In this document: piece after piece, positions 1 through 64,000 of the stretch
Layout of the letters: each line of letters starts with the position of its first letter
Position numbering within the stretch: position 1 is the stretch's first letter
Assembly: GCA_965262455.1 (NCBI GenBank)
Contig: CBDHFH010000003.1
Location: 242,737-306,736 of the forward strand
DNA from: Gammaproteobacteria bacterium
GTDB taxonomy: Bacteria > Pseudomonadota > Gammaproteobacteria > UBA4575
Length of the DNA: 64,000 nucleotides
Direction: 5' to 3'
Position numbers and translations under genes: made by a program
The notes under the pieces: generated by a model
The model's database searches: none
What the model was told of the DNA's origin: nothing
Seen by the model: the letters and a program-made list of their open reading frames with translations, nothing else

Positions 1-522
1 AGGTGTGCGCTCCTCTGCAATTTGCCACAGTTGCTTCTCAACCTTTGCGCTCCCCGGCCAGCCAGGTATTGCGCAGTGTCTGGCTAATACCCGTTTAACA
101 TTACCGTCTAAAATAGTGTGCACTTGGTTAAAGCTTAGCGACAAAATAGCGCCCGCAGTGGAACGACCAATACCCGGCAGTGCGATGACTTGCTCTGACT
201 GGGTGGGAAATTCTCCGGCATAGTTATCACGAATAATTTGCGCAGCTTTATGTAAATTACGTGCACGCGCGTAATACCCCAAGCCCGACCAATGATGTAA
301 CACTTCATCCTGATGCGCATCGGCTAACTGCTCAATGCTCGGGAAACGGCGCATAAATTTTTCAAAATATGGGATGACGGTATCTACCTGCGTTTGCTGC
401 AACATGATTTCCGAAACCCACACACGGTAAGCTGTGCGTTGTTGCTGCCAGGGTAATTGTTTACGCCCATGATGTTGTCCCCACTCAAGCACGCGCTTGG
501 CAAAAGTATGCTTACTGCCCAC
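1..522 (-). CDS. mutY: A/G-specific adenine glycosylase MutY, 5' part (runs off window start)
   Basis: Manual minus-strand translation from GTG at 522: [46 protein letters not shown]...[12 protein letters not shown]...[14 protein letters not shown]...[12 protein letters not shown]. Absent from the ORF track because there is no stop in the window. Confidence 0.95.
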
Positions 523-1063
523 GAGTTAATAAGAGTGAATTTATTTTATCGGCAGTGTAGTGAAGTTGAGAACGCAACTGTTTCTTTAACATATAAGGCC
601 CAACAAAAGGCGGCAACCAAAAGTCTGGCACCATAGAGGCTTGATAGTTGACTAAGGTATTCTCTGCCTGCGGTGTAAAGGTCCAGCGTGTTTGACCAGA
701 CTTAAAATCACTTAACTGTGCAACAAACTGCGTCTCGATAATAAAGTCTTGCTTGAGCTGTACGTCTTCAACGCGCATGATTGTTTTACAAAACATGAGC
801 ATGCATCCTTCTGTAACCAGTTCTACTCGTGTTACACCTGCAACGTTATGAGGGATGACGCGACTTTGTTTTATCAGCGGATTAAGCTCGGTCAAGCGAT
901 CATAATCGGTGATGATGGCATGCACACGTTGCACAGGCGCCATCGCCACAAACTGCATATTGAAATGATAGGTGTTGCCATTTTCACGCTGCACTTCGAC
1001 CTGAATGTCATTCGCATGAGCCGCTGATAGTATAAGCAACAGGCCAAGCAGCCATTGCTTCAT
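512..1063 (-). CDS. Exported SRPBCC/START (polyketide cyclase-like) family protein
   Basis: Signal peptide ([17 protein letters not shown]); motifs [22 protein letters not shown]...PDFWLPP typical of the SRPBCC fold; start overlaps asmA stop (TAATG). Confidence 0.7.
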
Positions 1064-2895
1064 TAGAACAGTTTAAGCCCTTTTAGCTTGTCACCTACTT
1101 TTTCATTGATCTTTTCTTTAATTTCTTCTTTCTTCTCTTCAACGACGGCTTTCTGTTTTTCATTTAACGCCGCTTTTAGATCCACGCCGTATTTAGGACT
1201 GTCGAAAGGTCCTTTAATAGTGATAGGTATAGCCGCTTTGCCTGGCTCTTCTGATAATCCAATCGCCATTTCATAGTCCAGCTCAGAAGCAGCAATATTA
1301 ATTGCACCCTTACCATTGCCGTAAATGAGTGGAGTAACCAATTTTAAATCGTTATTGTTCGCGACTCCGTTTTGAATATTGAATGTCGCACTTAGAGAAT
1401 CAAACACGAGCTCTTCACCCGCCGGCTTAGGCTCACGCCCTTTCAACAACGCAACAACTCTTTCAACATTTTGCGCCAACTTTTCACTTTGCAGCGCACC
1501 GTCACTGGCTTTGAAGCTGGCGTTACCATTTAAACGTTGCTTTAATTCTGAAGGACGCTCACCTGTTGTCGTCACCTTGAAAGACAATGCCGACTTGCCA
1601 CGAATAATTGATTTACCATTTTCTACCAAGTCAGCCATTAGGCCATCAATGGCAAGATCGCTAAGATTACTAGACGCTGAGTATTTAGGCGTATTGCCAC
1701 TTACGTTGAGTCCAGCACTGCCGGTGTAGGCGCCCTGATAAAGATTCATTTTAAGCGGGTCGAGATTGATAACGCCTTTGTTGCCGGTAATTTTTGCAGA
1801 AATATCTGTCATGGTTAAACCTGAGGCCAGCAATTTACCCACGGTTAGCGAACCATCCAGTTTCAAACCACGCAACATGTCAGTCGGCAATTCTATTTTT
1901 GCATCGGCGTCTGCGGCGGACTCACTTGCAGCAGCATCCTCAGCTGACTCTGCATTGCTGTCTGTGGCAGGGACCAGTTTAGCAAGATCAATCTCATCTG
2001 AATTAAGCGCAAAAGCAATATTCGGTTTAGAGAATGACTGCACACTTAAATTTCCATCTAATGCAACATCAGCTAAATCGATTGCAATTGGATCAAGTTT
2101 TAAAGACTCGCTTTTTAGATTAGCCTCAACATTACTTTTAACGTTTAAGTCGAGTTTGCCATTAGGTAAACTTTCTCCTTTCGCTTGCACGGCTAACACT
2201 AACTCTGTCAGCTCATACACAGCCGTGCTGATATTCAAACGTGCATTAGTGTCCAGCTGAATGTCTGCATCCATGGCTGGGTTGGTTTGCACAAGACCTA
2301 ATTCAAGACTGATCTTTGAAGGTTTACCACTACCAATGGAGCCGGTTGTTAACTCAATTGGATTTAAAGTGATTTTATTTGCTGCCTGTTGATCATCATA
2401 AACAACTTGTGAATCAGAGATCACAATGCCTGCGACTTCTAAGCCAATATCAGAACCGGCCTCACTGGAGGTATCCGCTGGCGCACTGCTTGACGACTGA
2501 GAAAAATCATCCCAATTGGTTTTACCATTTTTATTTTTTTGTAAGTTTACTCGCAGACCTCTGAGTTCAATGGTATCTGCCTGGACTTTCATTTTTAATA
2601 AACTCAATAAATCAACACTGACCCCAACTTTGTCAATGCTTGCGAAAGGTTCTGTGCCAAAACCGGCGGCATTACTTAGTTCGGCTTGGCCAAGCTTAAT
2701 ACCCAGCTTTGGAAAAAAAGAAAATCCGATGTCACCATCAAGTGATAAATCACGCCCAGTGGCCTCTTTCACTTTAGCAACAATAGTGTCTTTATGATCA
2801 TTCGGATCCACAGTCGCGACCAGAATAGCGGCTCCGGCAACAAATAAGACGACTAGTACCACCAACGCGATGATTAAGTACTTAATTATTTTCAT
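1063..2895 (-). CDS. asmA: AsmA family protein
   Basis: N-terminal TM helix then DPNDHKDTIVAKVKEATGRDLSLDGDIGFSFFPKLG; NWDD motif; C-terminal IPITIKGPFDSPKY; adjacent to mutY. Confidence 0.9.
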   Translation of the reverse strand: MKIIKYLIIALVVLVVLFVAGAAILVATVDPNDHKDTIVAKVKEATGRDLSLDGDIGFSFFPKLGIKLGQAELSNAAGFGTEPFASIDKVGVSVDLLSLLKMKVQADTIELRGLRVNLQKNKNGKTNWDDFSQSSSSAPADTSSEAGSDIGLEVAGIVISDSQVVYDDQQAANKITLNPIELTTGSIGSGKPSKISLELGLVQTNPAMDADIQLDTNARLNISTAVYELTELVLAVQAKGESLPNGKLDLNVKSNVEANLKSESLKLDPIAIDLADVALDGNLSVQSFSKPNIAFALNSDEIDLAKLVPATDSNAESAEDAAASESAADADAKIELPTDMLRGLKLDGSLTVGKLLASGLTMTDISAKITGNKGVINLDPLKMNLYQGAYTGSAGLNVSGNTPKYSASSNLSDLAIDGLMADLVENGKSIIRGKSALSFKVTTTGERPSELKQRLNGNASFKASDGALQSEKLAQNVERVVALLKGREPKPAGEELVFDSLSATFNIQNGVANNNDLKLVTPLIYGNGKGAINIAASELDYEMAIGLSEEPGKAAIPITIKGPFDSPKYGVDLKAALNEKQKAVVEEKKEEIKEKINEKVGDKLKGLKLF

Positions 2896-2943
2896 TGTAA
2901 TAGCTCCTCAACCAAATATTTTTGTTGCTAATGTTTTTTACAT

Positions 2944-3423
2944 TTACTTATCACGCACCCATGTGCCCGATTTACCACCTTGTTTTTCTAGCAATTGGAT
3001 ATCACACATGCGCATACCTTTATCGACTGCTTTACACATGTCATAGATTGTCAGTAATGCAATTTGTACTGCCGTCAATGCCTCCATCTCAACGCCGGTA
3101 GGTCCAGTGGTTTTTACTGTTGCCATGCAATGAACATCATTGCTGGATGCGTCGCTCTCGAAGTCCACTTTGACAGAGGACAACTGCAATGGGTGACATA
3201 ATGGCACTAGTTCAGCGGTTTTTTTCGCGGCCATGATGCCTGCAATTCTTGCAATACCCAATACGTCACCTTTTTTATGTCCGCCCTGCTGGATAAGCTC
3301 TAAAGTACTCGCTTGCATGGCAATGCGCCCCTCGGCAATAGCGACACGTTGTGTGAGCGGCTTTTCACCTACGTCCACCATATGTGCTTCACCAGCGGGA
3401 TTAAAATGCGTTAATTGATTCAT
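2944..3423 (-). CDS. moaC: Cyclic pyranopterin monophosphate synthase MoaC
   Basis: [59 protein letters not shown]. Confidence 0.97.
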
Positions 3424-3491
3424 GACTAGGATGTGTCGTGTGTTATTGAGTAAGATAATACACTAACTTACTCAATATCATTATTTCTATT

Positions 3492-3725
3492 ATGACAATT
3501 AGTGTACGATTTTTTGCGAGCTTAAGAGAACATTTAGGCTTTGCAGAAGCCGAGCTTGAATCGCAACCCGATTTAACCGCGCAAGATGTATGGGATCTAA
3601 GCACGAAAGGTGTGGCACTCCCCGACAATACACTCGTGGCTGTGAATCAGGAATATGTCAGCCTGAGTGAAGTCATCCAGGAGGGTGACGAGGTGGCGTT
3701 CTTTCCCCCTGTCACGGGCGGTTAA
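3492..3725 (+). CDS. moaD: Molybdopterin synthase sulfur carrier MoaD
   Basis: VRFFASLRE; AVNQEY; C-terminal GDEVAFFPPVTGG; divergent from moaC. Confidence 0.95.
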   Translation: MTISVRFFASLREHLGFAEAELESQPDLTAQDVWDLSTKGVALPDNTLVAVNQEYVSLSEVIQEGDEVAFFPPVTGG

Positions 3726-3748
3726 TTCAATCACACCTAATTCAACAG

Positions 3749-5128
3749 TTACTGAATAAGTATAAATAAACCACGGTTGCCACGCTGAATATTAAGCAGA
3801 AGTCCGCGCGACTCAATGTCAATTGCACGCTGCATGTCTTTAAATGTCGTCACTGGACGTTTATTTACTGACAGAATTAAATCCCCCGCACGTAATCCAG
3901 CGCTGGCCGCAGCACTGCCCGGTTGTAATTTGGAAATCATAATCACGGGCGTGACATCACCATTACGTTGATCGATTTCAGTCATGGTCAGCTCAGCACC
4001 ATCAAGCGTGCTGGACAGTTTTTTGCCCGCCATGGTTTTGGTTTGTCTCTCTGCAATGGTGGCAGACAGACGTTTTGATTTTCCATTTCTGATGATATCA
4101 ATTTCAATTTTAGTACCGACCCGAATCAAGCCGATGATGTTGCGTATATCGGCTTTGTTCTCAACGCTTTCACCATTGACAGCCACAATGACATCACCCG
4201 CACGCATGCCTGCCTTTTCGGCTGCAGAATCTTCTTGCACCCTGGCAACTACCACTCCTTGACGTTGATTGATGTCAAACGCTTCGGCTAATTCAGTCGT
4301 TAAGTCTTGCGCAGTGAACCCTAGACGTCCTCGTTTCACTTCGCCATGTTCAATTAATTGGGCAATAATCTGTTGCGCCATGTTAACCGGAATGGCAAAC
4401 CCGATGCCGACACTGCCACCACTGGGGCCGACAATTGCCGTGTTGATACCAACTAATTCACCTCTTAAATTCACTAACGCACCGCCAGAGTTTCCAGGGT
4501 TAATGGATGCATCAGTTTGAATAAAATCTTCATAAGATTCGATCCCTAAACCACTACGCCCCAGGGCACTGACAATGCCCGATGTCACCGTCTGACCCAA
4601 TCCAAACGGATTGCCTATCGCCACTACAAAATCGCCCACACGCAGTTTGTTTGAATCGGCTTTTTTTATTGCGGTGAGATTGTTTGCTTCAACTTGAATG
4701 ATGGCCACATCAGCACCTGGATCTCTACCCACGACGGTGGCATCTAATTTACGCCCATCACTGAGTGTGACAACAATATCGTCGGCTTTTTCAATCACAT
4801 GATTATTTGTCACGATGTAACCTTCTTTAGCATCCAAGATGACGCCTGACCCTAAGCCGGTGCGTTTACGCTCACGCCGTTGTTGCGGTATATCAAAAAA
4901 GCGACGAAAGAAAGGGTCATTAAATAATGGGCTTTCCTGTATGACTGTGCCAGTGGTGGCAATATTGACAACACTTGGCGTGACTTTTTCTAACATCGGT
5001 GCCAGTGTCGGCAATGACTCGCCATCAACACTTGCAGGAAGACCCGCCCATACCAGTTTGGTCATACTGAGCAAGGGTAAACATAATAATAGTACTGAAA
5101 ATAAAAAATGTTTAATTGTATTTTTCAT
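3749..5128 (-). CDS. degQ: Periplasmic HtrA serine protease (DegP/DegQ) with two PDZ domains
   Basis: Signal peptide; GLGSGVI, TNNHV, FIQTDASINPGNSGGAL; two PDZ-like repeats. Confidence 0.93.
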   Translation of the reverse strand: MKNTIKHFLFSVLLLCLPLLSMTKLVWAGLPASVDGESLPTLAPMLEKVTPSVVNIATTGTVIQESPLFNDPFFRRFFDIPQQRRERKRTGLGSGVILDAKEGYIVTNNHVIEKADDIVVTLSDGRKLDATVVGRDPGADVAIIQVEANNLTAIKKADSNKLRVGDFVVAIGNPFGLGQTVTSGIVSALGRSGLGIESYEDFIQTDASINPGNSGGALVNLRGELVGINTAIVGPSGGSVGIGFAIPVNMAQQIIAQLIEHGEVKRGRLGFTAQDLTTELAEAFDINQRQGVVVARVQEDSAAEKAGMRAGDVIVAVNGESVENKADIRNIIGLIRVGTKIEIDIIRNGKSKRLSATIAERQTKTMAGKKLSSTLDGAELTMTEIDQRNGDVTPVIMISKLQPGSAAASAGLRAGDLILSVNKRPVTTFKDMQRAIDIESRGLLLNIQRGNRGLFILIQ

Positions 5129-5162
5129 AGGTCTTATTATTTTTTAGTCACAGAATTATAGA

Positions 5163-5190
5163 TAAGAACAGTGAAATTTTTATCAGTTCC
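5163..5190 (-). promoter_or_regulatory. Putative sigmaE (RpoE/AlgU) promoter of degQ
   Basis: Minus strand GGAACT-N17-TCTTA; the -35 lies in a direct repeat (agttccctag at 5185 and 5201). Confidence 0.7.
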
Positions 5191-5275
5191 CTAGTTTATT
5201 AGTTCCCTAGTGAATCTATAAGTCGTCAGTTGACATCAACTATTCACTTACAGATTCAGCTTTAATAACGTTGCG

Positions 5276-6181
5276 TTATACAGCGCGTGGATTAAAGTCG
5301 AATGTATCTTTCATTTTTTGGTAAAAAGACTTTTGTTCTTGCGTGTTAGCAGGCGGTGCAACTATTAACAGACGCACGTACAAATCGCCCGCGGGTGACC
5401 CAGGTAAGCCTTTTCCAGCTAAACGCATTTTGCGACCACTGTTAGAATTAGCCGGCACTTTCAATTCCACATGACCGTCTAAGGTTGCAATAGTGACTTT
5501 ACCACCTAGTGCTGCCTCCCAAGGCGCGATGTTTACATTAAGATAAATATCTTTACCGACTAACTCATATTGCGCATCATTAACAACTGTCACTTCCAAA
5601 TAAAGATCGCCATTAGGTCCACCATTCACCCCTGGAGAGCCTTGTCCACTCAAACGTATCTTTTTACCACTCGTGATACCGACAGGGATCTTAACTTGCA
5701 GTGACTTACCGTTACTTAAACGTATTGATTTATTAGCGCCATGATATGCCTCACTGACAGTGATATTAATCGCCGCGTTTTGATCTTGCCCGGCCTGTTG
5801 AAACGCATGGGCACCACCGGCGGCATGCGCAAAACCACTGCCAAACATGCTTTCAAAAAAATCACTAAACCCACTTGCGCTATTGAAACCTCCTGAATGA
5901 CCACCAAAACCACCAAAGCCCGCGTTTTCCCAGCCAGGCGGCGGACGAAATTGTTCGCCTGCTTTCCAGTTAGCACCCAGTTGATCATAAGACTGTCGCT
6001 TTTGCGGATCCTTTAGTACTTCATAGGCTTCGCCAATTTCTTTGAAGCGTGTTTCCGCATCGGCCTCTTTACTTACATCCGGGTGATATTTACGCGCAAG
6101 CCGGCGATAAGCTTGCTTTACTTGCGCATCACTTGCATCACGTTCAACACCCAGGATTTTGTAATAGTCTTTATATTCCAT
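5276..6181 (-). CDS. cbpA: DnaJ-class chaperone CbpA (J domain, no Zn finger)
   Basis: KDYYKILGV, HPD motif, G/F-rich linker, PWEAALG; no CxxCxGxG repeats. Confidence 0.9.
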   Translation of the reverse strand: MEYKDYYKILGVERDASDAQVKQAYRRLARKYHPDVSKEADAETRFKEIGEAYEVLKDPQKRQSYDQLGANWKAGEQFRPPPGWENAGFGGFGGHSGGFNSASGFSDFFESMFGSGFAHAAGGAHAFQQAGQDQNAAINITVSEAYHGANKSIRLSNGKSLQVKIPVGITSGKKIRLSGQGSPGVNGGPNGDLYLEVTVVNDAQYELVGKDIYLNVNIAPWEAALGGKVTIATLDGHVELKVPANSNSGRKMRLAGKGLPGSPAGDLYVRLLIVAPPANTQEQKSFYQKMKDTFDFNPRAV

Positions 6182-6207
6182 AATTAAATGTTACTGCTCG
6201 TTAAGCA

Positions 6208-6235
6208 AAGACGCCGCGAAGATACGCGGCGTCTT
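6208..6235 (-). terminator. GC-rich hairpin between hsp20 and cbpA (terminator or stability hairpin)
   Basis: aagacgccgcg-aagata-cgcggcgtctt, perfect 11 bp inverted repeat; U-tract is short. Confidence 0.55.
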
Positions 6236-6277
6236 AAACTCAGAAAACATCATTAGCGGTTTTAACAACCGATATGA

Positions 6278-6709
6278 TTATTGTACTTCAATTTTCTTTT
6301 GTGCTTTTTGTTGTTTGGGCACTCGTACGACTAACACGCCTTGCTCGTTCTTTGCTGAGATTGCCTCGGCATCTATATGTTTAGGCAACCGGAACGTTCT
6401 TTGAAATTCACCGTGCGATCTTTCAATACGCTTGTAGCCATCATGCTCGCTTTCACTTTCATTACTACGCGAGCCCTTGATGGTGAGTGCATCATCCTGA
6501 TAAACAATTTCAATATCGTTACGATCAACACCTGGCAAATCTGCTTTAAAGACATAGCTATCTTTTTCTTCAATGACATCAACGGCGGGCGCCCATTGGG
6601 CTGACGCAGCATCAAGCTGCCCATTCGCCGCAGACAACCAGCGATCTACTTCATCATGAAAATCGTGCCATAAACTAACAGGTTGAGTATTAATTCTTGC
6701 TAACATCAT
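6278..6709 (-). CDS. Hsp20/alpha-crystallin small heat shock protein
   Basis: WAPAVDV, ADLPGV, RIERSHGEFQRTFRLP, GVLVVRVPK; start moved to ATG 6709 after GGAGG RBS. Confidence 0.93.
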   Translation of the reverse strand: MMLARINTQPVSLWHDFHDEVDRWLSAANGQLDAASAQWAPAVDVIEEKDSYVFKADLPGVDRNDIEIVYQDDALTIKGSRSNESESEHDGYKRIERSHGEFQRTFRLPKHIDAEAISAKNEQGVLVVRVPKQQKAQKKIEVQ

Positions 6710-6737
6710 AACCTCCAAAAACAATAATTTACTTACA

Positions 6738-6820
6738 ATATTGGGTCGAAGTCATATGATTTCAAGCCCTTTACTATTGCTGCTGTATTTGAAGATGGCG
6801 ACGAACTAACATTTTTCAAG
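6738..6820 (-). promoter_or_regulatory. Two tandem putative sigma32 promoters upstream of hsp20-cbpA
   Basis: Minus strand CTTGAAA-N14-CCCAATAT (6766-6738) and CTTGAAA-N13-CGCCATCT (6820-6793); consensus is CTTGAAA-N13/14-CCCCATNT. Confidence 0.8.
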
Positions 6821-6843
6821 TCACCCTGGCGTAATATTTAGTT

Positions 6844-7326
6844 TTATTTTGTCTCGAATCGACCTGCATCACGATTTTTCTTCACCTCATCAGCGTTAAA
6901 TAATTGGCCATTCATAGCAATATAGACTCCCGCAGGAAGTATACTTACGGCTGCAGTAGCAAAGCCAATATTATAGCTGGCATCACTGTCTCTGAATCTT
7001 GCTGGCTGCATGGCGCCAACCAATACGATGGTTTTATCAGTAAACTGTTTTAACTCCTGAGCAGTATCGACCATTGTATCAGTACCATGCGTCATAACGA
7101 TGCGTTGACAGGGTTCTTTTTTGACGCACTCAGCGATATGCGCTCGATCTTCATCTGTAATATCTAGGCTGTCTTTTTTTAGTATGCTTTCAATTGCGTA
7201 AGTAAAGTTAACTCCTGCTTGTTCTAATATCCATTCCACTTGTGGCTCACCAATTTGATAATCACTCAAGGCATCGTAATACATTTTATCGAATGTGCCG
7301 CCGGTGCATAAGATTTTTATTTGCAT
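6844..7326 (-). CDS. Single-domain asparaginase-family protein
   Basis: TGGTFDK, DSLD, THGTDTM, GAMQPA; N-terminal catalytic domain only. Confidence 0.85.
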   Translation of the reverse strand: MQIKILCTGGTFDKMYYDALSDYQIGEPQVEWILEQAGVNFTYAIESILKKDSLDITDEDRAHIAECVKKEPCQRIVMTHGTDTMVDTAQELKQFTDKTIVLVGAMQPARFRDSDASYNIGFATAAVSILPAGVYIAMNGQLFNADEVKKNRDAGRFETK

Positions 7327-7507
7327 AATGTTTGCTCTTATATAATGTTTTTCACGCTGCTGAATATTATAATATTGAAATTAGTTATTGCTGTATTGTA
7401 AGTCATGCGTTTAAGGTAAGAAAAAATCAGCTAAGCGACGCAATGAACTTGCTCACCCATATGTAAATTGCTTTTTTACAAATGCAGCATAAACACATCA
7501 GAATTTA

Positions 7508-8374
7508 CTATTCTATGTTTTGAACTTGTTCGCGCATCTGTTCGATATTCACTTTCATATCGACAGCCGCTTGAGTGGTAACAATATCCGCCGACTTTGA
7601 ACTTAAGGTATTTGCCTCTCGATTTAATTCTTGCATAAGAAAATCTAAGCGCCGGCCCACCGGTTTATCGCTGGACAAAATATCATTGAGTTCTTGTAAA
7701 TGACTATCAAGTCGGTCGAGCTCTTCATCAACATCCAGCTTTTGCGCAATCATAACCAGCTCCTGCTCCAGACGATTGCTATCAAACTCAACTTCCAAAT
7801 CTTCAATTCGCGAGATTAGCTTTGTACGAATTGCACTAAGCACTTGTGGGCGGCGTGTACGTACTGCGTCAACCAATTCCGCTAACTGTGTACCGCGTTG
7901 TGCAATAAGCTCACGCATGCGTTCGCCTTCAATTTTACGATTTTCAATTAGCGCATGTAAGGCTTGCTGAAATAGTTTTTTTGCATGACTGATTAATTGC
8001 TTTTGGTCAATTTGCGCCTGCTCTGTCACGCCTGGCCAGTTGAGTAGTTCAATAGGATTCGGTGCGGGTAAGTCAGGAGACTTACTGCGCAGCAATTGTG
8101 TTTGCTCTAACAGTCTATCCAGCAGCACTTGATTAATTGTTAAGTTAACATCGGTTTCAGACGTTGTTTTGAGTCGAAACGTACAGTCGACCTTACCGCG
8201 ACTTAACAAGTCTTGCGCCATTTTGCGTAAATCAAACTCCGCCGCCCGCAGTTCCTCAGGCAGCCGAAAGCCAACTTCGAGATATCGATGATTAATAGAA
8301 CGTATCTCCCACACAAAATTACCAATTGCGTGGTTTTCATCGACTCGTGCAAACGCTGTCATACTTTTTAGCAT
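7508..8374 (-). CDS. yicC: YicC/YloC family endoribonuclease
   Basis: SMTAFAR, SINHRYLE, DVDEELDRL, GRRLDFLMQELNREANT, EQMREQVQNIE; divergent from rph. Confidence 0.96.
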   Translation of the reverse strand: MLKSMTAFARVDENHAIGNFVWEIRSINHRYLEVGFRLPEELRAAEFDLRKMAQDLLSRGKVDCTFRLKTTSETDVNLTINQVLLDRLLEQTQLLRSKSPDLPAPNPIELLNWPGVTEQAQIDQKQLISHAKKLFQQALHALIENRKIEGERMRELIAQRGTQLAELVDAVRTRRPQVLSAIRTKLISRIEDLEVEFDSNRLEQELVMIAQKLDVDEELDRLDSHLQELNDILSSDKPVGRRLDFLMQELNREANTLSSKSADIVTTQAAVDMKVNIEQMREQVQNIE

Positions 8375-8462
8375 GTATGCTCCTTACCTATTCCTCTATT
8401 TATCCTGCCGGGCTGAGTGAAATCTCGTATAATGCGCGCCTTCAATTACCTCGGAGAAATCT

Positions 8463-9176
8463 ATGCGACCTAGTGGCCGTTCCCCAGATCAATTGCGTGA
8501 CATAAAATTTACCCGCAACTATACCAAGCATGCAGAAGGATCAGTACTTGTTGAGTGTGGCGATACTAAAGTGTTATGCAATGCTTCCATTGAGCCACGC
8601 GTCCCGCCTTGGATGAGGGATCAAGGCAGAGGATGGATCACTGCCGAATACGGGATGCTACCACGATCGACAGGTTCACGTATGCGCCGTGAAGCCAGCC
8701 AGGGCAAACAAGGTGGCCGTACTCAAGAAATTCAGCGTTTGATCGGACGCGCCTTACGCGCCTCTGTTGATCTGACACTACTGGGTGAAAATACCATCAC
8801 GGTTGACTGTGATGTTATTCAAGCTGACGGCGGAACACGTACTGCCTCTATCAGTGGCGGCTTTGTCGCCCTGCATGATGCCATTCACACATTACTCAAA
8901 GCCGGCATGATTCAACAGGATCCTGTGCAATGGTTTGTGGCCTCGATATCCGTCGGCATTTTTCAGCAAACTCCAGTACTCGATCTAGATTATGCTGAGG
9001 ATTCTCAAGCGGATACCGACATGAACATCGTTATGAGTGAGCAAGGTAAATTTATCGAACTACAAGGCACCGCAGAAGGACATTGCTTCGATGAACAAGA
9101 ATTACAGGCGATGTTAGCACATGCCAAAGCAGGTATTTTGCAAGTTATCGATAAACAAAAACAATGCTTGGCTTAA
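8463..9176 (+). CDS. rph: Ribonuclease PH
   Basis: [50 protein letters not shown]. Confidence 0.98.
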
Positions 9177-9189
9177 CAATAAATAAAGC

Positions 9190-9834
9190 ATGCACATGAG
9201 CTCAGCCAGTCAAAAAATTATTTTAGCTAGCAGTAACACGGGAAAGCTAACAGAAATTAAAACAATTTTTGCTGATCAACCCTATGAGCTTGTTCCTCAA
9301 GGCCAACATAATGTAAGCGATGCGGATGAAACCGGCTTGACGTTTGTAGAAAACGCTATCATCAAAGCACGGCATGCCGCACAGTCCACCGGCTTAATGG
9401 CATTGGCAGATGACTCTGGCATTGAAGTCGATTATCTAAATGGCGCCCCGGGTATTTATTCCGCCAGATATGCAGGCCAACCGTGTGATAACCAAGCCAA
9501 TAATGAAAAATTATTAAGCGCGTTAGCCGGCGTACCAAGCGAACAACGCAGTGCACGTTTTCAATGTGTGATTGTGTTAATGCGTCATGCCAATGATCCA
9601 ACGCCGCTAATCTGCAGTGGCACATGGGAAGGCATCATTGTTGATCAGCAAACCGGTACAAATGGATTTGGTTATGATCCATTGTTTTATGTCCCCACTC
9701 ATCAGTGTACCTCTGCTGAATTATCGCCACAGACAAAAAACAACTTAAGCCACCGCGGCCAAGCATTGCGTGAACTAAAACAAAAATTCCCATCATTTTT
9801 AAGTACTCATTTAACTACTGACGTGCGCAATTAA
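9190..9834 (+). CDS. rdgB: dITP/XTP pyrophosphatase RdgB (HAM1)
   Basis: LASSNTGK, ENAIIKA, ADDSG, PGIYSARYAG, GFGYDPLF, SHRGQAL. Confidence 0.96.
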   Translation: MHMSSASQKIILASSNTGKLTEIKTIFADQPYELVPQGQHNVSDADETGLTFVENAIIKARHAAQSTGLMALADDSGIEVDYLNGAPGIYSARYAGQPCDNQANNEKLLSALAGVPSEQRSARFQCVIVLMRHANDPTPLICSGTWEGIIVDQQTGTNGFGYDPLFYVPTHQCTSAELSPQTKNNLSHRGQALRELKQKFPSFLSTHLTTDVRN

Positions 9835-9838
9835 ACTA

Positions 9839-11014
9839 ATGAACCAGGAGGCGAACGTCATTCATTCTCCGGTCAGTTTATATATACACTTGCCCTGGTG
9901 TTTACATAAATGTGCTTACTGTGATTTCAATTCACATGCAACACCAGCCAATGCCTTTCCAGAGCATGCCTATGTGGCAGCGCTGACTAATGATCTACGC
10001 CAAGCGTGCAGAGCCATACAGCAGCGCCCAGTGCAATCAATATTTATTGGTGGTGGAACGCCTAGCTTATTCTCTCCGAAATCCATTGAACGCATTATAT
10101 CTGCATGTCATGAATTCACTGCTGTCGATTCTCAGTGTGAAATAACATTAGAGACAAATCCCGGGACATTTGAGTACCAAAAGTTCGCTGACTTTTTACA
10201 TTCGGGCGTCAACAGACTTTCTATCGGTGTGCAAAGTCTTAATGATCAACATCTGCATGTGCTGGAGAGAATTCATCATAGCGATGAAGCAGTCCAGGCA
10301 ATAGAAATGGCTGCTCATATTGGCTTTGAAAATATCAATGCCGACTTGATGTTTGGTTTGCCTGGTCAGTCAATTGCTGACGCTAAACAAGATATTCATC
10401 ACCTATGTAAATACCCTCTGACGCATATCTCTTATTATCAACTCACACTTGAACCGAATACAGTGTTTTATAGTCATCCACCGGTCTTGCCTAGTGATGA
10501 CGCTATCTGGACGATGCATAACAACGCTATTGAAGTATTACATCAACACGGCTTTGAACGTTATGAAGTGTCAGCCTTTGCACAATCGAATAAACAGTGT
10601 GTACACAATAGCAATTACTGGCAGTTTGGTGATTATCTAGGGATTGGTGCTGGCGCACACACAAAACTCACTACAGACAATGGAATCATCAGACATCAGC
10701 GTACCCGCCAACCGCAGAGTTATATCGACTCTGTGGGCGCAAACTCTCATGTACTACAACAATATGTGGTTGATAACGACTCGCTGATATTCGAGTTTAT
10801 GCTGAATAATTTACGACTTGTGCTTGGATTTAGCGCTGATTCATTCACCCTAGGGACGGGCTTGGCTTGGTCACAGGTCGAATCGAAGATTCAAACGTTT
10901 ATCGATGAGGGTCTGATGGAGCTATGTGGTGAATACTATCGCGCATCATCACTTGGCTACCAATTTTTAGATGAGTTGACACAACGCTTCCTGCCGAACA
11001 AAAAGAGTAATTAA
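9839..11014 (+). CDS. hemW: Radical SAM heme chaperone HemW
   Basis: LYIHLPWCLHKCAYCDF, GGGTPS, HNSNYW; follows rdgB. Confidence 0.93.
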   Translation: MNQEANVIHSPVSLYIHLPWCLHKCAYCDFNSHATPANAFPEHAYVAALTNDLRQACRAIQQRPVQSIFIGGGTPSLFSPKSIERIISACHEFTAVDSQCEITLETNPGTFEYQKFADFLHSGVNRLSIGVQSLNDQHLHVLERIHHSDEAVQAIEMAAHIGFENINADLMFGLPGQSIADAKQDIHHLCKYPLTHISYYQLTLEPNTVFYSHPPVLPSDDAIWTMHNNAIEVLHQHGFERYEVSAFAQSNKQCVHNSNYWQFGDYLGIGAGAHTKLTTDNGIIRHQRTRQPQSYIDSVGANSHVLQQYVVDNDSLIFEFMLNNLRLVLGFSADSFTLGTGLAWSQVESKIQTFIDEGLMELCGEYYRASSLGYQFLDELTQRFLPNKKSN

Positions 11015-11017
11015 TCG

Positions 11018-11215
11018 ATGTATTTAGAATCTATCAGAGCTTCATGCCCTTACTGTGCGGAGCGAATCGAGTTCTTGTTCGAACCTTTGGATAGCGAGCA
11101 GGAGTATATCGAGGACTGTCAGGTATGCTGCCAACCAATTTTGATCAAAATTTCACCAAGCTATTCTGGAGAAAGCTGTCAATTTAGTTGCTTTAGAGTG
11201 GATGAAACAGGCTAA
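11018..11215 (+). CDS. CPXCG-motif cysteine-rich small protein
   Basis: CPYCAE...QEYIEDCQVCCQPI. Confidence 0.8.
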   Translation: MYLESIRASCPYCAERIEFLFEPLDSEQEYIEDCQVCCQPILIKISPSYSGESCQFSCFRVDETG

Positions 11216-11425
11216 ATTTGTGCAATCTAAGGGAAATATCGCTTGCGTTATGCACAGTCAAATATGACGTACATATAATGTCTATACAAAAGTAAAAAAA
11301 CACCCGCGTTATTAAACTGACACTAAAATAATGCTATATAATTCAAAAAGTTACTTCCATGGACAATTTTTAGGCGATTTAACAAACATGCAATAAAACT
11401 CGAGAAATAGACACGCTTTGATTCT

Positions 11426-11460
11426 TCATCCACAGTTTTATCCACAGATTTTGTGGATAA
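11426..11460. promoter_or_regulatory. DnaA-box triad A (DARS-like core) upstream of rpmE
   Basis: TCATCCACA(11426)-gtt-TTATCCACA(11438)-gattt-TGTGGATAA(11452); additional box TTATGCACA at 11248; IHF-like ATTCAAAAAGTTA at 11341. Confidence 0.75.
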
Positions 11461-11606
11461 GTAACGAACCCTAAATTCAACAACTACTTAGCGCTTGTTC
11501 TCAATGATCACATTAAATGTTGAATCTATATTTAATCGCTTCAAGCCCTTGCCATAATCGGCACGAATGGATTATAGTTCCGCCTCAATTTTTAGGCCAA
11601 CACACA

Positions 11607-11813
11607 ATGAAACCCGAGATTCATCCAGAATATAAAACTGTAACCATCAATTGTAGTTGCGGGAACACTTTCGAGACCCAGTCAACATACAATGGCGACT
11701 CAATCAGCCTTGATGTGTGCGCTAAATGCCATCCGTTTTATACTGGAAAACAAAAAATTGTGGATACGGCTGGTCAGGTAGATAAATTCCGTCGCCGCTA
11801 CGGTAATAAATAA
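11607..11813 (+). CDS. rpmE: 50S ribosomal protein L31 (Zn-binding type)
   Basis: [39 protein letters not shown]; start at ATG 11607; candidate sigma70 promoter TTGCCA-N18-TATAGT at 11549-11578. Confidence 0.97.
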
Positions 11814-11863
11814 CACCCTCTTTCTGCGTCTTTAAGCAAATCCAGTCTTAACGTCTTCCTTCA

Positions 11864-11891
11864 GGAACTGATGAGGGATACACGCGTCCAA
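11864..11891 (+). promoter_or_regulatory. Putative sigmaE promoter of the M48 peptidase gene
   Basis: GGAACT-N17-TCCAA. Confidence 0.7.
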
Positions 11892-11986
11892 TGACTATTT
11901 ATTAATGTAAAAGTCTCCTAGAATGAGTTGCCGACATCACATATATCGGCAAAATATATGCCTAAGATGACTAAACTCAATCCCCT

Positions 11987-13435
11987 ATGAATAGAATTTA
12001 TTTAGTTCTTATTATCACTATCGCAGCTTACCTCACTGGCTGCGCTGCAAATCCTGTGACTGGCAAGCAGGACCTTGTTTTCATGTCAGAGAAGCAGGAG
12101 ATTGAATTAGGTCGGCGTTACCACCAGGAAATTCTAAAACAATATAAAGTCTATGAAGACGAACGACTGCAGCAATATGTGAGTGACATTGTTGAGGATT
12201 TGTCTGCGCAGAGCCATCGCAGTGATCTTATATTTCATGCCACCGTGCTCGATAGCCCACAAGTCAATGCATTTGCGTTGCCAGGTGGCTATGTTTATGT
12301 CACACGAGGCATCATGGCTTACATGAATACCGAGGCCGAACTCGCCGGTGTACTTGGCCATGAGATAGGGCACGTCACGGCCCGGCATGGTGTCAGACAA
12401 CAAAGCGCGTCAACTATCGCACAGATCTTCTCAACCGCCGCGGTGATTGCAACTGGTTCAAGGGCCATCGCAGACGCAAGTAATATTGCCGGCACCGCAC
12501 TGATCCGTGGTTATGGACGTGAACATGAACTGGAGGCGGATCGTTTAGGCGCTGAATATATTGCCAAAGTCGGTTATGACCCAGAAGAAATGATTAACGT
12601 GGTCGGCATTCTTAAATCACAGGAAGAATTTGATAAACAGCTGGCCGAAGAAGAAGGTCGCGAGCCACGAGCTTACCATGGACTTTTCTCTACCCACCCT
12701 GCGAATGATCGGCGCCTGCAAGAAGTGATTCGAGCAGCCGATAAGTTTCGCTCTAAAAACAATCGCCCGGATGACGGCACGTTCTTGAAGCTAACTGATG
12801 GTATGACACTCGGTCAAAGTGAGAGAGAAGGCGTGATTCGTGGCAACAAGTTTTACCACAAAGATTTAGACATCACCATGACCTTCCCTGAAGGGTGGCG
12901 CATAGACAACTTGCCTGATCGATTGATCGTATCGAATAAAAGCAAAGATGCGGTCATGCAAGTCACTCTGCGTGACTTGAATAAACGCCAAACACCTAAA
13001 GAATTTATTGAAAGCGAATTTGGTAAAGATCTACGCAGTGATAAAGCGGTCAAGACAGAATCATTTAGTGGCTATACCGCTATAACTAAAACCAAAACAC
13101 CGTTTGGTAAGCAAGACACTCGTATCACCGCATTATTCAAAGGCAAACAAGTTTTTCAAATTCTAGCGGCCGCCAAAGACCCGAGTTTACTCGAAAAACA
13201 TGATAAAGATTTTTTAGCAACTGCAAATAGTTTACGCAAACTACGCAACAATGAAAAAGCACTGGCCAAAGCAAGAAAAATCAAATTGATTACTGCAAAG
13301 AAAGGGGACACATTTGCCAAGTTAGCGAAAAATTCTCCACTTTCCTCTCATGCTGAAGAGCAATTACGCTTGCTTAATGGCATGTATCCCGATGGCGAAC
13401 CATCACCGGGGAAACCAATTAAAATAGTCGAATAG
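11987..13435 (+). CDS. M48 family Zn metalloprotease lipoprotein with C-terminal LysM-like domain
   Basis: Lipobox LTGC; NAFALPGG, HEIGH, ELEAD, STHP; C-terminal KKGDTFAKLA..QLRLLNG. Confidence 0.88.
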   Translation: MNRIYLVLIITIAAYLTGCAANPVTGKQDLVFMSEKQEIELGRRYHQEILKQYKVYEDERLQQYVSDIVEDLSAQSHRSDLIFHATVLDSPQVNAFALPGGYVYVTRGIMAYMNTEAELAGVLGHEIGHVTARHGVRQQSASTIAQIFSTAAVIATGSRAIADASNIAGTALIRGYGREHELEADRLGAEYIAKVGYDPEEMINVVGILKSQEEFDKQLAEEEGREPRAYHGLFSTHPANDRRLQEVIRAADKFRSKNNRPDDGTFLKLTDGMTLGQSEREGVIRGNKFYHKDLDITMTFPEGWRIDNLPDRLIVSNKSKDAVMQVTLRDLNKRQTPKEFIESEFGKDLRSDKAVKTESFSGYTAITKTKTPFGKQDTRITALFKGKQVFQILAAAKDPSLLEKHDKDFLATANSLRKLRNNEKALAKARKIKLITAKKGDTFAKLAKNSPLSSHAEEQLRLLNGMYPDGEPSPGKPIKIVE

Positions 13436-13526
13436 TCAAAGTTAAGTAATAAATCCAAGCGTAAATGTGCTAGTGTTGAGCAATCAAACACCCTGCCGAT
13501 TGTATTTATTTATCTTTATCTAACTC

Positions 13527-14420
13527 ATGGCAAAGCCTACTGCGTATTTAATTGACTCCAGCATTTATGTTTTTCGGGCATGGTACACACTGCCTGATCA
13601 TTTAACGAATAAAAACGGCGAGCCAATGAACGCCGTGTATGGTTTTATAGACTTTGTGGCAAGTTTTTTAGAGGAAACCAACGCCACACATGCCTCTTTT
13701 GCTTTTGACCAAAGTTTAACTAGTTCATTTCGAAATACTATTTATCCACCTTACAAGGCAAATAGAGATCCTGCTCCCGATGAATTAAAACGACAATTTG
13801 ACTATTGTCGCCGCTTTATTGAAGCGGCAGGCTTTCCTCTATTAAGTAGCGATAGATATGAAGCAGATGATTTAATTGGTACTGCAGCATCGCATGCGCG
13901 CTCACAAGGTCACAAGGTGACGATATTAAGTGCAGATAAAGATTTAGCTCAATTAATTGACGAACACGACACCTTATGGGACTACGCAAGAAATCGAAAA
14001 TTTAACCCCAAAAAAGTGAAAGAGCATTTTGGCGTGCGCCCGGATCAAATTGCTGATCAGCTCGCGATTGCTGGAGATAAGGTAGATAATATCCCGGGCG
14101 TTCCAGGCGTTGGTATGACCACCGCGGCACGCTTGCTTACAAAATTCGAAACTATCGAAGGTCTGCTGGAAAACATCTCAGCCATCAGTGACATGGGTAT
14201 TCGTGGTGCCAAACGCATTCAAGGGCTTATTGAAGAACATCAGGATACGATTTTATTATGCAAAAAGCTCACGGAAATCAAATGTGATGCCGAAACAATT
14301 AGCGATGACTTTGAGCTACAGCGCAGTCAATGTGATTACGCGGAGCTAGATGAATTATTCACTGACATTGGATTTGGCAATCTGCGCCGTGAAAAGTGGA
14401 AGAAATTATTACACAGCTAA
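13527..14420 (+). CDS. Stand-alone 5'-3' exonuclease / flap endonuclease (H3TH)
   Basis: LIDSSIYVFRAW, YPPYKANR, EADDLIG, SADKDLAQL, GDKVDNIPGVPGVG; paralogous to the PolA N-terminal domain. Confidence 0.9.
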   Translation: MAKPTAYLIDSSIYVFRAWYTLPDHLTNKNGEPMNAVYGFIDFVASFLEETNATHASFAFDQSLTSSFRNTIYPPYKANRDPAPDELKRQFDYCRRFIEAAGFPLLSSDRYEADDLIGTAASHARSQGHKVTILSADKDLAQLIDEHDTLWDYARNRKFNPKKVKEHFGVRPDQIADQLAIAGDKVDNIPGVPGVGMTTAARLLTKFETIEGLLENISAISDMGIRGAKRIQGLIEEHQDTILLCKKLTEIKCDAETISDDFELQRSQCDYAELDELFTDIGFGNLRREKWKKLLHS

Positions 14421-14431
14421 CCTTCACACGG

Positions 14432-15538
14432 TTATTGATTTGCCCCGATTTGTTTAGCTAACTGCTGTTGCATTTTCTTCTCTGCCGCAAGGTCAGCATT
14501 ATTCTTATAATCCACCAATGGCCAGCCTTGTAAATGTTGCGTGATGAGTTGGTAAATCGCATCAATATGTAAATCTGTGTCATTCAATGCTGGAATATAA
14601 TTAAATGATTCCCCACCAGCCTGCATAAATATTTCACGATTCAACATATCAATTTCCTCTAACGTTTCTACACAGTCTGCCGAGAAGCCTGGGCAAAACA
14701 CATCCACTGATTTGATATTTTCATTAGGCAAAACTTCGAGCGTTTTATCAGTATAAGGTTGCAGCCACTCCTCACGCCCAAAGCGTGATTGAAACGTCAC
14801 TCGCCATTGCGAGTCATTCAAACCAAGCTCCTCAGCTATTAAACGTGCAGTTTTATGGCATTGGCAATGATAAGGGTCTCCAGCAAGCAAATAACGCTTG
14901 GGTAAGCCATGAAAAGAAAATATCAATAGTTGACTTTGGTTTTGTGTCAACCAATATTGTTTGATTCTATCGACGCATGACTTGATGTAGTTTTTATCGT
15001 CAGCATAGTTATTAATAAACCTCAGCTCTGGCATCCAGCGTAATTTATTAAATACACTTGCCACAGCATCGAATGTTGACCCTGTCGTTGAACCGGAGTA
15101 TTGCGGGTATAACGGCATCACCAGTAATCGCGTGACATTTTTATTCTGCATTTCAAGCAAAGCAGACTCAATAGACGGATTGCCGTAACGCATAGCAAAA
15201 TCTATTTCGATAAAGTCTAGTTTGTTTTGACTAAGCTTATCTCTTAAGCCTTGTAGTTGGGATTTGGTGTGCACCATAAGTGGTGAACCCTGGTCTGACC
15301 ATATTTTTGCATATGTGGCCGCACTGCTTTTGGGACGTATTCGCAATATGATTAGATTAAGTACCAACCACCATAAAGGCCGAGGAAATTCAACAACGCG
15401 CGGGTCCCATAAAAATTCAGCCAAGTATTTTCTTAACGCCGCAGGTGTGGCTTCATCAGGGGTGCCGAGGTTGGTAATTAATACCCCGATGTTTTCATTT
15501 GTCGAGTGGTTATAGTCACTTTTCCCTAAGTACTTCAT
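14432..15538 (-). CDS. hemH: Ferrochelatase
   Basis: NLGTP, MRYGNPSI, PLYPQYS, SFHGLP, FQSRFG..WLQPYT, DCVETLEEI; start moved to ATG 15538. Confidence 0.96.
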   Translation of the reverse strand: MKYLGKSDYNHSTNENIGVLITNLGTPDEATPAALRKYLAEFLWDPRVVEFPRPLWWLVLNLIILRIRPKSSAATYAKIWSDQGSPLMVHTKSQLQGLRDKLSQNKLDFIEIDFAMRYGNPSIESALLEMQNKNVTRLLVMPLYPQYSGSTTGSTFDAVASVFNKLRWMPELRFINNYADDKNYIKSCVDRIKQYWLTQNQSQLLIFSFHGLPKRYLLAGDPYHCQCHKTARLIAEELGLNDSQWRVTFQSRFGREEWLQPYTDKTLEVLPNENIKSVDVFCPGFSADCVETLEEIDMLNREIFMQAGGESFNYIPALNDTDLHIDAIYQLITQHLQGWPLVDYKNNADLAAEKKMQQQLAKQIGANQ

Positions 15539-15620
15539 AAGTTTGGCCAGTGCATGTCCGCAAAAGACGACAGCATACAACGACTCTGGTAGAGACTAAA
15601 AGTTTATTGCCAGAAACTTG

Positions 15621-16211
15621 CTAGGAAAACTGTCTCAGCCTTTTATGTAGAGGGCTTGTACGGGGAAAGTGTGCAAGTAGAAATTTCATCTGATCGGCCA
15701 TCACTCTGCGCCCTTGCAAGTAAATATACTCCGCATGGGTTGGCACAAAAGGCACTGCGATTAACTGCATTTTGGCTTGCTCAGGTGTGTAATTTGCTTT
15801 TTGATTGTTGCAACGCTTGCAGGCTGTGACGACATTTTTCCAGGTGTCTTCACCTCCTTGACTAATTGGAGTGACATGGTCGCGTGATAAATCTCTGCGT
15901 GAGAAACGTTCGCCACAATACATGCACAAGTGGGCGTCGCGCTTGAAGAGTGTTTGATTATTTAGCGGGGGAATGTAGCTTTCATGTAAGGATTTGTTGC
16001 TTCCATATGTAGCAATTATCGAATTCACTTCGATAAAGCTGTGCAGACCTGTTTTCGCATTCACGCCGCCGTGCACAATATATAGTGATTCACCACAAGC
16101 ATACGCTACTTGTTCAGAGTAATACAATTTCGTGGCAGCTTGGTAATCAATCCATTCCAGAGGCATGCCCGATACATCTGTCCGTAATACCTGTTGCCCT
16201 AATGCATGCAA
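15621..16211 (-). CDS. HNH endonuclease family protein
   Basis: LFKRDAHLCMYCG...RDHVTPISQGG.DTWKNVVTACKRCNNQK. Confidence 0.9.
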   Translation of the reverse strand: MHALGQQVLRTDVSGMPLEWIDYQAATKLYYSEQVAYACGESLYIVHGGVNAKTGLHSFIEVNSIIATYGSNKSLHESYIPPLNNQTLFKRDAHLCMYCGERFSRRDLSRDHVTPISQGGEDTWKNVVTACKRCNNQKANYTPEQAKMQLIAVPFVPTHAEYIYLQGRRVMADQMKFLLAHFPRTSPLHKRLRQFS

Positions 16212-16324
16212 GTTCCTTACTCCAGACTTGTAAGACGAGTGCTACTCTAATGATAGTCAACACATCTGGCAAGCACTAAAGCGGGATACACAATATGAAA
16301 GTTTTGTTAAACATAATGGTTCAA

Positions 16325-16750
16325 TTAGCGATTTTGCTTTTCCCATTTATGTTTTAATGCTTTTTGCTCCTCTGGGGGTAAGTCTTTGTACCATTGATAC
16401 TTACGCTTAATTTTTTCACGCTCTTCGGGTGGTAGGGATTTAAATTTTTCCCTGCGTTGTTGTACAGCACGCTTTTCTTCTGGTGTCATCTGACTCCATC
16501 GTTGCAAGCGATGTTGAATTTTATTCTTTCGTTCTTGAGGAAGAGAATCCCACTCACGTGTAAGGTGATTAAGCCGCTGTTGACGTTGCGCGGGTAATGT
16601 TGACCAATCATTTTTGATCGGTTCAAGTATGCGTTGCTGATTAGCATTCAACTGTTGCCACTCTATAGCCTCTTGAGAGGATACGGGCGAAATTGTTAGC
16701 AGCATAACTAAACACAGATTAAACAATAAAGTAGTTATGTGCATGCACAT
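16325..16750 (-). CDS. DUF3106-like exported protein with W-x-x-L-P repeats
   Basis: Signal peptide; repeats WQQL, WSTLP, WDSLP, WSQMTPEE, FKSLPPEE, YKDLPPEE; third gene of the ECF operon. Confidence 0.8.
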   Translation of the reverse strand: MCMHITTLLFNLCLVMLLTISPVSSQEAIEWQQLNANQQRILEPIKNDWSTLPAQRQQRLNHLTREWDSLPQERKNKIQHRLQRWSQMTPEEKRAVQQRREKFKSLPPEEREKIKRKYQWYKDLPPEEQKALKHKWEKQNR

Positions 16751-16759
16751 TGCAAACGT

Positions 16760-17116
16760 TTAGCCTTGTGACTCTTGTTGAGACAACCATAGGTAGAAGT
16801 CATACTGTTCATACAAGTCAATATTGGCATCGGCTTCAAATAACACTGCATCGAGCTGCATGTCGTTTACTTCATCAAACTGTAATTGAGGCTGACCAAC
16901 TATTAAAAATCCCGCTAACGCAACAATAGATGCAAACGTTGCAACCCCACCAAACATCGGCCATTTACTCCATATGCGCGTGCTAGCCTGATCATCGAGT
17001 ACTTGTGCACGAGTGATTTGTAATTGATAACGCGTATCTGCATCAAGCTCCTCGACAGAGCGATCAAGTACACTCTTAATTTGTTGATTTAATTTTTCTT
17101 GATTGATATTACTCAT
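16760..17116 (-). CDS. Putative single-TM anti-sigma factor (DUF3619-like)
   Basis: LDRSVEELDADTRYQLQITR, one TM helix, C-terminal DFYLWL; ATG at 17116 overlaps the sigma stop (ATGA). Confidence 0.75.
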   Translation of the reverse strand: MSNINQEKLNQQIKSVLDRSVEELDADTRYQLQITRAQVLDDQASTRIWSKWPMFGGVATFASIVALAGFLIVGQPQLQFDEVNDMQLDAVLFEADANIDLYEQYDFYLWLSQQESQG

Positions 17117-17685
17117 ATGTCTTCTGCTAATAATGATTTCAGTGTACTCATAGCACGTGATAAATGTGTTTTTACACTGCCCTGAGAGCATTTCATAATG
17201 TGTGCTGTTTCTTCAACATCAAATCCTTCCCAAATTCTCAATAATACTGTTTGCCGTTGTCGAAAGGATAACTTGTTAAGCGCTGACTGCAATTTACCCA
17301 TCGAAAAATCCAGCTGTGTTTGCTCCAGAGGCGAGGGTTGACTTGATTCAACTTGCAGCTCCTCATGAGATATGTCTTCTTCATTCGATTTTGACCAATG
17401 CAGCTTACTTCGCACACCCGACCATCGATGCCAGTCCTTGATGCGATTTTGTAAAATTCTATAAAACAAAGGTCGCCATTCCTGACTGGAATGATGAATA
17501 TAACGCTTCATTAGTGATTCCATTGCGTCCTGAACAAGATCCAGTGCATCACTGGCATTACGTGTTTCAATCATCGCCATACGGTATGCACGTTGCTCAA
17601 TCTGACTGTAGAAATTCGCTAGTTCCTGGCGCTGATCTTGTGTAACCTTCAGGACGATTTCCTCATTACATGGTTCATAATACAT
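17113..17685 (-). CDS. ECF RNA polymerase sigma factor
   Basis: DALDLVQDAM, FYRILQNRI.D, LS.RQRQTVLLR.WEG.DVEETA..M.CSQGSVKTHLSRA. Confidence 0.92.
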   Translation of the reverse strand: MYYEPCNEEIVLKVTQDQRQELANFYSQIEQRAYRMAMIETRNASDALDLVQDAMESLMKRYIHHSSQEWRPLFYRILQNRIKDWHRWSGVRSKLHWSKSNEEDISHEELQVESSQPSPLEQTQLDFSMGKLQSALNKLSFRQRQTVLLRIWEGFDVEETAHIMKCSQGSVKTHLSRAMSTLKSLLAEDI

Positions 17686-17722
17686 ACAGGCTTAACCCAG
17701 TTTAATAGCCACTTAATTCTAA

Positions 17723-17751
17723 TAACGATTGATCTTTAAGTCAGGTTGACA
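17723..17751 (-). promoter_or_regulatory. Putative autoregulatory ECF promoter
   Basis: Minus strand TGTCAACC-N16-CGTTA (AAC-N17-CGT geometry typical of ECF promoters) directly upstream of the sigma gene. Confidence 0.6.
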
Positions 17752-17957
17752 AGCAACCAGAAGGCAAACCTATTGCGCTTACTTAAAGAGGTTTATTCAC
17801 AATCAACATTAAAGTTATGTGAATTCTAGCTGGTTTCTCGCGGCCTGATAGAATTTACTCTAAGTGTATGATTTTTATGCAAGAAAGTTTGTATGCCGGT
17901 TGATCAATCTAAAAATAATGCGCTAGAAATACCTCTTCTAGGGACTTATTCGTATTC

Positions 17958-17992
17958 TTTTCCACATATTTATCCACAGCTTTTGTGGATAG
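17958..17992. promoter_or_regulatory. DnaA-box triad B (DARS-like core) upstream of priA
   Basis: TTTTCCACA(17958)-tat-TTATCCACA(17970)-gcttt-TGTGGATAG(17984); additional boxes TTATTCACA 17793 and CGATCCACA 17999; IHF-like AATCATACACTTA (minus strand, 17861-17873). Confidence 0.75.
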
Positions 17993-18049
17993 AAATTTCG
18001 ATCCACAAGACGCTTTATCTAACAATCTTCATGAACTAATTCTTTTAGA

Positions 18050-20260
18050 ATGATGACCTCAAAGAAGTTTGCTCAAGTGGCTATAGACTCACCCTTGAGA
18101 CAATTATTCGATTACCAAATTCCGAGTGAATTCGAGCACATCGAACCTGGCACACGTGTACTCGTGCCGTTTGGTCAGCGAAAGGTCGTAGGGATCATCA
18201 TCCACCTCACTCACGAGAGCAACATCAATCTTGCACGTATAAAAAATATTCACTCTGTGCTTGATCAGCAAGCCGTTTTTGATCAAGAAAGCTTCTCACT
18301 AATCAAATGGGCCACTCGCTACTATCACTTTCCTTTAGGCGCAGGTTTATTTAGCGCATTACCACCTGCTTTGCGCAAAGCCAATCAAAGCACGCGCATT
18401 GATGGTGAGAACACCTGGATGATTAGCCCTGACGCAATGCTTGCTGAGCTCAGTCGAGCTCCTAAACAAGCAGAAATTTTTGCCTGGTTAACCAAACAGG
18501 CTAATGAAGTGACAGCTACCATGCTGAATACACAATTCCCAAATAGTCACTCAGCCATTCATGCTCTCGAAACACGGGGATTTATTAATAAACAATCGGC
18601 CACTAATGACAGCCCACACATTGAGCAGGTAAACCCTGTAGCAATTAAATTAACCAATGAGCAACAGACTGCGTGTAAGTGTATTACTCAATCAATTGAT
18701 GAATTTAATGTAACACTGCTTGAAGGCGTGACGGGGAGTGGCAAAACTGAAGTCTACTTTAGTGCTATTTCTCATATCTTATCCCGCAATGCGTACGCCC
18801 AAGTGCTTATATTAGTGCCTGAGATTGGCTTAACACCACAATTACATGACCGCTTGATTGATTACTTCGGCATTAACATTGGTTTATTGCATTCAAATAC
18901 ATCTGCAAAACAACGCAAGCTTACTTGGCTAAAAATAGCCAAAGGTGATATTCGAATCATTCTAGGAACACGTCTTGCGGTGTTTACCCCGATACCGCAT
19001 CTCGCATTGATCATTATTGATGAAGAGCATGACGCTTCGTTAAAACAGCAAGAAGGGTTTCTCTATCATGCTCGTGATGTAGCGATTTACCGCGCCAAGC
19101 AAATGAATATTCCCATTGTATTAGGCTCCGCGACACCTTCATTTGAGTCTCTACATAATTCACAACTTAAAAAATACTCCCACGCACAACTGCAAAAGCG
19201 TGCGCTCTCTAGTGACATGCCCGACATTGAGTTAGTGGATATGCGCGCAGAACCGGCAGTAGCACCACTCTCCACACCCTTACTGCGTGCAATGAGTAAA
19301 CACCTAAGCGCTGGCCAACAAGTGATTTTATTTTTAAATCGTCGCGGTTATTCACCTGCTTTACTTTGTCACGACTGTGGTTGGGTAGCACAGTGTGATC
19401 GTTGTGATGCCAATATGACCTATCACAGTCAAAGTAATCAATTGATCTGTCATCATTGTGAACGCACACGCCGTAAACACGCGGTCTGCCCACAATGTCA
19501 TTCGACTAATCTCATCATGTTGGGTCATGGCACACAACGCATCGAAGAAACGCTGCTAAAAGAATTTAAGCAATATTCCGTTGTGCGCCTAGATCGAGAT
19601 GTGACTCGCCGTAAAGGGTTACTCGAAACAATTTTAAAAGAGATACGCCAACATAAACACCATATCATTATAGGCACACAAATCTTATCCAAAGGACATG
19701 ATTTTCCTAATGTATCTTTAGTCGGCATACTCGATATTGATTATGGTATTCATAGCGCCGACTTCCGTGCCTTAGAACGAAATGCACAGCTACTGGTACA
19801 AGTCGCTGGGCGCTCGGGTCGTCGCGAAACTAAGGGACATGTGATTGTCCAGACACATACCCCAGATCATCCTCTACTGTCGACATTAGTTAAATACGGA
19901 TATAGCTCTTTTGCCAAACAGGCATTGGCGCTGCGCTCTGAATGGAAGCTACCGCCATATACATATCACATTGCTATTCGCGCACGTAGCCACAATAGTG
20001 GTGATTTATTAACATTTTTAGACAAAGCCAAATCACTATCTGCCCAATTACTGCCGGATGAAATTACAGTTCAAGGGCCCATTAACGCCTCAATGGAAAA
20101 AAAAGCCGGCCAATATCGCGCATTCATTTTACTCACCATGAACCGACGTGGCATTTACACACAACACATCAATGATTGTTTAACTCAGCTAGATTCACTG
20201 AAAGCAGCAAAAAAAGTCAAGTGGAGTATAGATGTCGACCCGATTGATAATTTTATTTAA
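18050..20260 (+). CDS. priA: Primosomal protein N' (PriA)
   Basis: RVLVPFG, GVTGSGKTEVY, DEEHD, LNRRGY, CxxC Zn motifs, KGHDFP, QVAGRSGR, WSIDVDP. Confidence 0.97.
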   Translation: MMTSKKFAQVAIDSPLRQLFDYQIPSEFEHIEPGTRVLVPFGQRKVVGIIIHLTHESNINLARIKNIHSVLDQQAVFDQESFSLIKWATRYYHFPLGAGLFSALPPALRKANQSTRIDGENTWMISPDAMLAELSRAPKQAEIFAWLTKQANEVTATMLNTQFPNSHSAIHALETRGFINKQSATNDSPHIEQVNPVAIKLTNEQQTACKCITQSIDEFNVTLLEGVTGSGKTEVYFSAISHILSRNAYAQVLILVPEIGLTPQLHDRLIDYFGINIGLLHSNTSAKQRKLTWLKIAKGDIRIILGTRLAVFTPIPHLALIIIDEEHDASLKQQEGFLYHARDVAIYRAKQMNIPIVLGSATPSFESLHNSQLKKYSHAQLQKRALSSDMPDIELVDMRAEPAVAPLSTPLLRAMSKHLSAGQQVILFLNRRGYSPALLCHDCGWVAQCDRCDANMTYHSQSNQLICHHCERTRRKHAVCPQCHSTNLIMLGHGTQRIEETLLKEFKQYSVVRLDRDVTRRKGLLETILKEIRQHKHHIIIGTQILSKGHDFPNVSLVGILDIDYGIHSADFRALERNAQLLVQVAGRSGRRETKGHVIVQTHTPDHPLLSTLVKYGYSSFAKQALALRSEWKLPPYTYHIAIRARSHNSGDLLTFLDKAKSLSAQLLPDEITVQGPINASMEKKAGQYRAFILLTMNRRGIYTQHINDCLTQLDSLKAAKKVKWSIDVDPIDNFI

Positions 20261-20329
20261 GTGTTTAGTGTATAGCAGTTAATTTAGTGCCAGACATCCC
20301 ATCAACCTGATGTACAATGCCGCATTTTA

Positions 20330-22099
20330 TTGTTGCCGAGAAAAACATTGAAGGAACTCATCATCCAAGCGCTTTCTGACGCGATCACACAGTTACACAA
20401 CGATGGAATTATAGCGACAGAATTTAATGGCAGTATCCAGGTGACTCGCAGTAAAGATGCCAGCCATGGTGATTACGCATCGAATATTGCTTTAGTATTT
20501 GCAAAGCAAATTGGGCTCAATGCAAAAGAATTTGCACAACTGTTAGCGGAAAAACTCCAAGCAAATGCACTCTTTGATAATATTGAAGTTGCAGGCCCTG
20601 GATTTATCAACTTTTTTATTGCGCAAACCAATCATACTCATATCATTAGCAAGATACTCACTGATAAAGATGCGTTTGGCAAAAACAATCGCGGCGACAA
20701 TCAATCAATCCATATCGAATATGTTTCAGCTAATCCTACCGGCCCTCTGCATGTCGGCCACGGGCGCGGCGCGGCCTATGGTGCCACACTTGCCAACATA
20801 TATATTGCTAACGGATACAATGTCCATCGTGAATATTACGTCAATGACGCAGGTCGTCAGATGGATATTTTAGCTACGTCCGTGTGGTTGAGATATTTAG
20901 ATTTATGTGGTGCTGAGTTGTCTTTCCCAAGCAATGGATACAAAGGAGATTATATTTGGGATATCGCAGCAACAGCACATCGTACTTACAATGACAATTA
21001 CTTTTCTGATCTTTCCTCGTTAATCACTACGCTGCCTAAAGACGAACCTGAAGGAGGAGATAAAGAACAACATATTGATGCGCTTATCACGCTTGCCAAA
21101 CAGACATTAGGAGAGCAAGGCTATGCGATATTTTTTGAATTAAGCATAGACACCATACTGAATGATATTAAAGATGATTTACATTTATTTGGTGTCGATT
21201 ATGAAAACTGGTATTCAGAAAAAAGTTTATTTACTGAAAATAAAATTGAGCCAGTGGTCGAGCAGTTAAAAAATAACAATCACATCTACGAAAAGAATGG
21301 CGCACTATGGTTTGCCTCTTCAAAACTTGGTGATGAAAAAGACCGGGTGGTCATCAGGGACAATGGTCAGCCGACTTATTTTGCTTCTGATATTGCATAT
21401 CACGCAGATAAGTTTTCACAAGGATACGATAAAATAATTAATATTTGGGGCGCGGATCATCATGGCTACATCGCAAGAGTGCGCGCTGCATTGAAAGCCT
21501 TAGCGTTTGATGACACTAAACTTGATGTACTATTGGTACAGTTCGCAAATTTATACCGTGGCAAAGTCAAACAACAGATGTCTACACGATCTGGTGAATT
21601 TGTAACATTACGCGCACTAAGAAAAGAGGTCAGCTCTGATGCGGCGAGATTTTTTTATGTGATGCGCAAGAGCGAGCAGCATCTAGACTTTGACCTGGAG
21701 CTGGCAACTTCAACTAGCAACGAAAACCCTATGTATTATGTCCAATACGCACATGCAAGAATTTGCAGTGTAATCAGACAAGCTAATCATATGCTCGATA
21801 TCAATAACTCAAACGAACTTGGTGATTTGTTGCAATCAGAAAATGAAATTGGCTTAATGAAAAAATTAGCGGATTACCCAGAACAAATTATCTCAGCATG
21901 TAACAAGCAAGCACCTCATTTATTAGTCAACTATTTACGCGAACTCGCGCAGAAGTTTCATGGCTACTATAATGACACACAAATCCTTGTTGATACCGCC
22001 TCGTTACGCAATGCACGTCTATTGTTAATTGAAGCAACACGCCAAGTACTTGCAAATGGATTGTTCATAATAGGCGTGAATGCACCTGAAAAAATGTAG
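20330..22099 (+). CDS. argS: Arginine-tRNA ligase (start may be TTG 20348)
   Basis: AGPGFINF, SANPTGPLHVGHGRGA, WGADHHGY, MSTRSG, YYVQYAHAR, APEKM. Confidence 0.97.
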   Translation: MLPRKTLKELIIQALSDAITQLHNDGIIATEFNGSIQVTRSKDASHGDYASNIALVFAKQIGLNAKEFAQLLAEKLQANALFDNIEVAGPGFINFFIAQTNHTHIISKILTDKDAFGKNNRGDNQSIHIEYVSANPTGPLHVGHGRGAAYGATLANIYIANGYNVHREYYVNDAGRQMDILATSVWLRYLDLCGAELSFPSNGYKGDYIWDIAATAHRTYNDNYFSDLSSLITTLPKDEPEGGDKEQHIDALITLAKQTLGEQGYAIFFELSIDTILNDIKDDLHLFGVDYENWYSEKSLFTENKIEPVVEQLKNNNHIYEKNGALWFASSKLGDEKDRVVIRDNGQPTYFASDIAYHADKFSQGYDKIINIWGADHHGYIARVRAALKALAFDDTKLDVLLVQFANLYRGKVKQQMSTRSGEFVTLRALRKEVSSDAARFFYVMRKSEQHLDFDLELATSTSNENPMYYVQYAHARICSVIRQANHMLDINNSNELGDLLQSENEIGLMKKLADYPEQIISACNKQAPHLLVNYLRELAQKFHGYYNDTQILVDTASLRNARLLLIEATRQVLANGLFIIGVNAPEKM

Positions 22100-22108
22100 A
22101 ATACTCAA

Positions 22109-22633
22109 ATGGCTACTCGCACATCGCGCAAAAAAAGAACCACTTCTAAAAGCACACCATTACCCGGTTGGGTGTGGTTAGTCACTGGTCTTGTGATTGG
22201 TTTAAGTGCAACGTTTTTACCCAGCATAAATGAAAAATCAAACCAGCAACAAGTGATGACTAGTGAATCTGAAAAGCCATCAATTCCACCTGCCAGTAAA
22301 CGTACTTTTGACTTTTATACATTGTTGCCTGAATTAGAGGTCGTGGTTGATAAAGATAATACTCTAAATGAGGGCCATTCAACGCAGCAATTACCTGCAG
22401 GCGAATATGTATTGCAAGTGGGTTCTTTTAAAAGCAGCGATGAAGCCGACAGCCTAAAAGCTCAACTCGCATTAATGGGAGTAGAAACAAATATAGAGGT
22501 CGTTAAAGTGAATACCATTAGCTGGCACCGAGTGCGAATAGGACCAAGCAAGGATATTGATCAATTACAAACAACTCAGCGACGACTGCGAACCAAAAAT
22601 ATGGACTCCATTCTATTGAAAGTTCGCAGTTGA
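22109..22633 (+). CDS. ftsN: SPOR-domain cell division protein (FtsN-like)
   Basis: Basic N-terminal tail, TM helix, FDFYTLLP, LQVGSF..A..LKAQL, WHRVRIGP; follows argS. Confidence 0.8.
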   Translation: MATRTSRKKRTTSKSTPLPGWVWLVTGLVIGLSATFLPSINEKSNQQQVMTSESEKPSIPPASKRTFDFYTLLPELEVVVDKDNTLNEGHSTQQLPAGEYVLQVGSFKSSDEADSLKAQLALMGVETNIEVVKVNTISWHRVRIGPSKDIDQLQTTQRRLRTKNMDSILLKVRS

Positions 22634-22649
22634 TTTTTAGCAGTTGGAA

Positions 22650-23297
22650 TTACTGGTCACATTTACACTCGCATTCACTCTCTTTTGCCTGCACAGCTGT
22701 ACCTGAATTGACATTTTCCAAACGCTGAATTCGCTCCTCTAATTCCTGCATGCGCTGCTGTTGAACAGCTGCCTCAGCAACAGTTATATCTCTCGCTGTC
22801 GCCACTTGTTTTACATCTAGGCCTTCGATTCCAGCTTTAATGATTTTACGCGCTTCTTTGGTTTTAGACACGTTGGGGGTTAATGCATTGCGGCTATCCA
22901 TTATTTCATAACTATTGTAATTCCCTGAGGACTTTGTTTCAGTCACCAACCTCACCATGGGTGAATTACCGGATACTTGCGTTGATGCCAGTTGCGAGTA
23001 ATCTTCACTATGTAACACTTCAAATGTACTTTGCCTGCGGCTCCAAGAAATAACAGAAAAGCCATTTTCAGTGAAAACGATATGCCCTTTCTCTCTTTTA
23101 TTTCCACCACCTGAAAATAATCCATGCCCTTTTTTATTAGGATAAAAATAAACATTACTGGAAAGCACCACTGACTCGTTGTCATCAATCACGCCACTGG
23201 CTCGCACCTTTTCAAAAAATTCCTCATCATGTTCCGCCTGCGCATAGGCAAACAAACAAATACATAGCGTAAAAATAACAATGACAAAATGTTTCAT
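22650..23297 (-). CDS. Hypothetical exported protein
   Basis: Signal peptide, beta-rich middle region, short coiled coil, C-terminal ECECKCDQ; RBS-like AAGAGAAGGG. Confidence 0.7.
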   Translation of the reverse strand: MKHFVIVIFTLCICLFAYAQAEHDEEFFEKVRASGVIDDNESVVLSSNVYFYPNKKGHGLFSGGGNKREKGHIVFTENGFSVISWSRRQSTFEVLHSEDYSQLASTQVSGNSPMVRLVTETKSSGNYNSYEIMDSRNALTPNVSKTKEARKIIKAGIEGLDVKQVATARDITVAEAAVQQQRMQELEERIQRLENVNSGTAVQAKESECECKCDQ

Positions 23298-23472
23298 GAC
23301 CCTTCTCTTTAATTGTTGTTAGTTTAGTTTTTTATAGGTGAATATTATAAAACAAAGGCAGCGTGATAGGCATGAGTATCATGAACACACAAAACAACAG
23401 GTCTTGTGCATAGCTATTATTTTGTTAGGCATACAGCAACTATCTCATATGGGAGATTTAATTCACACAATT

Positions 23473-23489
23473 TGCACCAATATAGTGCG
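23473..23489. promoter_or_regulatory. NtrC-like binding site between the hypothetical gene and nadA
   Basis: TGCACCAATATAGTGCG versus consensus TGCACCANNNTGGTGCA. Confidence 0.5.
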
Positions 23490-23572
23490 TATGAACGTAT
23501 TATCTCTCTGCTCATAAGCATTGATGTATTATATTCATCAATAGAATCAACGCCTTGTTAACCTCAAACACT

Positions 23573-24604
23573 ATGCCTCTAGAAAATTATCCTGTTACAT
23601 CTGAGATTCAAGCCCAGATACCGCGATTTAATGATTTGCAGCGCGCGGAACTCATCACGCGTATCAAAGAACTGTTGATAGAACAAAATGCAGTATTGGT
23701 TGCTCACTACTATACGCATGAAGATTTGCAGGAAATTGCTGAAGATACCGGTGGCACGGTGGCAGATTCGCTAGAAATGGCACGCTTCGGCAATGAACAC
23801 CCAGCCTCAACGTTGATTGTTGCTGGCGTAAAATTTATGGGCGAAACAGCAAAAATACTCACCCCAGAAAAACGCGTATTAATGCCGACACTAGAAGCGA
23901 CTTGCTCACTGGATTTAAGTTGCCCTGCAGATGAATTCAATGAACTCTGCAACCAACATCCAGATAGAACCTCCGTTGTCTATGCCAATACAAGTGCTGC
24001 GGTGAAAGCACGTGCTGACTGGGTTGTCACTTCAAGTATTGCGGTGCCTTTAATTTCACATCTAATGGATCAAGGTGAAAAGATTTTATGGGCACCAGAT
24101 AAGCACTTGGGAAGGTATTTAGAACGCGTCACAGGTGCCGATATGCTGCTTTGGGAAGGAGCATGTATCGTCCATGAAGAATTCAAGGCACGCGCACTGG
24201 GTGATTTGATTGATCAATACCCAGATGCGGGCGTATTGGTGCACCCAGAATCGCCACAGGACGTCATCGAAATGGCCGATGTCGTCGGCTCAACCAGCGC
24301 TCTGATCAATGCAGCTCAGACACTTGAGCACAAATCGTTTATTGTAGCTACAGACAACCGCATCTTTTACAAAATGAAGCAAATGGCCCCCGATAAAACC
24401 TTTATTGAGGCGCCCACTGCTGGCGAAGGGGCTACTTGTAAGAGCTGTGCGCATTGCCCATGGATGGCTATGAATGGATTACATAATCTATTACATGTAT
24501 TAGAAACTGGTAAAAATGAAATATTTGTTGACGAAGATATTCGCAAAGCCGCATTTCAATCGACAATGCGTATGCTGGAGTTTGCCAAAAACTACAAAAC
24601 TTAG
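23573..24604 (+). CDS. nadA: Quinolinate synthase
   Basis: [42 protein letters not shown]. Confidence 0.97.
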
Positions 24605-24610
24605 TGCTTC

Positions 24611-25864
24611 TTGGAAACGTCGCTTGCTAGCAAGCAATCATTTCATCAGACAGTGGAACCTGTCATGACAGCCGCTAACGCATCCACTATCGTGAGCGAA
24701 AAACAGCCCCTCACTCTGCAACAGTTTATCGGTTTAATTAAAAAACTGTCGCCAGCAAAAATCGCACAATTACCTCTCGATATTATTCCAACGAATATTC
24801 CTGCGGACGTTGCTGAACAGGCACCTCCCGCTTCACGTGCAGCGATTGAAGATCTATTAATGACTATTAACTCTGCACATTTGAAAAAACGTATTGCTGA
24901 TGTTGAAAACTATGGCGAAGACATTGTCAGCGCAATGGATAAAGCCAAAACAAGCTGCACATCAAACACACTGCGGGTATTTAAAAACAAAATACTTACA
25001 TTGATAGAGTTGTTGCAGGTGGCAAAAAAAGAAGAAAAAAATATCCCTGAACAAAACTTAGTTAACCAGCTCTCTGCAATCAACAATTTATTAATTGATG
25101 TGCGCAGTGAAAGTTTCTCAATGTCAACCACGTTAGATGTACTTTGTTCTGTTACACCTAACTCGGAACAAGACAAACAAAGATTTGATTCACTGATTGA
25201 ACGAGTAAAAACTGCAGTCACTGTGACCGAAAATACACTCGGCGAATATTACATCCTGCGTTTAAAATTGTTATCCAAGGTTATTTCAGAAAAAAAGAAA
25301 GATATTGAAGCAAACGAAACATTAACTGCGGAAAATAAAAAAGAACTAGCAGTACTGCGAGAAGAGTTAGAAAAAACCAAAGGGTTATGGAATCGAACCA
25401 TTAAACGTAAATCTACTTTACAAGAAGAAGAAATTGTACAAAACAGAATTCAAGAGTTAATTAACGAAATAAATCAGAAAGAAATCGTTATTTCAGAGAA
25501 TGATCTAATCTTGTGGTTAGACACCATTGTTGATGCTAGCTTAAATGAGCGCTCACAAGCTCGCGTGTCTAAATCACTGCGCACAGCGCGTATTTCTCTG
25601 TATTATTTGCTTAACCGTTTCTGCAAAGGGCAAGAAGAGTCTGCCATACAAATCGCGCAAAATCCTTTCATTCAGGTCGATCCTGAGCAAGCAATACGCT
25701 ATATGCTTATGTCAGAACAGTTTATATTAGATTATTTCAGCAAGAAGAAAAATGAAAAAACTGCCTGGTTGAGTGGTGCTGCAGAAAATAAAATCGCCGA
25801 ACTGGACAATTTACAAAAAGAAATACTGGCTGAGTTAAAACGCGCAACTCGCGGTATATTATAA
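24611..25864 (+). CDS. Hypothetical helical/coiled-coil protein (start may be ATG 24665)
   Basis: 417 aa open frame directly after nadA; K/E-rich heptad region; no motif recognised. Confidence 0.75.
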   Translation: METSLASKQSFHQTVEPVMTAANASTIVSEKQPLTLQQFIGLIKKLSPAKIAQLPLDIIPTNIPADVAEQAPPASRAAIEDLLMTINSAHLKKRIADVENYGEDIVSAMDKAKTSCTSNTLRVFKNKILTLIELLQVAKKEEKNIPEQNLVNQLSAINNLLIDVRSESFSMSTTLDVLCSVTPNSEQDKQRFDSLIERVKTAVTVTENTLGEYYILRLKLLSKVISEKKKDIEANETLTAENKKELAVLREELEKTKGLWNRTIKRKSTLQEEEIVQNRIQELINEINQKEIVISENDLILWLDTIVDASLNERSQARVSKSLRTARISLYYLLNRFCKGQEESAIQIAQNPFIQVDPEQAIRYMLMSEQFILDYFSKKKNEKTAWLSGAAENKIAELDNLQKEILAELKRATRGIL

Positions 25865-25878
25865 GATAGTCACTCACA

Positions 25879-26124
25879 CTAAACTTCAATGTGTTGCTCA
25901 CGCGGAAGTTGCAAATAAAATTCATCTTCCAGCAAACGTTTTTTTACTTCGTCTAGGTTGGCGTTTTCCAGGCGTTGAATATTATCCAAATCAAGCTGCA
26001 TAACAAAATCTAAGCGCCCTAATAATTTATCCAGGCCCTCGGGCAACATGTTTAATTTCTCTTTATTTGGCAAATACAAATAAGTATCTAGCTTCTTATT
26101 GCTACGGTAGATGTAACACAGCAT
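25879..26124 (-). CDS. ycgL: YcgL domain protein
   Basis: C.IYRS.KK..TYLYL, LPEGL..LLG, FVMQL, FYLQLP. Confidence 0.9.
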   Translation of the reverse strand: MLCYIYRSNKKLDTYLYLPNKEKLNMLPEGLDKLLGRLDFVMQLDLDNIQRLENANLDEVKKRLLEDEFYLQLPREQHIEV

Positions 26125-26126
26125 GT

Positions 26127-27074
26127 TTACTGTCCCAAGGGGTTCTCTACTGACTTTGAGTCATCCACCATAGTGTCAATTTTTTCTAACACTTCCTCTG
26201 TGGCTGGCTCTGCAGGCAATACTTCTTGCTCTCTAATTTCTGGGCGTATTTCCTCAAGCTGTACTTCGGCTTCTTTAATCGTTGTTGATGGTTGGCCAGC
26301 TTGTTGCACTGATTGTGGCGAAGTATCTACGTTTGTTTCCAGATTTTGTGCGGCTTCCTCTACTTGCTCTTCAATGTCGGGTTTAGGCAGATCTTCCCCT
26401 GCCTCCAATCTCACGAACATTTCTGCAATGTCATTATTATTGTAACTCAGCCCCAGAACACCACCATTTACTAGCGATTCAACTAACACTGAATCATCTC
26501 GTATATTGGTCAAGCGTCCTTCTATAATTTCGCCATCGGTTAGTTTTAAACGAATCCTTTTATTCATGGCATAGGCACGCTCACTATCGTTTAGGCGTTG
26601 ATAACGTGCTGCTGTGGCCCTCGGGTTGGTGAGATTGACTGCCTCTGGCGCCAGTTCTTTTGTCTCCAAGTCCTCATACTCACTGCCAGTGAGTAACGGG
26701 TCATAATTCTCTTCCACCGCTTGCGCGGCTGCATCCGCTTGCTCTTGATTCGGTAACGGCTGCTCCTCTCTCGGCGGCGCGATATTTTCTTCCAGCACTT
26801 GAACAACTTCGTTGTCAGCCAAGAACGGTAAATGTGTCAGTGCTCCCCCGGCAATACTGACAGTGAGGGTCAATATTCCCAAAATGAGCACATACACTGC
26901 TTTACGCACACTGAGTGCAGACCAGCTCATAACAGCATGGATGACCAGCGGTACCAAAAATAATAAGCCTGCCAGCCCCCATAACTTGCGTTGCTTAAAC
27001 GAGTCCCAAAACAGCATCAGAATGGCTGAAAATACAAGCACGACGCCCAACCAAAATAAGCCTATTGCCAACAT
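26127..27074 (-). CDS. Hypothetical membrane protein (3 N-terminal TMs, acidic tail, possible Sm-like module)
   Basis: Three hydrophobic segments; NKRIRLKLTDGEIIEGRLTNIRDDSVLVE; lies between speA and ycgL with 2-4 nt gaps. Confidence 0.7.
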   Translation of the reverse strand: MLAIGLFWLGVVLVFSAILMLFWDSFKQRKLWGLAGLLFLVPLVIHAVMSWSALSVRKAVYVLILGILTLTVSIAGGALTHLPFLADNEVVQVLEENIAPPREEQPLPNQEQADAAAQAVEENYDPLLTGSEYEDLETKELAPEAVNLTNPRATAARYQRLNDSERAYAMNKRIRLKLTDGEIIEGRLTNIRDDSVLVESLVNGGVLGLSYNNNDIAEMFVRLEAGEDLPKPDIEEQVEEAAQNLETNVDTSPQSVQQAGQPSTTIKEAEVQLEEIRPEIREQEVLPAEPATEEVLEKIDTMVDDSKSVENPLGQ

Positions 27075-27078
27075 GCTA

Positions 27079-28998
27079 TTACCTTTTTATCCTATATGAC
27101 GGTCGATCAATCGAATCGAGATAAGTATACCCGTAGAGAGCATTATTTATCTCCTCAAGCATCTCTTCTGAAATGACGTTCATCGTATTCGTCGAATTAA
27201 TCATATTTTTCACATTTTCAACTATTTGATCAGCTTGTAAATGTATGCTCGCTAGCAGCTCATTTACACAGTCTCCTATTTCGACCTCAGTGAACTCAAG
27301 TTGCCCATCACTACTCTGCACAACATTTACAGCGTGAGTGTCGCCAAATAAATTATGCATGTCCCCCAATACTTCTTGATACGCGCCTAATAAAAAAAAT
27401 CCAACTAAATACTCCTCATGACTAGGCACATCGTGCAAGGCTAAATAATCACAAACGACATTATCATATGCGTAGTGTGCAACAAATCCATCCGAATCAC
27501 ACGTCAAATCATGTAACTGTGTGAGTTTGCTTGGCCGCTCGTCCAGTCTTGATAACGGTGTAATGGGAAAAATTTGTTCCAACCCCCACACATCCGGCAG
27601 TGACTGGAAAACAGAAAAATTACAATAATACTTATCGATAGTTAAACCAGCGTCATGCTGTGAGTGATGCTGTAATAATTCTTTGTTTTCATCACAACGC
27701 TGTAAAATTTTTTCTGCCCAGGCACGCTGTTCGAGACTCACTTTCCCTTGTAAAAAATTTTCCTGTAGAGCGACTTCAAATAGTTTTCTTTGTTTGTCTA
27801 AATCGGATTGTTTGTCACTGATCAACCCCTCAAGCGCATGACCCAAGGCAGTCAACTCCTTATTAGCGGCTAGTGTATTGCTTGGTGATGAGGCGGCACT
27901 ATCATGATCTCTGGCTTTAACAACGTTGGTCATTAACATAGCATGATGAGCAGTAACCGCACGTCCATTTTCGCTAAAAACAATCGGTAATTTCAAATTA
28001 TTCTGCGCACAATAGTCAGTAATTTTACTCACAATGACATCGGCGTACTGTTGGATTGTGTACGCACGTGAAAAATAACTAGTGTCATGCTGTGATGCAT
28101 AATCTATGGCGAGCCCTCCGCCCACATCAAGACAGTTCAAATCAAATCCGGCCGTTGCAATTTGCCCATACACGACAAGTGCTTCTTGAAGGCCATTAGC
28201 AAACTCATCTAACTTATTAATTTGTGACCCCATATGGAAATGAATCAGCTTTAACCATGACTGAGCATTCATTTGCTTGATCCGTTCTAAGCAGTAAAGA
28301 ATATCGCTTGCATCAAGACCAAATTTAGCATCTCTCCCCCCAGAGTTTTGCCAGATGCCTTGTGCGACACTATTTAGCTTAAGTCGCAACCCGAGTTTTG
28401 GTGTGAGGCCAAAATTCTCATACTCTTGTCGAATAATCTCAAGCTCAGACGGATTTTCTATCACGATAAAAACATCCAGACCCATGCTTTGTGCATACAA
28501 TGCGATACGAATATATGCACGATCCTTATAACCATTACACACCAACTTCATATGTGTATGTTTTAGCATCCCAAGTGCAACCACTAATTCTGTTTTACTG
28601 CCAACTTCAAGCCCAACGTGCTTGTTGTCACTCGCTAATATTTCCTCAACCACCGTGCGCTGCTGATTCACTTTAATCGGATAACATTGGATATGTTCAA
28701 GTGTATTACCATAAGCCCGTGCAGCATTGTTAAATGCCGCATCGATTTGCTTGACACGCGCATGCAATATCTGTGGAAATCGAATAAGCACAGGCAAAGA
28801 CAAGCCTTGTTGTTTAACCATTTCACTGACTTCAATTAGATCAATGCTGGTATGTGTATCAGGTTTAGCAACTATATGGCCATCAGCATTAATATCGAAA
28901 TAACCTTCACTCCATTCCTGAATACTGTAGAATTCCCGCGCGCGCGCTAAGCTCCATGCCATTTTTGTTATTGGTTTGCTTTCCGAGTGTGATGACAT
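27079..28998 (-). CDS. speA: Biosynthetic arginine decarboxylase
   Basis: YPIKVNQ (PLP lysine), EVGSK.EL, CNGYKD, HFHMGSQI, DVGGGL, NFSVFQSLPDVW, DLTCDSDG, GAYQEVLGDMHNLFGD; start moved to ATG 28998. Confidence 0.95.
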   Translation of the reverse strand: MSSHSESKPITKMAWSLARAREFYSIQEWSEGYFDINADGHIVAKPDTHTSIDLIEVSEMVKQQGLSLPVLIRFPQILHARVKQIDAAFNNAARAYGNTLEHIQCYPIKVNQQRTVVEEILASDNKHVGLEVGSKTELVVALGMLKHTHMKLVCNGYKDRAYIRIALYAQSMGLDVFIVIENPSELEIIRQEYENFGLTPKLGLRLKLNSVAQGIWQNSGGRDAKFGLDASDILYCLERIKQMNAQSWLKLIHFHMGSQINKLDEFANGLQEALVVYGQIATAGFDLNCLDVGGGLAIDYASQHDTSYFSRAYTIQQYADVIVSKITDYCAQNNLKLPIVFSENGRAVTAHHAMLMTNVVKARDHDSAASSPSNTLAANKELTALGHALEGLISDKQSDLDKQRKLFEVALQENFLQGKVSLEQRAWAEKILQRCDENKELLQHHSQHDAGLTIDKYYCNFSVFQSLPDVWGLEQIFPITPLSRLDERPSKLTQLHDLTCDSDGFVAHYAYDNVVCDYLALHDVPSHEEYLVGFFLLGAYQEVLGDMHNLFGDTHAVNVVQSSDGQLEFTEVEIGDCVNELLASIHLQADQIVENVKNMINSTNTMNVISEEMLEEINNALYGYTYLDSIDRPSYRIKR

Positions 28999-29035
28999 AA
29001 TTATTAATATGCTTACCAGTATTTTATTTAGGTTT

Positions 29036-29899
29036 ATGACAATACAAAACACACAACAGTGGTTCACAGAAGTTGCAGATGAAGTTGGCAGCGCATTTTC
29101 ACTCAAAATTAATGCTCGCGTCCATCAAGAAAAATCGCCTTTCCAAACTATCGAAATTTTTGCTACCCAGCAATTTGGCAATTTGATGGTACTTGAGGGG
29201 TTTATTATGTTAAGCACACGCGATAATTTCATTTACCATGAAATGATGAGTCATCCGGCTTTATTCAGCCACCCTAATCCCAAGCATGTTGTTATTGTCG
29301 GCGGGGGTGATTGTGGCACACTTCAGCAAGTCGCGAAGCATCCATGTGTAGAGAAAGTTACCCAGGTGGAAATTGACGAACGAGTCACACGTTTATCTGA
29401 GCAATTCTTCCCTGAGTTATGCACTGCCAATCATGACCCTCGAGTCAATTTCGTGTTTACAGATGCCATCAAATGGATGCACGATTGTTCAAAGGCAAGT
29501 GTAGATATTATTATCATTGACAGCACGGACCCCATAGGCCCTGCGCAAGGACTGTTTCACAGAGAGTTCTATGGCGCGTGTTTTAATGCTTTAAGGCAAG
29601 ATGGTTTGATCATTCAGCAGAGCGAATCGCCATTGGCGCATTGGGACAGTATTACAAGGCCAATGCATCACGAGATGCAGGTAGCTAAATTTAAACAAAC
29701 AAAAACACTCTTCTTCCCAGTACCTGTTTATCCAAGCGGTTGGTGGTCAGCGACAATGGCCGCTAAAGAAGACATTCATTTGGTAAGAGATAAGGATGCA
29801 AAGCAGTTGGCTTTTGACACCATGTATTACAATTACGATATTCATTTAGCCGCGTTTGCTATGCCCAACTTCATAAAGATCAAACAAGCACAGGCATAA
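29036..29899 (+). CDS. speE: Polyamine aminopropyltransferase (spermidine synthase)
   Basis: SPFQTIEI, YHEMMSHP, VGGGDCG, VEID, IIIDSTDPIGP, YPSGWWS; start moved to ATG 29036. Confidence 0.95.
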   Translation: MTIQNTQQWFTEVADEVGSAFSLKINARVHQEKSPFQTIEIFATQQFGNLMVLEGFIMLSTRDNFIYHEMMSHPALFSHPNPKHVVIVGGGDCGTLQQVAKHPCVEKVTQVEIDERVTRLSEQFFPELCTANHDPRVNFVFTDAIKWMHDCSKASVDIIIIDSTDPIGPAQGLFHREFYGACFNALRQDGLIIQQSESPLAHWDSITRPMHHEMQVAKFKQTKTLFFPVPVYPSGWWSATMAAKEDIHLVRDKDAKQLAFDTMYYNYDIHLAAFAMPNFIKIKQAQA

Positions 29900-29903
29900 A
29901 AAT

Positions 29904-29932
29904 GGCGCCCGTTGCTTTCGCAAGGGGCGCCC
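29904..29932. terminator. Hairpin between convergent speE and amtB
   Basis: ggcgccc-gttgc-tttc-gcaag-gggcgcc; followed by a U-run on the minus strand. Confidence 0.55.
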
Positions 29933-29963
29933 AAGGTTGGCACACTTAATACCAGGAGTTTTA

Positions 29964-31211
29964 CTACTTATTAACAAATTCTGGGTAAGCCTCCATACCG
30001 CATTCAGCGATATCGACACCTTCCATCTCGTCTTCTTCACTAACACGGATACCAATAATCATCTTAATGATGAACCAGAAGATCATTGAAACAATGAAGG
30101 TCCATGCAAAGATTACTAGGGCACCGTACAACTGAGTACCGATATTTGCATCTGAGTTTGAGAAGATAACGGCTATTAATCCCCATACGCCACATACACC
30201 GTGGACAGAAATAGCACCGACTGGATCATCAAGCTTTAACTTATCCATTGTCACAATACTGAACACCACAATGATGCCACCGATGGCGCCAATAATTGTT
30301 GCAAGCAAAGGTGTTGGTGTTAGCGGCTCAGCTGTGATTGATACCAGTCCAGCGAGCGCACCGTTCAATGCCATTGATAGATCCGCTTTACCAAACATTA
30401 ATTTAGCTGTAACCAGAGCGGCGATCACGCCACCTGCTGCTGCTGCATTGGTGTTAACAAAGATCAAAGCTACGGCATTAGCCTCGGCTACGTTTGAAAC
30501 GATTAGTTCAGAACCACCGTTAAATCCAAACCAGCCTAACCATAAAATGAATGTACCTAAAGTCGCTAATGGCATATTCGCGCCAGGCATGGCCACGGCT
30601 TTACCGTCAGCACTGTAACGACCTTTACGAGCACCTAGCAGTATGACACCTGCCAACGCTGCAGTTGCACCACACAAGTGAACTACACCTGAGCCCGCGA
30701 AATCTAGGAAGCCAGCAGCATCTAAGAAACCACCGCCCCATTTCCAGAAACCCTGTATAGGATAAATGAACCCAGTCATCACTACTGCAAACAGTAAGAA
30801 TGCCCATAGCTTCATACGCTCAGCAACTGCACCTGACACAATTGACATTGCAGTTGCAACAAACACAACCTGGAAGAAGAAGTCAGACAGTCCAGAGTAA
30901 TATGTATCACCACCACTGGCGATCACATCCGCTGCTGAGTTATCTGAGTTACCTAAAATATCAAAGCCAAATGGCCACCATGTGCTATCAGTACCGCTGT
31001 ACATGATGTTGTAACCCATTAGCATGTACATGATAGATGCTATTGAATACAAAGAAATATTTTTCGTTAAAATTTCGACAGTACTTTTTGTACGTACCAG
31101 TCCTGCTTCAAGCATGGCAAAGCCTGCTGCCATCCACATTACAAATGCGCCCATCACTAGAAAATAAAATGTATCTAGTGCATACGCTAGTTCTATTACT
31201 TGGTTTTCCAC
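29964..31211 (-). CDS. amtB: Ammonium transporter
   Basis: AGFAMLEAG, FFQVVF, SGAVAER, DFAGSGVVH, LWLGWFGFNGGS, DDPVGAISVHG. Confidence 0.97.
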   Translation of the reverse strand: MENQVIELAYALDTFYFLVMGAFVMWMAAGFAMLEAGLVRTKSTVEILTKNISLYSIASIMYMLMGYNIMYSGTDSTWWPFGFDILGNSDNSAADVIASGGDTYYSGLSDFFFQVVFVATAMSIVSGAVAERMKLWAFLLFAVVMTGFIYPIQGFWKWGGGFLDAAGFLDFAGSGVVHLCGATAALAGVILLGARKGRYSADGKAVAMPGANMPLATLGTFILWLGWFGFNGGSELIVSNVAEANAVALIFVNTNAAAAGGVIAALVTAKLMFGKADLSMALNGALAGLVSITAEPLTPTPLLATIIGAIGGIIVVFSIVTMDKLKLDDPVGAISVHGVCGVWGLIAVIFSNSDANIGTQLYGALVIFAWTFIVSMIFWFIIKMIIGIRVSEEDEMEGVDIAECGMEAYPEFVNK

Positions 31212-31242
31212 AATTCCCTCCTAACTAAGATAGGTGTTATTT

Positions 31243-31602
<360 letters not shown>

Positions 31603-31690
31603 CTATTTATTGTCATTTCTCAAAGTTCATTTAGGGCGAATAATTTTTAAACCAATAAAAATCTGCATTCTTCCTTAACGTTCCCTGCAA

Positions 31691-31728
31691 ATGACTGAGA
31701 AATGATTAATAAAATCACTCTCAGTCAT
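31691..31728. other. Inverted repeat between the porin gene and glnK
   Basis: ATGACTGAGA...TCTCAGTCAT perfect 10 bp arms, with further inner pairing. Confidence 0.55.
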
Positions 31729-31752
31729 AATTGCTTTGAGAGTTTTAACTAT

Positions 31753-32452
31753 TTAGATGACATCAAATCCCCAGCTTATAGAGACATAAGCTTCGGTCTC
31801 ATCATCATCGCCATTAACTGATGAACCATCTGTGAAATCATAGTGATGAACAACAGCTCCTGTGACTTCAAATCCAGCCAGTTCCATTGTGTAACCCACT
31901 TCAAAATATTCACCAAGAGAATCTTCAGCATCATCTCCGAATGTTCCGTAAGTTAGATATGCACCGTTATAGCCGATAGTTGCAGCTATGAAGTCATATT
32001 CGTCACCAGTGTCACCATCATCATCAGTGAATTCACCATCATATTCACCAGTGGTGTATTCCAGATCTAGTGATACATCACCAAATGAACCACCGGCATA
32101 AAGATTGACCTCGTTATAATCATCATCAAAGTCATCTGAATATTGATATGTTGTATAGCCTGCTCCTAAGTAGAAACCGCTTTCAAACTCGTAGACATAA
32201 CCTGCGTAGATGTCGTACTCGATACCAGAATCTACATCTGCTAACCAAGTCCCTGCGTAAAAACCCATGTATTCAATATCAAGCCCACCATTACCCAACA
32301 CCACTACTCTGCGTGATACCACGGAAAATGTAGTCTGATAAGATTCCTGCATTGCCAGTCAGTATTGCGTCGTCAGCGACAGTAGATGCTGGTGCTATCA
32401 GCATTGATGAAGCAATTGCAGCACTCCCTAATAAGCCAGTAAATTTTTTCAT
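31753..32452 (-). CDS. TorF-family (TIGR02001-like) putative porin, +1 frameshift at about 32295
   Basis: ATG 32452 gives MKKFTGLLGSAAIASSMLIAPASTVA-DDAILTGNAGILSDYIFRGITQSSGVG then stop; removing one G from the GGG run joins it to NGGLDIEY..GFYAGTW..EYDIYAGY. Confidence 0.85.
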
Positions 32453-32502
32453 TTATATTTTCTCCGTTTAAATTTATTTCGGTAAATTTACAGATACCCT
32501 GA

Positions 32503-32628
32503 AGCACATCTCATGCCACCAAATTATTATTATATATATCAGTTAGTTAGAATATTTGATATGCCTTATGCACCGAATTTGATTGCTATCTGCACCAATA
32601 TAGAACATAACTGTCTTGTTATGGTGCG
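32503..32628 (-). promoter_or_regulatory. sigma54 promoter with IHF site and NtrC boxes for porin-glnK-amtB
   Basis: Minus strand TGGCATGAGATGTGCT (GG-N10-GC, 32518-32503); IHF TATCAGTTAGTTA 32537-32549; NtrC-like TGCACC at 32569, TGCACCAATATAGAACA 32591, TGTCTTGTTATGGTGCG 32612. Confidence 0.8.
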
Positions 32629-32686
32629 CTCGAAACTGCATATTCGAGTAACCTGGCTAACTCGCTAATTTGTTAAACTCTTTATT

Positions 32687-32929
32687 ATGAAAATTAATCC
32701 TACTCACATAGACGACACGATCGCTAAGATTAAAGAGTTGTTGCCTGATAACGTTGCTGACTTAAAAAGCTCGGGAGAAGAAAAATTAAAATTAGCCCTT
32801 GAGGGGCTATTGCAAAAACTTGAAATGGTCTCTAGAGAAGAATATGAAGTTCAATCAGAAGTATTGAGGCGCACACGCCAACGTTTAGAGCAACTAGAAC
32901 AACGCATCGAGCTACTCGAAAAGAAATAA
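32687..32929 (+). CDS. ubiK: Accessory factor UbiK (BMFP family)
   Basis: KLEMVSREEYEVQSEVLRRTRQRLEQLEQRI; conserved position between glnK and comM. Confidence 0.9.
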   Translation: MKINPTHIDDTIAKIKELLPDNVADLKSSGEEKLKLALEGLLQKLEMVSREEYEVQSEVLRRTRQRLEQLEQRIELLEKK

Positions 32930-32990
32930 CTCTTATAAATTAACCCCTGGTTATAACGAATATTCAATTGCTGAGTTAATAAGGTGGTTA

Positions 32991-34506
32991 ATGTCTATCG
33001 CGATCATTTATAGTCGCGCTCAATTTGGTATGGAAGCTTTATTAGTTTCTGTTGAAGTTCATTTATCTAATGGCTTACCAAGCTTTTCTATTGTTGGCTT
33101 GCCGGAAGCGGCCGTCAGGGAAAGCAAAGATCGTGTGCGCGCAGCATTAATAAATTCAAATTTTGACTTTCCACACCAGCGTATTATTGTCAATCTTGCA
33201 CCCGCTGATTTACCCAAGCAGGGAGGACGTTTTGATTTGCCTATTGCACTTGGATTGTTAGTTGCATCAAAACAATTAGCAGCGGATACACTGAATGGTT
33301 ATGAATTTATTGGCGAGTTAAGTTTAAACGGTGAACTCAAAGCGTCGACCGGTATATTACCCGCCGCGCATACATGTCATAAATCAGGTAAAACGCTCAT
33401 TACCTCATTAAGCAATCAACATGAATTATCATCACTAGATCATCAAGCCTATTTATGTGCACCTCACTTACTCAGTGTCTGCGCACACTTAAATAAAATT
33501 ACACAAATCGACAGCGCACACCCACCACGAATAGATACAAACACATTCGCAGATAAAAAAATTAATGATATACGCGGACAACAACGTGCAAAACGTGCTC
33601 TATGTATTGCGGCAGCAGGGCAGCATCATATGCTCATGATAGGCTCTCCCGGTTCAGGTAAAACCATGTTAGCAACACGCTTTCCAAGCATACTGACCAA
33701 ACTAAACCAAGATGAAATGCTGGAAACAATGTGCATTTATTCAATTGCTAATGTCACTGCAAAACAACAACACCCTAATGACAGACCGTTCAGAGCACCA
33801 CATCATACCGTATCGACGGTCGGCCTTGTGGGAGGCGGCTCCCTACCCAGACCTGGTGAGATTTCTCTCGCGCATAATGGCGTGTTGTTTCTTGATGAAT
33901 TTACTGAATTCAGTCGTCATGCGTTAGAAGCATTGCGTGAGCCAATAGAAACAGGTTTGATATGTATCTCCAGGGCCAATGCACAAATCCGTTTTCCCCG
34001 CGCGATTCCAGCTGATTGCTGCTATGAATCCCTGCCCGAATGGATGTGACATTGATGAGTATGGCCAATGCCAATGTACTCAACAGCAACTGAACCGTTA
34101 TCGTAATAAGATATCCTCGCCAATTTTGGATCGGATTGACTTGCAAGTTAGCGTACCGAAATTACCTCCTAGAGAATTACTCAATACATCTAATCAACAT
34201 AGTGAAGACTGGGACACACAGGCAGAGCGTATTTACACTGCGTTTGAAACACAAATACAACGCCAAGGCGTACCCAACGCACAGCTTGAGGGGGAAAATC
34301 TAATTGAAGCCTGTCGAATGACACAAGCGACGCAGACTGCAACAATTTCTATGCTAGAAAAACTAAATTTAAGTGCACGTGCGTTTCATAAAATACTGAA
34401 GGTCGCACGCACAATTGCAGACTTAGAACAAGTGAACAACATTACTCAAACGCATTTGAATGAAGCAATGTCATATCGCCAGTTTGATCGTTTATTGAAA
34501 AACTAA
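32991..34506 (+). CDS. comM: YifB/ComM Mg-chelatase-like AAA+ ATPase, +1 frameshift at 33996-33999
   Basis: VGLPEAAVRES, NLAPADLPK.GGRFDL, GSPGSGKT, PGEISLAHNGVLFLDE; continues in the other frame as FPARFQLIAAMNPCP..DRIDL..VARTIADL; one extra C in the CCCC run. Confidence 0.9.
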
Positions 34507-34519
34507 AATAAAGCGTGAC

Positions 34520-35002
34520 TCATTTAACCATGAAATCAACAGCGGCTTTAACTGCTTCATCAGACACGTCTGCACGTCCACCTTTTGCAGGCATAGCACC
34601 AATGCCATTAATGGCATTTGCATATACTGTCTCTATTCCTTTAGCCATTCTAGTTTCCCAGACCGCTGCATCACCAGGTTTTGGCGCATTCAATACACCC
34701 GCGGCATGACAGGATGCACATACTTGTTGATATACCTGGTCACCACTTAATTCAGCGGCAGCCACTTGCGTTGCTGCTGGCGCAGTACTTGGCGCAGCCG
34801 CTGCAACCTCTTCTGGGACGCTACCAACATATACACCCCCCTCTGGTTTGATTCTCTCTGCCACAGCTTTTTGAACACGCAAATCTGATTCCATTGAGTC
34901 AGGGCTGTATAGTGCATTTGCAATAATAAGGATAACTATTGTGAGTCCGACGAGACCCACTAAAACGGCCATAAACATGGTTGTAAACTGTCTATCTTCC
35001 AA
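34520..35002 (-). CDS. Membrane-anchored cytochrome c5
   Basis: TM helix, ERIKP.G.V, CASCH, APKPGD..W, MPAKGG. Confidence 0.92.
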   Translation of the reverse strand: MEDRQFTTMFMAVLVGLVGLTIVILIIANALYSPDSMESDLRVQKAVAERIKPEGGVYVGSVPEEVAAAAPSTAPAATQVAAAELSGDQVYQQVCASCHAAGVLNAPKPGDAAVWETRMAKGIETVYANAINGIGAMPAKGGRADVSDEAVKAAVDFMVK

Positions 35003-35370
35003 GGTAACTCCCGTATTTTCTTGCCTAAATATGCTTGTCTAAAATTAAGGTCGCGATTATAGATCATCTACAAGCGCATCACCATGTGTTAACACTGCCT
35101 GATATTGATATTTATGCTGGACTTTGCCGAGCATAAGCGCTTGTCAATCGAGCTGTCCTAGATATTAGCTTGGCAGGTCGAAGATAGATTGAAATATAAG
35201 TCTTGTATGCAAGACATACCATTCATCCAAATCCATCCTAGCTCCATCTTAGACCCACATGCAGCAATTTATTGAACGGGTATGCTATGGCTGTTCACTA
35301 GGATGTGACTATTTATGCAGCAAAATTTGCGGGAAAAAACCAAATATATCTTATTTAAGATACTCAATCA

Positions 35371-35495
35371 GTGTGCCAGGGACGGTGAATCGAAAAACTA
35401 CCGCTCTGATAATAATGCCCACGGAATAGACAGACGTAAAGATCAGGGTTCCCTTAAACAGCCACCGGCGACCAACAGATCTCGTCACTAGCCGC
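35371..35495 (-). ncRNA. Candidate structured RNA of unknown family downstream of dsbA
   Basis: GC-richer island in an AT-rich spacer. Minus-strand stems by eye: GTCGCCGG/CTGGCAC, CTGAT/ATCAG, TGTCTAT/GTGGGCA, GCGGT/ACCGT. Confidence 0.45.
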
Positions 35496-35514
35496 AAAAA
35501 AAATGTGTTAGGAA

Positions 35515-36138
35515 TTATTCGCCTGTGAGCGTTTCTATAGCAGTAATTAGTTGAGAATAACCCCCAAGCTGAGACGCAGAAAGTTTATATTCGCCATTAA
35601 CTATCACTGCGGGAACACCGGTAATCTGATATTGACGAATTAACTGTTTAGCCCGGTTGATCTTTGTCTCTACTGCAAATGAATTAAAACTTTCCCTAAA
35701 TTTTGTTTCATCAATATCATTTGCTGCAAAGTATCGCGCCATTGAGTCGAGATCTTGCAAGCCTCGTCCCTGTTCATGAATGCCGCTAAATAACAGCTCA
35801 TGTCCTTTTTCCAACTCACCCATTATCTCGAGTGCGTAGAAGGCGCGTGCATGTTGCTCCCAACGTGCATTAAAAATCGCGGGGACACGCACAAAACTGA
35901 CATCATCAGATTTAGCCTGTTTCCAGGTTTTTAGGTAAGGCTCAAAGTCATAGCAATGCGAGCAGCCATACCAAAATAACTCAACGACCTCATGCTTAGC
36001 ATCATTCTCGACGACACGTGGTACAACAGGATCTAACTTAACGTAACTGCCTTGATTCTGATGTTCATTGCCAGCCAGGGCGAGCGTGGCAATCATTGTG
36101 CATACGAGTATTCCAGCCAGTTTAGCGAGGTTTATCAT
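35515..36138 (-). CDS. dsbA: Thiol:disulfide interchange protein DsbA
   Basis: Signal peptide, VVELFWYGCSHCY, ITGVPAVIVNGEY; downstream of cytochrome c4. Confidence 0.92.
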   Translation of the reverse strand: MINLAKLAGILVCTMIATLALAGNEHQNQGSYVKLDPVVPRVVENDAKHEVVELFWYGCSHCYDFEPYLKTWKQAKSDDVSFVRVPAIFNARWEQHARAFYALEIMGELEKGHELLFSGIHEQGRGLQDLDSMARYFAANDIDETKFRESFNSFAVETKINRAKQLIRQYQITGVPAVIVNGEYKLSASQLGGYSQLITAIETLTGE

Positions 36139-36201
36139 TTTCTATTCACCTTGATTAATATTTACTCAAAAGCGTGGCTATACGCTTGATTTTACTGCGA
36201 A

Positions 36202-36229
36202 TTAGAACTGATAAAGTTAGCTTAGTTCC
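36202..36229 (-). promoter_or_regulatory. Putative sigmaE promoter of dsbA
   Basis: Minus strand GGAACT-N17-TCTAA. Confidence 0.72.
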
Positions 36230-36232
36230 GAG

Positions 36233-36853
36233 TTAATCGTGTAGGCCCTGAATGTACTGCGCAAGCGCTTCAATTTCGTGGTCGGTTAGACGCTCAGTGA
36301 CGCTGACCATGATCGAGGCTGCGGGATAGGTTTTTTCCATGGTTGGATCAATCGCACGGTAGGCCTCCAAGCGCAGCTTGGTATAGTCGGCATGCTGCGC
36401 GCTTAATTTAGGGAACTTGGCAGGGACATTACCAGCACCACTAGGACCATGACAGGCGGCACAAGCGGTCACATCTTTATCAATAATACCGCCACGATAA
36501 ATCGCTTCACCTAATTCAACGAGTTCAGCATCTGCCGCTCCGGGAGTCGAGGTTTGAGCCGCATAAAATTCTGCCAGATCAAGCATATCTTGGTCGCTTA
36601 GACCCGCCGCTTGCGGCGACATTAATGGGTCAGATCGTGTGCCTTCCTTGAAAAGCTTTAACTGTTCAACGATGTAAGGTGCACCTTGTCCGGCAAGCTT
36701 CGGCCACGCGGGATTTGCACTGTTACCATCAGCACCATGACATGCTGCGCATGGCGTTGACTTAGCTTTACCGGATTCAGCATCACCGGCCGCAAACAGC
36801 GAGTGACTATTGAGCAGAAATAATACTGTTAATAATTGGATAGAAATTTTCAT
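36233..36853 (-). CDS. Diheme cytochrome c4
   Basis: Signal peptide; two CAACH motifs; PKLAGQ; start moved to ATG 36853; divergent from engB. Confidence 0.93.
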   Translation of the reverse strand: MKISIQLLTVLFLLNSHSLFAAGDAESGKAKSTPCAACHGADGNSANPAWPKLAGQGAPYIVEQLKLFKEGTRSDPLMSPQAAGLSDQDMLDLAEFYAAQTSTPGAADAELVELGEAIYRGGIIDKDVTACAACHGPSGAGNVPAKFPKLSAQHADYTKLRLEAYRAIDPTMEKTYPAASIMVSVTERLTDHEIEALAQYIQGLHD

Positions 36854-36988
36854 GTGGTCTTCCCAAAAGTGCATAATCCCAAAATTTAGTATATAGGTGA
36901 TAAACCTACTAGATTCACCGCAGCAACAGCACGGGCGCCTTGTATACCATAAAAGTATAAGTCCCCGCAAAACTATGCCAAAAATACC

Positions 36989-37594
36989 ATGGATTTCAAA
37001 CACCAATTAGCTAAAACCGAATTTTTCACCAGTGCTGCTGACGTCCAATCACTACCGAGCGATGAAGGGGTAGAAGTCGCATTTGCAGGGCGTTCAAATG
37101 CCGGTAAATCCAGTACTATTAATCAACTTTGTCAACAAAAGGGCCTGGCGAGAACCTCAAAAACACCCGGCAGGACACAGATGATTAACTTCTTTCGTGT
37201 CGCTAAATTAAATAAGCTCGCCGACCTACCCGGTTATGGTTACGCAAAGGCCAGCCAAACCAAACAACGCCAGTGGCTAGCCTTGCTGGAATATTACTTC
37301 ACGCATAGACGCTCGCTTAAGGGCTCAATTATCGTGATGGACATTCGCCATCCTCTTCAAGACTCCGATCTTAAAATGATTGACTGGTGTATACACTATC
37401 AATGTCCTGTGCATATTTTACTAAACAAGGCCGATAAACTCGGCCGTCATCAAGCGCAAAAGCAACTGATTTCGACAAAAAATTGTCTTTCGAATGATCA
37501 CCAAGTCCCAGTAAGTGTGCAGCTTTTTTCCGCAACCACAGGCCAAGGCTCGGACCAAGCAATGAAAATTTTAAAGGGGTGGTTTAGCGGGTAA
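36989..37594 (+). CDS. engB: GTP-binding protein EngB (YihA/YsxC)
   Basis: AFAGRSNAGKSS, SKTPGRTQ, DLPGYGYA, NKADKL. Confidence 0.96.
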   Translation: MDFKHQLAKTEFFTSAADVQSLPSDEGVEVAFAGRSNAGKSSTINQLCQQKGLARTSKTPGRTQMINFFRVAKLNKLADLPGYGYAKASQTKQRQWLALLEYYFTHRRSLKGSIIVMDIRHPLQDSDLKMIDWCIHYQCPVHILLNKADKLGRHQAQKQLISTKNCLSNDHQVPVSVQLFSATTGQGSDQAMKILKGWFSG

Positions 37595-37629
37595 ATAAAA
37601 ACCCTGAAGCAACCATTGTTGCTTCAGGG
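37595..37629 (-). terminator. Intrinsic terminator of the candidate sRNA
   Basis: ccctgaagcaac-catt-gttgcttcaggg, 12 bp perfect stem; U-tract on the minus strand. Confidence 0.8.
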
Positions 37630-37705
37630 AAAATAATTTGGCTCAGCATTGGGGAAACCGAGCCATCCGCTCAGGGAGGGAAGCGGTAGTGCATTCACTG
37701 CACAT
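37595..37705 (-). ncRNA. Candidate sRNA with C-rich loops at the polA-engB locus (sX13/ErsA/Spot42 position)
   Basis: Three consecutive hairpins: GTGCAGTGAATGCAC, CCGCT-TCCCTCCCTG-AGCGG, TGGCTCGG-TTTCCCCAATG-CTGAGCCA; then an intrinsic terminator. Confidence 0.7.
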
Positions 37706-37710
37706 GTACC

Positions 37711-37737
37711 TAGGACTAATACGTTATAAAGAAGTTC
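37711..37737 (-). promoter_or_regulatory. Putative sigmaE promoter of the sRNA
   Basis: Minus strand GAACTT-N16-TCCTA. Confidence 0.65.
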
Positions 37738-37746
37738 AGAAAAATA

Positions 37747-38121
37747 TTAAAAACTTTGCTTGATATAGACACCAACGCTTTCAGATTCATTATGCCCAAA
37801 CTGCGTAGGTGTTTTGAATTCGTATTCGCGTCGACTGGATAAATCCTCATGCAACGAGTCACTGGTGAAAACACCAATCGTTGTTTGTGGTTCATCTAAT
37901 GGCGCAAATTGAATTTCATCATGCTCATTGCCTTGTTGGTTGGCAACGATACCGTTTGACATATTTACCCATTCGCTAGCTGAGTGAACTTGATCACTCT
38001 CAATGCCATGATATAAATTGAGCAGCTCTTCACGTTGCAAATCCAGTGCAAACGTCGAAGAACTAATTAACAGTCCAGCCCCAATTGTTAAAACCTTGCG
38101 TAACATAATCTTAATCCTCAT
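37747..38121 (-). CDS. Hypothetical exported protein
   Basis: Signal peptide ending STFA; C-terminal VGVYIKQSF. Confidence 0.65.
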   Translation of the reverse strand: MRIKIMLRKVLTIGAGLLISSSTFALDLQREELLNLYHGIESDQVHSASEWVNMSNGIVANQQGNEHDEIQFAPLDEPQTTIGVFTSDSLHEDLSSRREYEFKTPTQFGHNESESVGVYIKQSF

Positions 38122-38135
38122 CCTGTTTGAGTCAT

Positions 38136-38172
38136 AAAACCCACCGCACTATCTTGCGTAGCGCTTGTGGGT
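38136..38172 (-). terminator. Possible terminator downstream of polA
   Basis: Minus strand CCCAC-AA-GCGCTA-loop-TAGTGC-G-GTGGG-TTTT. Confidence 0.45.
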
Positions 38173-38249
38173 GTAATTATTTAGAGGGAATTATAAGAAC
38201 ACGAGGTTGTAACTTCGCGGCATTTTGATTAATGGTGGTAGTCGGTCGA

Positions 38250-40955
38250 TTAATGGGCCTCATCCCAATTGTGCCCGACATTCGCATCTACCATTAATGG
38301 TACGGATAAATCAGCTGCTGACACCATGTGCTTAATGATATTTTGTTTCACTTCATCTATAACCTTCTGATTTATATCAAATACCAACTCATCATGTACT
38401 TGCATGATCATGGCGACAGGTAACTTACTATCTGTGATCCATGCGTCAATGGCAATCATAGCGCGTTTGATGATATCGGCCGCACTACCTTGCATAGGCG
38501 CATTAATTGCTGTTCTCTCAGCATACTGACGTCTTTGTGCATTGCGCGCATTAATTTCAGGCAAATAAAGACGTCGACCAAATATCGTCTCTACAAACCC
38601 TTGTTCATGCGCCAGCTCGCGGGTTTTATCCATGTAGTGCTTAACGCCAGGGTAACGATCGAAGTATAGGTCGATGTAAGACTGAGCTTCTGAACGTGAC
38701 ACACCTAATTGTTTGCCCAAACCAAATGCGGACATACCATAGATCAAGCCAAAGTTAATGGCTTTGGCCGCACGCCGTTGTTCTTTGGAAACCTTATCAG
38801 TGCTAACTGCAAACACTTCAGCGGCAGTCGCACTGTGAACATCCTCGCCTTGTTCAAATGCTTGTAATAAACGTGGATCTTTTGATAAATGCGCCATGAT
38901 GCGCAATTCTATTTGCGAGTAGTCGGCGGCAAGTAATACACAATCTTCACTGGCAATAAATGCTTGTCTTATACGGCGACCTTGTTCAGTACGAATCGGA
39001 ATATTTTGCAAATTGGGATCTGTAGAAGACAGTCGACCGGTCGAAGCAACAGCTTGATGATAAGAAGTATGCACACGCCCAGTGACTGGATTAATCTGTT
39101 TTGGCAACTTATCAACGTAAGTTGTTTTCAGTTTTTTCAGGGAACGATAATCAAGTATCAAAGCAGGAAATTCATAGTCATGCGCTAACTCTTGCAGAAC
39201 ATCTTCTGCAGTAGAAGGCTGTCCCTTCGGTGTTTTACGTATGATCGGTAATTGTAACTGCTCAAATAAAATCTTTTGTAGCTGTTTAGGTGAATCTAAA
39301 TTAAATGTTTCACCAATTAAATCATGCGCCTGCTTTTCTAGTGTATTGACTTGCTTTGTTAGTTCTTGACCTTGTTTGTCTAATAACGCTGCATCTATAA
39401 GTACGCCATTACACTCAAGGCGTGATAACACAGATAACATTGGTATTTCAATATCATTGTACAATGCCTGTTGTTTTTTCAATGCAGATAACTGCGGCCA
39501 AAAATACTCATGTAAACGCAAACACATATCTGCATCTTCTGCAGCATAATCAAGTGCAATATCTAATGGTACATGATTGAAAGTAATTTGCTTGGCGCCC
39601 TTGCCTGCAACTTCTTCGAATTTAATATTTTTATGCCCTAGATATAAATCACATAACGTATCCAGGTCATGGCGACTAGCAGTTGAATTAACGATATAAG
39701 ATTCCAGCATTGTGTCGTGTTGAATGCCGTTTAACTCAAACCCGTTTCGCTCCAGCACTGATTTATCATATTTTAAATTATGTCCAAGTTTAGCAATCTT
39801 TGCATCTCTCAGGACTGCTCCCATGTCAGACATTACGTCCTCTAGGCTAAGTTGTTTGGGCGCCCCCACATAGTCGTGCGCAATAGGTAAATAAGCCGCT
39901 TCACCTGCTTGCACTGAAAAAGACATGCCTACGAGTTTGGCTTGCATATAGTCGAGACTATCGGTTTCTGTATCAAAGGCAAACATCTTTGCTTGTTTGC
40001 ATTTCTTAACCCAGTCCTTCAAAGATTTTTTTGTCAGCACTAACTCATAATTGTTTTGTATATTATTTGCGGACTCATTGCTTGAACTCTCGACAGTGCC
40101 ATCATCAGCTAGCTCATCGAGCCATGTATTGAAATCCAACTGCTGATAGAGACGTCTTAATAATTGCGGATTTTTGTTTGATAACTTAAGTTCATCAACA
40201 GAAAAATCCAAATCCACATCGCACTTAATGGTTGCCAAATCATATGACAGTGGCAAATCATCTAGCGCCGCACGCAACTTGTCACCAATCTTGCCTTTAA
40301 CCTGATCGGCATGATCAATAACACCCTGCATAGTCTCATATTGTTGTAGCCATTTGACTGCTGTCTTAGGGCCTACTCCTGACACACCAGGAATGTTATC
40401 GACCTTATCTCCCATTAACGCGAGATAATCGATAATCTGATCGGGCCTCACTCCAAACTTCTCATTCACACCCTGAATGTCCATACGTGAGTCATTCATA
40501 GTATTTATCAGTGTCACACGCTCATTCACAAGCTGGGCCATATCTTTGTCACCCGTAGAGATTAATACTCGATGATTACTTGTGTTGGCATAAGCGGCTA
40601 AGGTGCCAATGACATCATCCGCTTCAACATTTTCAACAGATAACAGAGGAATTCCTAGTGCTTCTATTAATTCATGCAAGGGCTCGACTTGCACACGCAA
40701 ATCATCCGGCATTGGTGGACGATTAGCTTTGTATTGTTTGTACATTTCATGTCTGAATGTTTTGCCTTTCGCATCAAATACCACGGCTACATAATCAGGC
40801 TGTTCTTCATCGATTAATTTTCGCACCATCCTCAATACGCCGTATACAGCGCCCGTTGGTGTGCCATGTTTATTTGTAAGTGGCGGTAATGCATGAAATG
40901 CACGATATAAATAAGAAGAACCATCCACTAATAAAAGTAAAGAATCTTTCGTCAT
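38250..40955 (-). CDS. polA: DNA polymerase I
   Basis: DGSSYLYRAFHA; FDTET 3'-5' exonuclease; STGRLSS, DYSQIELR, AKAINFG, QVHDEL. Confidence 0.98.
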   Translation of the reverse strand: MTKDSLLLLVDGSSYLYRAFHALPPLTNKHGTPTGAVYGVLRMVRKLIDEEQPDYVAVVFDAKGKTFRHEMYKQYKANRPPMPDDLRVQVEPLHELIEALGIPLLSVENVEADDVIGTLAAYANTSNHRVLISTGDKDMAQLVNERVTLINTMNDSRMDIQGVNEKFGVRPDQIIDYLALMGDKVDNIPGVSGVGPKTAVKWLQQYETMQGVIDHADQVKGKIGDKLRAALDDLPLSYDLATIKCDVDLDFSVDELKLSNKNPQLLRRLYQQLDFNTWLDELADDGTVESSSNESANNIQNNYELVLTKKSLKDWVKKCKQAKMFAFDTETDSLDYMQAKLVGMSFSVQAGEAAYLPIAHDYVGAPKQLSLEDVMSDMGAVLRDAKIAKLGHNLKYDKSVLERNGFELNGIQHDTMLESYIVNSTASRHDLDTLCDLYLGHKNIKFEEVAGKGAKQITFNHVPLDIALDYAAEDADMCLRLHEYFWPQLSALKKQQALYNDIEIPMLSVLSRLECNGVLIDAALLDKQGQELTKQVNTLEKQAHDLIGETFNLDSPKQLQKILFEQLQLPIIRKTPKGQPSTAEDVLQELAHDYEFPALILDYRSLKKLKTTYVDKLPKQINPVTGRVHTSYHQAVASTGRLSSTDPNLQNIPIRTEQGRRIRQAFIASEDCVLLAADYSQIELRIMAHLSKDPRLLQAFEQGEDVHSATAAEVFAVSTDKVSKEQRRAAKAINFGLIYGMSAFGLGKQLGVSRSEAQSYIDLYFDRYPGVKHYMDKTRELAHEQGFVETIFGRRLYLPEINARNAQRRQYAERTAINAPMQGSAADIIKRAMIAIDAWITDSKLPVAMIMQVHDELVFDINQKVIDEVKQNIIKHMVSAADLSVPLMVDANVGHNWDEAH

Positions 40956-41041
40956 ATGTATGCGTCTATTTATAGAATTTGAAAAGCAGGTGACAACGTT
41001 ATCATGTACACTCGCGCAAAGGAAAACGAGTTATTAAAATA

Positions 41042-41764
41042 ATGAATCAAAAATTTCACAAGCAATCCCTAACTGGGCCGGGAGACTCATCTGCGCTATC
41101 TCGCGAAAGTTGGAAAATCTTTCAAATTGTCGCCGAATTTGTTGAAGGCTTTGAGCGCTTATCCAAAATTGCACCCTCGGTAAGTATTTTTGGTTCAGCA
41201 CGCACGCCTGAAGATCATCCTTATTATCAATTGACAGAGAGCATCGCACGTGAGTTGTCTGATGCAGGATTTAGCGTTGTCAGCGGTGGTGGCCCGGGCA
41301 TTATGGAAGCCGCAAATAAAGGGGCCTATGCCGGCAAATCTCCAAGTGTTGGCTTGAATATCTTTTTACCGCATGAACAGTCAGGCAACCCATTCCAAGA
41401 TATTACACTTAACTTTAGACATTTTTTTTCTCGCAAAGTCATGTTTGTAAAATATGCATCGGCCTATGTGGTGTTGCCAGGTGGGTTTGGTACGCTCGAT
41501 GAATTAGCTGAAATATTAACTCTGGTTCAGACTGGCAAATCAAGAAAAATACCTATCATTTTAGTTCAGTCTGATTTTTGGCAAGGCCTGTTAGACTGGT
41601 TCAAACAAGCTCTGCTAACAAATAACACTATCTCTGCATCTGATTTAGATTTAATTCAGGTAATTGATGACCCATCTGAAGTAGTTAAAGCAATTTTTGA
41701 TTACTATGAAGGAAGGACCTTTGAACCTTCCACCGAGGAACAACAAAAACTGCTCGACCTGTAA
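41042..41764 (+). CDS. LOG family (TIGR00730) Rossmann-fold protein
   Basis: SIFGSAR, SGGGPGIMEAAN, RKVMF, PGGFGTLDE. Confidence 0.92.
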   Translation: MNQKFHKQSLTGPGDSSALSRESWKIFQIVAEFVEGFERLSKIAPSVSIFGSARTPEDHPYYQLTESIARELSDAGFSVVSGGGPGIMEAANKGAYAGKSPSVGLNIFLPHEQSGNPFQDITLNFRHFFSRKVMFVKYASAYVVLPGGFGTLDELAEILTLVQTGKSRKIPIILVQSDFWQGLLDWFKQALLTNNTISASDLDLIQVIDDPSEVVKAIFDYYEGRTFEPSTEEQQKLLDL

Positions 41765-41802
41765 TTCCCTGCAGTTGATTAATTGTTTGCTAAATAATTG
41801 CA

Positions 41803-42309
41803 ATGTTAAAACAGATAGAGTCTTTTATTAATTGTATTAATGAATGGCTTGGTCGCACCGTTGCCTGGTTCGTGCTAGCCATGGTGATAATCACTTTTTT
41901 CAATGTCATTATGCGCTATGGTTTCAATTTTGGCCTGATTGCAATTCAGGAAAGTGTGATTTATTTGCATAGCTTTGTTTTCATGCTCGCTATTGCCTAT
42001 ACCTACAAACATAACGAGCACGTCAGAGTTGATATTTTATATTCCAACTACTCAAACAAACAAAAAGCATGGGTTGATTTACTTGGAACGCTAGTATTGC
42101 TCATTCCTTTTTGCCTTTATTTAATAGCTTCCAGTTGGCAGTATGCCGCCAGCTCATGGGCTTTGTTAGAGGGATCACGTGAAGCAGGTGGCTTGCCCTT
42201 TTTATTTATTCTAAAAACATTAGTTCCATTAATGCCGGCACTGTTATTACTGCAAGGCATAGCAACACTATGTTCATGTTTAAACATTTTAAAGTCTAAC
42301 TCTGAATAG
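41803..42309 (+). CDS. TRAP transporter small permease (DctQ)
   Basis: Four TM helices, MRYGF, HVRVDI, EGSREAGGLP. Confidence 0.9.
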   Translation: MLKQIESFINCINEWLGRTVAWFVLAMVIITFFNVIMRYGFNFGLIAIQESVIYLHSFVFMLAIAYTYKHNEHVRVDILYSNYSNKQKAWVDLLGTLVLLIPFCLYLIASSWQYAASSWALLEGSREAGGLPFLFILKTLVPLMPALLLLQGIATLCSCLNILKSNSE

Positions 42310-42312
42310 CTT

Positions 42313-43683
42313 ATGGAATTGTTGGCCTTTGTCATGTTTATTTTTGTCATCTTGGTGTTAATGACAGGTTATCCAGTGGCATTTACTTTAGCCGGTGTTT
42401 CTTTAATCTTTGCTTTTGTTGGTACTTTCATACAAGGTTTTGATTCTTCACTAATGCATGCATTACCCAGCCGCATTTTTGGCATCATGAATAATGAAAC
42501 ATTAATTGCGGTGCCTTTGTTCGTCTTCATGGGCGTGACCTTAGAGCGCGCCAAAATTGCTGAAAATCTACTCGACACCATGTCACTTCTATTTGGCTCA
42601 TTAAGAGGTGGTTTAGGCTTTTCTGTCGTTATAGTTGGCTTATTACTGGCTGCGAGCACTGGTATCGTCGGCGCGACCGTTGTCACCATGGGCTTGCTAT
42701 CTTTACCTACCATGTTAAAACGTAATTATGACCCGGCTCTGTCCTGCGGTGTGATATGTGCATCAGGCACACTTGGCCAAATTATTCCGCCTTCGATTAT
42801 TTTAGTTTTATTGGGCGATGTAATTTCATCTGCCTATCAACAATCACAATTAGACCAGGGAATTTTTTCACCCGACACGGTGACTGTTAGTGATTTATTT
42901 GCCGGGGCGATTATTCCAGGCCTATTGTTAGTTGCTATTTACATAATCTATTTACTTTTTTTAACTAGCACAAAACCTGCATTAATGCCGGCAGTAAACA
43001 ATCACACAGAAAACTCAAACTTATTCTTGCGTTGCTGCAAGGCTTTATTCCCTCCGATTATATTAATAATTGCAGTCCTTGGATCCATCATAGCAGGCAT
43101 TGCCACGCCCACCGAAGCGGCTTCCGTCGGGGCGATCGGTGCATTGTTGCTAGCATTAATTAACAAACGCCTTAACCTGTCTTGTTTGCGAGAGATTACT
43201 CACAGCACGGTTCGTGTGACATGCATGGTGTTTGCAATCTTCATCGGTGCTTCAATTTTTTCTCTCGTATTCCGCGGCTATGGCGGTGATGATGCAATTC
43301 ATGATTTTCTTACCCAGCTGCCCGGCGGCGTGTTTGCAGCAGTCGCCATTGTTATGCTTGTGATGTTTTTACTTGGATTTGTTTTAGACTTTATTGAGAT
43401 TACTTTTGTGGTAGTGCCCATCGTTGGGCCGATATTACTTATGATGGGCGTGGATCCTGTTTGGCTGGGCATCATGATCGCAATTAATTTACAGACATCA
43501 TTTTTAACACCACCGTTCGGCTTTGCATTATTTTATCTGCGTGGTGTTGCACCACAAACGATTACTACTAAACAAATATATAAAGGTGTGATGCCCTTTA
43601 TTGCTATACAGATTGGTGTGTTGGGTGCTCTTGCCAAGTGGCCAGAATTAGCCACTTGGTTACCGGAAAAGTTAACTTACTAA
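42313..43683 (+). CDS. TRAP transporter large permease (DctM)
   Basis: GYPVAFTL, AVPLFVFMG, SGTLGQIIPPS, TPTEA, QTSFLTPPFG. Confidence 0.94.
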   Translation: MELLAFVMFIFVILVLMTGYPVAFTLAGVSLIFAFVGTFIQGFDSSLMHALPSRIFGIMNNETLIAVPLFVFMGVTLERAKIAENLLDTMSLLFGSLRGGLGFSVVIVGLLLAASTGIVGATVVTMGLLSLPTMLKRNYDPALSCGVICASGTLGQIIPPSIILVLLGDVISSAYQQSQLDQGIFSPDTVTVSDLFAGAIIPGLLLVAIYIIYLLFLTSTKPALMPAVNNHTENSNLFLRCCKALFPPIILIIAVLGSIIAGIATPTEAASVGAIGALLLALINKRLNLSCLREITHSTVRVTCMVFAIFIGASIFSLVFRGYGGDDAIHDFLTQLPGGVFAAVAIVMLVMFLLGFVLDFIEITFVVVPIVGPILLMMGVDPVWLGIMIAINLQTSFLTPPFGFALFYLRGVAPQTITTKQIYKGVMPFIAIQIGVLGALAKWPELATWLPEKLTY

Positions 43684-43729
43684 AGCGTGCTTATGCGATG
43701 CTTGTAAGTAATTGCGTATTGAAGAAAAT

Positions 43730-43963
43730 TTAGTAGGAAGAGATTTTTGGTACTAGTTGAAAATAACCAACAATAACCAATATTAAGTAGCCAAGACCAA
43801 TGGCAAAAGTGATTCCTTTTTTAACCGCAGTTCCTTCACTGTTTGCGCGGAACGGTTGAGCCATTATCATAACTCCAATGATGGCCATGGCTAAAAAGAA
43901 CCCTTGTGTGCCCCATTCTTTAGCATCCCACATTGTTTTCCACTTGGTATAAAGATCGTCCAT
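43730..43963 (-). CDS. Small two-TM hypothetical protein
   Basis: Strong RBS GGAGG 5 nt before ATG; two hydrophobic helices. Confidence 0.65.
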   Translation of the reverse strand: MDDLYTKWKTMWDAKEWGTQGFFLAMAIIGVMIMAQPFRANSEGTAVKKGITFAIGLGYLILVIVGYFQLVPKISSY

Positions 43964-44099
43964 TTTTCCTCCGCCGTTATGGCATCCTATTATTTTTATA
44001 GTAGATTGGCGGCAGTATATCAGCCACTCAAAAATAATTCTTTTTTTATCTCACAGATTGGCAATAATAAAATTATTTATTTAATTCAATAAGTTATAT

Positions 44100-45224
44100 C
44101 TATCTAAGATTTAAATAGGCTCTCTCTGACAAGTCAAACCAGGCTTTCGATTTGGCTAAAAAGCGTTGATAAGAATCATAAATTTCTTGTGCAAACTTAT
44201 CATTACCAACCACATCTGCCACTACTTGCTCAGATAAATCACGCAATTTTTCAATCACATCCGCGGGGAATTCTCTGACATCAACATTATGTTCGCTGAC
44301 TAGACTCACTAAAGCGTCATTATTGCGAGCGACATATTCAAGCATCATATTTTGATTAGCCACGCGTGCGGCATTTTGCACAATCGCCTGCAGATCAGCT
44401 GGTAACGTATTAAACGCTTTTTGATTTACAAAACATTCGAGTGTTGTTCCTGGCTCATGCCAACCTGGTGAGTAATAGTACTTTGCGGCTTTATGTAAAC
44501 CAAATGCAAGGTCATTGTAAGGCCCCACCCATTCGGTGGCATCAATCACTCCTTTTTGCAGCGACACAAATAAATCACCACCAGGGACATTCACTGGAGT
44601 TCCGCCCGCAAGTCGAAGCACTTCACCACCAAGTCCTGGGATGCGCATTTTTAATCCCTGCAAATCTTCCAGCGAGTTTATTTCTTTATTAAACCACCCT
44701 CCCATTTGCACCATGGTGTTACCTGCAGCCATGGGCACTAAACCAAATGGTTCGTACGCCCGCTGCCATAATTCCATACCACCCCCATGGTACAACCAAG
44801 CATTCATTTCGTTTGCCGTCATACCAAAAGGAACCGTAGAAAAAAATTGTAACGCTGGATTTTTACCTTTCCAGTAGTAAGCCGAACCATGACCCATTTC
44901 AGCAGTCCCTGCTGTCACTGCATCAAATATTTCAAACGCGGGAACAATCTCTCCTGCGCCATATACTTTTATATTAATACGCCCGCCGGACATTTGATTG
45001 ATGATTTGCGCGAGATACTCTGCACCCATACCTAAACCAGGAAAATTTTTGGGCCATGTGGTTACCATTTTCCAATTAAATGTTGGTTGACTGGCTGACT
45101 CACTGACAGCGCTATTTGTCTCTGTGCAATCGCTATTACATGCAACGACTGTGCAACTGGCAGCACTAACTCCAAGATACTGTAAAAATTTTCTTCGATT
45201 ATTATCTTTATTGTTATTCTGCAT
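44100..45224 (-). CDS. TRAP substrate-binding protein (DctP, TakP-like), Tat signal
   Basis: RRKFL, WKMVTTWP, YYWKGK, KMRIPGLGG, DATEWVGP, YYSPGWHEP; start moved to ATG 45224. Confidence 0.92.
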   Translation of the reverse strand: MQNNNKDNNRRKFLQYLGVSAASCTVVACNSDCTETNSAVSESASQPTFNWKMVTTWPKNFPGLGMGAEYLAQIINQMSGGRINIKVYGAGEIVPAFEIFDAVTAGTAEMGHGSAYYWKGKNPALQFFSTVPFGMTANEMNAWLYHGGGMELWQRAYEPFGLVPMAAGNTMVQMGGWFNKEINSLEDLQGLKMRIPGLGGEVLRLAGGTPVNVPGGDLFVSLQKGVIDATEWVGPYNDLAFGLHKAAKYYYSPGWHEPGTTLECFVNQKAFNTLPADLQAIVQNAARVANQNMMLEYVARNNDALVSLVSEHNVDVREFPADVIEKLRDLSEQVVADVVGNDKFAQEIYDSYQRFLAKSKAWFDLSERAYLNLR

Positions 45225-45327
45225 TTGATTACTCCCTGCTAACTCGTGCTTAAATGTCAACTCACATTATATGTATTACTGGTTTGTAAGTTGATGGCAC
45301 ACACTTAAACACTCATTATCAATTTAA

Positions 45328-47508
45328 TTAAGAAATCACCACTAAATTGGCATATGACAATACTAACCACTTACTGCCACTGCCTTCAAACTTGACCTGA
45401 ACGCGCGCGCTATTGCCATTACCCTCGTGGTCTAACACCACTCCCTCACCAAATTTCCTATGTGTGACACGCTGGCCCACTTTAATATCGCTTTCACTGT
45501 CGCTAATACTGCCTTTAACCTTGGGCATAAAGTCAGGACGATGTGCGGTTTGCGTCACGCGTGCTCGCGGACGCACTTCTACGACAAGATCCGCGGGGAC
45601 TTCATTTATAAAACGTGAGGGAGGATTGTAGTTTTCATTGCCATAATGTCGGCGAGATTCTGCATAACACATCATTAAATGTTCGCGTGCACGCGTGATA
45701 CCCACATAACACAGGCGACGCTCCTCTTCGACTCGTCCAGGTTCATCCATTGACATACTGCTGGGAAATAATCCTTCTTCCATACCAACTAAAAACACCA
45801 GCGGGAACTCTAATCCCTTAGCTGTGTGTAGCGTCATCAGTTGCACACAATCATCCCACTTTGAGGCCTGGCCTTCACCAGACTCCAATGCAGCATTTGC
45901 CAAAAAGGCATCCAGCTCTGTTAATTCTTCGCCCTCTTCACTCTCATAGTAAAATCCACGTGCAGCTTCGATCAGTTCATGTAAATTTTCTACACGTGAT
46001 TGACCCTTCTCACTACGATCTTTTTCAAAATGGGCTTGCAAGCCGGAAAGACCAATGACATGTTCCACTTGGTCCTCTAACGCACTGTCTTTTAATTCAG
46101 CACTTAATCTTTCTATTAAAGCAACAAATTGATTGAGTGCCGTCTGGGCTCTGGTCGCAAGTGTGTTTTGTTCAATAATCGCTTTTGTCGCCTGCCATAA
46201 TGGCACTGCAGCAGAACGCGCATGATCACGGATAATTTGTAATGTGCGATCGCCAATACCGCGAGGTGGATGATTAACGATGCGTTCAAAGGCAGGATCA
46301 TCAATACGGCTTGAACTTAATCGCAAATATGCCAAAGCATCTTTAATTTCTGCCCGTTCGAAAAATCTCAAACCACCATAAATTCGATACGGGACCTGCT
46401 GAGCAATTAAGTTTTCTTCAAATACACGTGACTGTACATTAGAACGATATAATACGGCGATTTCATTATATTTTCTGCCCTGTTGTACCCACTCTTTGAT
46501 GCGCTCTATGACAAAACGTGCTTCGTCATGCTCGTTGTAAGCTGCATACAACTGGATAGGTGCACCTTCGTTACCCTGCGTCCAAAGTTTTTTACCTAAG
46601 CGCCCCTGGTTGTGATCAATCAAGCCATTCGCAGCAGATAGAATCGTGCTGGTGGAGCGATAGTTTTGTTCCAAACGAAATGTTTGTGTATCCGGATAAT
46701 CTTTACTAAATGAAAATATATTTTCTATGCGCGCTCCACGCCAGCCATATATTGATTGATCATCATCACCGACAGCAAACACCGGTGTATTTTTTCCTGC
46801 CAGCAATTTAAGCCATTCATATTGTATTGAGTTTGTGTCCTGAAACTCATCAACCAACAGATAACCAAAGCGATAACGATAATGTGTGAGAATATCTTCA
46901 TTATGACGTAATAATTCTAAACTGCGTAATAATAATTCTGCAAAGTCTACAACACCCGCACGCTCACACGCTGCTTCATAAGCAGTGTAGACGCGTAACA
47001 GTTGTCTTGTAGTAAGATCGCCACTGTCTTGTATTTGATTGGCACGCAGGCTCTCATCTTTACGAGCGTTAATAAACCACTGCGCTTGTTTGACCGGCCA
47101 TTTCGATTCATCCAATTCCAAGCCTTTCATAATACGCTTGACCAATCGGTGTTGATCCTCGGAATCCAAGATTTGAAACGTTTGCGGTAAATTTGCTGCA
47201 TGCCAATGTGCACGTAACATGCGATGGGCAATGCCATGAAAAGTACCCACCCACATGCCCGACAAATTTGTATCAAGTAGAGTCTCTACTCGGCCGCGCA
47301 TTTCCGCCGCGGCTTTATTCGTAAAAGTCACAGCAAGCAAACCATAAGGTGACATACCCTCTACTTGGCATAACCAAGCAATACGATGCACCAACACACG
47401 CGTTTTACCACTGCCGGCACCGGCTAATACTAACGCGGGGCCTGGCGTAGAGGTAACTGCAGCACGCTGCTCTTCATTTAACTCGTCAAGAATCGGCGAA
47501 ACATCCAC
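45328..47508 (-). CDS. uvrD: DNA helicase II
   Basis: LAGAGSGKTRVL, DEFQDTN, GDDDQSIYGWRGA, LEQNYRS, KGLEFP, EERRLCYVGITRA, C-terminal HRKFGEG. Confidence 0.97.
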   Translation of the reverse strand: MDVSPILDELNEEQRAAVTSTPGPALVLAGAGSGKTRVLVHRIAWLCQVEGMSPYGLLAVTFTNKAAAEMRGRVETLLDTNLSGMWVGTFHGIAHRMLRAHWHAANLPQTFQILDSEDQHRLVKRIMKGLELDESKWPVKQAQWFINARKDESLRANQIQDSGDLTTRQLLRVYTAYEAACERAGVVDFAELLLRSLELLRHNEDILTHYRYRFGYLLVDEFQDTNSIQYEWLKLLAGKNTPVFAVGDDDQSIYGWRGARIENIFSFSKDYPDTQTFRLEQNYRSTSTILSAANGLIDHNQGRLGKKLWTQGNEGAPIQLYAAYNEHDEARFVIERIKEWVQQGRKYNEIAVLYRSNVQSRVFEENLIAQQVPYRIYGGLRFFERAEIKDALAYLRLSSSRIDDPAFERIVNHPPRGIGDRTLQIIRDHARSAAVPLWQATKAIIEQNTLATRAQTALNQFVALIERLSAELKDSALEDQVEHVIGLSGLQAHFEKDRSEKGQSRVENLHELIEAARGFYYESEEGEELTELDAFLANAALESGEGQASKWDDCVQLMTLHTAKGLEFPLVFLVGMEEGLFPSSMSMDEPGRVEEERRLCYVGITRAREHLMMCYAESRRHYGNENYNPPSRFINEVPADLVVEVRPRARVTQTAHRPDFMPKVKGSISDSESDIKVGQRVTHRKFGEGVVLDHEGNGNSARVQVKFEGSGSKWLVLSYANLVVIS

Positions 47509-47553
47509 AGGCGTTATTCACTCTTTGCAAATATGTTATGTTTTTATGGTCAA

Positions 47554-49119
47554 TTAAACGTAATAGGAAATAGCAACTGCGGCAGCCACGGCAAGCAATG
47601 CCATTGCAATCGATATTACGCGTTGTTGCTTATATTTTTGTTCTAGTTGTTGTATCTCTTGTTTGAGTAGTGCATGGCGTCTTTTTGGCTCAAGCTCGGC
47701 TTGTAAAAAATAGTTATGTACAAGGGATGGAAATTCTGGCGCTTGCTCAAGTACCTTCGGTAAATGTTTACGCATTCCTTTCACTAACGCTCTCATACCC
47801 ACTTGTTCGCTCATCCAGCGATCTAGAAATGGCTTTGCCGTCTTCCATAAATCCAACTCGGGATCCAGTTGACGACCCAGGCCTTCAATATTTAATAAGG
47901 TCTTTTGCAGCAATACTAACTGTGGTTGAACTTCCATTTGAAAACGTCTAGCCGTTTGGAATAATCTTAGTAATAAGTTACCAAATGAAATTTCACTAAT
48001 CGGTTTTTGGAATATTGGCTCACACACCGTTCTAATGGCTGATTCAAAGTGATCAATACGAGTATCTGCAGGCACCCAGCCAGATTCTAAATGCAATTCT
48101 GCGACACGGCGATAATCTTGATTAAAAAATGCAAGAAGATTTTCTGCTAAATAGCGCTGATCTTCGATAGACAATGTGCCCATGATGCCAAAATCAACAC
48201 CCAAATATTTAGGGTCCTCAGGTGATTCATAAGAAACAAAAATATTGCCGGGGTGCATATCAGCATGAAAAAAATTATGTTTGAATACTTGGGTGAAAAA
48301 TATATTCACGCCACGCTCAGATAATTTTTTCAGATCAATATTGTTTGCTTTTAATGTCTTGATGTCATTCACTGCAATGCCATGAATACGCTCCATCACC
48401 ATGACATTAATGCGGCAGTAATCCCAATAAACTTGAGGCACATACAAGTCAGGGCTGTTCTCAAAATTGCGCCGGAGTTGACTAGCATTTGCCGCTTCGC
48501 GCATCAAATCTAATTCATCCATGACGGTTTGTTCATAATCGGCCACTACTTCGCGTGGTCGCAAGCGTCTTCCGTCCACCCAATAACGATGCGCTAGATT
48601 AGCAATCAGATGTAAAACTTCTAGATCTTTTTTAATTTGCTTATGCACATCAGGCCGTAATACTTTCACCACTACATCAGAACCATCATGCAGTGTCGCC
48701 GCATGGACCTGTGCAATGGAAGCAGAAGCCAAGGGAGTTTCATCAAATGAAGCAAACATCTCGTTGACACTGCGGCCGAATGCCTTCTCAACAATTTGGC
48801 GCGCTTCTGTGCCTGGAAATGGTGGCACGCGATCTTGTAGTTTAGTTAATTCATCCGCAATATCGTCGGACAACAAATCTCTACGCGTTGACAGTGCTTG
48901 ACCAAATTTGACAAATATAGGGCCAAGATCTTCCAAACTGCGTCTGATACGCACGCCATGAGAAATATCCACACGACGAAACCAGTGCCAGGGAAGCAAT
49001 AACAATAAAAAACGGATCGGTCGAAACAAGTGGATGGCAAAGATGACTTCCTCAAGCCCATTGCGCACCAGTACAATATTTATTTGAATAATGCGAATGA
49101 ATTGACGTAGCAAACGCAT
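47554..49119 (-). CDS. ubiB: Ubiquinone biosynthesis kinase-like protein UbiB
   Basis: LGPIFVKFGQ, ASASIAQVH, FFHADMHPGN, DFG. Confidence 0.96.
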   Translation of the reverse strand: MRLLRQFIRIIQINIVLVRNGLEEVIFAIHLFRPIRFLLLLLPWHWFRRVDISHGVRIRRSLEDLGPIFVKFGQALSTRRDLLSDDIADELTKLQDRVPPFPGTEARQIVEKAFGRSVNEMFASFDETPLASASIAQVHAATLHDGSDVVVKVLRPDVHKQIKKDLEVLHLIANLAHRYWVDGRRLRPREVVADYEQTVMDELDLMREAANASQLRRNFENSPDLYVPQVYWDYCRINVMVMERIHGIAVNDIKTLKANNIDLKKLSERGVNIFFTQVFKHNFFHADMHPGNIFVSYESPEDPKYLGVDFGIMGTLSIEDQRYLAENLLAFFNQDYRRVAELHLESGWVPADTRIDHFESAIRTVCEPIFQKPISEISFGNLLLRLFQTARRFQMEVQPQLVLLQKTLLNIEGLGRQLDPELDLWKTAKPFLDRWMSEQVGMRALVKGMRKHLPKVLEQAPEFPSLVHNYFLQAELEPKRRHALLKQEIQQLEQKYKQQRVISIAMALLAVAAAVAISYYV

Positions 49120-49121
49120 AA

Positions 49122-49712
49122 TTATCTATCGCGGGCTTGTAATCGGTCTATACGCGCTTCTAAACGATCTAGCTGGGCGCGCATCGTATCTACCTCTTGA
49201 ATGAATTGTTCAACTTCCTCTTGTGTGGCAGATACCTGAATATTATCTTGCAGATAATCACGCATATCCTGACGCAAATTATCATGCAGGTCTTTTCTAA
49301 AAGTATGTAATGCGCGCGCACCTTTCCCCAACTGATGAGCAATAGTATCACCTGTATACTTTGAAACTATTTCTTCCCAGTCAATTTCAATGTCGCGTAA
49401 GGTATTTTGCATCACACTTGCAATATGCGCATCGCCGTTAATTTCTATCTTGCCACTTTTGATAAGCTGGTCTTGATCGACGCCCATTAGCGTATCTGAT
49501 AACACTTTAGCCGACACTATAATTTCAACATCTGCAGTCAGATCATTGTCAGCTAACTGAAAAATTCCATCTTCCACCAACACTAGTAAATCAAGATCAA
49601 TTTCTCGAATAACAATGCGAACAAGCTTGCCCTCAATTTGATTAAGTTGGCTGGCACGCTCGACATCCTGTTGAAGATATTTGTTGAGTGCAGAAATGAT
49701 AAAATGTTTCAT
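49122..49712 (-). CDS. ubiJ: Ubiquinone biosynthesis protein UbiJ (SCP2 domain)
   Basis: IEINGDA, IDWEE..S...GD, C-terminal DRLEARI; lies between ubiE and ubiB. Confidence 0.9.
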   Translation of the reverse strand: MKHFIISALNKYLQQDVERASQLNQIEGKLVRIVIREIDLDLLVLVEDGIFQLADNDLTADVEIIVSAKVLSDTLMGVDQDQLIKSGKIEINGDAHIASVMQNTLRDIEIDWEEIVSKYTGDTIAHQLGKGARALHTFRKDLHDNLRQDMRDYLQDNIQVSATQEEVEQFIQEVDTMRAQLDRLEARIDRLQARDR

Positions 49713-49724
49713 TTTGTATTTTAC

Positions 49725-50471
49725 TTAGTATTTGTAACCAAGATGCGCGGCAACAATGCCACCAGTCATGTTTACGTATCGACATCGCTCAAACCCGGCC
49801 TCGTTAAACATGCCTTTTAGCGTGTCTTGGTCAGGGTGCATACGAATTGACTCGGCCAGATACTTATAGCTATCTGCATCTTTCGCGACCCATTCACCTA
49901 GGCGAGGCAAAACTGAAAAAGAATACATATCATAAACAGGTGCAAGCCATGATTCTGGCTTAGAAAACTCCAATACAAGAAACTTTCCACCCGGCTTTAG
50001 TTTGTCATAAGCTGAGGCCAAGCACTTTTCTTTATAGGTCACATTACGCAAGCCAAAGGCCATAGTAATACAATCAAAGCTATTGTCAGCAAATGGTAAA
50101 GTCTCTGCATTTGCCTGTACATAATGCAGATTCCCCATCCGGCCGCGATCAACCATCCTTTCACGGCCTACAGATAACATGCTGGCGTTAATATCACATA
50201 AGATTACCTGCCCCATCGGGCCAACACTCTCATTTAACGCCGCGGCCAGATCACCTGTACCACCAGCCAAATCAAGTACCTTTTGCTTAGGTCTGACTGC
50301 GGCGATATGTAAAGCAAACTTTTTCCATAGACGATGTAGGCCAAATGACATTAAGTCATTCATTACATCATAATTATCTGCAACCGATTCGAATACTTGT
50401 CTGACGCGTTGTGTCTTTTCTTTTGGCGTGACGTTTGTGTATCCGAAATGGGTGTTTTCGTTATTATCCAT
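49725..50471 (-). CDS. ubiE: Ubiquinone/menaquinone C-methyltransferase UbiE
   Basis: [48 protein letters not shown]. Confidence 0.97.
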
Positions 50472-50479
50472 ATAATTAG

Positions 50480-50842
50480 TTAGTGGGTTTTTCTTGTATG
50501 CCCTGCAGCTGCCAGTCTATCTAAATAGTTTTGCCATTTTTTATCTTTCTCAGCACCTAATTCATACAAATGCTGCCAACTGTATAAGCCTGAGCTATGG
50601 TTATCATCAAACACTAGCTTCACTGCATAATTGCCAACAGGCTCAATGGCAGTAATATTGACATCTTCCTTGCCCACCTGCAGCACTTCTTGGCCTGGCC
50701 CATGACCCATCACTTCTGCAGATGGGGAATACACACGCAGATACTCACAACTTAATTCAAAGCGTGAACCATCATCAAAAGCTATTTCCAATACTCGGGA
50801 CTTTTGATGTAACTGAATTTCTGTTGGAGTTACTTTACTCAT
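50480..50842 (-). CDS. DUF971 (gamma-butyrobetaine hydroxylase N-terminal-like) protein
   Basis: [33 protein letters not shown]. Confidence 0.92.
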
Positions 50843-50870
50843 ATTATTTTCCTTACATTAATATTACTTG

Positions 50871-52205
50871 CTACAAAATATAACGACTCAAATCTTCGTC
50901 TTTGCTTAGCTCGGATACATTGTCTTCGACATACTGCTGATCTATCACCACCTTTTCACCACTCTTGTCAGGCGCTTCAAAAGATAGCTTTTCTAACAAT
51001 CGTTCCATGATAGTGTGCAAGCGGCGCGCGCCAATATTTTCGGTGCGCTCATTGACATCATAAGCTGTTTGCGCAATGCATTTAATGCCGTCTTCAGTAA
51101 ATTCTAAATGCACTCCTTCCGTTGCCATTAGTTCTATATATTGCTCGCTCAGAGAAGCATTCGGTTCAACTAAAATTCTGACAAAGTCTTCCACTGACAA
51201 TGCATTTAGCTCCACGCGAATTGGCAATCGCCCTTGTAACTCAGGCACAAGATCGGTTGGTTTTGACAAATGAAATGCACCAGAGGCGATAAATAAAATA
51301 TGGTCTGTTTTGACAACACCATGTTTTGTTGAAACCGTACAGCCTTCGACCAGTGGCAATAAATCTCTTTGCACACCTTCACGTGATACATCTGTACCAC
51401 TAAACTCTCCGCGTTTAGCCACTTTGTCAATCTCGTCAATGAAGACTATCCCGTTTTGTTCCACCTGACGTAATGCTCTGGCTTTAACATCATCTTCATT
51501 AATTAGTTTTTGTGCTTCTTCATCGACTAATAATTTAAACGCATCTTTGACTTTTAATTTACGTTTATTGGTTTTCTGCGCGCCCATGTTTTGAAACATG
51601 CCTTGTATTTGACTCGCCATATCCTCCATGCCGGGTGGCGTCATGATTTCAACACCCAAAGGATTCGCTCTAAGCTCTATTTCAATCTCGGTGTCATCCA
51701 AGTCGCCCTCGCGCAGTTTTTTGCGAAATTTTTGTCGCGTATCTGAGGCAAAATTGCCAGAGTCGTTGCTTTCAAAACTATCTGCTTTTGGTGATGGCAA
51801 TAACACATCTAATATGCGTTCTTCGGCAGCCTCGGCGGCACGGAAATTTACTTTTGTCATTTCCGTCTCGCGCAATAATTTAATCGCAGTATCGGTTAGA
51901 TCTCTAATTATTGATTCAACATCTCTTCCGACATAACCGACTTCAGTAAATTTAGTCGCTTCCACTTTTATGAATGGTGCATTGGCTAATTTAGCCAGGC
52001 GTCTTGCGATTTCTGTTTTGCCCACACCAGTTGGGCCTATCATTAAAATGTTTTTAGGTGTTACTTCAGTTTGCAATGCTTCTGGCAATTGCATACGTCG
52101 CCAACGGTTACGCAGCGCTATGGCAACAGCACGTTTAGCATCATCTTGGCCAACGATATGTCGATTCAATTCTTCAACAATTTCTCTTGGCGTCATACTC
52201 GACAT
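50871..52205 (-). CDS. hslU: ATP-dependent protease ATPase HslU
   Basis: [37 protein letters not shown]. Confidence 0.98.
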
Positions 52206-52239
52206 ATTTAATTCCTTTTAACTACTAACAGCTCTATTG

Positions 52240-52758
52240 TTACAGCTCTTCTAGCGTGACATTTTGATTGGTATAGATACAAATATTGGCAGCGATAGTT
52301 AGAGCACTATCGACGATTTCACGTGCGGACAACTCACTATGATCAAGCAACGCGCGGGCGGCAGCCTGGGCAAAGGGGCCACCTGAACCAATCGCAATCA
52401 GTGAGTCTTCGGGTTCAATGACATCTCCATTGCCGGAAATGATAAGTGATGTGGTTTTATCTGCCACTGCAAGCAACGCTTCAAGACGGCGTAGCATTCG
52501 GTCTGTGCGCCAATCTTTAGCCAGCTCTACCGCAGAGCGTGTGAGATGGCCACTATGTTTTTCAAGCTTACCCTCGAATCGTTCAAACAATGTAAATGCA
52601 TCTGCCGTTCCACCCGCAAAGCCGGCGATGACATTGCCATTATATAGTCGACGAACTTTATTTGCGTTGCCTTTCATGATGGTATTGCCAAGCGTGACCT
52701 GACCATCACCACCTAGGACCACTTCGTTATTACGTCTCACAGAAACAATTGTAGTCAT
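52240..52758 (-). CDS. hslV: ATP-dependent protease subunit HslV
   Basis: [33 protein letters not shown]. Confidence 0.98.
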
Positions 52759-52849
52759 GCTATCGCCTTAATATTTAATAGGCGCGAATTGTACACGACT
52801 GCACACACTGGCGGTTATCTACCAAAATAGGAATTAGCTATTGAGAGGT

Positions 52850-53758
52850 TTACGTGGTCTTCTTGCGAGCGCGCGGGTGAGCCTGGTCATAAACCTTAGC
52901 TAAATGCTGGAAATCAAGTTGTGTATAGACTTGAGTTGTACTGATATTGGCATGTCCGAGCAATTCTTGTACAGAACGAAGGTCACCGCTTGACTCTAAC
53001 AGATGGCTGGCGAAAGAATGACGCAGCATATGCGGATGAACATGCACACCAAGGGCGGTTTTTTGCGCCTGCTCACGCATTCTTTTTTGCACAGCACGTT
53101 GCGATAAGCGTGATCCACGATGATTAATAAATACCGCAGCTTCTCCCTCATTGGCGATGTTCTCACGTAGGTTTAGCCAGCCACTCAATGCTTCTCGTGC
53201 TTGCTGGCCAATGGGCAAATAGCGTGTTTTATTTCCTTTACCAATTATTTTTAGCTGGCCGGCCTGTAAATCAACATCGACTAGATCGAGATTGACAAGT
53301 TCCGATAAACGCAGACCTGACGAATACATCAATTCCATCATGGCATGATCACGCATTTCTAACGGACTGGAGGGTGTGCCACTCAACAAGCGATCAACCT
53401 GATCCACATCCAGTACCTTTGGTAGCTTCTTGGCTCCTTTAGGCGCTCTGACATCGGCGGCCGGGTTTGCACCAATTTTATTATTTTTAATGAGGTGTTT
53501 ATAGAAACCACGCAAAGATGATAACAATCGTTGCATACTGCTCTCAGCTAAGCCTTTGCGATGACAGCTAGCAATATAGGCACGAATGTTATGAATACTT
53601 GCTTGTGTGATATCCGTTATTTCTTGATCTGACAGATAGCGAATGAAGTCCGTCAAATCTCTTTGATAACTCGCAATCGTGGCGGGGGAGTAGTGCTTAA
53701 TGGTGCGTAGATAGTCTAAATAGTCGTTTAACGTCTGCTCTACCATTCCATTAGTCAT
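52850..53758 (-). CDS. xerC: Tyrosine recombinase XerC
   Basis: GLRLSEL, GKGNK, HPHMLRHSFA, QELLGH, TTQVYT, HPRA; follows dapF-DUF484. Confidence 0.95.
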   Translation of the reverse strand: MTNGMVEQTLNDYLDYLRTIKHYSPATIASYQRDLTDFIRYLSDQEITDITQASIHNIRAYIASCHRKGLAESSMQRLLSSLRGFYKHLIKNNKIGANPAADVRAPKGAKKLPKVLDVDQVDRLLSGTPSSPLEMRDHAMMELMYSSGLRLSELVNLDLVDVDLQAGQLKIIGKGNKTRYLPIGQQAREALSGWLNLRENIANEGEAAVFINHRGSRLSQRAVQKRMREQAQKTALGVHVHPHMLRHSFASHLLESSGDLRSVQELLGHANISTTQVYTQLDFQHLAKVYDQAHPRARKKTT

Positions 53759-53760
53759 AA

Positions 53761-54489
53761 TTACTGTTTAAGCAATTTTTTCAACTTTCGACTGAGTAAA
53801 TCAGCTAAATATTCTAAGAACAATGTGCCCATCCCTTCATAGAAGCGATTCTCATTAGAACTGCCAAGCAATAATACACCAAAATTTTTATTGCTACGCA
53901 AAGGTATCGCAACACCTGACTTAACATCAACACGTTTAACAAATAAGTCCATCAGTCCTTTGCCACGCAGAAATATACAGTCGCGGCAATTTTCCATAAT
54001 AATTTGCTTATAAAACACATAGTCCAAATCGGCTTCGGTAATAGTATTTTCCGGAGGGACAGTGTATTCCGGCGCAACATCGTATAGTCCTAAACGAATC
54101 TGCAGTGAAGGGAATTCATTATTAAGTAAATCGTTAATAATAGGAACGATATTCTTATTATGATCAATTTCAATTAAACGACGCGCAATTCTGTGTAATT
54201 GCTCTTCTAGTATCTCGTTGTCTTGGGCAATTTGTACAAGATGGAGAATCTTCTTCTCTAGGCTGCTGTTCTTTTCTCGTAATAACTGAATTTGTCTTTC
54301 AACTAAAGACACAGCATCACCAGACTCATGCTTAATATCTAAGTCACGCAATAATGCAGGATGCTGGTTAAAGAATTCCGGGTGTTGCAGCAAGTAATCC
54401 TTGACCTTAACGGGATCAATTGACGTAACCGTTTCACTGCGCCTTGCACTGGTGCCGGCACTTGCGTGAATTTCGGATTTAGTTGTCAT
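53761..54489 (-). CDS. DUF484 (YigA) family protein
   Basis: YLLQHPEFF, AVSLVERQ, LLLGS...RF..GMGTLFL. Confidence 0.92.
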   Translation of the reverse strand: MTTKSEIHASAGTSARRSETVTSIDPVKVKDYLLQHPEFFNQHPALLRDLDIKHESGDAVSLVERQIQLLREKNSSLEKKILHLVQIAQDNEILEEQLHRIARRLIEIDHNKNIVPIINDLLNNEFPSLQIRLGLYDVAPEYTVPPENTITEADLDYVFYKQIIMENCRDCIFLRGKGLMDLFVKRVDVKSGVAIPLRSNKNFGVLLLGSSNENRFYEGMGTLFLEYLADLLSRKLKKLLKQ

Positions 54490-55313
54490 AGATAAATACT
54501 CCCCTCAAAACTGAATTTAGTTGGTCCAGTCATTTGTAAAGAACCATTGTCTGATCGGTGAATTTCAAGTGCTCCACCCGGCATAGTGACCCTGACTGTG
54601 CCATCTACTCTGTCTCTCTGTTGTGCAACAGCCGCCGCAGCACATGCACCCGATCCGCTAGCCAATGTCTCTCCCACGCCACGTTCAAATATTCTTTGTG
54701 TAATGTTGCTGCGATCGTCTACCTGCACAAATTGAACATTGGTTTTATTTGGGAAACGCTCATCTACTTCAAGCTGGCTTCCAATCTCATTTACATCTGT
54801 CGAGTTAACATCATTAACAAATACGACTGCATGCGGATTACCCATTGAGACAACTGAAAATTCTACTTGCTGATTATCAATTGGCGCATAGTATACATTG
54901 TTCGCGTTAACTTCGTTAAACGGAATTTTTGCTGCATCAAACTCAGGGGCACCCATATCAACTGTGACATTTATGTCATCGCGCACATGCAGTGTAAACA
55001 CACCTGCAAGCGTTTCAACTTTCATTATATTTTTATTTGTTAACCCCTGCTGTTTTACAAATTGAGCAAAACAGCGCGCACCGTTACCACATTGCTCTAC
55101 TTCACTGCCGTCACTATTAAATATTCGGTAACGAAAATCAACATCTTCTTGAGTTGACGCTTGAGCAATTAACAATTGATCGCAACCAATACCAAACTTT
55201 CTGTGTGCTAAATGACGGATATTTTGTTCATTTAAACTTATCTTCTGCGTGACACCATCAAGCAAAACAAAGTCATTGCCTAAGCCATGCATTTTTACAA
55301 AATTAAGTTTCAC
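54486..55313 (-). CDS. dapF: Diaminopimelate epimerase
   Basis: KMHGLGNDF, EQCGNGARC, SMGNPH, ERGVGETLASGSG. Confidence 0.96.
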   Translation of the reverse strand: MKLNFVKMHGLGNDFVLLDGVTQKISLNEQNIRHLAHRKFGIGCDQLLIAQASTQEDVDFRYRIFNSDGSEVEQCGNGARCFAQFVKQQGLTNKNIMKVETLAGVFTLHVRDDINVTVDMGAPEFDAAKIPFNEVNANNVYYAPIDNQQVEFSVVSMGNPHAVVFVNDVNSTDVNEIGSQLEVDERFPNKTNVQFVQVDDRSNITQRIFERGVGETLASGSGACAAAAVAQQRDRVDGTVRVTMPGGALEIHRSDNGSLQMTGPTKFSFEGSIYL

Positions 55314-55351
55314 TAGCGTTTGTCGTGAGTTATAGAATGAAGTTAAGTAGA

Positions 55352-55783
55352 TTATTCGTTATTGTTCTGGTTTATAGCCAAACGTAAAATTTCTTTATAT
55401 ATACATCGATCCATAATGATAGAAATGCCAGCATTATGTGCTTTTTTTTCTGCCTCTGAATCTGTAACACCTTCTTGTAGCCATATTTTTTTTATTCCCA
55501 GCGTGATGCACGCATCAACAATGTCACTGACATATTTTGATGCACGAAATACATTTACCAGATCAACCTTAAATGGAATATTTTCCAGTGCGTTATACGC
55601 CTTTTCTCCTAGTACTGCGCTGACAGCAGGCCTTACTGGTACAATTGCATAAGAAAAGGTTTGCAAGTGTTTCGCCACTTGATGACTCTGTCTATTGGCT
55701 TTAGGCGATAACCCAACAACTGCAATTGTTTTAACATCTTGCAGAAGCTCTATCATTGCTTGGTCAGAATAATGGTTATGCAT
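55352..55783 (-). CDS. CoA-binding protein (YccU-like)
   Basis: TIAVVGLS, VDLVNVFR, IWLQEG, MDRC. Confidence 0.9.
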   Translation of the reverse strand: MHNHYSDQAMIELLQDVKTIAVVGLSPKANRQSHQVAKHLQTFSYAIVPVRPAVSAVLGEKAYNALENIPFKVDLVNVFRASKYVSDIVDACITLGIKKIWLQEGVTDSEAEKKAHNAGISIIMDRCIYKEILRLAINQNNNE

Positions 55784-55825
55784 ATAACTGACTTATTAAC
55801 CGTAGTAATTAACGTTATGTTTGCA

Positions 55826-57082
55826 CTAAAGCAGACATTCATTCTGCCATAACTCTTCCAGTGCTTCGCGCCGACGAATCATATGCACTTGCTCACCCTC
55901 AATTAACAACTCGCATGGCCGCGGTCGTGAGTTGTAGTTGCTAGCCATTGTCATGGCATAAGCACCAGCAGACATAACAGCTAGTAGCTCGCCTGGCATA
56001 AGTGCCTGCAGCGAACGTTGTTTTGCAAAAAAATCTCCACTTTCACACACTGGACCCACAACATCATAGGTTTTCTCTTCTCGTTGTGAATCTTGATAAA
56101 CAGGCAGCAAGTGATGCCAGGCATGGTAAAGCGCCGGCCTGATGAGATCGTTCATGGCAGCATCTACCATGGCAAACTGGTTAATACCAATGTCCTTGAT
56201 ATATTCGACGGTGGTGATTAACGCTCCTGCATTGGCAACAATGGATCTGCCGGGTTCGACAATCAGCTGATACTGTTTGTTCTCAAATAAGGGCACAATT
56301 TGCTCGGCGTAGGCGCTGAACTCTGGTGGACTCTCTTGTTCATACTGAATACCAAAGCCACCACCAAGATCAATGTGCCGCAATTGAATGTCAAGCTGTT
56401 CTAACTCTTGAACAAATTTAAACACAAGCTTGGCTGCATCGACATAGGGCGCTGTATCTGTTAACTGTGAACCAATATGGCAATCCACGCCCACCGGCTT
56501 CACCCATGGATCATTTTTAATTGACTCATATAATGCTAACGCTCGATGTGTTGCAATACCGAACTTACTCTCCTTTAATCCAGTAGAAATATAAGGATGC
56601 GTATTGGGATTGACGTCTGGATTGATCCTCAGTGACACATTGACTGGCGATTGCATATCTTTAGCGATGTCACCGATCAGAGTTAACTCATGCTCGGATT
56701 CAACGTTAATGCAACCAATTTGACAATGTATTGCATGACGAATTTCATCTTCACGTTTGGCTACACCAGAGAACATGACTTTACTTGCGTCTCCCCCTGC
56801 TAACATGACGCGCTCAAGCTCACCCACCGATACAATATCGAAACCAGCGCCCCACTGTGCCAACATTTGTAACAATGCAAGATTGGAATTTGCTTTCACT
56901 GCATAACAAGGTAGAAAATCTACTCTAGAAAATGCACTGCATAATTCAACCCAGCGCGTCATTATGGCTGTTTTAGAATAGACATATGCAGGTGTGCCAT
57001 ATTCTAAAGCTAGCGCAGATATATCAACATCCTCGACAAATAACTTATTTTGCCGATATTCAAATCCGGGAAATTGCTTCAC
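55826..57082 (-). CDS. lysA: Diaminopimelate decarboxylase
   Basis: YAVKAN, HPYISTG, HIGSQ, GGGFG, EPGR, GPVCESGD, GAY..M.SNYN. Confidence 0.97.
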   Translation of the reverse strand: MKQFPGFEYRQNKLFVEDVDISALALEYGTPAYVYSKTAIMTRWVELCSAFSRVDFLPCYAVKANSNLALLQMLAQWGAGFDIVSVGELERVMLAGGDASKVMFSGVAKREDEIRHAIHCQIGCINVESEHELTLIGDIAKDMQSPVNVSLRINPDVNPNTHPYISTGLKESKFGIATHRALALYESIKNDPWVKPVGVDCHIGSQLTDTAPYVDAAKLVFKFVQELEQLDIQLRHIDLGGGFGIQYEQESPPEFSAYAEQIVPLFENKQYQLIVEPGRSIVANAGALITTVEYIKDIGINQFAMVDAAMNDLIRPALYHAWHHLLPVYQDSQREEKTYDVVGPVCESGDFFAKQRSLQALMPGELLAVMSAGAYAMTMASNYNSRPRPCELLIEGEQVHMIRRREALEELWQNECLL

Positions 57083-57126
57083 TGTAATGCCTGTATGATG
57101 AAATAATATTAAGTAGTGATTGCGAA

Positions 57127-57336
57127 CTACTTAGCTTGATCTTGTTGTTCTTGTTGCACTTCTGTTGGCGGGCTTTGTTCTGCTGTTTGTTCACTTTCAG
57201 CAGGCGGCGCATACAAGTCACCATACTGGCCACATGCAGACAGCAATAGCATAGTAAATAAAATCAGCATTAATAATATTCGATTCAAGTGCGTCCACCT
57301 GGAAGATAAGGCTGGCAAGAAAGTAGTTGTTGGCAA
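57127..57336 (-). CDS. lptM: Small lipoprotein LptM/YifL-like (true start probably later)
   Basis: LSACGQYGDLYAP resembles CGxKGPLY; upstream of lysA/dapF. Confidence 0.75.
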   Translation of the reverse strand: MPTTTFLPALSSRWTHLNRILLMLILFTMLLLSACGQYGDLYAPPAESEQTAEQSPPTEVQQEQQDQAK

Positions 57337-57371
57337 TTATAGCGATGTCTCTAGCAAGATAATATAGGAAA

Positions 57372-58037
57372 GTGATGCGTGCATTAGATTACATACAAGA
57401 AAACCATGGTGATAACCCTGATGCGACCATTGTTTGGTTACATGGATTAGGCGCTGATGGCTATGACTTCAAGCCAATTGTTAAACAATTGAATTTACCC
57501 GCCGACATATCCGTGCGGTTTGTGTTTCCACATGCGCCGGTACAACCCGTCACTATCAACAACGGTGTCAGCATGAATGCTTGGTATGACATTTATGGCT
57601 TAGACCTTGAGGCAGATGAAGACGAAATGGGTATCTACGACTCGATGCATGCTGTTGAGTCTTTAATTAATAAAACATCAGCAGACGTCGATGCCAAGCG
57701 CATCCTAGTTGCGGGTTTTTCTCAGGGAGGCGCACTCGCATTACATACTTTATTACATGGCAGCGTTGCAATTGGAGGCGTACTTGCCTTATCAAGCTAC
57801 TTACCACTGCGCGAATCAGCTTTAGACGCCAATAAAGAAAGAGTACATCAGCAAGAAATATTTTTAGCGCATGGTGAATACGATGAGGTACTGCCATTAC
57901 AAGCGGGCGACTTAGCACGTGGCATTTTGCTGACATTAGGTGCCCGCGTCACTTGGCAAATTTATCCTATGGGACACGAACTATGCGCCGCACAAATCGA
58001 ACATATTCGCACATGGATCATTGAGCGACTTAGTTAG
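57372..58037 (+). CDS. Carboxylesterase/phospholipase (alpha/beta hydrolase)
   Basis: WLHGLGADG, AWYD, AGFSQGG, HG.YD.V, MGHE. Confidence 0.92.
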   Translation: MMRALDYIQENHGDNPDATIVWLHGLGADGYDFKPIVKQLNLPADISVRFVFPHAPVQPVTINNGVSMNAWYDIYGLDLEADEDEMGIYDSMHAVESLINKTSADVDAKRILVAGFSQGGALALHTLLHGSVAIGGVLALSSYLPLRESALDANKERVHQQEIFLAHGEYDEVLPLQAGDLARGILLTLGARVTWQIYPMGHELCAAQIEHIRTWIIERLS

Positions 58038-58053
58038 AGGCAATAATTAATAC

Positions 58054-59475
58054 TTAAGAATTAATAATCGCGCGCGCAGCAATTATTTGCTGACGGACCT
58101 GTTCTGGACTGGTGCCGCCTGTGACTTGTTTTGATTCTGCAGAGCCACGTGTTTGTAGCACACGATAAACGTCCTCATCGATTTGGTTTGAAATTGACTG
58201 AAACTGTTCAAGCGATAGTTGCGGTAACTCTTTATCTTCCTCGATTGCAAGACGAACTGTTCTACCAACGATTTCATGGGCGTCACGAAACGCCACACCT
58301 TTCGCAACCAAGTAGTCGGCAAGGTCTGTTGCTGTTGCATAGCCTTTGTTGACGGCCTGTGCGAGAGTGTCTTGCTTGAAAATAATATGCGGAATCATAT
58401 CTGCGTATACACGCACACTTCCCAGTACAGTATCTATGGTATCAAACAAAGGTTCTTTATCTTCCTGGTTGTCTTTGTTGTAGGCCAGAACTTGAGACTT
58501 CATTAATGTCAGCAATGACATTAAATTGCCAAATACGCGTCCACTCTTTCCTCTCACCAGCTCAGGGACATCAGGATTTTTTTTCTGCGGCATAATAGAA
58601 GAACCGGTACAGAAACGATCGGGTAATTCTATAAACTCAAATTGCTGCGAGGCCCACAGCACAAGCTCTTCTGACATGCGCGAAAGATGCATCAGTAGTA
58701 CAGATGCAAAAGAGCAAAATTCAATGGCAAAGTCTCTGTCACTGACTGCGTCCAGAGAGTTATTACTAATTGCATCAAAGCCCAGCTGCTGAGCGACATA
58801 CTCACGATCCAATGGAAAAGGTGTACCTGCTAACGCGGCGGATCCCAGCGGCATTACATTCACACGCTTCTTGCAATCTGCCAAACGGGCGCGATCACGT
58901 ACAAGCATTTCAAACCACGCCATCATATGGTGGCCAACTGTGATGACTTGTGCCACCTGTAAATGGGTAAACCCTGGCATCAAGGTATCACTGTGTTGCT
59001 CCGCAAGAGTGACAATACCGGTCTGCATGCGTAATAGTTCTTGATCGATGTAATCGATTTGTTCACGTAAATACAAGCGAATATCCGTCGCTACTTGATC
59101 GTTGCGTGAACGCCCGGTATGTAATTTTTTTCCTGCGGCACCTATTTTATCGACTAGACGAGACTCAATATTCATATGCACATCTTCAAGATTCACGCGC
59201 CAGGTAAATTCACCCTGTTCAATTTCTTGCTTTATCTCATCCAGCGCCTTCACGATTGACTGACACTCATCTTCACTAAGTACCGCTATTTTTGCCAACA
59301 TACGCGCATGCGCCTGTGATCCAGCAATATCTTGCGCATACATGCGTTGATCAAATGCGACAGATGCCGTAAATTCCTCCACGAATGCATCCGTTGACTC
59401 CGTGAATCTTCCACCCCAGGGCTTACTTTCTTGATTACCCTCAGGGGATGGGCGTTTAGTGTTGTGATTAGACAT
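58054..59475 (-). CDS. argH: Argininosuccinate lyase
   Basis: [33 protein letters not shown]. Confidence 0.98.
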
Positions 59476-59572
59476 AATTAACGATGGCCGCTATTGGATC
59501 AGACGTGGCGAGAGTATACCTAAGGGACACTAGTGTTTAAAAATAAACTTGCCTGATAAACTCAAATAATAC

Positions 59573-60652
59573 GTGATGGCTCAATCTCCCCCACAAACTC
59601 AAGCAAATGCAGATAACACACCGCTAGAACCTGGTTTCTTACCTGACTTTTGTAATGCGCGAGTTATTTTCTTAGTAATACTAGGCGCTATTCTACTGGC
59701 CTTTGTATTATCACTCGCATCGATGCGCGATGGTGAAGACTATTGGGTGAGTCTATCCATGATTGCATTGTTCATCGTGTGGATCGCATTTGGCAATATA
59801 CTGGTGTTATGCGTGAGCCGTCGTTTTCTGCATCGTCTAAGCCCCATCGTAGCTGCGTTTTCTAGTTATGGTATGAGTTTGTTAGTTACCATTGTGGTAT
59901 CAATCCTGGCCCTGGTGACGACACCGCAAGAAACCAGCCCGCTCGCAACAGGCGAATCGTTATTTATGAATGGCTTCTTACTGAGAAATCTCGCCATCAG
60001 CGCCATTGTCAGTGCAGTAGCCTTGCGCTATTTCTATGTGCAACACCAATGGAAGTCGAATATACAAACTGAAGCGCGTTCCCGCATTCAGGCGTTGCAA
60101 GCACGAATTCGCCCGCACTTCTTATTTAATAGCATGAATACCATTGCCAGTCTGACACAAACGAATCCCATGAAAGCAGAGAAAGCGGTGCTGGATTTGG
60201 CAGACTTATTTCGTGCCTCACTCGGCCACCAGGATAAGGTCACTTTGCGAGAAGAGCTTGATTTTACAAAGCGTTACATTAATATCGAGGAGTTGCGGCT
60301 GGGTGACCGTTTAAAAGTGGAATTGCACTTGCAAGATAACATCAGTTTAAGCACACTCATACCCGCATTAATCTTGCAACCTTTGGTAGAAAATGCGATA
60401 TACCATGGTGTTGAGCCGCTGACAGATGGGGGGACCGTCCGAATTGAGATTCAAAGCACAGCTCGCGAGTTACAACTTACCATCACGAATCCAAAACCTC
60501 TGGAACGTGATCCACTGAGATCCGGCAATAAGATGGCTCAAGACAACATACGACAACGATTGCAACTTGCGTATGGCGATCAATCGAAAATGAAAATAAG
60601 AGAATCAGACGAAGATTATTCCGTTAGTTTTCATATACCTATAGAAGCATAA
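59573..60652 (+). CDS. algZ: LytS-type sensor AlgZ/FimS
   Basis: LPDFC, LQARIRPHFLFNSMN, LQPLVENAIYHG; argH-algZ-algR-hemC synteny. Confidence 0.88.
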   Translation: MMAQSPPQTQANADNTPLEPGFLPDFCNARVIFLVILGAILLAFVLSLASMRDGEDYWVSLSMIALFIVWIAFGNILVLCVSRRFLHRLSPIVAAFSSYGMSLLVTIVVSILALVTTPQETSPLATGESLFMNGFLLRNLAISAIVSAVALRYFYVQHQWKSNIQTEARSRIQALQARIRPHFLFNSMNTIASLTQTNPMKAEKAVLDLADLFRASLGHQDKVTLREELDFTKRYINIEELRLGDRLKVELHLQDNISLSTLIPALILQPLVENAIYHGVEPLTDGGTVRIEIQSTARELQLTITNPKPLERDPLRSGNKMAQDNIRQRLQLAYGDQSKMKIRESDEDYSVSFHIPIEA

Positions 60653-60677
60653 CTAAGGCGTAAAAAGAGGCATATAC

Positions 60678-61409
60678 ATGAAAGTTTTAATTGTGGATGA
60701 TGAAGCACCAGCACGTGACCGATTAATTCATATGGTTTCTTCAATCGATAGCATGGAAACCAGCGGCCAAGCATCCAACGGGCTCGAAGCCGTACGTATG
60801 GTGCAGGATTCCCACCCAGATGTGGTATTGATGGATATCAGGATGCCCGGTATGGATGGCCTTGAAGCGGCGCGCCACCTTAGTGAAATGGACGAACCGC
60901 CTGCAATTATCTTCACGACAGCTTACAGTGAACATGCATTAGAGGCTTATGATGCCAATGCGGTCGACTATCTGGTCAAACCAATTCGCCAAGAAAAACT
61001 AGAAAAATCACTGGCTAAAGCAAGAAAATTAACCAAAGCACAAATTGCTGCACTTAATATTGAAACCAACAATACGGGTCGAAGCCACATTTGTGCGCGT
61101 ATTCGTGGCAATTTAGAGCTTATACCCGTGGACGAGATTGTCTATTTCCAGGCCGATCAAAAATACATCACCGTGCGCCATCTCGGCGGCGAAGTACTAA
61201 TTGAAGATGCCTTAAAAAATCTGGAAACAGAATTCGAAGATCGTTTAATTCGTATTCACCGTAATGCGTTGGTAAGCACTAACTACATCACTGGCATGGA
61301 AAAAAATATCGATGGCCGTTTTGTAGTGACCTTCAAAGAGATAGACGACAAACTCGAAATCAGCCGCCGACATGTGGCTGAAGTGCGCAAGTTCTTAAAA
61401 TTCAGATAA
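60678..61409 (+). CDS. algR: LytTR response regulator AlgR
   Basis: Receiver domain (DDE, DIRMPG, KP) plus LytTR (ADQKY, RIHRNALV, ISRR). Confidence 0.9.
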   Translation: MKVLIVDDEAPARDRLIHMVSSIDSMETSGQASNGLEAVRMVQDSHPDVVLMDIRMPGMDGLEAARHLSEMDEPPAIIFTTAYSEHALEAYDANAVDYLVKPIRQEKLEKSLAKARKLTKAQIAALNIETNNTGRSHICARIRGNLELIPVDEIVYFQADQKYITVRHLGGEVLIEDALKNLETEFEDRLIRIHRNALVSTNYITGMEKNIDGRFVVTFKEIDDKLEISRRHVAEVRKFLKFR

Positions 61410-61433
61410 TCACGTCTGACCAACTGATCACCC

Positions 61434-62360
61434 ATGTCACGCATTCGAATCGCAACGCGTGAGAGCCAACTCGCCTTATGGCAGGCGCATGAAGTCTCTC
61501 GCCTGCTGGCCAAACATCATCCACACTGCGACGTTGAAATAATAGGCATGACAACGCAAGGTGATCAATTCCTGCAAGCCTCGTTAGCATCAGCTGGCGG
61601 CAAAGGCTTGTTTGTAAAAGAACTTGAGCAGTGCTTACTTAACAATGATGCTGATATTGCCGTGCACTCAATGAAAGACGTGCCCTATCAGTTACCACCC
61701 TCTCTCGGCATACACGCAATACTTGAACGCGAAGATCCACGCGATGCATTTGTTTCAAATAATTACACCCGACTGGCAGATCTACCCAGCAACGCAGTAG
61801 TCGGTACTTCGAGTACACGCCGGGAATGCCAATTACGTGCGCAACGACCAGACTTAACCATCATGCCGCTGCGTGGCAATGTCAACACACGGCTGAGAAA
61901 ATTAGATGATGGCGAATACGATGCCATCATCCTGGCATGCGCCGGATTGAAAAGGTTAGGCTTCGAGGCGCGCATTGCCGATTACATTGATATCGACAAT
62001 TCAGTGCCCGCCATTGGCCAAGGTGCGATTGGTATTGAGTGCCGTGACGACGACGCCAACACCCGTGCATTGTTGCTGCCGTTACATCATGAAACCACAG
62101 CTGTGTCAGTTTCTGCAGAACGTCAAGTCAGTACCGCGCTCGCCGCCAATTGCCATTTACCGATTGCCGCACATGCGCAACAAGCAGGAGATACTATCGC
62201 CCTGAAAGCACTTGTTGGTATGCCAGATGGAAGTAAAATGCTGCACGCCGATGCCACTGGACCCGTGAGTGATACGCTGCAAATCACTCAAGACGTTATT
62301 CGCCATCTTTTTGATCAGGGTGCGGCAGAGTTAATTCAATCACTCAACCAAGATCATTAA
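61434..62360 (+). CDS. hemC: Hydroxymethylbilane synthase
   Basis: IATRESQLALWQ, GGKGLFVKELE, VHSMKD, LRGNVNTRL. Confidence 0.97.
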   Translation: MSRIRIATRESQLALWQAHEVSRLLAKHHPHCDVEIIGMTTQGDQFLQASLASAGGKGLFVKELEQCLLNNDADIAVHSMKDVPYQLPPSLGIHAILEREDPRDAFVSNNYTRLADLPSNAVVGTSSTRRECQLRAQRPDLTIMPLRGNVNTRLRKLDDGEYDAIILACAGLKRLGFEARIADYIDIDNSVPAIGQGAIGIECRDDDANTRALLLPLHHETTAVSVSAERQVSTALAANCHLPIAAHAQQAGDTIALKALVGMPDGSKMLHADATGPVSDTLQITQDVIRHLFDQGAAELIQSLNQDH

Positions 62361-62361
62361 C

Positions 62362-63138
62362 GTGCCACACACGTTACCCCTGCAAAACACCGCAATTGTT
62401 GTCACCCGCCCAAGTCATCAGAGCCGGAAAATTTGTCAACAACTGTCAGACTTTGGTGCAACGACTATTCCTTTCCCCTGTATTGAAATTCACTCTAACC
62501 CGCAAATCAATGCTACAGCTATTCATCAACAATTAATGCATTGCCAGATACTGGTATTTGTCAGTAGTAATGCAGTTGATCAGTTGTTTTCACTGGTACC
62601 AAATTTACAAGATATTGTGCCAGAAACATGTTTAATTTGTGCGCTTGGCTCTGCCACTGCTAGCAGCTTGCACCAATTTGGTATTCAGCAAGTGGAGCAA
62701 CCATCATCCGGATATGACAGTGAGCAGCTACTAAAACACCCTAAGCTACAAAATATTGATAAAAAAATGACATTAATCATAAAAGGGGTGGGTGGGCGTG
62801 AATTACTGTACGAGACATTTCAAGATCGCGGTGCGGAGGTTCATAATCTAGAAGTTTATCAGCGTCGGCTACCGGAACCAGTTGATATAAAGCCACTAAC
62901 GAATAAAATTGACTTGATACTGTTTACCAGTAGCGAGACTGTGAATAATTTCCTCACCATAACCCCTGGAAGTTTGCAAAAATCCTTGCTTGGTTGCCAA
63001 ACTTTGGTTGGGCACCCACGCATTGCTGAGAAAGTATCATCTCTTGGATTTAAAAAATTGCCTATAATAGCCGCGACCCCATCTGATGCCGATATGCTGG
63101 ATGCTGCGCTGCAGTGGGCCCAAAACGACAAGAAATAA
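62362..63138 (+). CDS. hemD: Uroporphyrinogen-III synthase
   Basis: VTRP, FVSSNAV, DSE.LL, GGRELL, VYQR. Confidence 0.92.
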   Translation: MPHTLPLQNTAIVVTRPSHQSRKICQQLSDFGATTIPFPCIEIHSNPQINATAIHQQLMHCQILVFVSSNAVDQLFSLVPNLQDIVPETCLICALGSATASSLHQFGIQQVEQPSSGYDSEQLLKHPKLQNIDKKMTLIIKGVGGRELLYETFQDRGAEVHNLEVYQRRLPEPVDIKPLTNKIDLILFTSSETVNNFLTITPGSLQKSLLGCQTLVGHPRIAEKVSSLGFKKLPIIAATPSDADMLDAALQWAQNDKK

Positions 63139-63181
63139 CCATTAGCCAGACAAAAATAAGTATAACTACAGTGACAGTAAT

Positions 63182-64000
63182 ATGAACGGTGAAAAAACAA
63201 CGAATACCCCGGGTGATAGCGATCCTAAATCAACCAAGCCCGCACCAAAGCCCCAGCAACCATCACAAAAAAAGCCGACGGCGAATACCAATAAGCAAAA
63301 ATCCGGCAATGGCGTGCTAGGTTTTTTTGTATTTTTAACTTTCTTATTAGCGGTCGCAGGAATTGGTGCTGGTTATTATGTCTGGCAACAAGTTCAGCAA
63401 CAAATGCTGGCTGCAGAGGTGGAGCGTCAAGCGCTTGAACATGCGCTCAGCACGCTTGATGAAAACCCGCGCATACAAAAATTTAGTCACTCATTTAATA
63501 ACAAGCTAGACGATACTAATTCTAAAGTTGAAATACTCGGTAAAGATCTAACTTCATTGATTGAAGGTCAACAGCGCATAGCAACTGTTGTCGAAGACAA
63601 CAGTTCTATCCTAGGCCGTAGTCAAGCCGGCTGGATGTTAAAAGAGATCGAACATGTATTACGAATGTCACAACATCGCTTGTTACTCGATCGTGATTTC
63701 GATGGTGCACTAGCAGGCCTGCAAGCCGCGGATGAACGTCTGAATGATATTAATGATGCAAGATTAATTCCTATTCGACAATCAATTGCCAAACAATCGC
63801 GCACCTTAAAGCAATTCCCACACCCCGATTACACCGGTATACAGCTCACGCTCGACAATACTATTGCCGAGCTAAAAAATGGATTACTTAAAGAAAGTAA
63901 TCCAGCGCAAGAAGTAACAACTGCCAATGAAGTAGCAAGCGAAAAAGAAGATCCTGCTGATGAACCATTGGGAATGCCTAAGTCATTTGATGCGCAGCAG
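63182..64000 (+). CDS. hemX: HemX family membrane protein, partial (runs off window end)
   Basis: Manual translation from ATG 63182: P/K-rich tail, TM helix (FFVFLTFLLAVAGIGAGYYVW), coiled coil, WMLKEIEHVLRMSQHRLLLDRDFDGALAGLQAADERL; follows hemD. Confidence 0.88.
   Translation, partial: MNGEKTTNTPGDSDPKSTKPAPKPQQPSQKKPTANTNKQKSGNGVLGFFVFLTFLLAVAGIGAGYYVWQQVQQQMLAAEVERQALEHALSTLDENPRIQKFSHSFNNKLDDTNSKVEILGKDLTSLIEGQQRIATVVEDNSSILGRSQAGWMLKEIEHVLRMSQHRLLLDRDFDGALAGLQAADERLNDINDARLIPIRQSIAKQSRTLKQFPHPDYTGIQLTLDNTIAELKNGLLKESNPAQEVTTANEVASEKEDPADEPLGMPKSFDAQQ

Follow-up and report, generated by a model that had tools for sequence, protein, structure and literature searches.

Two DnaA-box triads with the build of Escherichia coli DARS cores lie upstream of rpmE and priA in a gammaproteobacterium

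Two triads of DnaA boxes, one upstream of rpmE and the other upstream of priA, were found in a 64,000-nucleotide stretch of gammaproteobacterial DNA; this whole stretch is called the window here. Judged from their box order, orientation and spacing, both triads are probably the cores of DARS-type elements, which reactivate DnaA, and each element would be about 215-250 bp long. A DARS-type element upstream of rpmE had been proposed in an earlier sequence-only reading of the window. That proposal is supported, as all the features of a DARS core that can be tested in sequence are present.

The first triad lies in a non-coding gap of 391 bp (positions 11216-11606). A small ORF encoding a CPXCG zinc-ribbon protein ends at 11215, and rpmE, encoding ribosomal protein L31 of 68 aa, starts at 11607 (11607-11813, + strand). 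Box III (TCATCCACA, 11426-11434, + strand) has one mismatch. Box II (TTATCCACA, 11438-11446, + strand) follows 3 nt 3' of box III and matches the consensus exactly. Box I (TGTGGATAA, 11452-11460, which reads TTATCCACA on the minus strand) is exact and inverted; it lies 5 nt beyond box II and head to head with it. The sequence-only reading had described a box, 3 nt, a second box, 5 nt and an inverted box in a non-coding gap of about 390 bp, and the letters at 11426-11460 are as claimed. It had also placed a further box at 11248 and an IHF-like site at 11341, and both are there.

These two sites and a dyad flank the rpmE-side triad on its box III side. The distal DnaA box (TTATGCACA, 11248-11256, + strand) starts at -181 relative to the triad anchor (11429), and the TTATNCACA at this place is invariant in all 11 aligned genomes of the family. 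The IHF-like site (ATTCAAAAAGTTA, 11341-11353, + strand, position -88) differs from WATCAANNNNTTR by 1 mismatch. In the family alignment it stays within one mismatch in 11 of 11 genomes and is perfect in five of them. A dyad at 11361-11375 (GGACAATTTTTAGGC, position -68) matches the Fis consensus GNNYANNNNNTRNNC exactly and is a putative Fis site. Between dyad and triad, the family alignment revealed a conserved block (CGATTTAACAAA, 11375-11386, + strand), and TTTAACAA blocks resembling it were found near -50 in other lineages. The rpmE-side element therewith carries the distal box, the IHF-like site and the Fis-consensus dyad, all three. A promoter-like pair for rpmE, TTGCCA-18-TATAGT (11549-11578, + strand), was recognized by its consensus match; it begins 88 nt past the end of the triad, and its hexamer-like blocks are preserved in the family alignment.

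The second triad, of identical build, is at 17958-17992, upstream of priA (primosomal protein N', 18053-20260, + strand). It lies 57-60 nt ahead of priA, and an ECF sigma factor gene is oriented divergently to it. Relatives use the ATG at 18053 as the start of priA, and another in-frame ATG is found at 18050; Pfam PriA domains were detected in the homologous ORFs at other loci. The core consists of box III (TTTTCCACA, 17958-17966, + strand), the consensus box II (TTATCCACA, 17970-17978, + strand) and, 5 nt beyond box II, box I (CTATCCACA in the minus-strand reading, 17984-17992, - strand). A distal DnaA box (TTATTCACA, 17793-17801, + strand) is located at -168 relative to the anchor at 17961. 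An IHF-like site (TAAGTGTATGATT, 17861-17873, - strand, 1 mismatch vs. YAANNNNTTGATW) is located at -100. No exact Fis-consensus match was found in the anchored frame of the priA-side element.

The priA-side alignment comprises 12 genomes, namely 11 loci of the same genus and the close relative L106. The distal box is kept across these genomes with single variants in L018 and in L106, and the block TAAGTGTATGATTTTTA is preserved in 12 of 12. Also preserved are the triad and, ahead of the priA start codon, the palindrome CTTCATGAAG. The IHF-like site overlaps the -10 hexamer of a promoter-like match at 17845-17872. For TAAGTGTATGATTTTTA, a promoter -10 and an IHF site are both possible readings, and other lineages have an IHF consensus at this place. 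The inventory in the sequence-only reading was correct in the parts that it listed. It omitted the second triad, the Fis-consensus dyad and the wide phylogenetic spread of the arrangement, which is described below.

The window has no excess of single DnaA boxes (21 matches at up to one mismatch vs. 18.2 expected), and the whole genome of 2.58 Mb contains 29 exact boxes. Strong triads are far fewer: the genome has only two, with summed mismatches of 1 and 2, followed by candidates with 5 and 6. What departs from chance is how the boxes are arranged, not their number.

The E. coli DARS core was described in the sequence-only reading as three boxes including an oppositely oriented pair, which agrees with the MG1655 sequence and with the account in PMC6868365. 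The two triads of the window, DARS1 and DARS2 can be aligned over 35 bp without gaps, with identical orientation, both spacers identical and 21 invariant columns. The box offsets are 14 nt (II/I) and 12 nt (III/II) in all four cores. With regard to membership among DARS cores, each box in the window is within 1 mismatch of TTATCCACA and box II is the consensus. PMC6868365 describes DARS boxes I and II as opposite and 5 bp apart, with Gln208 and Leu290 of DnaA being required, and attributes a dimer of DnaA, arranged head to head, to Gln208. The same source reports that the inter-box spaces are conserved in DARS1, DARS2 and the predicted candidates of other species.

How far this geometry is specific to DARS can be judged within E. 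coli. According to PMC11317965, DnaA generally binds E. coli promoters at a unit of two tandem boxes spaced 2-3 bp apart. The tandem boxes alone are therefore not diagnostic, and the head-to-head third box is. A scan of MG1655 for the triad, with up to 3 mismatches allowed, gave DARS1 as the sole match (NC_000913.3, 813108-813138). Because DARS2 has the same offsets, the geometry marks the two DARS loci in E. coli and not the DnaA-regulated promoters. A triad was also looked for in the priA-rpmE gap of E. coli, and none was found there.

The likeness to DARS2 extends beyond the core. DARS2 has a three-box core of the same orientation with 3-bp and 5-bp spacers, IHF-consensus sites about 75-100 bp off on the box III side, and a Fis-consensus site together with an extra DnaA box about 180-190 bp away, again on the box III side. 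It also lies upstream of a co-directional gene (rppH, 158 bp), with box I closest to the gene. In the anchored frame, the IHF matches of DARS2 are at -90 and -74, its Fis match is at -128 and its box is at -188. Several features are different. The Fis match of DARS2 is beyond IHF (-128), whereas the rpmE-side dyad is between core and IHF (-68). The box at -188 has the opposite orientation to the rpmE-side distal box at -181. The summed box mismatches are 5 in DARS2 vs. 1 and 2 in the triads of the window. The genomic context is rppH/ygdT-mutH for DARS2, whereas the elements here are in the hemW-rpmE gap and upstream of priA. From the anchored positions, the IHF site and the distal box are alike in kind and distance, and the Fis-type dyad is placed otherwise. 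The flanking IHF site on the box III side and the Fis sites FBS2-3 are essential for the activity of DARS2. Neither DARS1 nor DARS2 is known to be origin-proximal in E. coli; the elements of the window, in contrast, are origin-proximal. In the Kasho 2014 supplement, the order of DARS2 is core, IBS1-2 and FBS2-3. PMC11724364 locates a PciI site at IBS1-2, and the IHF matches that we found in DARS2 adjoin the PciI site.

DARS1, in the bioD-uvrB gap, has the identical core geometry and, like the elements here, adjoins a gene of DNA repair or replication. Unlike the genes in the window, which are on the box I side, uvrB is on the box III side and divergent. Loci with the DARS1 context in Kosakonia, Citrobacter and Edaphovirga have an IHF-type block near -100, as in the window. 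DARS1 of E. coli K-12 showed no IHF consensus at up to one mismatch in the anchored frame, and PMC11724364 states that DARS1 needs no protein cofactor.

The conservation of the triads was examined at three depths. The first set, searched with the pattern at up to one mismatch, comprised 41 genomes: the genome itself and others from its genus, its family and further families of the class. The pattern was present in 31 of the 41, among them all 15 same-genus genomes and 22 of the 24 genomes of the family; the reversed control gave 0. Genomes of the same genus often hold two copies that are 5-6.5 kb apart. The flanking genes define two copy types: the first has hemW/CPXCG on one side and rpmE on the other, and the second lies upstream of priA. 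In the family, rpmE is downstream of the element in 12 of 12 loci. The sequence-only reading had pointed to box spacing upstream of orthologous rpmE as a feature to be compared among relatives, and the triad with its spacers is indeed kept in the 11 aligned family genomes. The same alignment keeps the distal box, the IHF site, CGATTTAACAAA and the promoter-like pair of rpmE. In the second set, a class sample of 301 genomes with a completeness of 90% or more, a slightly looser pattern was matched exactly in 135 genomes, and the reversed control was found in 0 of 301. Leaving out the unpublished genomes G141 and G285, the count is 133 of 299.

The third search, a scan with one genome per species, gave at least 115 stretches, 80 of which have flanks. 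Among the matches listed, nearly all records are from Gamma- or Betaproteobacteria, with a few Alphaproteobacteria and one Mariprofundus. One contig among the matches listed is labelled Planktophila and carries proteobacterial synteny. The gene contexts given here likewise refer to the matches listed. The gene directly downstream and co-directional is priA at 17 of the 80 loci, which represent 16 distinct places, with distances of 1-149 bp, and rpmE in 14 of the 80, at 82-253 bp; hemW ends 197-251 bp upstream in 12 of these 14 rpmE loci. The two contexts are the commonest sites and make up 31 of the 80 loci. The remaining contexts include a DUF1232 gene (8 loci, 7 of them labelled Pseudomonas), uvrC (3 alphaproteobacterial loci) and exbB/tolQ-type genes (3 loci), all assigned by Pfam. 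Enteric loci among the matches listed show the DARS1 context in three cases, with uvrB assumed from ORF size, and the DARS2 context in one, next to the NUDIX gene rppH.

We aligned 91 anchored elements on their triads to see where other motifs fall. Of these, 78 are from 77 named loci among the matches listed (one locus has two copies), 12 are from loci of relatives and 1 is from the genome itself; L058 and L067 are among the loci too short for the frame. The 91 elements include related genomes and are hence not independent. Exact TTATNCACA on the + strand starts between -188 and -169 in 34 of the 91, among the matches listed, vs. 0-1 in the controls. The adjacent window from -168 to -149 holds an exact distal box in 7 more anchored elements among the matches listed. 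The IHF consensus at up to one mismatch starts between -108 and -93 in 49 of the 91 among the matches listed (controls, 0-4). The exact Fis consensus starts between -78 and -63 in 25 of the 91 among the matches listed (0-3 in non-overlapping control windows). The features near -181, -100 and -70 are all on the box III side, at fixed distances and in many lineages. The composite of about 215 bp with IHF site and distal box precedes unrelated genes, namely rpmE, priA, the DUF1232 gene of Pseudomonas, uvrC, exbB/tolQ-type genes and rppH.

The host encodes the proteins on which a DARS-type element would depend. Its DnaA is 66% identical to E. coli DnaA, and residues Q208, V211, L214, Q215, F239, K243, D269 and L290 are identical. 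The DNA-binding domain IV is conserved, including R399 and R432-T436. Gln208, Leu290 and the sensor-1 Asp269 are reported as needed for DARS-dependent ADP release (PMC6868365, PMC5742627). The genome also encodes Hda, whose score of 230 bits exceeds the cut-off, and formation of ADP-DnaA is therefore expected. A gene for IHF alpha is present too (167 bits). The gene fis usually sits after dusB, and a 93-aa HTH_8 protein encoded directly after a dusB-like gene was taken as Fis. Along contig C3, the cumulative GC skew declines across the window and reaches its turning point near 425 kb, where dnaA lies; the AT-rich dnaA-dnaN gap at this place contains two exact boxes. The origin oriC is at dnaA, about 165-171 kb from both elements, or about 6-7% of the genome.

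Reading both triads as DARS-type cores suggests the following course of events. DnaA would bind the consensus box II and recruit a second DnaA to the tandem box III, 3 bp away, and a third to the opposed box I, 5 bp away. The AAA+ head-to-head contact on boxes I and II, made via Gln208, would loosen the bound ADP. Apo-DnaA would then dissociate and rebind ATP, and initiation-competent ATP-DnaA would be restored after the Hda-dependent hydrolysis. IHF bound about 75-100 bp off on the box III side would bend the DNA, and this bend could fold the distal DnaA box and the protein bound to the Fis-type dyad onto the core, in the way that IHF and Fis act at DARS2 of E. coli. From motifs and alignments we infer that the elements would bind DnaA and IHF, release ADP from DnaA and affect the timing of initiation. 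As each element is just upstream of a gene, it may additionally modulate the transcription of rpmE or priA.

The main rival to the DARS reading is a pure operator role; DnaA control of rpmE had been named as an alternative in the sequence-only reading. The triads would then be operators at which DnaA, with or without IHF, couples the transcription of rpmE and priA to the level or nucleotide state of DnaA, and they would have no role in nucleotide exchange. We consider this rather unlikely, although a good part of the gene context agrees with it. The orientation is fixed with box I on the gene side, and only a short, conserved interval separates the triad from the gene; such a conserved distance and orientation to rpmE and priA would also be expected of a transcriptional operator. 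The gene priA functions in replication restart, and the E. coli DnaA regulon as described in PMC11317965 consists of replication, repair and nucleotide genes. In the same account, DARS1 itself coincides with a DnaA site long tied to the regulation of uvrB. The promoter-like match at 17845-17872 would put the priA-side triad in a transcribed leader; however, its -10 hexamer coincides with the conserved IHF-type block. At rpmE, the 88 nt that separate the promoter-like site from the triad make simple occlusion unlikely. Position does not discriminate between an operator and a DARS element, because the proven DARS2 is likewise upstream of rppH, at 158 bp and in the same orientation. Two observations speak against the operator. 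The DnaA-regulated promoters of E. coli treated in PMC11317965 have tandem double boxes without a head-to-head third box, which the DARS loci alone possess. Moreover, the same composite recurs ahead of unrelated genes, which suggests that the element has a function of its own. DARS function and an operator role may also coexist in one element.

A datA-like role had been named as an alternative in the sequence-only reading, and our comparison disfavours it. Under this view the loci would be high-affinity sites for DnaA and IHF that titrate DnaA or, after initiation, stimulate it to hydrolyse its bound ATP, contrary to what DARS does. Each element has several strong boxes and an IHF site, is non-coding like datA and is near the origin, at 165-171 kb from oriC. 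The succession of distal box, IHF site and box cluster also loosely recalls the IHF consensus between the box groups of datA. The box geometry, however, differs. In the sequence of E. coli datA, a tandem pair is followed by an IHF site and then by two convergent boxes spaced 3 nt apart, and the MG1655 scan, which allowed up to 3 mismatches, found no match to the triad pattern in datA. Its biochemical effect, ATP hydrolysis, is opposite to that of DARS, and the eight boxes that the two elements have in total would give little titration capacity. We regard a datA-like role as improbable.

It is highly improbable that either gap serves as a replication origin, be it oriC or a secondary one: the gaps are AT-rich and non-coding with DnaA boxes and an IHF site, but the GC skew turns at dnaA and not in the window, each element has four boxes and no box array beside an unwinding element was seen in it, and many genomes have two or more copies of the element. 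A repeat or mobile element was also considered and rejected, since the two copies share protein-binding motifs only.

DARS-like sequences in many proteobacteria have been published before. According to PMC10380432, many proteobacterial species have conserved sequences that resemble DARS1 and DARS2, and PMC6090056 places DARS-like sequences of Vibrio cholerae at uvrB and mutH. In Supplementary Figure S10 of Kasho 2014, the core, IBS and FBS of DARS2 are set side by side for 8 species proximal to E. coli, up to Shewanella and Aeromonas. The DARS-like sequences described in these sources appear to be at E. coli-like positions, whereas those reported here are in rpmE and priA contexts. Our literature search, whose coverage did not extend to the source paper, Fujimitsu 2009, gave no report of DARS at rpmE or priA. 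Among the reports found, DARS function had been demonstrated in E. coli only. What is added here is the presence of two copies, the link to priA and a composite geometry that is conserved across the class.

Taking the DARS reading of both triads further, we tentatively propose an ancient module, and we would not rate this wider proposal as highly as the assignment of the two cores. Such a module of about 215 bp, with a distal DnaA box, an IHF site, a dyad and a head-to-head triad at fixed distances, would be common to Gamma- and Betaproteobacteria and to a few Alpha- and Zetaproteobacteria, and it is commonest upstream of rpmE and priA (31 of 80, among the matches listed). Its sites at uvrB and rppH-mutH in E. 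coli, and the place that Fis takes there, would be derived. One and the same DnaA complex may regenerate ATP-DnaA and set the expression of priA, which would link initiation to restart.

The triad pattern is a specific marker for annotation, as the reversed control gave no match in 301 genomes. The fixed geometry, with IHF about 100 bp and an extra DnaA box about 180 bp from the core, provides a testable structural model of IHF-aided ADP release. The repeated placement before priA raises the question of whether the control of initiation and replication restart are coupled. If the DARS reading is true, proteobacteria would in general control their cell cycle in part by regenerating ATP-DnaA at dedicated DNA sites.

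The E. coli genes priA and rpmE lie side by side in divergent orientation and share a single gap of 202 bp, in which no DnaA-box triad was found (positions 4812-5013 of the E. coli locus, L166). In the window, 6.2 kb separates the two genes, which share one strand, and each has its own element. The interval between the two elements includes, within window 15621-17685, an ORF for an HNH-type nuclease of 196 amino acids and a gene for an ECF sigma factor. After the sigma factor gene come two small ORFs, of 143 and 141 amino acids, which remain linked to it in relatives. Some genomes of the same genus have no ECF cluster, and there the HNH gene adjoins the priA-side element (loci L017 and L027).

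A block at window 17783-17826, which surrounds the distal box of the priA-side element and holds the inverted pair TTCACA/TGTGAA with a spacing of about 17 nt, is kept in all 12 aligned genomes (11 of the same genus and the close relative L106). A palindrome block, CTTCATGAAG (CTTCATGAAC in the window), lies at window 18008-18030 between the triad and the priA start and is kept in most of the same 12 genomes.

Some lineages carry tandem double triads upstream of priA, spaced 270-780 bp. They are seen at loci L008 (at 1224 and 1496), L069 (at 1720 and 2501) and L075 (at 2501 and 2936). In the class sample of 301 genomes, five exact triads were present in genome G075 and four in G249. Because the four triads of G249 are identical in sequence, recent duplication or a repeat is suggested there.

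Among the matches listed, three alphaproteobacterial records (L045, L080 and L097) have a triad 18-113 bp upstream of uvrC. Two of the three show a Fis-consensus dyad, exact or with one mismatch, near -70 from the triad anchor on the box III side, although Fis is not known from Alphaproteobacteria. Locus L060, on contig CALQLF020000015.1 of a MAG labelled as actinobacterial Planktophila, has the proteobacterial order rph-rdgB-hemW-triad-rpmE-M48, and this contig is probably mis-binned.

The contig that contains the window (C3 of genome G000) also carries the dnaA-dnaN gap, at about 425.97-426.21 kb (2821-3058 of locus L001). This gap is very AT-rich, contains two DnaA boxes that match the consensus exactly, and falls at the minimum of the contig's GC skew. 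Although the dnaA-dnaN gap is the probable oriC, each of the two triad elements has more consensus boxes than it does.

Follow-up and report, generated by a model that had tools for sequence, protein, structure and literature searches.

Two intergenic regions of the 64,000-nucleotide stretch of DNA analysed here (hereafter the window) carry a triad of DnaA boxes. One lies upstream of rpmE, which encodes ribosomal protein L31, and the other upstream of priA, which encodes the primosomal helicase. We refer to the corresponding regions as module A (upstream of rpmE, approximately 11248–11460) and module B (upstream of priA, approximately 17793–17992). The two triads share a strand and are 6,532 bp apart. 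Module A is located between a CPXCG zinc-ribbon gene and rpmE, and module B separates priA from a divergent gene for an ECF sigma factor. The ATGAC start of priA is kept in the genus alignment, and the conserved start of this gene is probably the ATG at 18053. The coordinates of all features are collected in Table 1.

Table 1. Features of modules A and B and of the neighbouring genes, in positions of the window. Offsets of flanking sites are counted from box III of the respective core.
Feature	Position	Strand	Description
Module A, distal DnaA box TTATGCACA	11248..11256	+	Offset -178; kept in the genus
Module A, IHF-like site ATTCAAAAAGTTA	11341..11353	+	Offset -85; 1 mismatch
Module A, Fis-like site GGACAATTTTTAGGC	11361..11375		Offset -65; 0 mismatches
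Module A, core triad TCATCCACA gtt TTATCCACA gattt TGTGGATAA	11426..11460	+	Boxes III-II-I
rpmE promoter-like site TTGCCA-18-TATAGT	11549..11578	+	About 90 bp downstream of the triad
rpmE (ribosomal protein L31)	11607..11813	+	Pfam Ribosomal_L31
ECF sigma factor gene	17113..17685	-	Pfam Sigma70_r2/r4, Sigma70_ECF; divergent from module B
Module B, distal DnaA box TTATTCACA	17793..17801	+	Offset -165; fits TTWTNCACA; genus block 0.74
Module B, IHF-like site AATCATACACTTA	17861..17873	-	Offset -97; genus block 0.80
Module B, Fis-like site GTATGCCGGTTGATC	17891..17905		Offset -67; 1 mismatch to GNNYANNNNNTRNNC
Module B, box III TTTTCCACA	17958..17966	+	Read from the sequence and by box scan
Module B, box II TTATCCACA	17970..17978	+	Perfect consensus; gap tat (3 nt) to box III
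Module B, box I TGTGGATAG (CTATCCACA on the - strand)	17984..17992	-	Head-to-head with box II
priA (primosomal helicase)	18050..20260	+	Pfam PriA_3primeBD, DEAD, Zn_ribbon_PriA, PriA_C

In both triads, two boxes of the same sense separated by 3 nt (N3) are followed, after 5 nt (N5; gcttt in module B), by an inverted box. This confirms the spacers given in a first-pass annotation, which had reported a second triad upstream of priA with the geometry of the rpmE triad. Each triad is the core of a composite of about 215 bp that consists of a distal DnaA box, an IHF-like site, a Fis-like site and the core, and each composite is complete and oriented towards its own gene. Outside these motifs the spacers of the two modules do not align, in agreement with the dissimilar flanks that had been noted. 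The ATTCTT lead-in described as common to both triads is indeed present in this genome; it is not conserved in the genus and is coincidental.

Single DnaA boxes are not enriched in the window, where 21 boxes with at most one mismatch were counted versus 18.2 expected from shuffled sequences; the 2.58-Mb assembly contains 29 perfect boxes. Three or more boxes (at most one mismatch) within 100 bp were found genome-wide only at the two triads. Similarly, the triad geometry with at most two mismatches in total was observed only in modules A and B, and the same two were obtained alone when three mismatches were tolerated. Composition predicts approximately 2.8 × 10⁻⁶ such triads per genome. The genome-wide count that had been suggested as a check thus returned two copies and no generic repeat. 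An interspersed repeat or MITE was rejected on the basis of these two copies, their dissimilar flanks and their synteny in the genus.

The cumulative GC skew on contig C3, which carries the window, declines steadily across the window and reverses at about 425 kb. The dnaA gene (C3:424639-425973) is located at this skew minimum, and the AT-rich dnaA-dnaN spacer, with two perfect boxes, is the candidate oriC. The triads lie 164–171 kb from dnaA and the skew minimum. That they might themselves be oriC, a possibility raised at the outset, was therefore rejected, since the window contains no skew switch and dnaA is about 165 kb away. The distance from module to dnaA is kept in the genus (164–184 kb in G000, G006, G008 and G011), the modules being about 6–8% of the chromosome away from dnaA. 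This position near the origin resembles that of E. coli datA rather than those of DARS1 and DARS2.

Two additional boxes had been announced around the priA triad. The one at 17793 is the distal box of module B; it fits TTWTNCACA and is kept in the genus. The one at 17999 did not hold, as it differs from the consensus at two or more positions and is not kept in the genus. The IHF-like site that had been placed about 85 bp upstream was recovered as AATCATACACTTA, which differs from the consensus WATCAANNNNTTR at one position and lies in a conserved block. In module A, the corresponding place is occupied by a perfect consensus in several members of the genus, and the genus-conserved block adjoining the Fis-like site scores 0.80. 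The Fis-like site is the weakest part of module B. All IHF and Fis assignments are degenerate consensus matches, credible only through the positional peaks described below. The promoter scan reads a -10-like TATGAT at 17867-17872, inside the IHF-like site of module B, and this motif is the reverse complement of the IHF-like core and indistinguishable from it on the opposite strand. Around the triads, the promoter scans yielded only consensus-level matches, no more numerous than in shuffled sequences. The promoter-like site preceding rpmE is kept in the genus alignment and is a consensus match only. The scan for intrinsic terminators around either triad gave none, and no known RNA family was found in the 11000–18300 region at E≤0.1.

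The triad pattern (at most three mismatches) was found in 35 of 41 genomes, namely G000 and 40 relatives, and in 0/41 with the backwards control; in this count, as in the class counts below, related genomes are not independent. Within the genus, the other 15 genomes all match, 13 of them with two copies, G002 with one and G007 with three, and copies that share a contig have 5.2–6.5 kb between them. One copy is always found in the spacer between the CPXCG/hemN-like gene and rpmE and the other upstream of priA. Using L31 (11607-11813) as query, rpmE was found downstream of the triad in 21/21 family loci examined.

Anchored alignments were built for the genus from 16 module B and 15 module A regions. 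Box II of module B, TTATCCACA, is invariant in 16/16 sequences, and boxes III and I score 0.92 and 0.94 respectively. In the 15 sequences of module A, no variation was observed in box II, in box I or in the 5-nt spacer between them. Ordinary spacer windows score 0.29–0.50, and the 5' coding sequence of priA (0.6–0.7) also stays below the boxes of module B. With boxes at 0.92–1.00 versus flanks at 0.3–0.5, the earlier proposal of selection on box geometry, as opposed to a recent duplication, is supported. Other peaks are observed at -180..-141 (0.74, distal box block) and -100..-81 (0.80, IHF-like block). The conserved blocks persist in G011, G001 and G005 despite a different upstream gene, which indicates that they are part of the module rather than of the ECF sigma gene.

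In four of the five examined sister genera of the same family (G021, G016, G020 and partly G023), the region upstream of priA lacks box I, whose place shows 6–8 mismatches. In these regions the distal box is retained together with perfect copies of boxes III and II; in G021 the tandem boxes end 2 nt before the priA start codon. These box-I-less regions show selection for DnaA binding before priA that is independent of the head-to-head pair.

The rigidity of the spacings was evaluated beyond the genus. For N5, any distance of 0–14 nt was allowed between perfect head-to-head boxes in 201 genomes, one per family of the class. Matches were obtained in 92/201 genomes versus 1/201 with the backwards control, and the spacing was exactly 5 nt in 74 of the 75 matches listed and 6 nt in the remaining one, a further 61 sites lying beyond these 75. 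The unpublished genome G165 is counted in these genome tallies and left out of the listed sites. For N3, 0–12 nt were allowed before box II in 101 genomes; 39/101 families of the class match (control 0/101), with a gap of 3 nt in 50 of 59 rows. Judging from these counts, the N3 and N5 spacings are under selection. In a sample of the phylum, the strict triad was detected in 14/68 genomes of other classes (control 0/91). Among the matches listed in the scan of named contigs described below, it occurs in Lysobacterales, Cycloclasticus, Woeseiaceae, Legionella, Pseudomonas, Nitrosomonas, Bordetella, Oxalobacteraceae and others (Gamma- and Betaproteobacteria). Up to eight copies per genome were found elsewhere (8 in G213, 6 in G260).

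A scan of named contigs, in which the strict core was required, gave at least 117 stretches, and 80 loci on 79 contigs were analysed. The offsets within the module recur across at least 73–76 named contigs of Gamma- and Betaproteobacteria. The DnaA consensus TTWTNCACA peaks at -180..-161, with 33 matches versus 0–2 in each other flank bin (73 loci). A distal box is present at -165 or about -178 in 55 of the 76 named loci listed, and its commonest offset class-wide is -178/-177 (21 loci among the matches listed). The IHF consensus (at most one mismatch) peaks at -100..-81, with 47 matches, 13 of them perfect, versus 0–6 elsewhere in the same number of loci (73). Class-wide, the - strand peak is at -100..-96, and the + strand peak at -86..-82 is a minor mode. 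The 15-nt Fis consensus GNNYANNNNNTRNNC peaks at -66 (19 perfect sites, and 42/73 loci at one mismatch or fewer). No positional peak across loci was obtained with the 14-nt Fis consensus as in PMC11724364. The sites of modules A and B agree with these class-wide positions (Table 1). The modules are members of a widespread, little-described family.

The genes next to these modules were recorded, although the frequencies of contexts in the named-contig sample are not unbiased. Among the 80 loci listed, priA is directly downstream in the same orientation in at least 19 (18 contigs), one of which, L123, belongs to the window's own genus. The order hemN-like gene, module, rpmE occurs in at least 16 and a module beside xseA in at least 7; the remaining contexts are varied. 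The module is also found upstream of priA in the same orientation in G188, G211, G036 and G030. The priA-linked form is carried by Cycloclasticus, Lysobacterales and Oxalobacteraceae, and the arrangement of ECF sigma gene, module and priA recurs in L064, L105 and G188. Separate rpmE- and priA-linked modules were found on one contig in at least two further families. They are 17.3 kb apart in G188, where the ECF sigma gene is divergent as in the window, and 39 kb apart in G211, where priA is followed by argS as in the window. The distance from core to gene start varies from 33 to about 250 bp and the internal offsets are rigid, a combination that fits an autonomous nucleoprotein complex better than a fixed promoter operator.

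The two triads had been explained in the first-pass annotation by an ancestral element between rpmE and priA, two copies of which would have been kept after rearrangement. As stated, this scenario is unsupported: each module is complete and faces its own gene, which the splitting of one divergent spacer would not produce, and both modules are old. The separate rpmE- and priA-linked modules of two other families, 17 and 39 kb apart, also argue against it, as does the E. coli priA-rpmE spacer, in which no triad and only two 2-mismatch boxes were found.

In order to compare the modules with known DnaA-reactivating sequences, the DARS loci of E. coli K-12 (MG1655) were taken by coordinates and scanned with free spacings. 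The DARS1 core reads TAATACACA tgg TTATCCACA ggaat AGTGGATAA and the DARS2 core TTCTTCACA act CTATCCACA gaaaa GGTGAATAA. Both therefore show N3 and N5 with the last box inverted, a geometry identical to that of modules A and B; this correspondence had not been recognised in the first-pass annotation. Equal box spacing in DARS1 and DARS2 is noted in a review (Katayama 2017, PMC5742627). Sugiyama et al. 2019 (PMC6868365) describe boxes I and II as head-to-head across 5 bp, with a full-consensus box II, and attribute ADP release to head-to-head contact through Gln208. In the literature, this spacing, the consensus box II and the spacing common to DARS1 and DARS2 make up the functional core. In modules A and B, boxes I and II are likewise head-to-head across 5 bp, boxes III and II are head-to-tail across 3 bp, and box II (TTATCCACA) is perfect in both. 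When the 4.64-Mb E. coli K-12 chromosome was searched with the triad pattern (at most three mismatches), DARS1 alone was found and DARS2, which has five mismatches, was missed. A blastn search of the triad region against E. coli genomes gave nothing useful. The arrangement of boxes alone is no proof of activity, since DARS1 and DARS2 were chosen from 52 similarly arranged E. coli box pairs, for most of which arrangement did not predict activity (Hansen and Atlung, PMC5835720). The position of the modules does not indicate orthology either: the only two triads of the genome are upstream of rpmE and priA, and the published DARS-like sequences, as far as PMC6090056 and PMC4245941 describe them, sit at uvrB and mutH. 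The full-text literature search returned no DnaA box paper with rpmE and priA and, on DARS-like sequences, a single review; an earlier species listing is possible.

The resemblance to DARS2, located in the rppH/ygdT-mutH spacer, extends beyond the III-N3-II-N5-I core with its inverted box I. In E. coli DARS2 an IHF-like site was found at -87..-75, beside the PciI site, which overlaps IBS1-2 according to PMC11724364. A perfect DnaA box at -185..-177 is taken to be box V. DARS2 and the modules thus share three flanking features: on the box III side, an IHF-like site at a distance of about 75–97 bp from the core; a consensus DnaA box, about 165–185 bp away; and a Fis-like consensus in the flank; the host of the modules also encodes IHF, Fis, Hda and a DnaA with Gln208 and Leu290. 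They differ in several respects. The modules are origin-proximal and located at priA and rpmE instead of mutH, and their boxes are nearer to the consensus (2 and 1 mismatches versus 5 in DARS2). Their distal box is in the opposite orientation. Finally, in DARS2 IHF binds roughly halfway from the core to the Fis sites (PMC11724364), whereas the Fis-like site of the modules is found between the IHF-like site and the core and not beyond IHF.

DARS1 (bioD-uvrB spacer, 101 bp) has the same core geometry, a perfect box II and a location before a DNA-repair or replication gene. According to reviews, it has no need of IHF or Fis and its regulatory flank is only about 50 bp; in the modules, by contrast, IHF-like and Fis-like sites as well as a distal box are conserved. 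The datA locus, which stimulates DnaA-ATP hydrolysis (DDAH), resembles the modules in being non-coding, in combining a cluster of DnaA boxes with an IHF site and in lying relatively near the origin; it modulates the activity of the initiator, as the modules would. Compared by published description only, it differs in its box set and in its opposite effect on DnaA. Minimal datA is IHF-dependent and consists of boxes 2, 3, 7 and 4 plus one IBS in the description of PMC11724364, and the head-to-head N5 pair and the N3 box do not belong to that published signature. Promoter operators (dnaA, nrdAB, uvrB P3) also have DnaA boxes directly upstream of a gene, as do the sister genera with tandem boxes and no box I before priA. 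However, these operators comprise one or two boxes, without the rigid 215-bp composite and the fixed offsets of IHF-like and Fis-like sites.

The host genome encodes Hda (TIGR03420, 230.8 bits versus a cut-off of 194.8), Fis (NF001659, 118.4 bits versus 99), IHF alpha, IHF beta and HU. Its DnaA is 66% identical to that of E. coli. The stretch that contains Gln208, Val211, Leu214 and Gln215, HSERFVQDMVKALQ, is identical in both proteins, as is Leu290 (GWGL), and domain IV is nearly identical. The residue of the head-to-head contact (Gln208), Leu290 and Hda are therefore all present. The architecture, conservation and rarity of the modules and the presence of the needed host proteins are thus demonstrated.

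Module B and its rpmE twin are each probably a DARS2-type DnaA-reactivating element, and module B possibly also controls priA. The most economical reading is that of two copies of a nucleotide-exchange element of the DARS2 type, a number also found in E. coli. By analogy with E. coli, we infer every biochemical step of the mechanism as follows. ADP-DnaA resulting from Hda-dependent hydrolysis would bind the perfect box II and recruit additional protomers, head-to-tail to box III across 3 nt and head-to-head to box I across 5 nt. ADP would be freed once the AAA+ domains touch head-to-head, and the apo-DnaA would depart, bind ATP and become initiation-competent again. IHF bound about 97 bp upstream would bend the DNA and bring the distal DnaA box, together with the Fis-like site, to the core, and this IHF-driven bending could make the activity dependent on the cell cycle or growth phase. 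As the element sits between the upstream region and priA, DnaA occupancy of module B would probably also affect priA transcription.

Several observations speak against the DARS2-type reading. The order of sites and the orientation of the distal box are unlike those of DARS2, the Fis-like and IHF-like sites of module B each have one mismatch, the origin-proximal position is datA-like, and box I, essential for ADP release in E. coli, is missing in 4/5 sister genera. Moreover, a role in gene regulation would also be consistent with modules that keep facing priA, rpmE or xseA across large evolutionary distances. The triad could thus be primarily a DnaA operator, at which triad-bound DnaA together with IHF represses or roadblocks transcription of priA (rpmE for the twin), so that the restart helicase is expressed according to initiator status and the DARS-like geometry does no more than provide cooperative high-affinity binding. 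We regard this as possible but unlikely; a priA-regulatory role is nevertheless a serious rival, and one that is compatible with the DARS reading. It accounts for the constant orientation immediately upstream of priA in at least 18 named contigs as well as in G188, G211, G036 and G030, and for the sister genera that keep the distal box and two perfect tandem boxes before priA without box I. A role of this kind would also suit the recurrent neighbours, which are DNA-metabolism genes such as xseA (7 loci) and those for an Exonuc_X-T_C protein and a TatD DNase, and which in E. coli are uvrB and mutH. The triad could even occupy a transcribed leader, as a conserved -10-like TATGAT is found 86 bp upstream of it, but this motif is equally the reverse complement of the IHF-like core. 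An operator is harder to reconcile with rigid internal offsets combined with a variable distance, 33 to about 250 bp, between triad and start codon, and with the occurrence of the same composite before genes that are unrelated, namely rpmE and, in the 76 loci listed, 36 'other' contexts. We know of no role of a strict N5 head-to-head spacing in DnaA-mediated repression, and this spacing is kept in 74/75 of the matches listed.

That the modules are instead sinks or inactivation sites of the datA type, active in IHF-dependent titration or in DnaA-ATP hydrolysis after initiation, seems improbable. They are origin-proximal in four genomes of the genus (164–184 kb from dnaA) and have an IHF-like site beside the DnaA boxes, and datA too needs IHF and a specific box cluster, as stated in PMC11724364. 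Nevertheless, each module has only four consensus-class boxes, its core matches the DARS cores exactly, unlike the published description of minimal datA, and it is the head-to-head pair with which ADP release is associated. DnaA boxes and an IHF-like site in an AT-rich spacer that adjoins a replication gene might suggest a replication origin that is secondary or cryptic, or what is left of such an origin. This is highly improbable, since the GC skew falls steadily in the window and turns only at C3:425 kb (dnaA-dnaN), a same-sense box array is absent, two near-identical architectures lie 6.5 kb apart with up to 8 copies per genome elsewhere, and the same module is present in many unrelated spacers. 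Several copies in some genomes (8 in G213, 6 in G260) and the transposases adjoining the copies in L092 and L141 could be taken as signs of a functionless mobile (MITE-like) repeat. For this, as for a chance cluster, the probability is close to nil: the expectation is 2.8 × 10⁻⁶ per genome, this genome has two copies only, with dissimilar flanks, synteny extends across the other genomes of the genus (15/15 match), and the backwards controls gave 0/41, 0/101 and 0/91 genomes. At the priA locus, chance and a mobile repeat are refuted by the conservation data.

To our knowledge, the DnaA-ATP/ADP cycle and its DARS sites have been elucidated in E. coli and hardly anywhere else. In the literature consulted, DARS cores are described only for E. 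coli-related Gammaproteobacteria and V. cholerae, at uvrB and mutH. With a rigidly built DARS2-like module in 39/101 sampled families of the class, and beyond the class, it would become possible to test directly, in cultured Beta- and Gammaproteobacteria, how general DnaA reactivation is. Ready comparisons are provided by the pairs of rpmE and priA modules and by the natural box-I-less variants, and these could separate nucleotide exchange from gene regulation. For the priA locus itself, the outcome is mostly classificatory.

A broader and rather doubtful proposal is that the composite of about 215 bp is an ancestral, phylum-wide DnaA-recharging element of Pseudomonadota, of which DARS2 at mutH is a relocated derivative, and that coupling in cis is real. 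Placement before priA, xseA, uvrB and mutH would then reflect this coupling. ADP-DnaA on the core would set the expression of restart and repair genes while ATP-DnaA is regenerated, and a freshly replicated cell could tune its restart capacity and re-initiation via one nucleoprotein complex. The priA modules without box I in the sister genera would represent the 'regulation-only' half of this dual function.

Several observations concern the surroundings of the DnaA-box composite upstream of priA (the priA module). An ECF sigma homologue is found at the same position by the priA module in distant families (loci L064, L105 and L117, and L181 of genome G188). Because of this recurrence, the order ECF sigma, module, priA is old. 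The 143-aa ORF that follows the sigma gene in the window gave no Pfam match. The window HNH endonuclease product is 90% identical to its counterpart in G011, a genome of the same genus, where the HNH gene directly adjoins the priA module and the ECF operon is missing. This gene order suggests a local rearrangement around the module. Two in-frame ATGs open priA (18050-18055), of which the second (18053, ATGAC) is the one kept in the genus alignment. The true start therefore probably lies 3 nt downstream of the annotated one.

Coordinates of features inside and outside the window
Feature	Position	Strand	Context
HNH endonuclease gene	window 15621-16211	-	between hemH and the DUF3106/ECF-sigma operon
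ECF sigma gene, then 143-aa ORF, then DUF3106 gene	window 16325-17685	-	divergent from priA module
priA module without box I	L188 (G021), L189 (G016), L191 (G020), L190 (G023)		sister genera
dnaA-dnaN spacer	G000 (window's own genome) contig C3:425974-426212, = locus L001 2512-2750		outside window

The priA modules of the sister genera that lack box I carry a distal TTATTCACA at -164, counted from box III, followed by a pair of perfect boxes with a 3-nt gap between them. In G021, only 2 nt separate the end of the second perfect box from the priA start codon. Core copies are numerous in some genomes: G213 has 8 perfect head-to-head pairs, G260 has 6 strict triads and G078 has 5 triad sites. Among the matches listed, transposase genes adjoin modules at two named loci (L092 and L141). 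Together, these data indicate that the module can be multiplied. A symmetric four-box form was observed in G117 (C17:18805-18841 and C5), in which the perfect pair is flanked on each side of the palindrome, at a distance of 3 nt, by a box III-like CACA.

The very AT-rich dnaA-dnaN spacer contains two DnaA boxes, both perfect and oppositely oriented, and the cumulative GC-skew minimum of contig C3 falls exactly there. This spacer, downstream of dnaA, is likely to be oriC.

Locus L078 lies on a contig titled Candidatus Planktophila lacus MAG, an actinobacterial label. Its gene order (hemN-like, module, rpmE, M48) is gammaproteobacterial, so the contig is probably misbinned. The label of L098 (Rickettsiaceae MAG) may be doubtful as well.

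Follow-up and report, generated by a model that had tools for sequence, protein, structure and literature searches.

A predicted anti-hemB-family small RNA gene with a sigmaE-type promoter between polA and engB of a gammaproteobacterium

Results and Discussion

A small RNA gene lies between polA and engB

The window, that is, the whole stretch of DNA analysed, comprises 64,000 nt, and all coordinates are positions in this window unless a contig is named. The neighbourhood studied carries dsbA, a cytochrome c4-like gene, engB on the plus strand, a 124-aa ORF and polA. An earlier note had described a minus-strand unit at 37595-37737, and all the parts that it described were found at their places. 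From its predicted ends, the RNA gene spans about 37705 to 37595 on the minus strand, i.e. about 111 nt, and on the genome contig C3 the RNA is located at 280330-280443. The features are given below in the direction in which the RNA would be transcribed.

38250..40955, minus strand: polA (DNA polymerase I), upstream of the RNA and on the same strand; NF004397, 1227.8 bits
37747..38121, minus strand: 124-aa ORF, with its stop 10 nt before the -35 element; 3' end conserved in the genus
37732..37737, minus strand: -35 element GAACTT, sigmaE/AlgU-type as read from the sequence; GAAC(T)(T/A) kept in relatives
37711..37715, minus strand: -10 element TCCTA, after a 16-nt spacer from the -35 element
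37705, minus strand: predicted transcription start, an A, 6 nt past the -10 element; the conserved block CAUGUGCA starts here
37689..37703, minus strand: hairpin 1, the 5' stem-loop, GUGCA/UGCAC with loop GUGAA (MFE fold)
37667..37686, minus strand: hairpin 2, CCGCUU / loop CCCUCCCU / GAGCGG; the family signature and probable seed
37639..37665, minus strand: hairpin 3, with loop UUUCCCCAAU (MFE fold)
37630..37638, minus strand: A/U-rich linker AAAUUAUUU, unpaired in the MFE and centroid folds; candidate Hfq site
37593..37629, minus strand: intrinsic terminator and U-tail; stem 37629-37602 of 12 pairs (7 G-C), loop AAUG
36989..37594, plus strand: engB (YihA/YsxC GTPase), the convergent neighbour; TIGR03598, 229.9 bits

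The sigmaE-type promoter claimed for this unit was located as GAACTT-N16-TCCTA at 37737-37711, and the claimed terminator is indeed there, its 12-pair stem being followed by a U-run. The stem leads into UUUUUAUUU, and the tail, TTTTTATTTA, overlaps the stop codon of engB (plus strand, 37592-37594). The unit had also been said to have three hairpins with C-rich loops; all three hairpins are present and hairpins 2 and 3 are C-rich, but hairpin 1 carries the loop GUGAA. The 117-nt stretch folded at -50.0 kcal/mol as against -27.0 ± 3.2 kcal/mol for 200 shuffled sequences (z -7.1), none of which (0/200) folded as well. A search for sequencing runs that contain the locus gave two DNA-type entries from one study and none of RNA.

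The unit was described as having no ORF, which holds for conserved frames, although a frame of 20 codons, the only one inside the RNA, does start with ATG at 37705-37703. This frame stops after 3 codons in G002 and other relatives (ATG TGC AGT TAA). A small protein was therefore ruled out, as the alignment showed that the 20-codon frame is not kept in relatives. The 124-aa ORF between polA and the RNA had no match in NCBIfam or Pfam; its hydrophobic N-terminus resembles a signal peptide.

The hairpins are conserved and covary

BLASTN with 201 nt recovered the region from 14 of 61 genomes, namely the source genome, 11 of the 15 other congeneric genomes and a single genome from each of two further genera. 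These 14 close copies were aligned (alignment A1), and a covariance model, R1, was built from them. Among these close relatives, 11 of the 30 predicted pairs showed compensatory changes. The R1 search detected one full-length copy in 48 of the 56 family genomes, representing 10 of 11 genera; the order of the source genome contains only its own family, and that of G099 comprises one genome. R1 found no copy in 3 small genomes of genus g5 (G019, G027, G032), nor in 4 of the 15 other genomes of the source genus (G001, G003, G005, G007), all of 1.3-1.6 Mb. Family genomes without the RNA are mostly small (1.2-1.6 Mb), and the RNA seems, from this distribution, to have been lost on genome reduction.

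We then aligned 48 diverse members to R1 (alignment A3). Being fitted to the model, A3 is biased towards the structure, and 2 of its 48 rows are one reverse-strand match and one second tandem copy. With this bias, 95.1% of cells were paired and 26 of 30 pairs had changed on both sides. The covariation score was 0.54, compared to 0.168 for shuffled alignments (0/500 reached 0.54) and at most 0.115 for slid controls. Compensatory changes were seen in 5/5 pairs of hairpin 1, 4/6 pairs of the hairpin 2 stem (in the distant members), 8/8 pairs of hairpin 3 and 9/11 pairs of the terminator. The covariation check that had been proposed for the relatives thus gave support to all four helices. Hairpin 2 was invariant in 12 of the 14 close relatives, and the loop motif YCCCCAA of hairpin 3 was kept across the family as well as in many class-level members. 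Taken from sequence comparison, the polA-engB gap holds a real, conserved and stand-alone sRNA gene of about 110 bases.

Double copies were also observed. G202 (L197) has two copies in tandem, at C1:904217-904317 and 904433-904516, about 115 nt apart, and two RF02837 matches were likewise present in G106, G118, G169, G176 and G082. Such double copies may be sibling sRNAs.

The RNA is assigned to the anti-hemB family

At gathering thresholds, Rfam reported nothing in the window, Spot 42 included. The model of anti-hemB (RF02837), on the other hand, matched 37594-37690 over its whole length with 41 bits and an E value of 3e-8 when 501 nt (37400-37900) were searched. This score falls under the gathering cut-off of 49.5 bits, and standard Rfam annotation therefore misses the RNA. 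In the genome-wide search it was the sole strong match (E 3.6e-8), the next one reaching 22.5 bits. The idea that the RNA was possibly a new family is not borne out by this full-length match. The note had itself stated that a strong Rfam hit would remove the novelty, which largely applies, the hit being below the cut-off. Its suggested relatives sX13, Pseudomon-1/ErsA and Spot 42 gave no match on the RNA at E <= 10. Two other weak Rfam matches at the locus, SdsR/RyeB (20.6 bits, E 0.3) and sR35 (E 4), were taken as chance.

For a reciprocal search, one genome per species was scanned for the exact pattern of the hairpin-2 motif, which yielded at least 120 stretches, of which 80 were made into loci. 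R1 recognised 75 of these 80 loci, among the matches listed, over the full length at E <= 0.01; the loci had been selected by the hairpin-2 motif, which itself adds part of the R1 score. One of the loci so recognised, L077, is a valid Rfam member, with 58.6 bits for R1 and 51.9 bits for RF02837, while L119 and L112, also recognised by R1, score 83.5 and 79.8 bits with RF02837, respectively. Rfam was also run on 20 of the motif loci, among the matches listed, and 14 scored above the RF02837 cut-off, with gammaproteobacterial loci among them. On the strength of these model matches in both directions, we assign the RNA to the anti-hemB / ncS04 family as a divergent, sub-threshold gammaproteobacterial member, and not to a new family.

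Weinberg et al. 2007 defined anti-hemB as a motif of beta-proteobacteria that has a terminator at its end (PMC1950547). A recent preprint, in its accessible part, treats it as a hemB-linked antisense element tied to low salinity (bioRxiv 10.64898/2026.09.01.748597, 2026). In Burkholderia cenocepacia J2315 it corresponds to ncS04, for which the available text reports a length of 105 nt from Northern and RACE, and binding to Hfq (PMC5688073). The family, RF02837 or 'Burkholderia RNA 7' (the CMfinder hemB/anti-hemB motif), consists of the hairpin CCGCU-(U/C)YCCUCCCU-GAGCGG, a second hairpin and an intrinsic terminator. The RNA described here has the same parts. Its hairpin 2, CCGCUUCCCUCCCUGAGCGG (37686-37667), aligns with positions 1-26 of the RF02837 model and represents the 5' hairpin closed by CCGCU/AGCGG with the CCUCCCU loop. 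The second hairpin and the U-run terminator follow on the terminator-ending strand, and both helices covary here. The 105 nt of ncS04 leave space for a 5' hairpin ahead of the 81-nt Rfam model. As at most loci of beta-proteobacteria, the RNA and engB converge, and cytochrome c4 lies past engB. There are differences as well: the loop is one base shorter here than in the Burkholderia consensus, polA and the 124-aa ORF lie upstream in place of hemB, and the Burkholderia copies have an extended -10 sigma70-like promoter where the RNA here has a sigmaE-type one. The gain for annotation is a conserved regulatory RNA that standard Rfam annotation of this genome misses.

The family is widespread, and its neighbours vary

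Among the matches listed, the motif-scan loci were mostly from Betaproteobacteria; the gammaproteobacterial ones included Steroidobacteraceae, Immundisolibacter, Contendobacter and Rudaea. By tblastn, again among the matches listed, hemB was divergent directly upstream in 56 of the 80 loci, engB was convergent just downstream in 46, and polA was upstream in 9. Even sampling of the class gave RF02837 matches at E <= 1e-4 in 63 of 151 genomes (61/149 without the unpublished genomes G196 and G094, on which none of the other claims depends), but only 8 of 151 exceeded the cut-off; matches in 2 of 14 control genomes indicate that some of the weak hits may be false. Inspection of 27 loci of the class sample showed engB, polA or cytochrome c4 adjoining the RNA in 23, and the strict promoter motif in 19. 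Judged by these matches, the anti-hemB family is far wider than the Rfam cut-off indicates and is found in about two fifths of the sampled class representatives.

These data bear on two other readings of the locus. The hairpins could be nothing but a shared bidirectional terminator or 3' UTR of the 124-aa ORF/polA on the minus strand and engB on the plus strand, with no separate RNA gene. The terminator does sit directly at the engB stop, the flanking genes converge, and read-through from upstream is possible since the 124-aa ORF ends 10 nt before the -35 element. A terminator alone would, however, leave unexplained a promoter motif with fixed 16-nt spacing in 29 of 30 family loci, the near-invariant loop of hairpin 2 and the covarying hairpins 1-3. 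Moreover, the RNA is retained at loci that have an oppositely oriented hemB upstream, and the Burkholderia homologue is, in the available text of PMC5688073, a separate transcript. We therefore give this reading almost no credence.

Alternatively, the RNA could regulate an adjacent gene, in cis or by an antisense action. The gene would be hemB, for which this has been proposed in the case of anti-hemB (Weinberg 2007; bioRxiv 10.64898/2026.09.01.748597), or else engB, at its 3' end. The frequent neighbourhood of hemB and of engB counted above, and the overlap of the U-tail with the engB stop, would fit such a role. In this genome, however, about 168 kb separate hemB (C3:448044-449006) from the RNA, which is still intact; a cis role on hemB is therefore excluded here. 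As for engB, the conserved parts of the RNA are its loops and not the part that overlaps engB, and since Comamonadaceae copies occur without engB nearby, neither neighbour is constant. An action in cis thus appears very unlikely, and a stand-alone RNA acting in trans is preferred.

The promoter matches that of rpoE

The strict promoter motif was present in 29 of the 30 family loci, always with a spacer of 16 nt whose sequence varies freely. The family form is GAACT(T/A), 16 nt, TCNNA, and one of the 30 loci has AAACTT. The source genome encodes a true RpoE (TIGR02939, 296.6 bits; cut-off 236.15), and its rpoE is preceded by GAACTT-N16-TCATA. GAACTT-N16-TCNNA was found upstream of rpoE in all six family genomes examined. 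An autoregulated sigmaE promoter of rpoE is known in E. coli and Pseudomonas. Since the motif at the RNA is the one found upstream of rpoE, dependence on RpoE is a well-founded prediction, and RpoE (sigmaE/AlgU type) most likely transcribes the RNA. The conserved sigmaE-type promoter leads to the hypothesis that the RNA is an arm of the envelope-stress response which would act on G-rich ribosome-binding sites.

In the wider set of 80 hairpin-2 motif loci, the strict motif occurred at the right distance in 40, among the matches listed, as compared to none of 1359 random windows taken from these loci. It was present in 33 of the 46 engB-linked loci and in 7 of the 34 without engB, and the engB-linked loci that carry it belong to many beta- and gammaproteobacterial lineages (all among the matches listed).

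Individual copies among these 80 loci (L054-L133) differ in their promoters. Most engB-linked copies, among the matches listed, have GAACTT-N16-TCNNA. Sigma70-like promoters were noted in Comamonadaceae, Burkholderia, Paraburkholderia and Pandoraea: the Comamonadaceae copies, hemB-linked and without engB (e.g. L059, L078, L086), read TTGAAA...TGTTAAATT, and those of the other three genera (e.g. L112, L119, L125 of the Burkholderiaceae) read TGGTATATCAT. As far as promoter sequences can tell, the promoter seems to have been swapped within a single RNA family. Because of the sigma70-like promoters in some lineages, stress control is not universal across the family.

Co-occurrence of rpoE with the RNA failed as a test of the link: all five RNA-less family genomes examined (G001, G003, G005, G007, G019) retain rpoE with its GAACTT-N16-TCNNA promoter. 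The RNA is therefore dispensable for the sigmaE response.

The RNA might, then, be a real family sRNA that is constitutive or under another sigma factor, with a metabolic or housekeeping role, and GAACTT-N16-TCCTA might be misleading. The sigma70-like promoters and the rpoE genes kept where the RNA is lost fit this. So does the report that none of seven conditions changed the level of ncS04 (PMC5688073, Table 2), and so does the description of sX13, in the text consulted, as constitutive with higher levels in high salt, at 37 C and in minimal medium (PMC3771888). Against this stand the agreement of the RNA motif with the rpoE-upstream motif in the six family genomes, the frequency of the motif at engB-linked loci as against random windows, and the true ErsA loci, which share the motif type and whose dependence on sigma22 is published. 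We regard constitutive or otherwise controlled expression as unlikely and retain RpoE as the probable sigma factor. The parts of the anti-hemB literature that were available make no connection between anti-hemB and sigmaE.

Resemblance to sX13, ErsA and other sRNAs

The likeness in position to the RNAs of the polA-engB slot, the ErsA-like promoter and the sX13-like architecture, all pointed out earlier, were borne out as resemblance. The sX13 RNA of Xanthomonadaceae (RF02232; PMC3771888), some 115 nt in length, is likewise encoded on the polA strand, downstream of that gene, and has stem-loops with apical C-rich motifs. The SL2 loop of the sX13 model consensus, UCCCCAA, equals the loop of hairpin 3. 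All three stem-loops of sX13 bear C-rich (4C/5C) motifs, whereas here C-rich loops are those of hairpins 2 and 3 and neither the terminator loop (AAUG) nor that of hairpin 1 (GUGAA) is C-rich. The sX13 model gave no match on 37400-37900 at E <= 10, and sX13 has been reported to be confined to Xanthomonadaceae and Hfq-independent (PMC3771888). Other lineages supply intermediates. In the lineage of G168, one RNA downstream of polA matched RF02837 with 47.3 bits and RF02232 with 37.9 bits (E 6.4e-5) at the same coordinates. Of the 61 genomes in the order of G168, 9 had an RF02232 match, at 31-42 bits and none reaching the cut-off of 50; all nine are at the polA / cytochrome c4 locus with the CCUCCCU hairpin. 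The link to sX13 thus consists of sub-threshold model matches in this order.

ErsA, or Pseudomon-1, of Pseudomonas (RF01719) occupies the same slot in the same orientation, polA - RNA - convergent engB (PMC8575079), and is described as sigma22-dependent in the text available (PMC13613067). The two true ErsA loci that we compared (133.7 and 121.3 bits) share the promoter type, GAACTT-N17-TCAGA or TCATA, and a 5' hairpin; both have a polA hit, and engB and cytochrome c4 hits were obtained in L232 only. RF02837 matched neither of them at E <= 10, and their R1 scores were only 11.4 and 9.1 bits. Direct homology to true ErsA is hence not supported. ErsA also differs in its seed, a U-rich unstructured domain II, in place of which the RNA here has the structured CCUCCCU hairpin. 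RF01719 had no match at the RNA (E <= 10) or in the search of the source genome (G000). In the class sample, three weak RF01719 matches were all located between polA and engB. One of them belongs to a genus in which all 8 of 8 genomes carry an RNA of 30-47 bits on RF01719, and the same RNAs have 44-46 bits on RF02837.

The near-threshold double matches suggest that sX13 and ErsA belong to one superfamily with anti-hemB, because intermediates, locus, orientation and promoter agree. A common origin of the three is thereby suggested, not proven, and the suggestion is weakest for ErsA. Going further, we would give about even chances to a single ancient sRNA gene, born beside engB before the beta- and gammaproteobacteria split and originally driven by an envelope-stress sigma factor. 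Anti-hemB/ncS04, sX13 and ErsA would be its descendants, described three times as unrelated, with Rfam cut-offs hiding most members. If this is true, the pairing of sX13 C-rich loops with G-rich ribosome-binding sites and the sigma22 control of ErsA would be two faces of one conserved envelope-stress regulator, and its promoter would have been swapped to sigma70 in Burkholderia and Comamonadaceae. In view of the double matches, findings made in Xanthomonas and Pseudomonas could perhaps be carried over to other members of a large superfamily, and a clan in Rfam or a broader model for anti-hemB/sX13/ErsA seems warranted. No paper naming both sX13 and ErsA was found in a literature search that had most subscription journals outside its reach.

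MicA, RybB and MicL are sigmaE-dependent enteric sRNAs with the promoter GAACTT-N16-TCNAA and form an arm of the envelope-stress regulon. They offer a functional analogy only, being unrelated to the RNA here in sequence, locus and seed type. The Spot 42 model, presumably Rfam RF00021, had no match at the RNA at E <= 10. Spot 42 is repressed by CRP-cAMP and is not known to have a sigmaE promoter or C-rich loops. As the texts consulted describe it, the Spot 42 gene (spf) of Enterobacterales and Vibrionaceae sits between polA and engB (PMC3771888, PMC3295665), and its likeness to the RNA is positional only.

In many gammaproteobacterial members (L181-L187, L191, L193, L196, L202 and others) the terminator loop is C-rich (CCUCCC or CCCCC), as in ErsA and sX13, and is AAUG in the RNA of the window.

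Proposed mode of action and predicted targets

Taken together, we consider it probable that the RNA is a trans-acting sRNA of the anti-hemB family, driven by RpoE, whose C-rich loops pair with G-rich ribosome-binding regions. From the computed anatomy, conservation, covariation, promoter motif with its rpoE match, and family link, we infer the following course. RpoE would transcribe the RNA from GAACTT-N16-TCCTA, and the transcript would end at its own intrinsic terminator. The exposed C-rich loops CCCUCCCU and UUUCCCCAAU would pair with the G-rich ribosome-binding regions of multiple mRNAs, whose translation would thereby be reduced. Hfq may assist by way of the linker rich in A/U and the U-tail.

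Hairpin 2 has an almost invariant loop, CCCUCCCU, which is similar to the anti-Shine-Dalgarno end of 16S rRNA. That the strongest constraint falls on this loop points to base-pairing through the exposed C-rich loops. A precedent is sX13, which, in the text consulted, represses its targets via C-rich loops and G-rich motifs near start codons (PMC3771888). The genome has hfq, and by analogy Hfq is possibly involved in the action of the RNA, although sX13 acts without Hfq.

Stretches of 7 nt or more with perfect complementarity to the loop of hairpin 2 were present in 27 of 2455 start regions as compared to 10 of 2104 windows inside ORFs, an excess of only about two-fold in a single genome with self-called starts. 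The candidate targets predicted in this one genome include tssB, a marine-type amt, the malate/succinate-CoA ligase beta subunit, hpf, cpoB, a MauG-like haem protein and a DctP-type binding protein. Among 20 proteins scanned with NCBIfam (18 of the 27 with perfect complements, plus FliH and one 200-aa protein from the duplex scan), no target theme emerged, and none of outer-membrane proteins in particular. The target list was rejected as evidence, as it comes from a single genome and has no common theme. The k-mer target scan was uninformative, and the top ranks of the duplex scan of the 2455 start regions held many loop-rich artefacts.

Some individual predictions may be recorded. The strongest duplex predicted among the 2455 start regions was that of fliH codons 2-6 (G000:C8:322832-323449) with hairpin 3, of 15 bp including 3 G-U pairs (-25.9 kcal/mol). 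The start regions of tssB and tssC, which encode the type VI sheath (G000:C8:836327-836836 and 834826-836316), have predicted complementarity to both C-rich loops. Within the window itself, a gene for a marine-subtype ammonium transporter (TIGR03644, 661 bits) lies at 29964-31211 on the minus strand (G000:C3:272700-273947), and its ribosome-binding region, UAGGAGGGAAUU, is complementary to the hairpin-2 loop.
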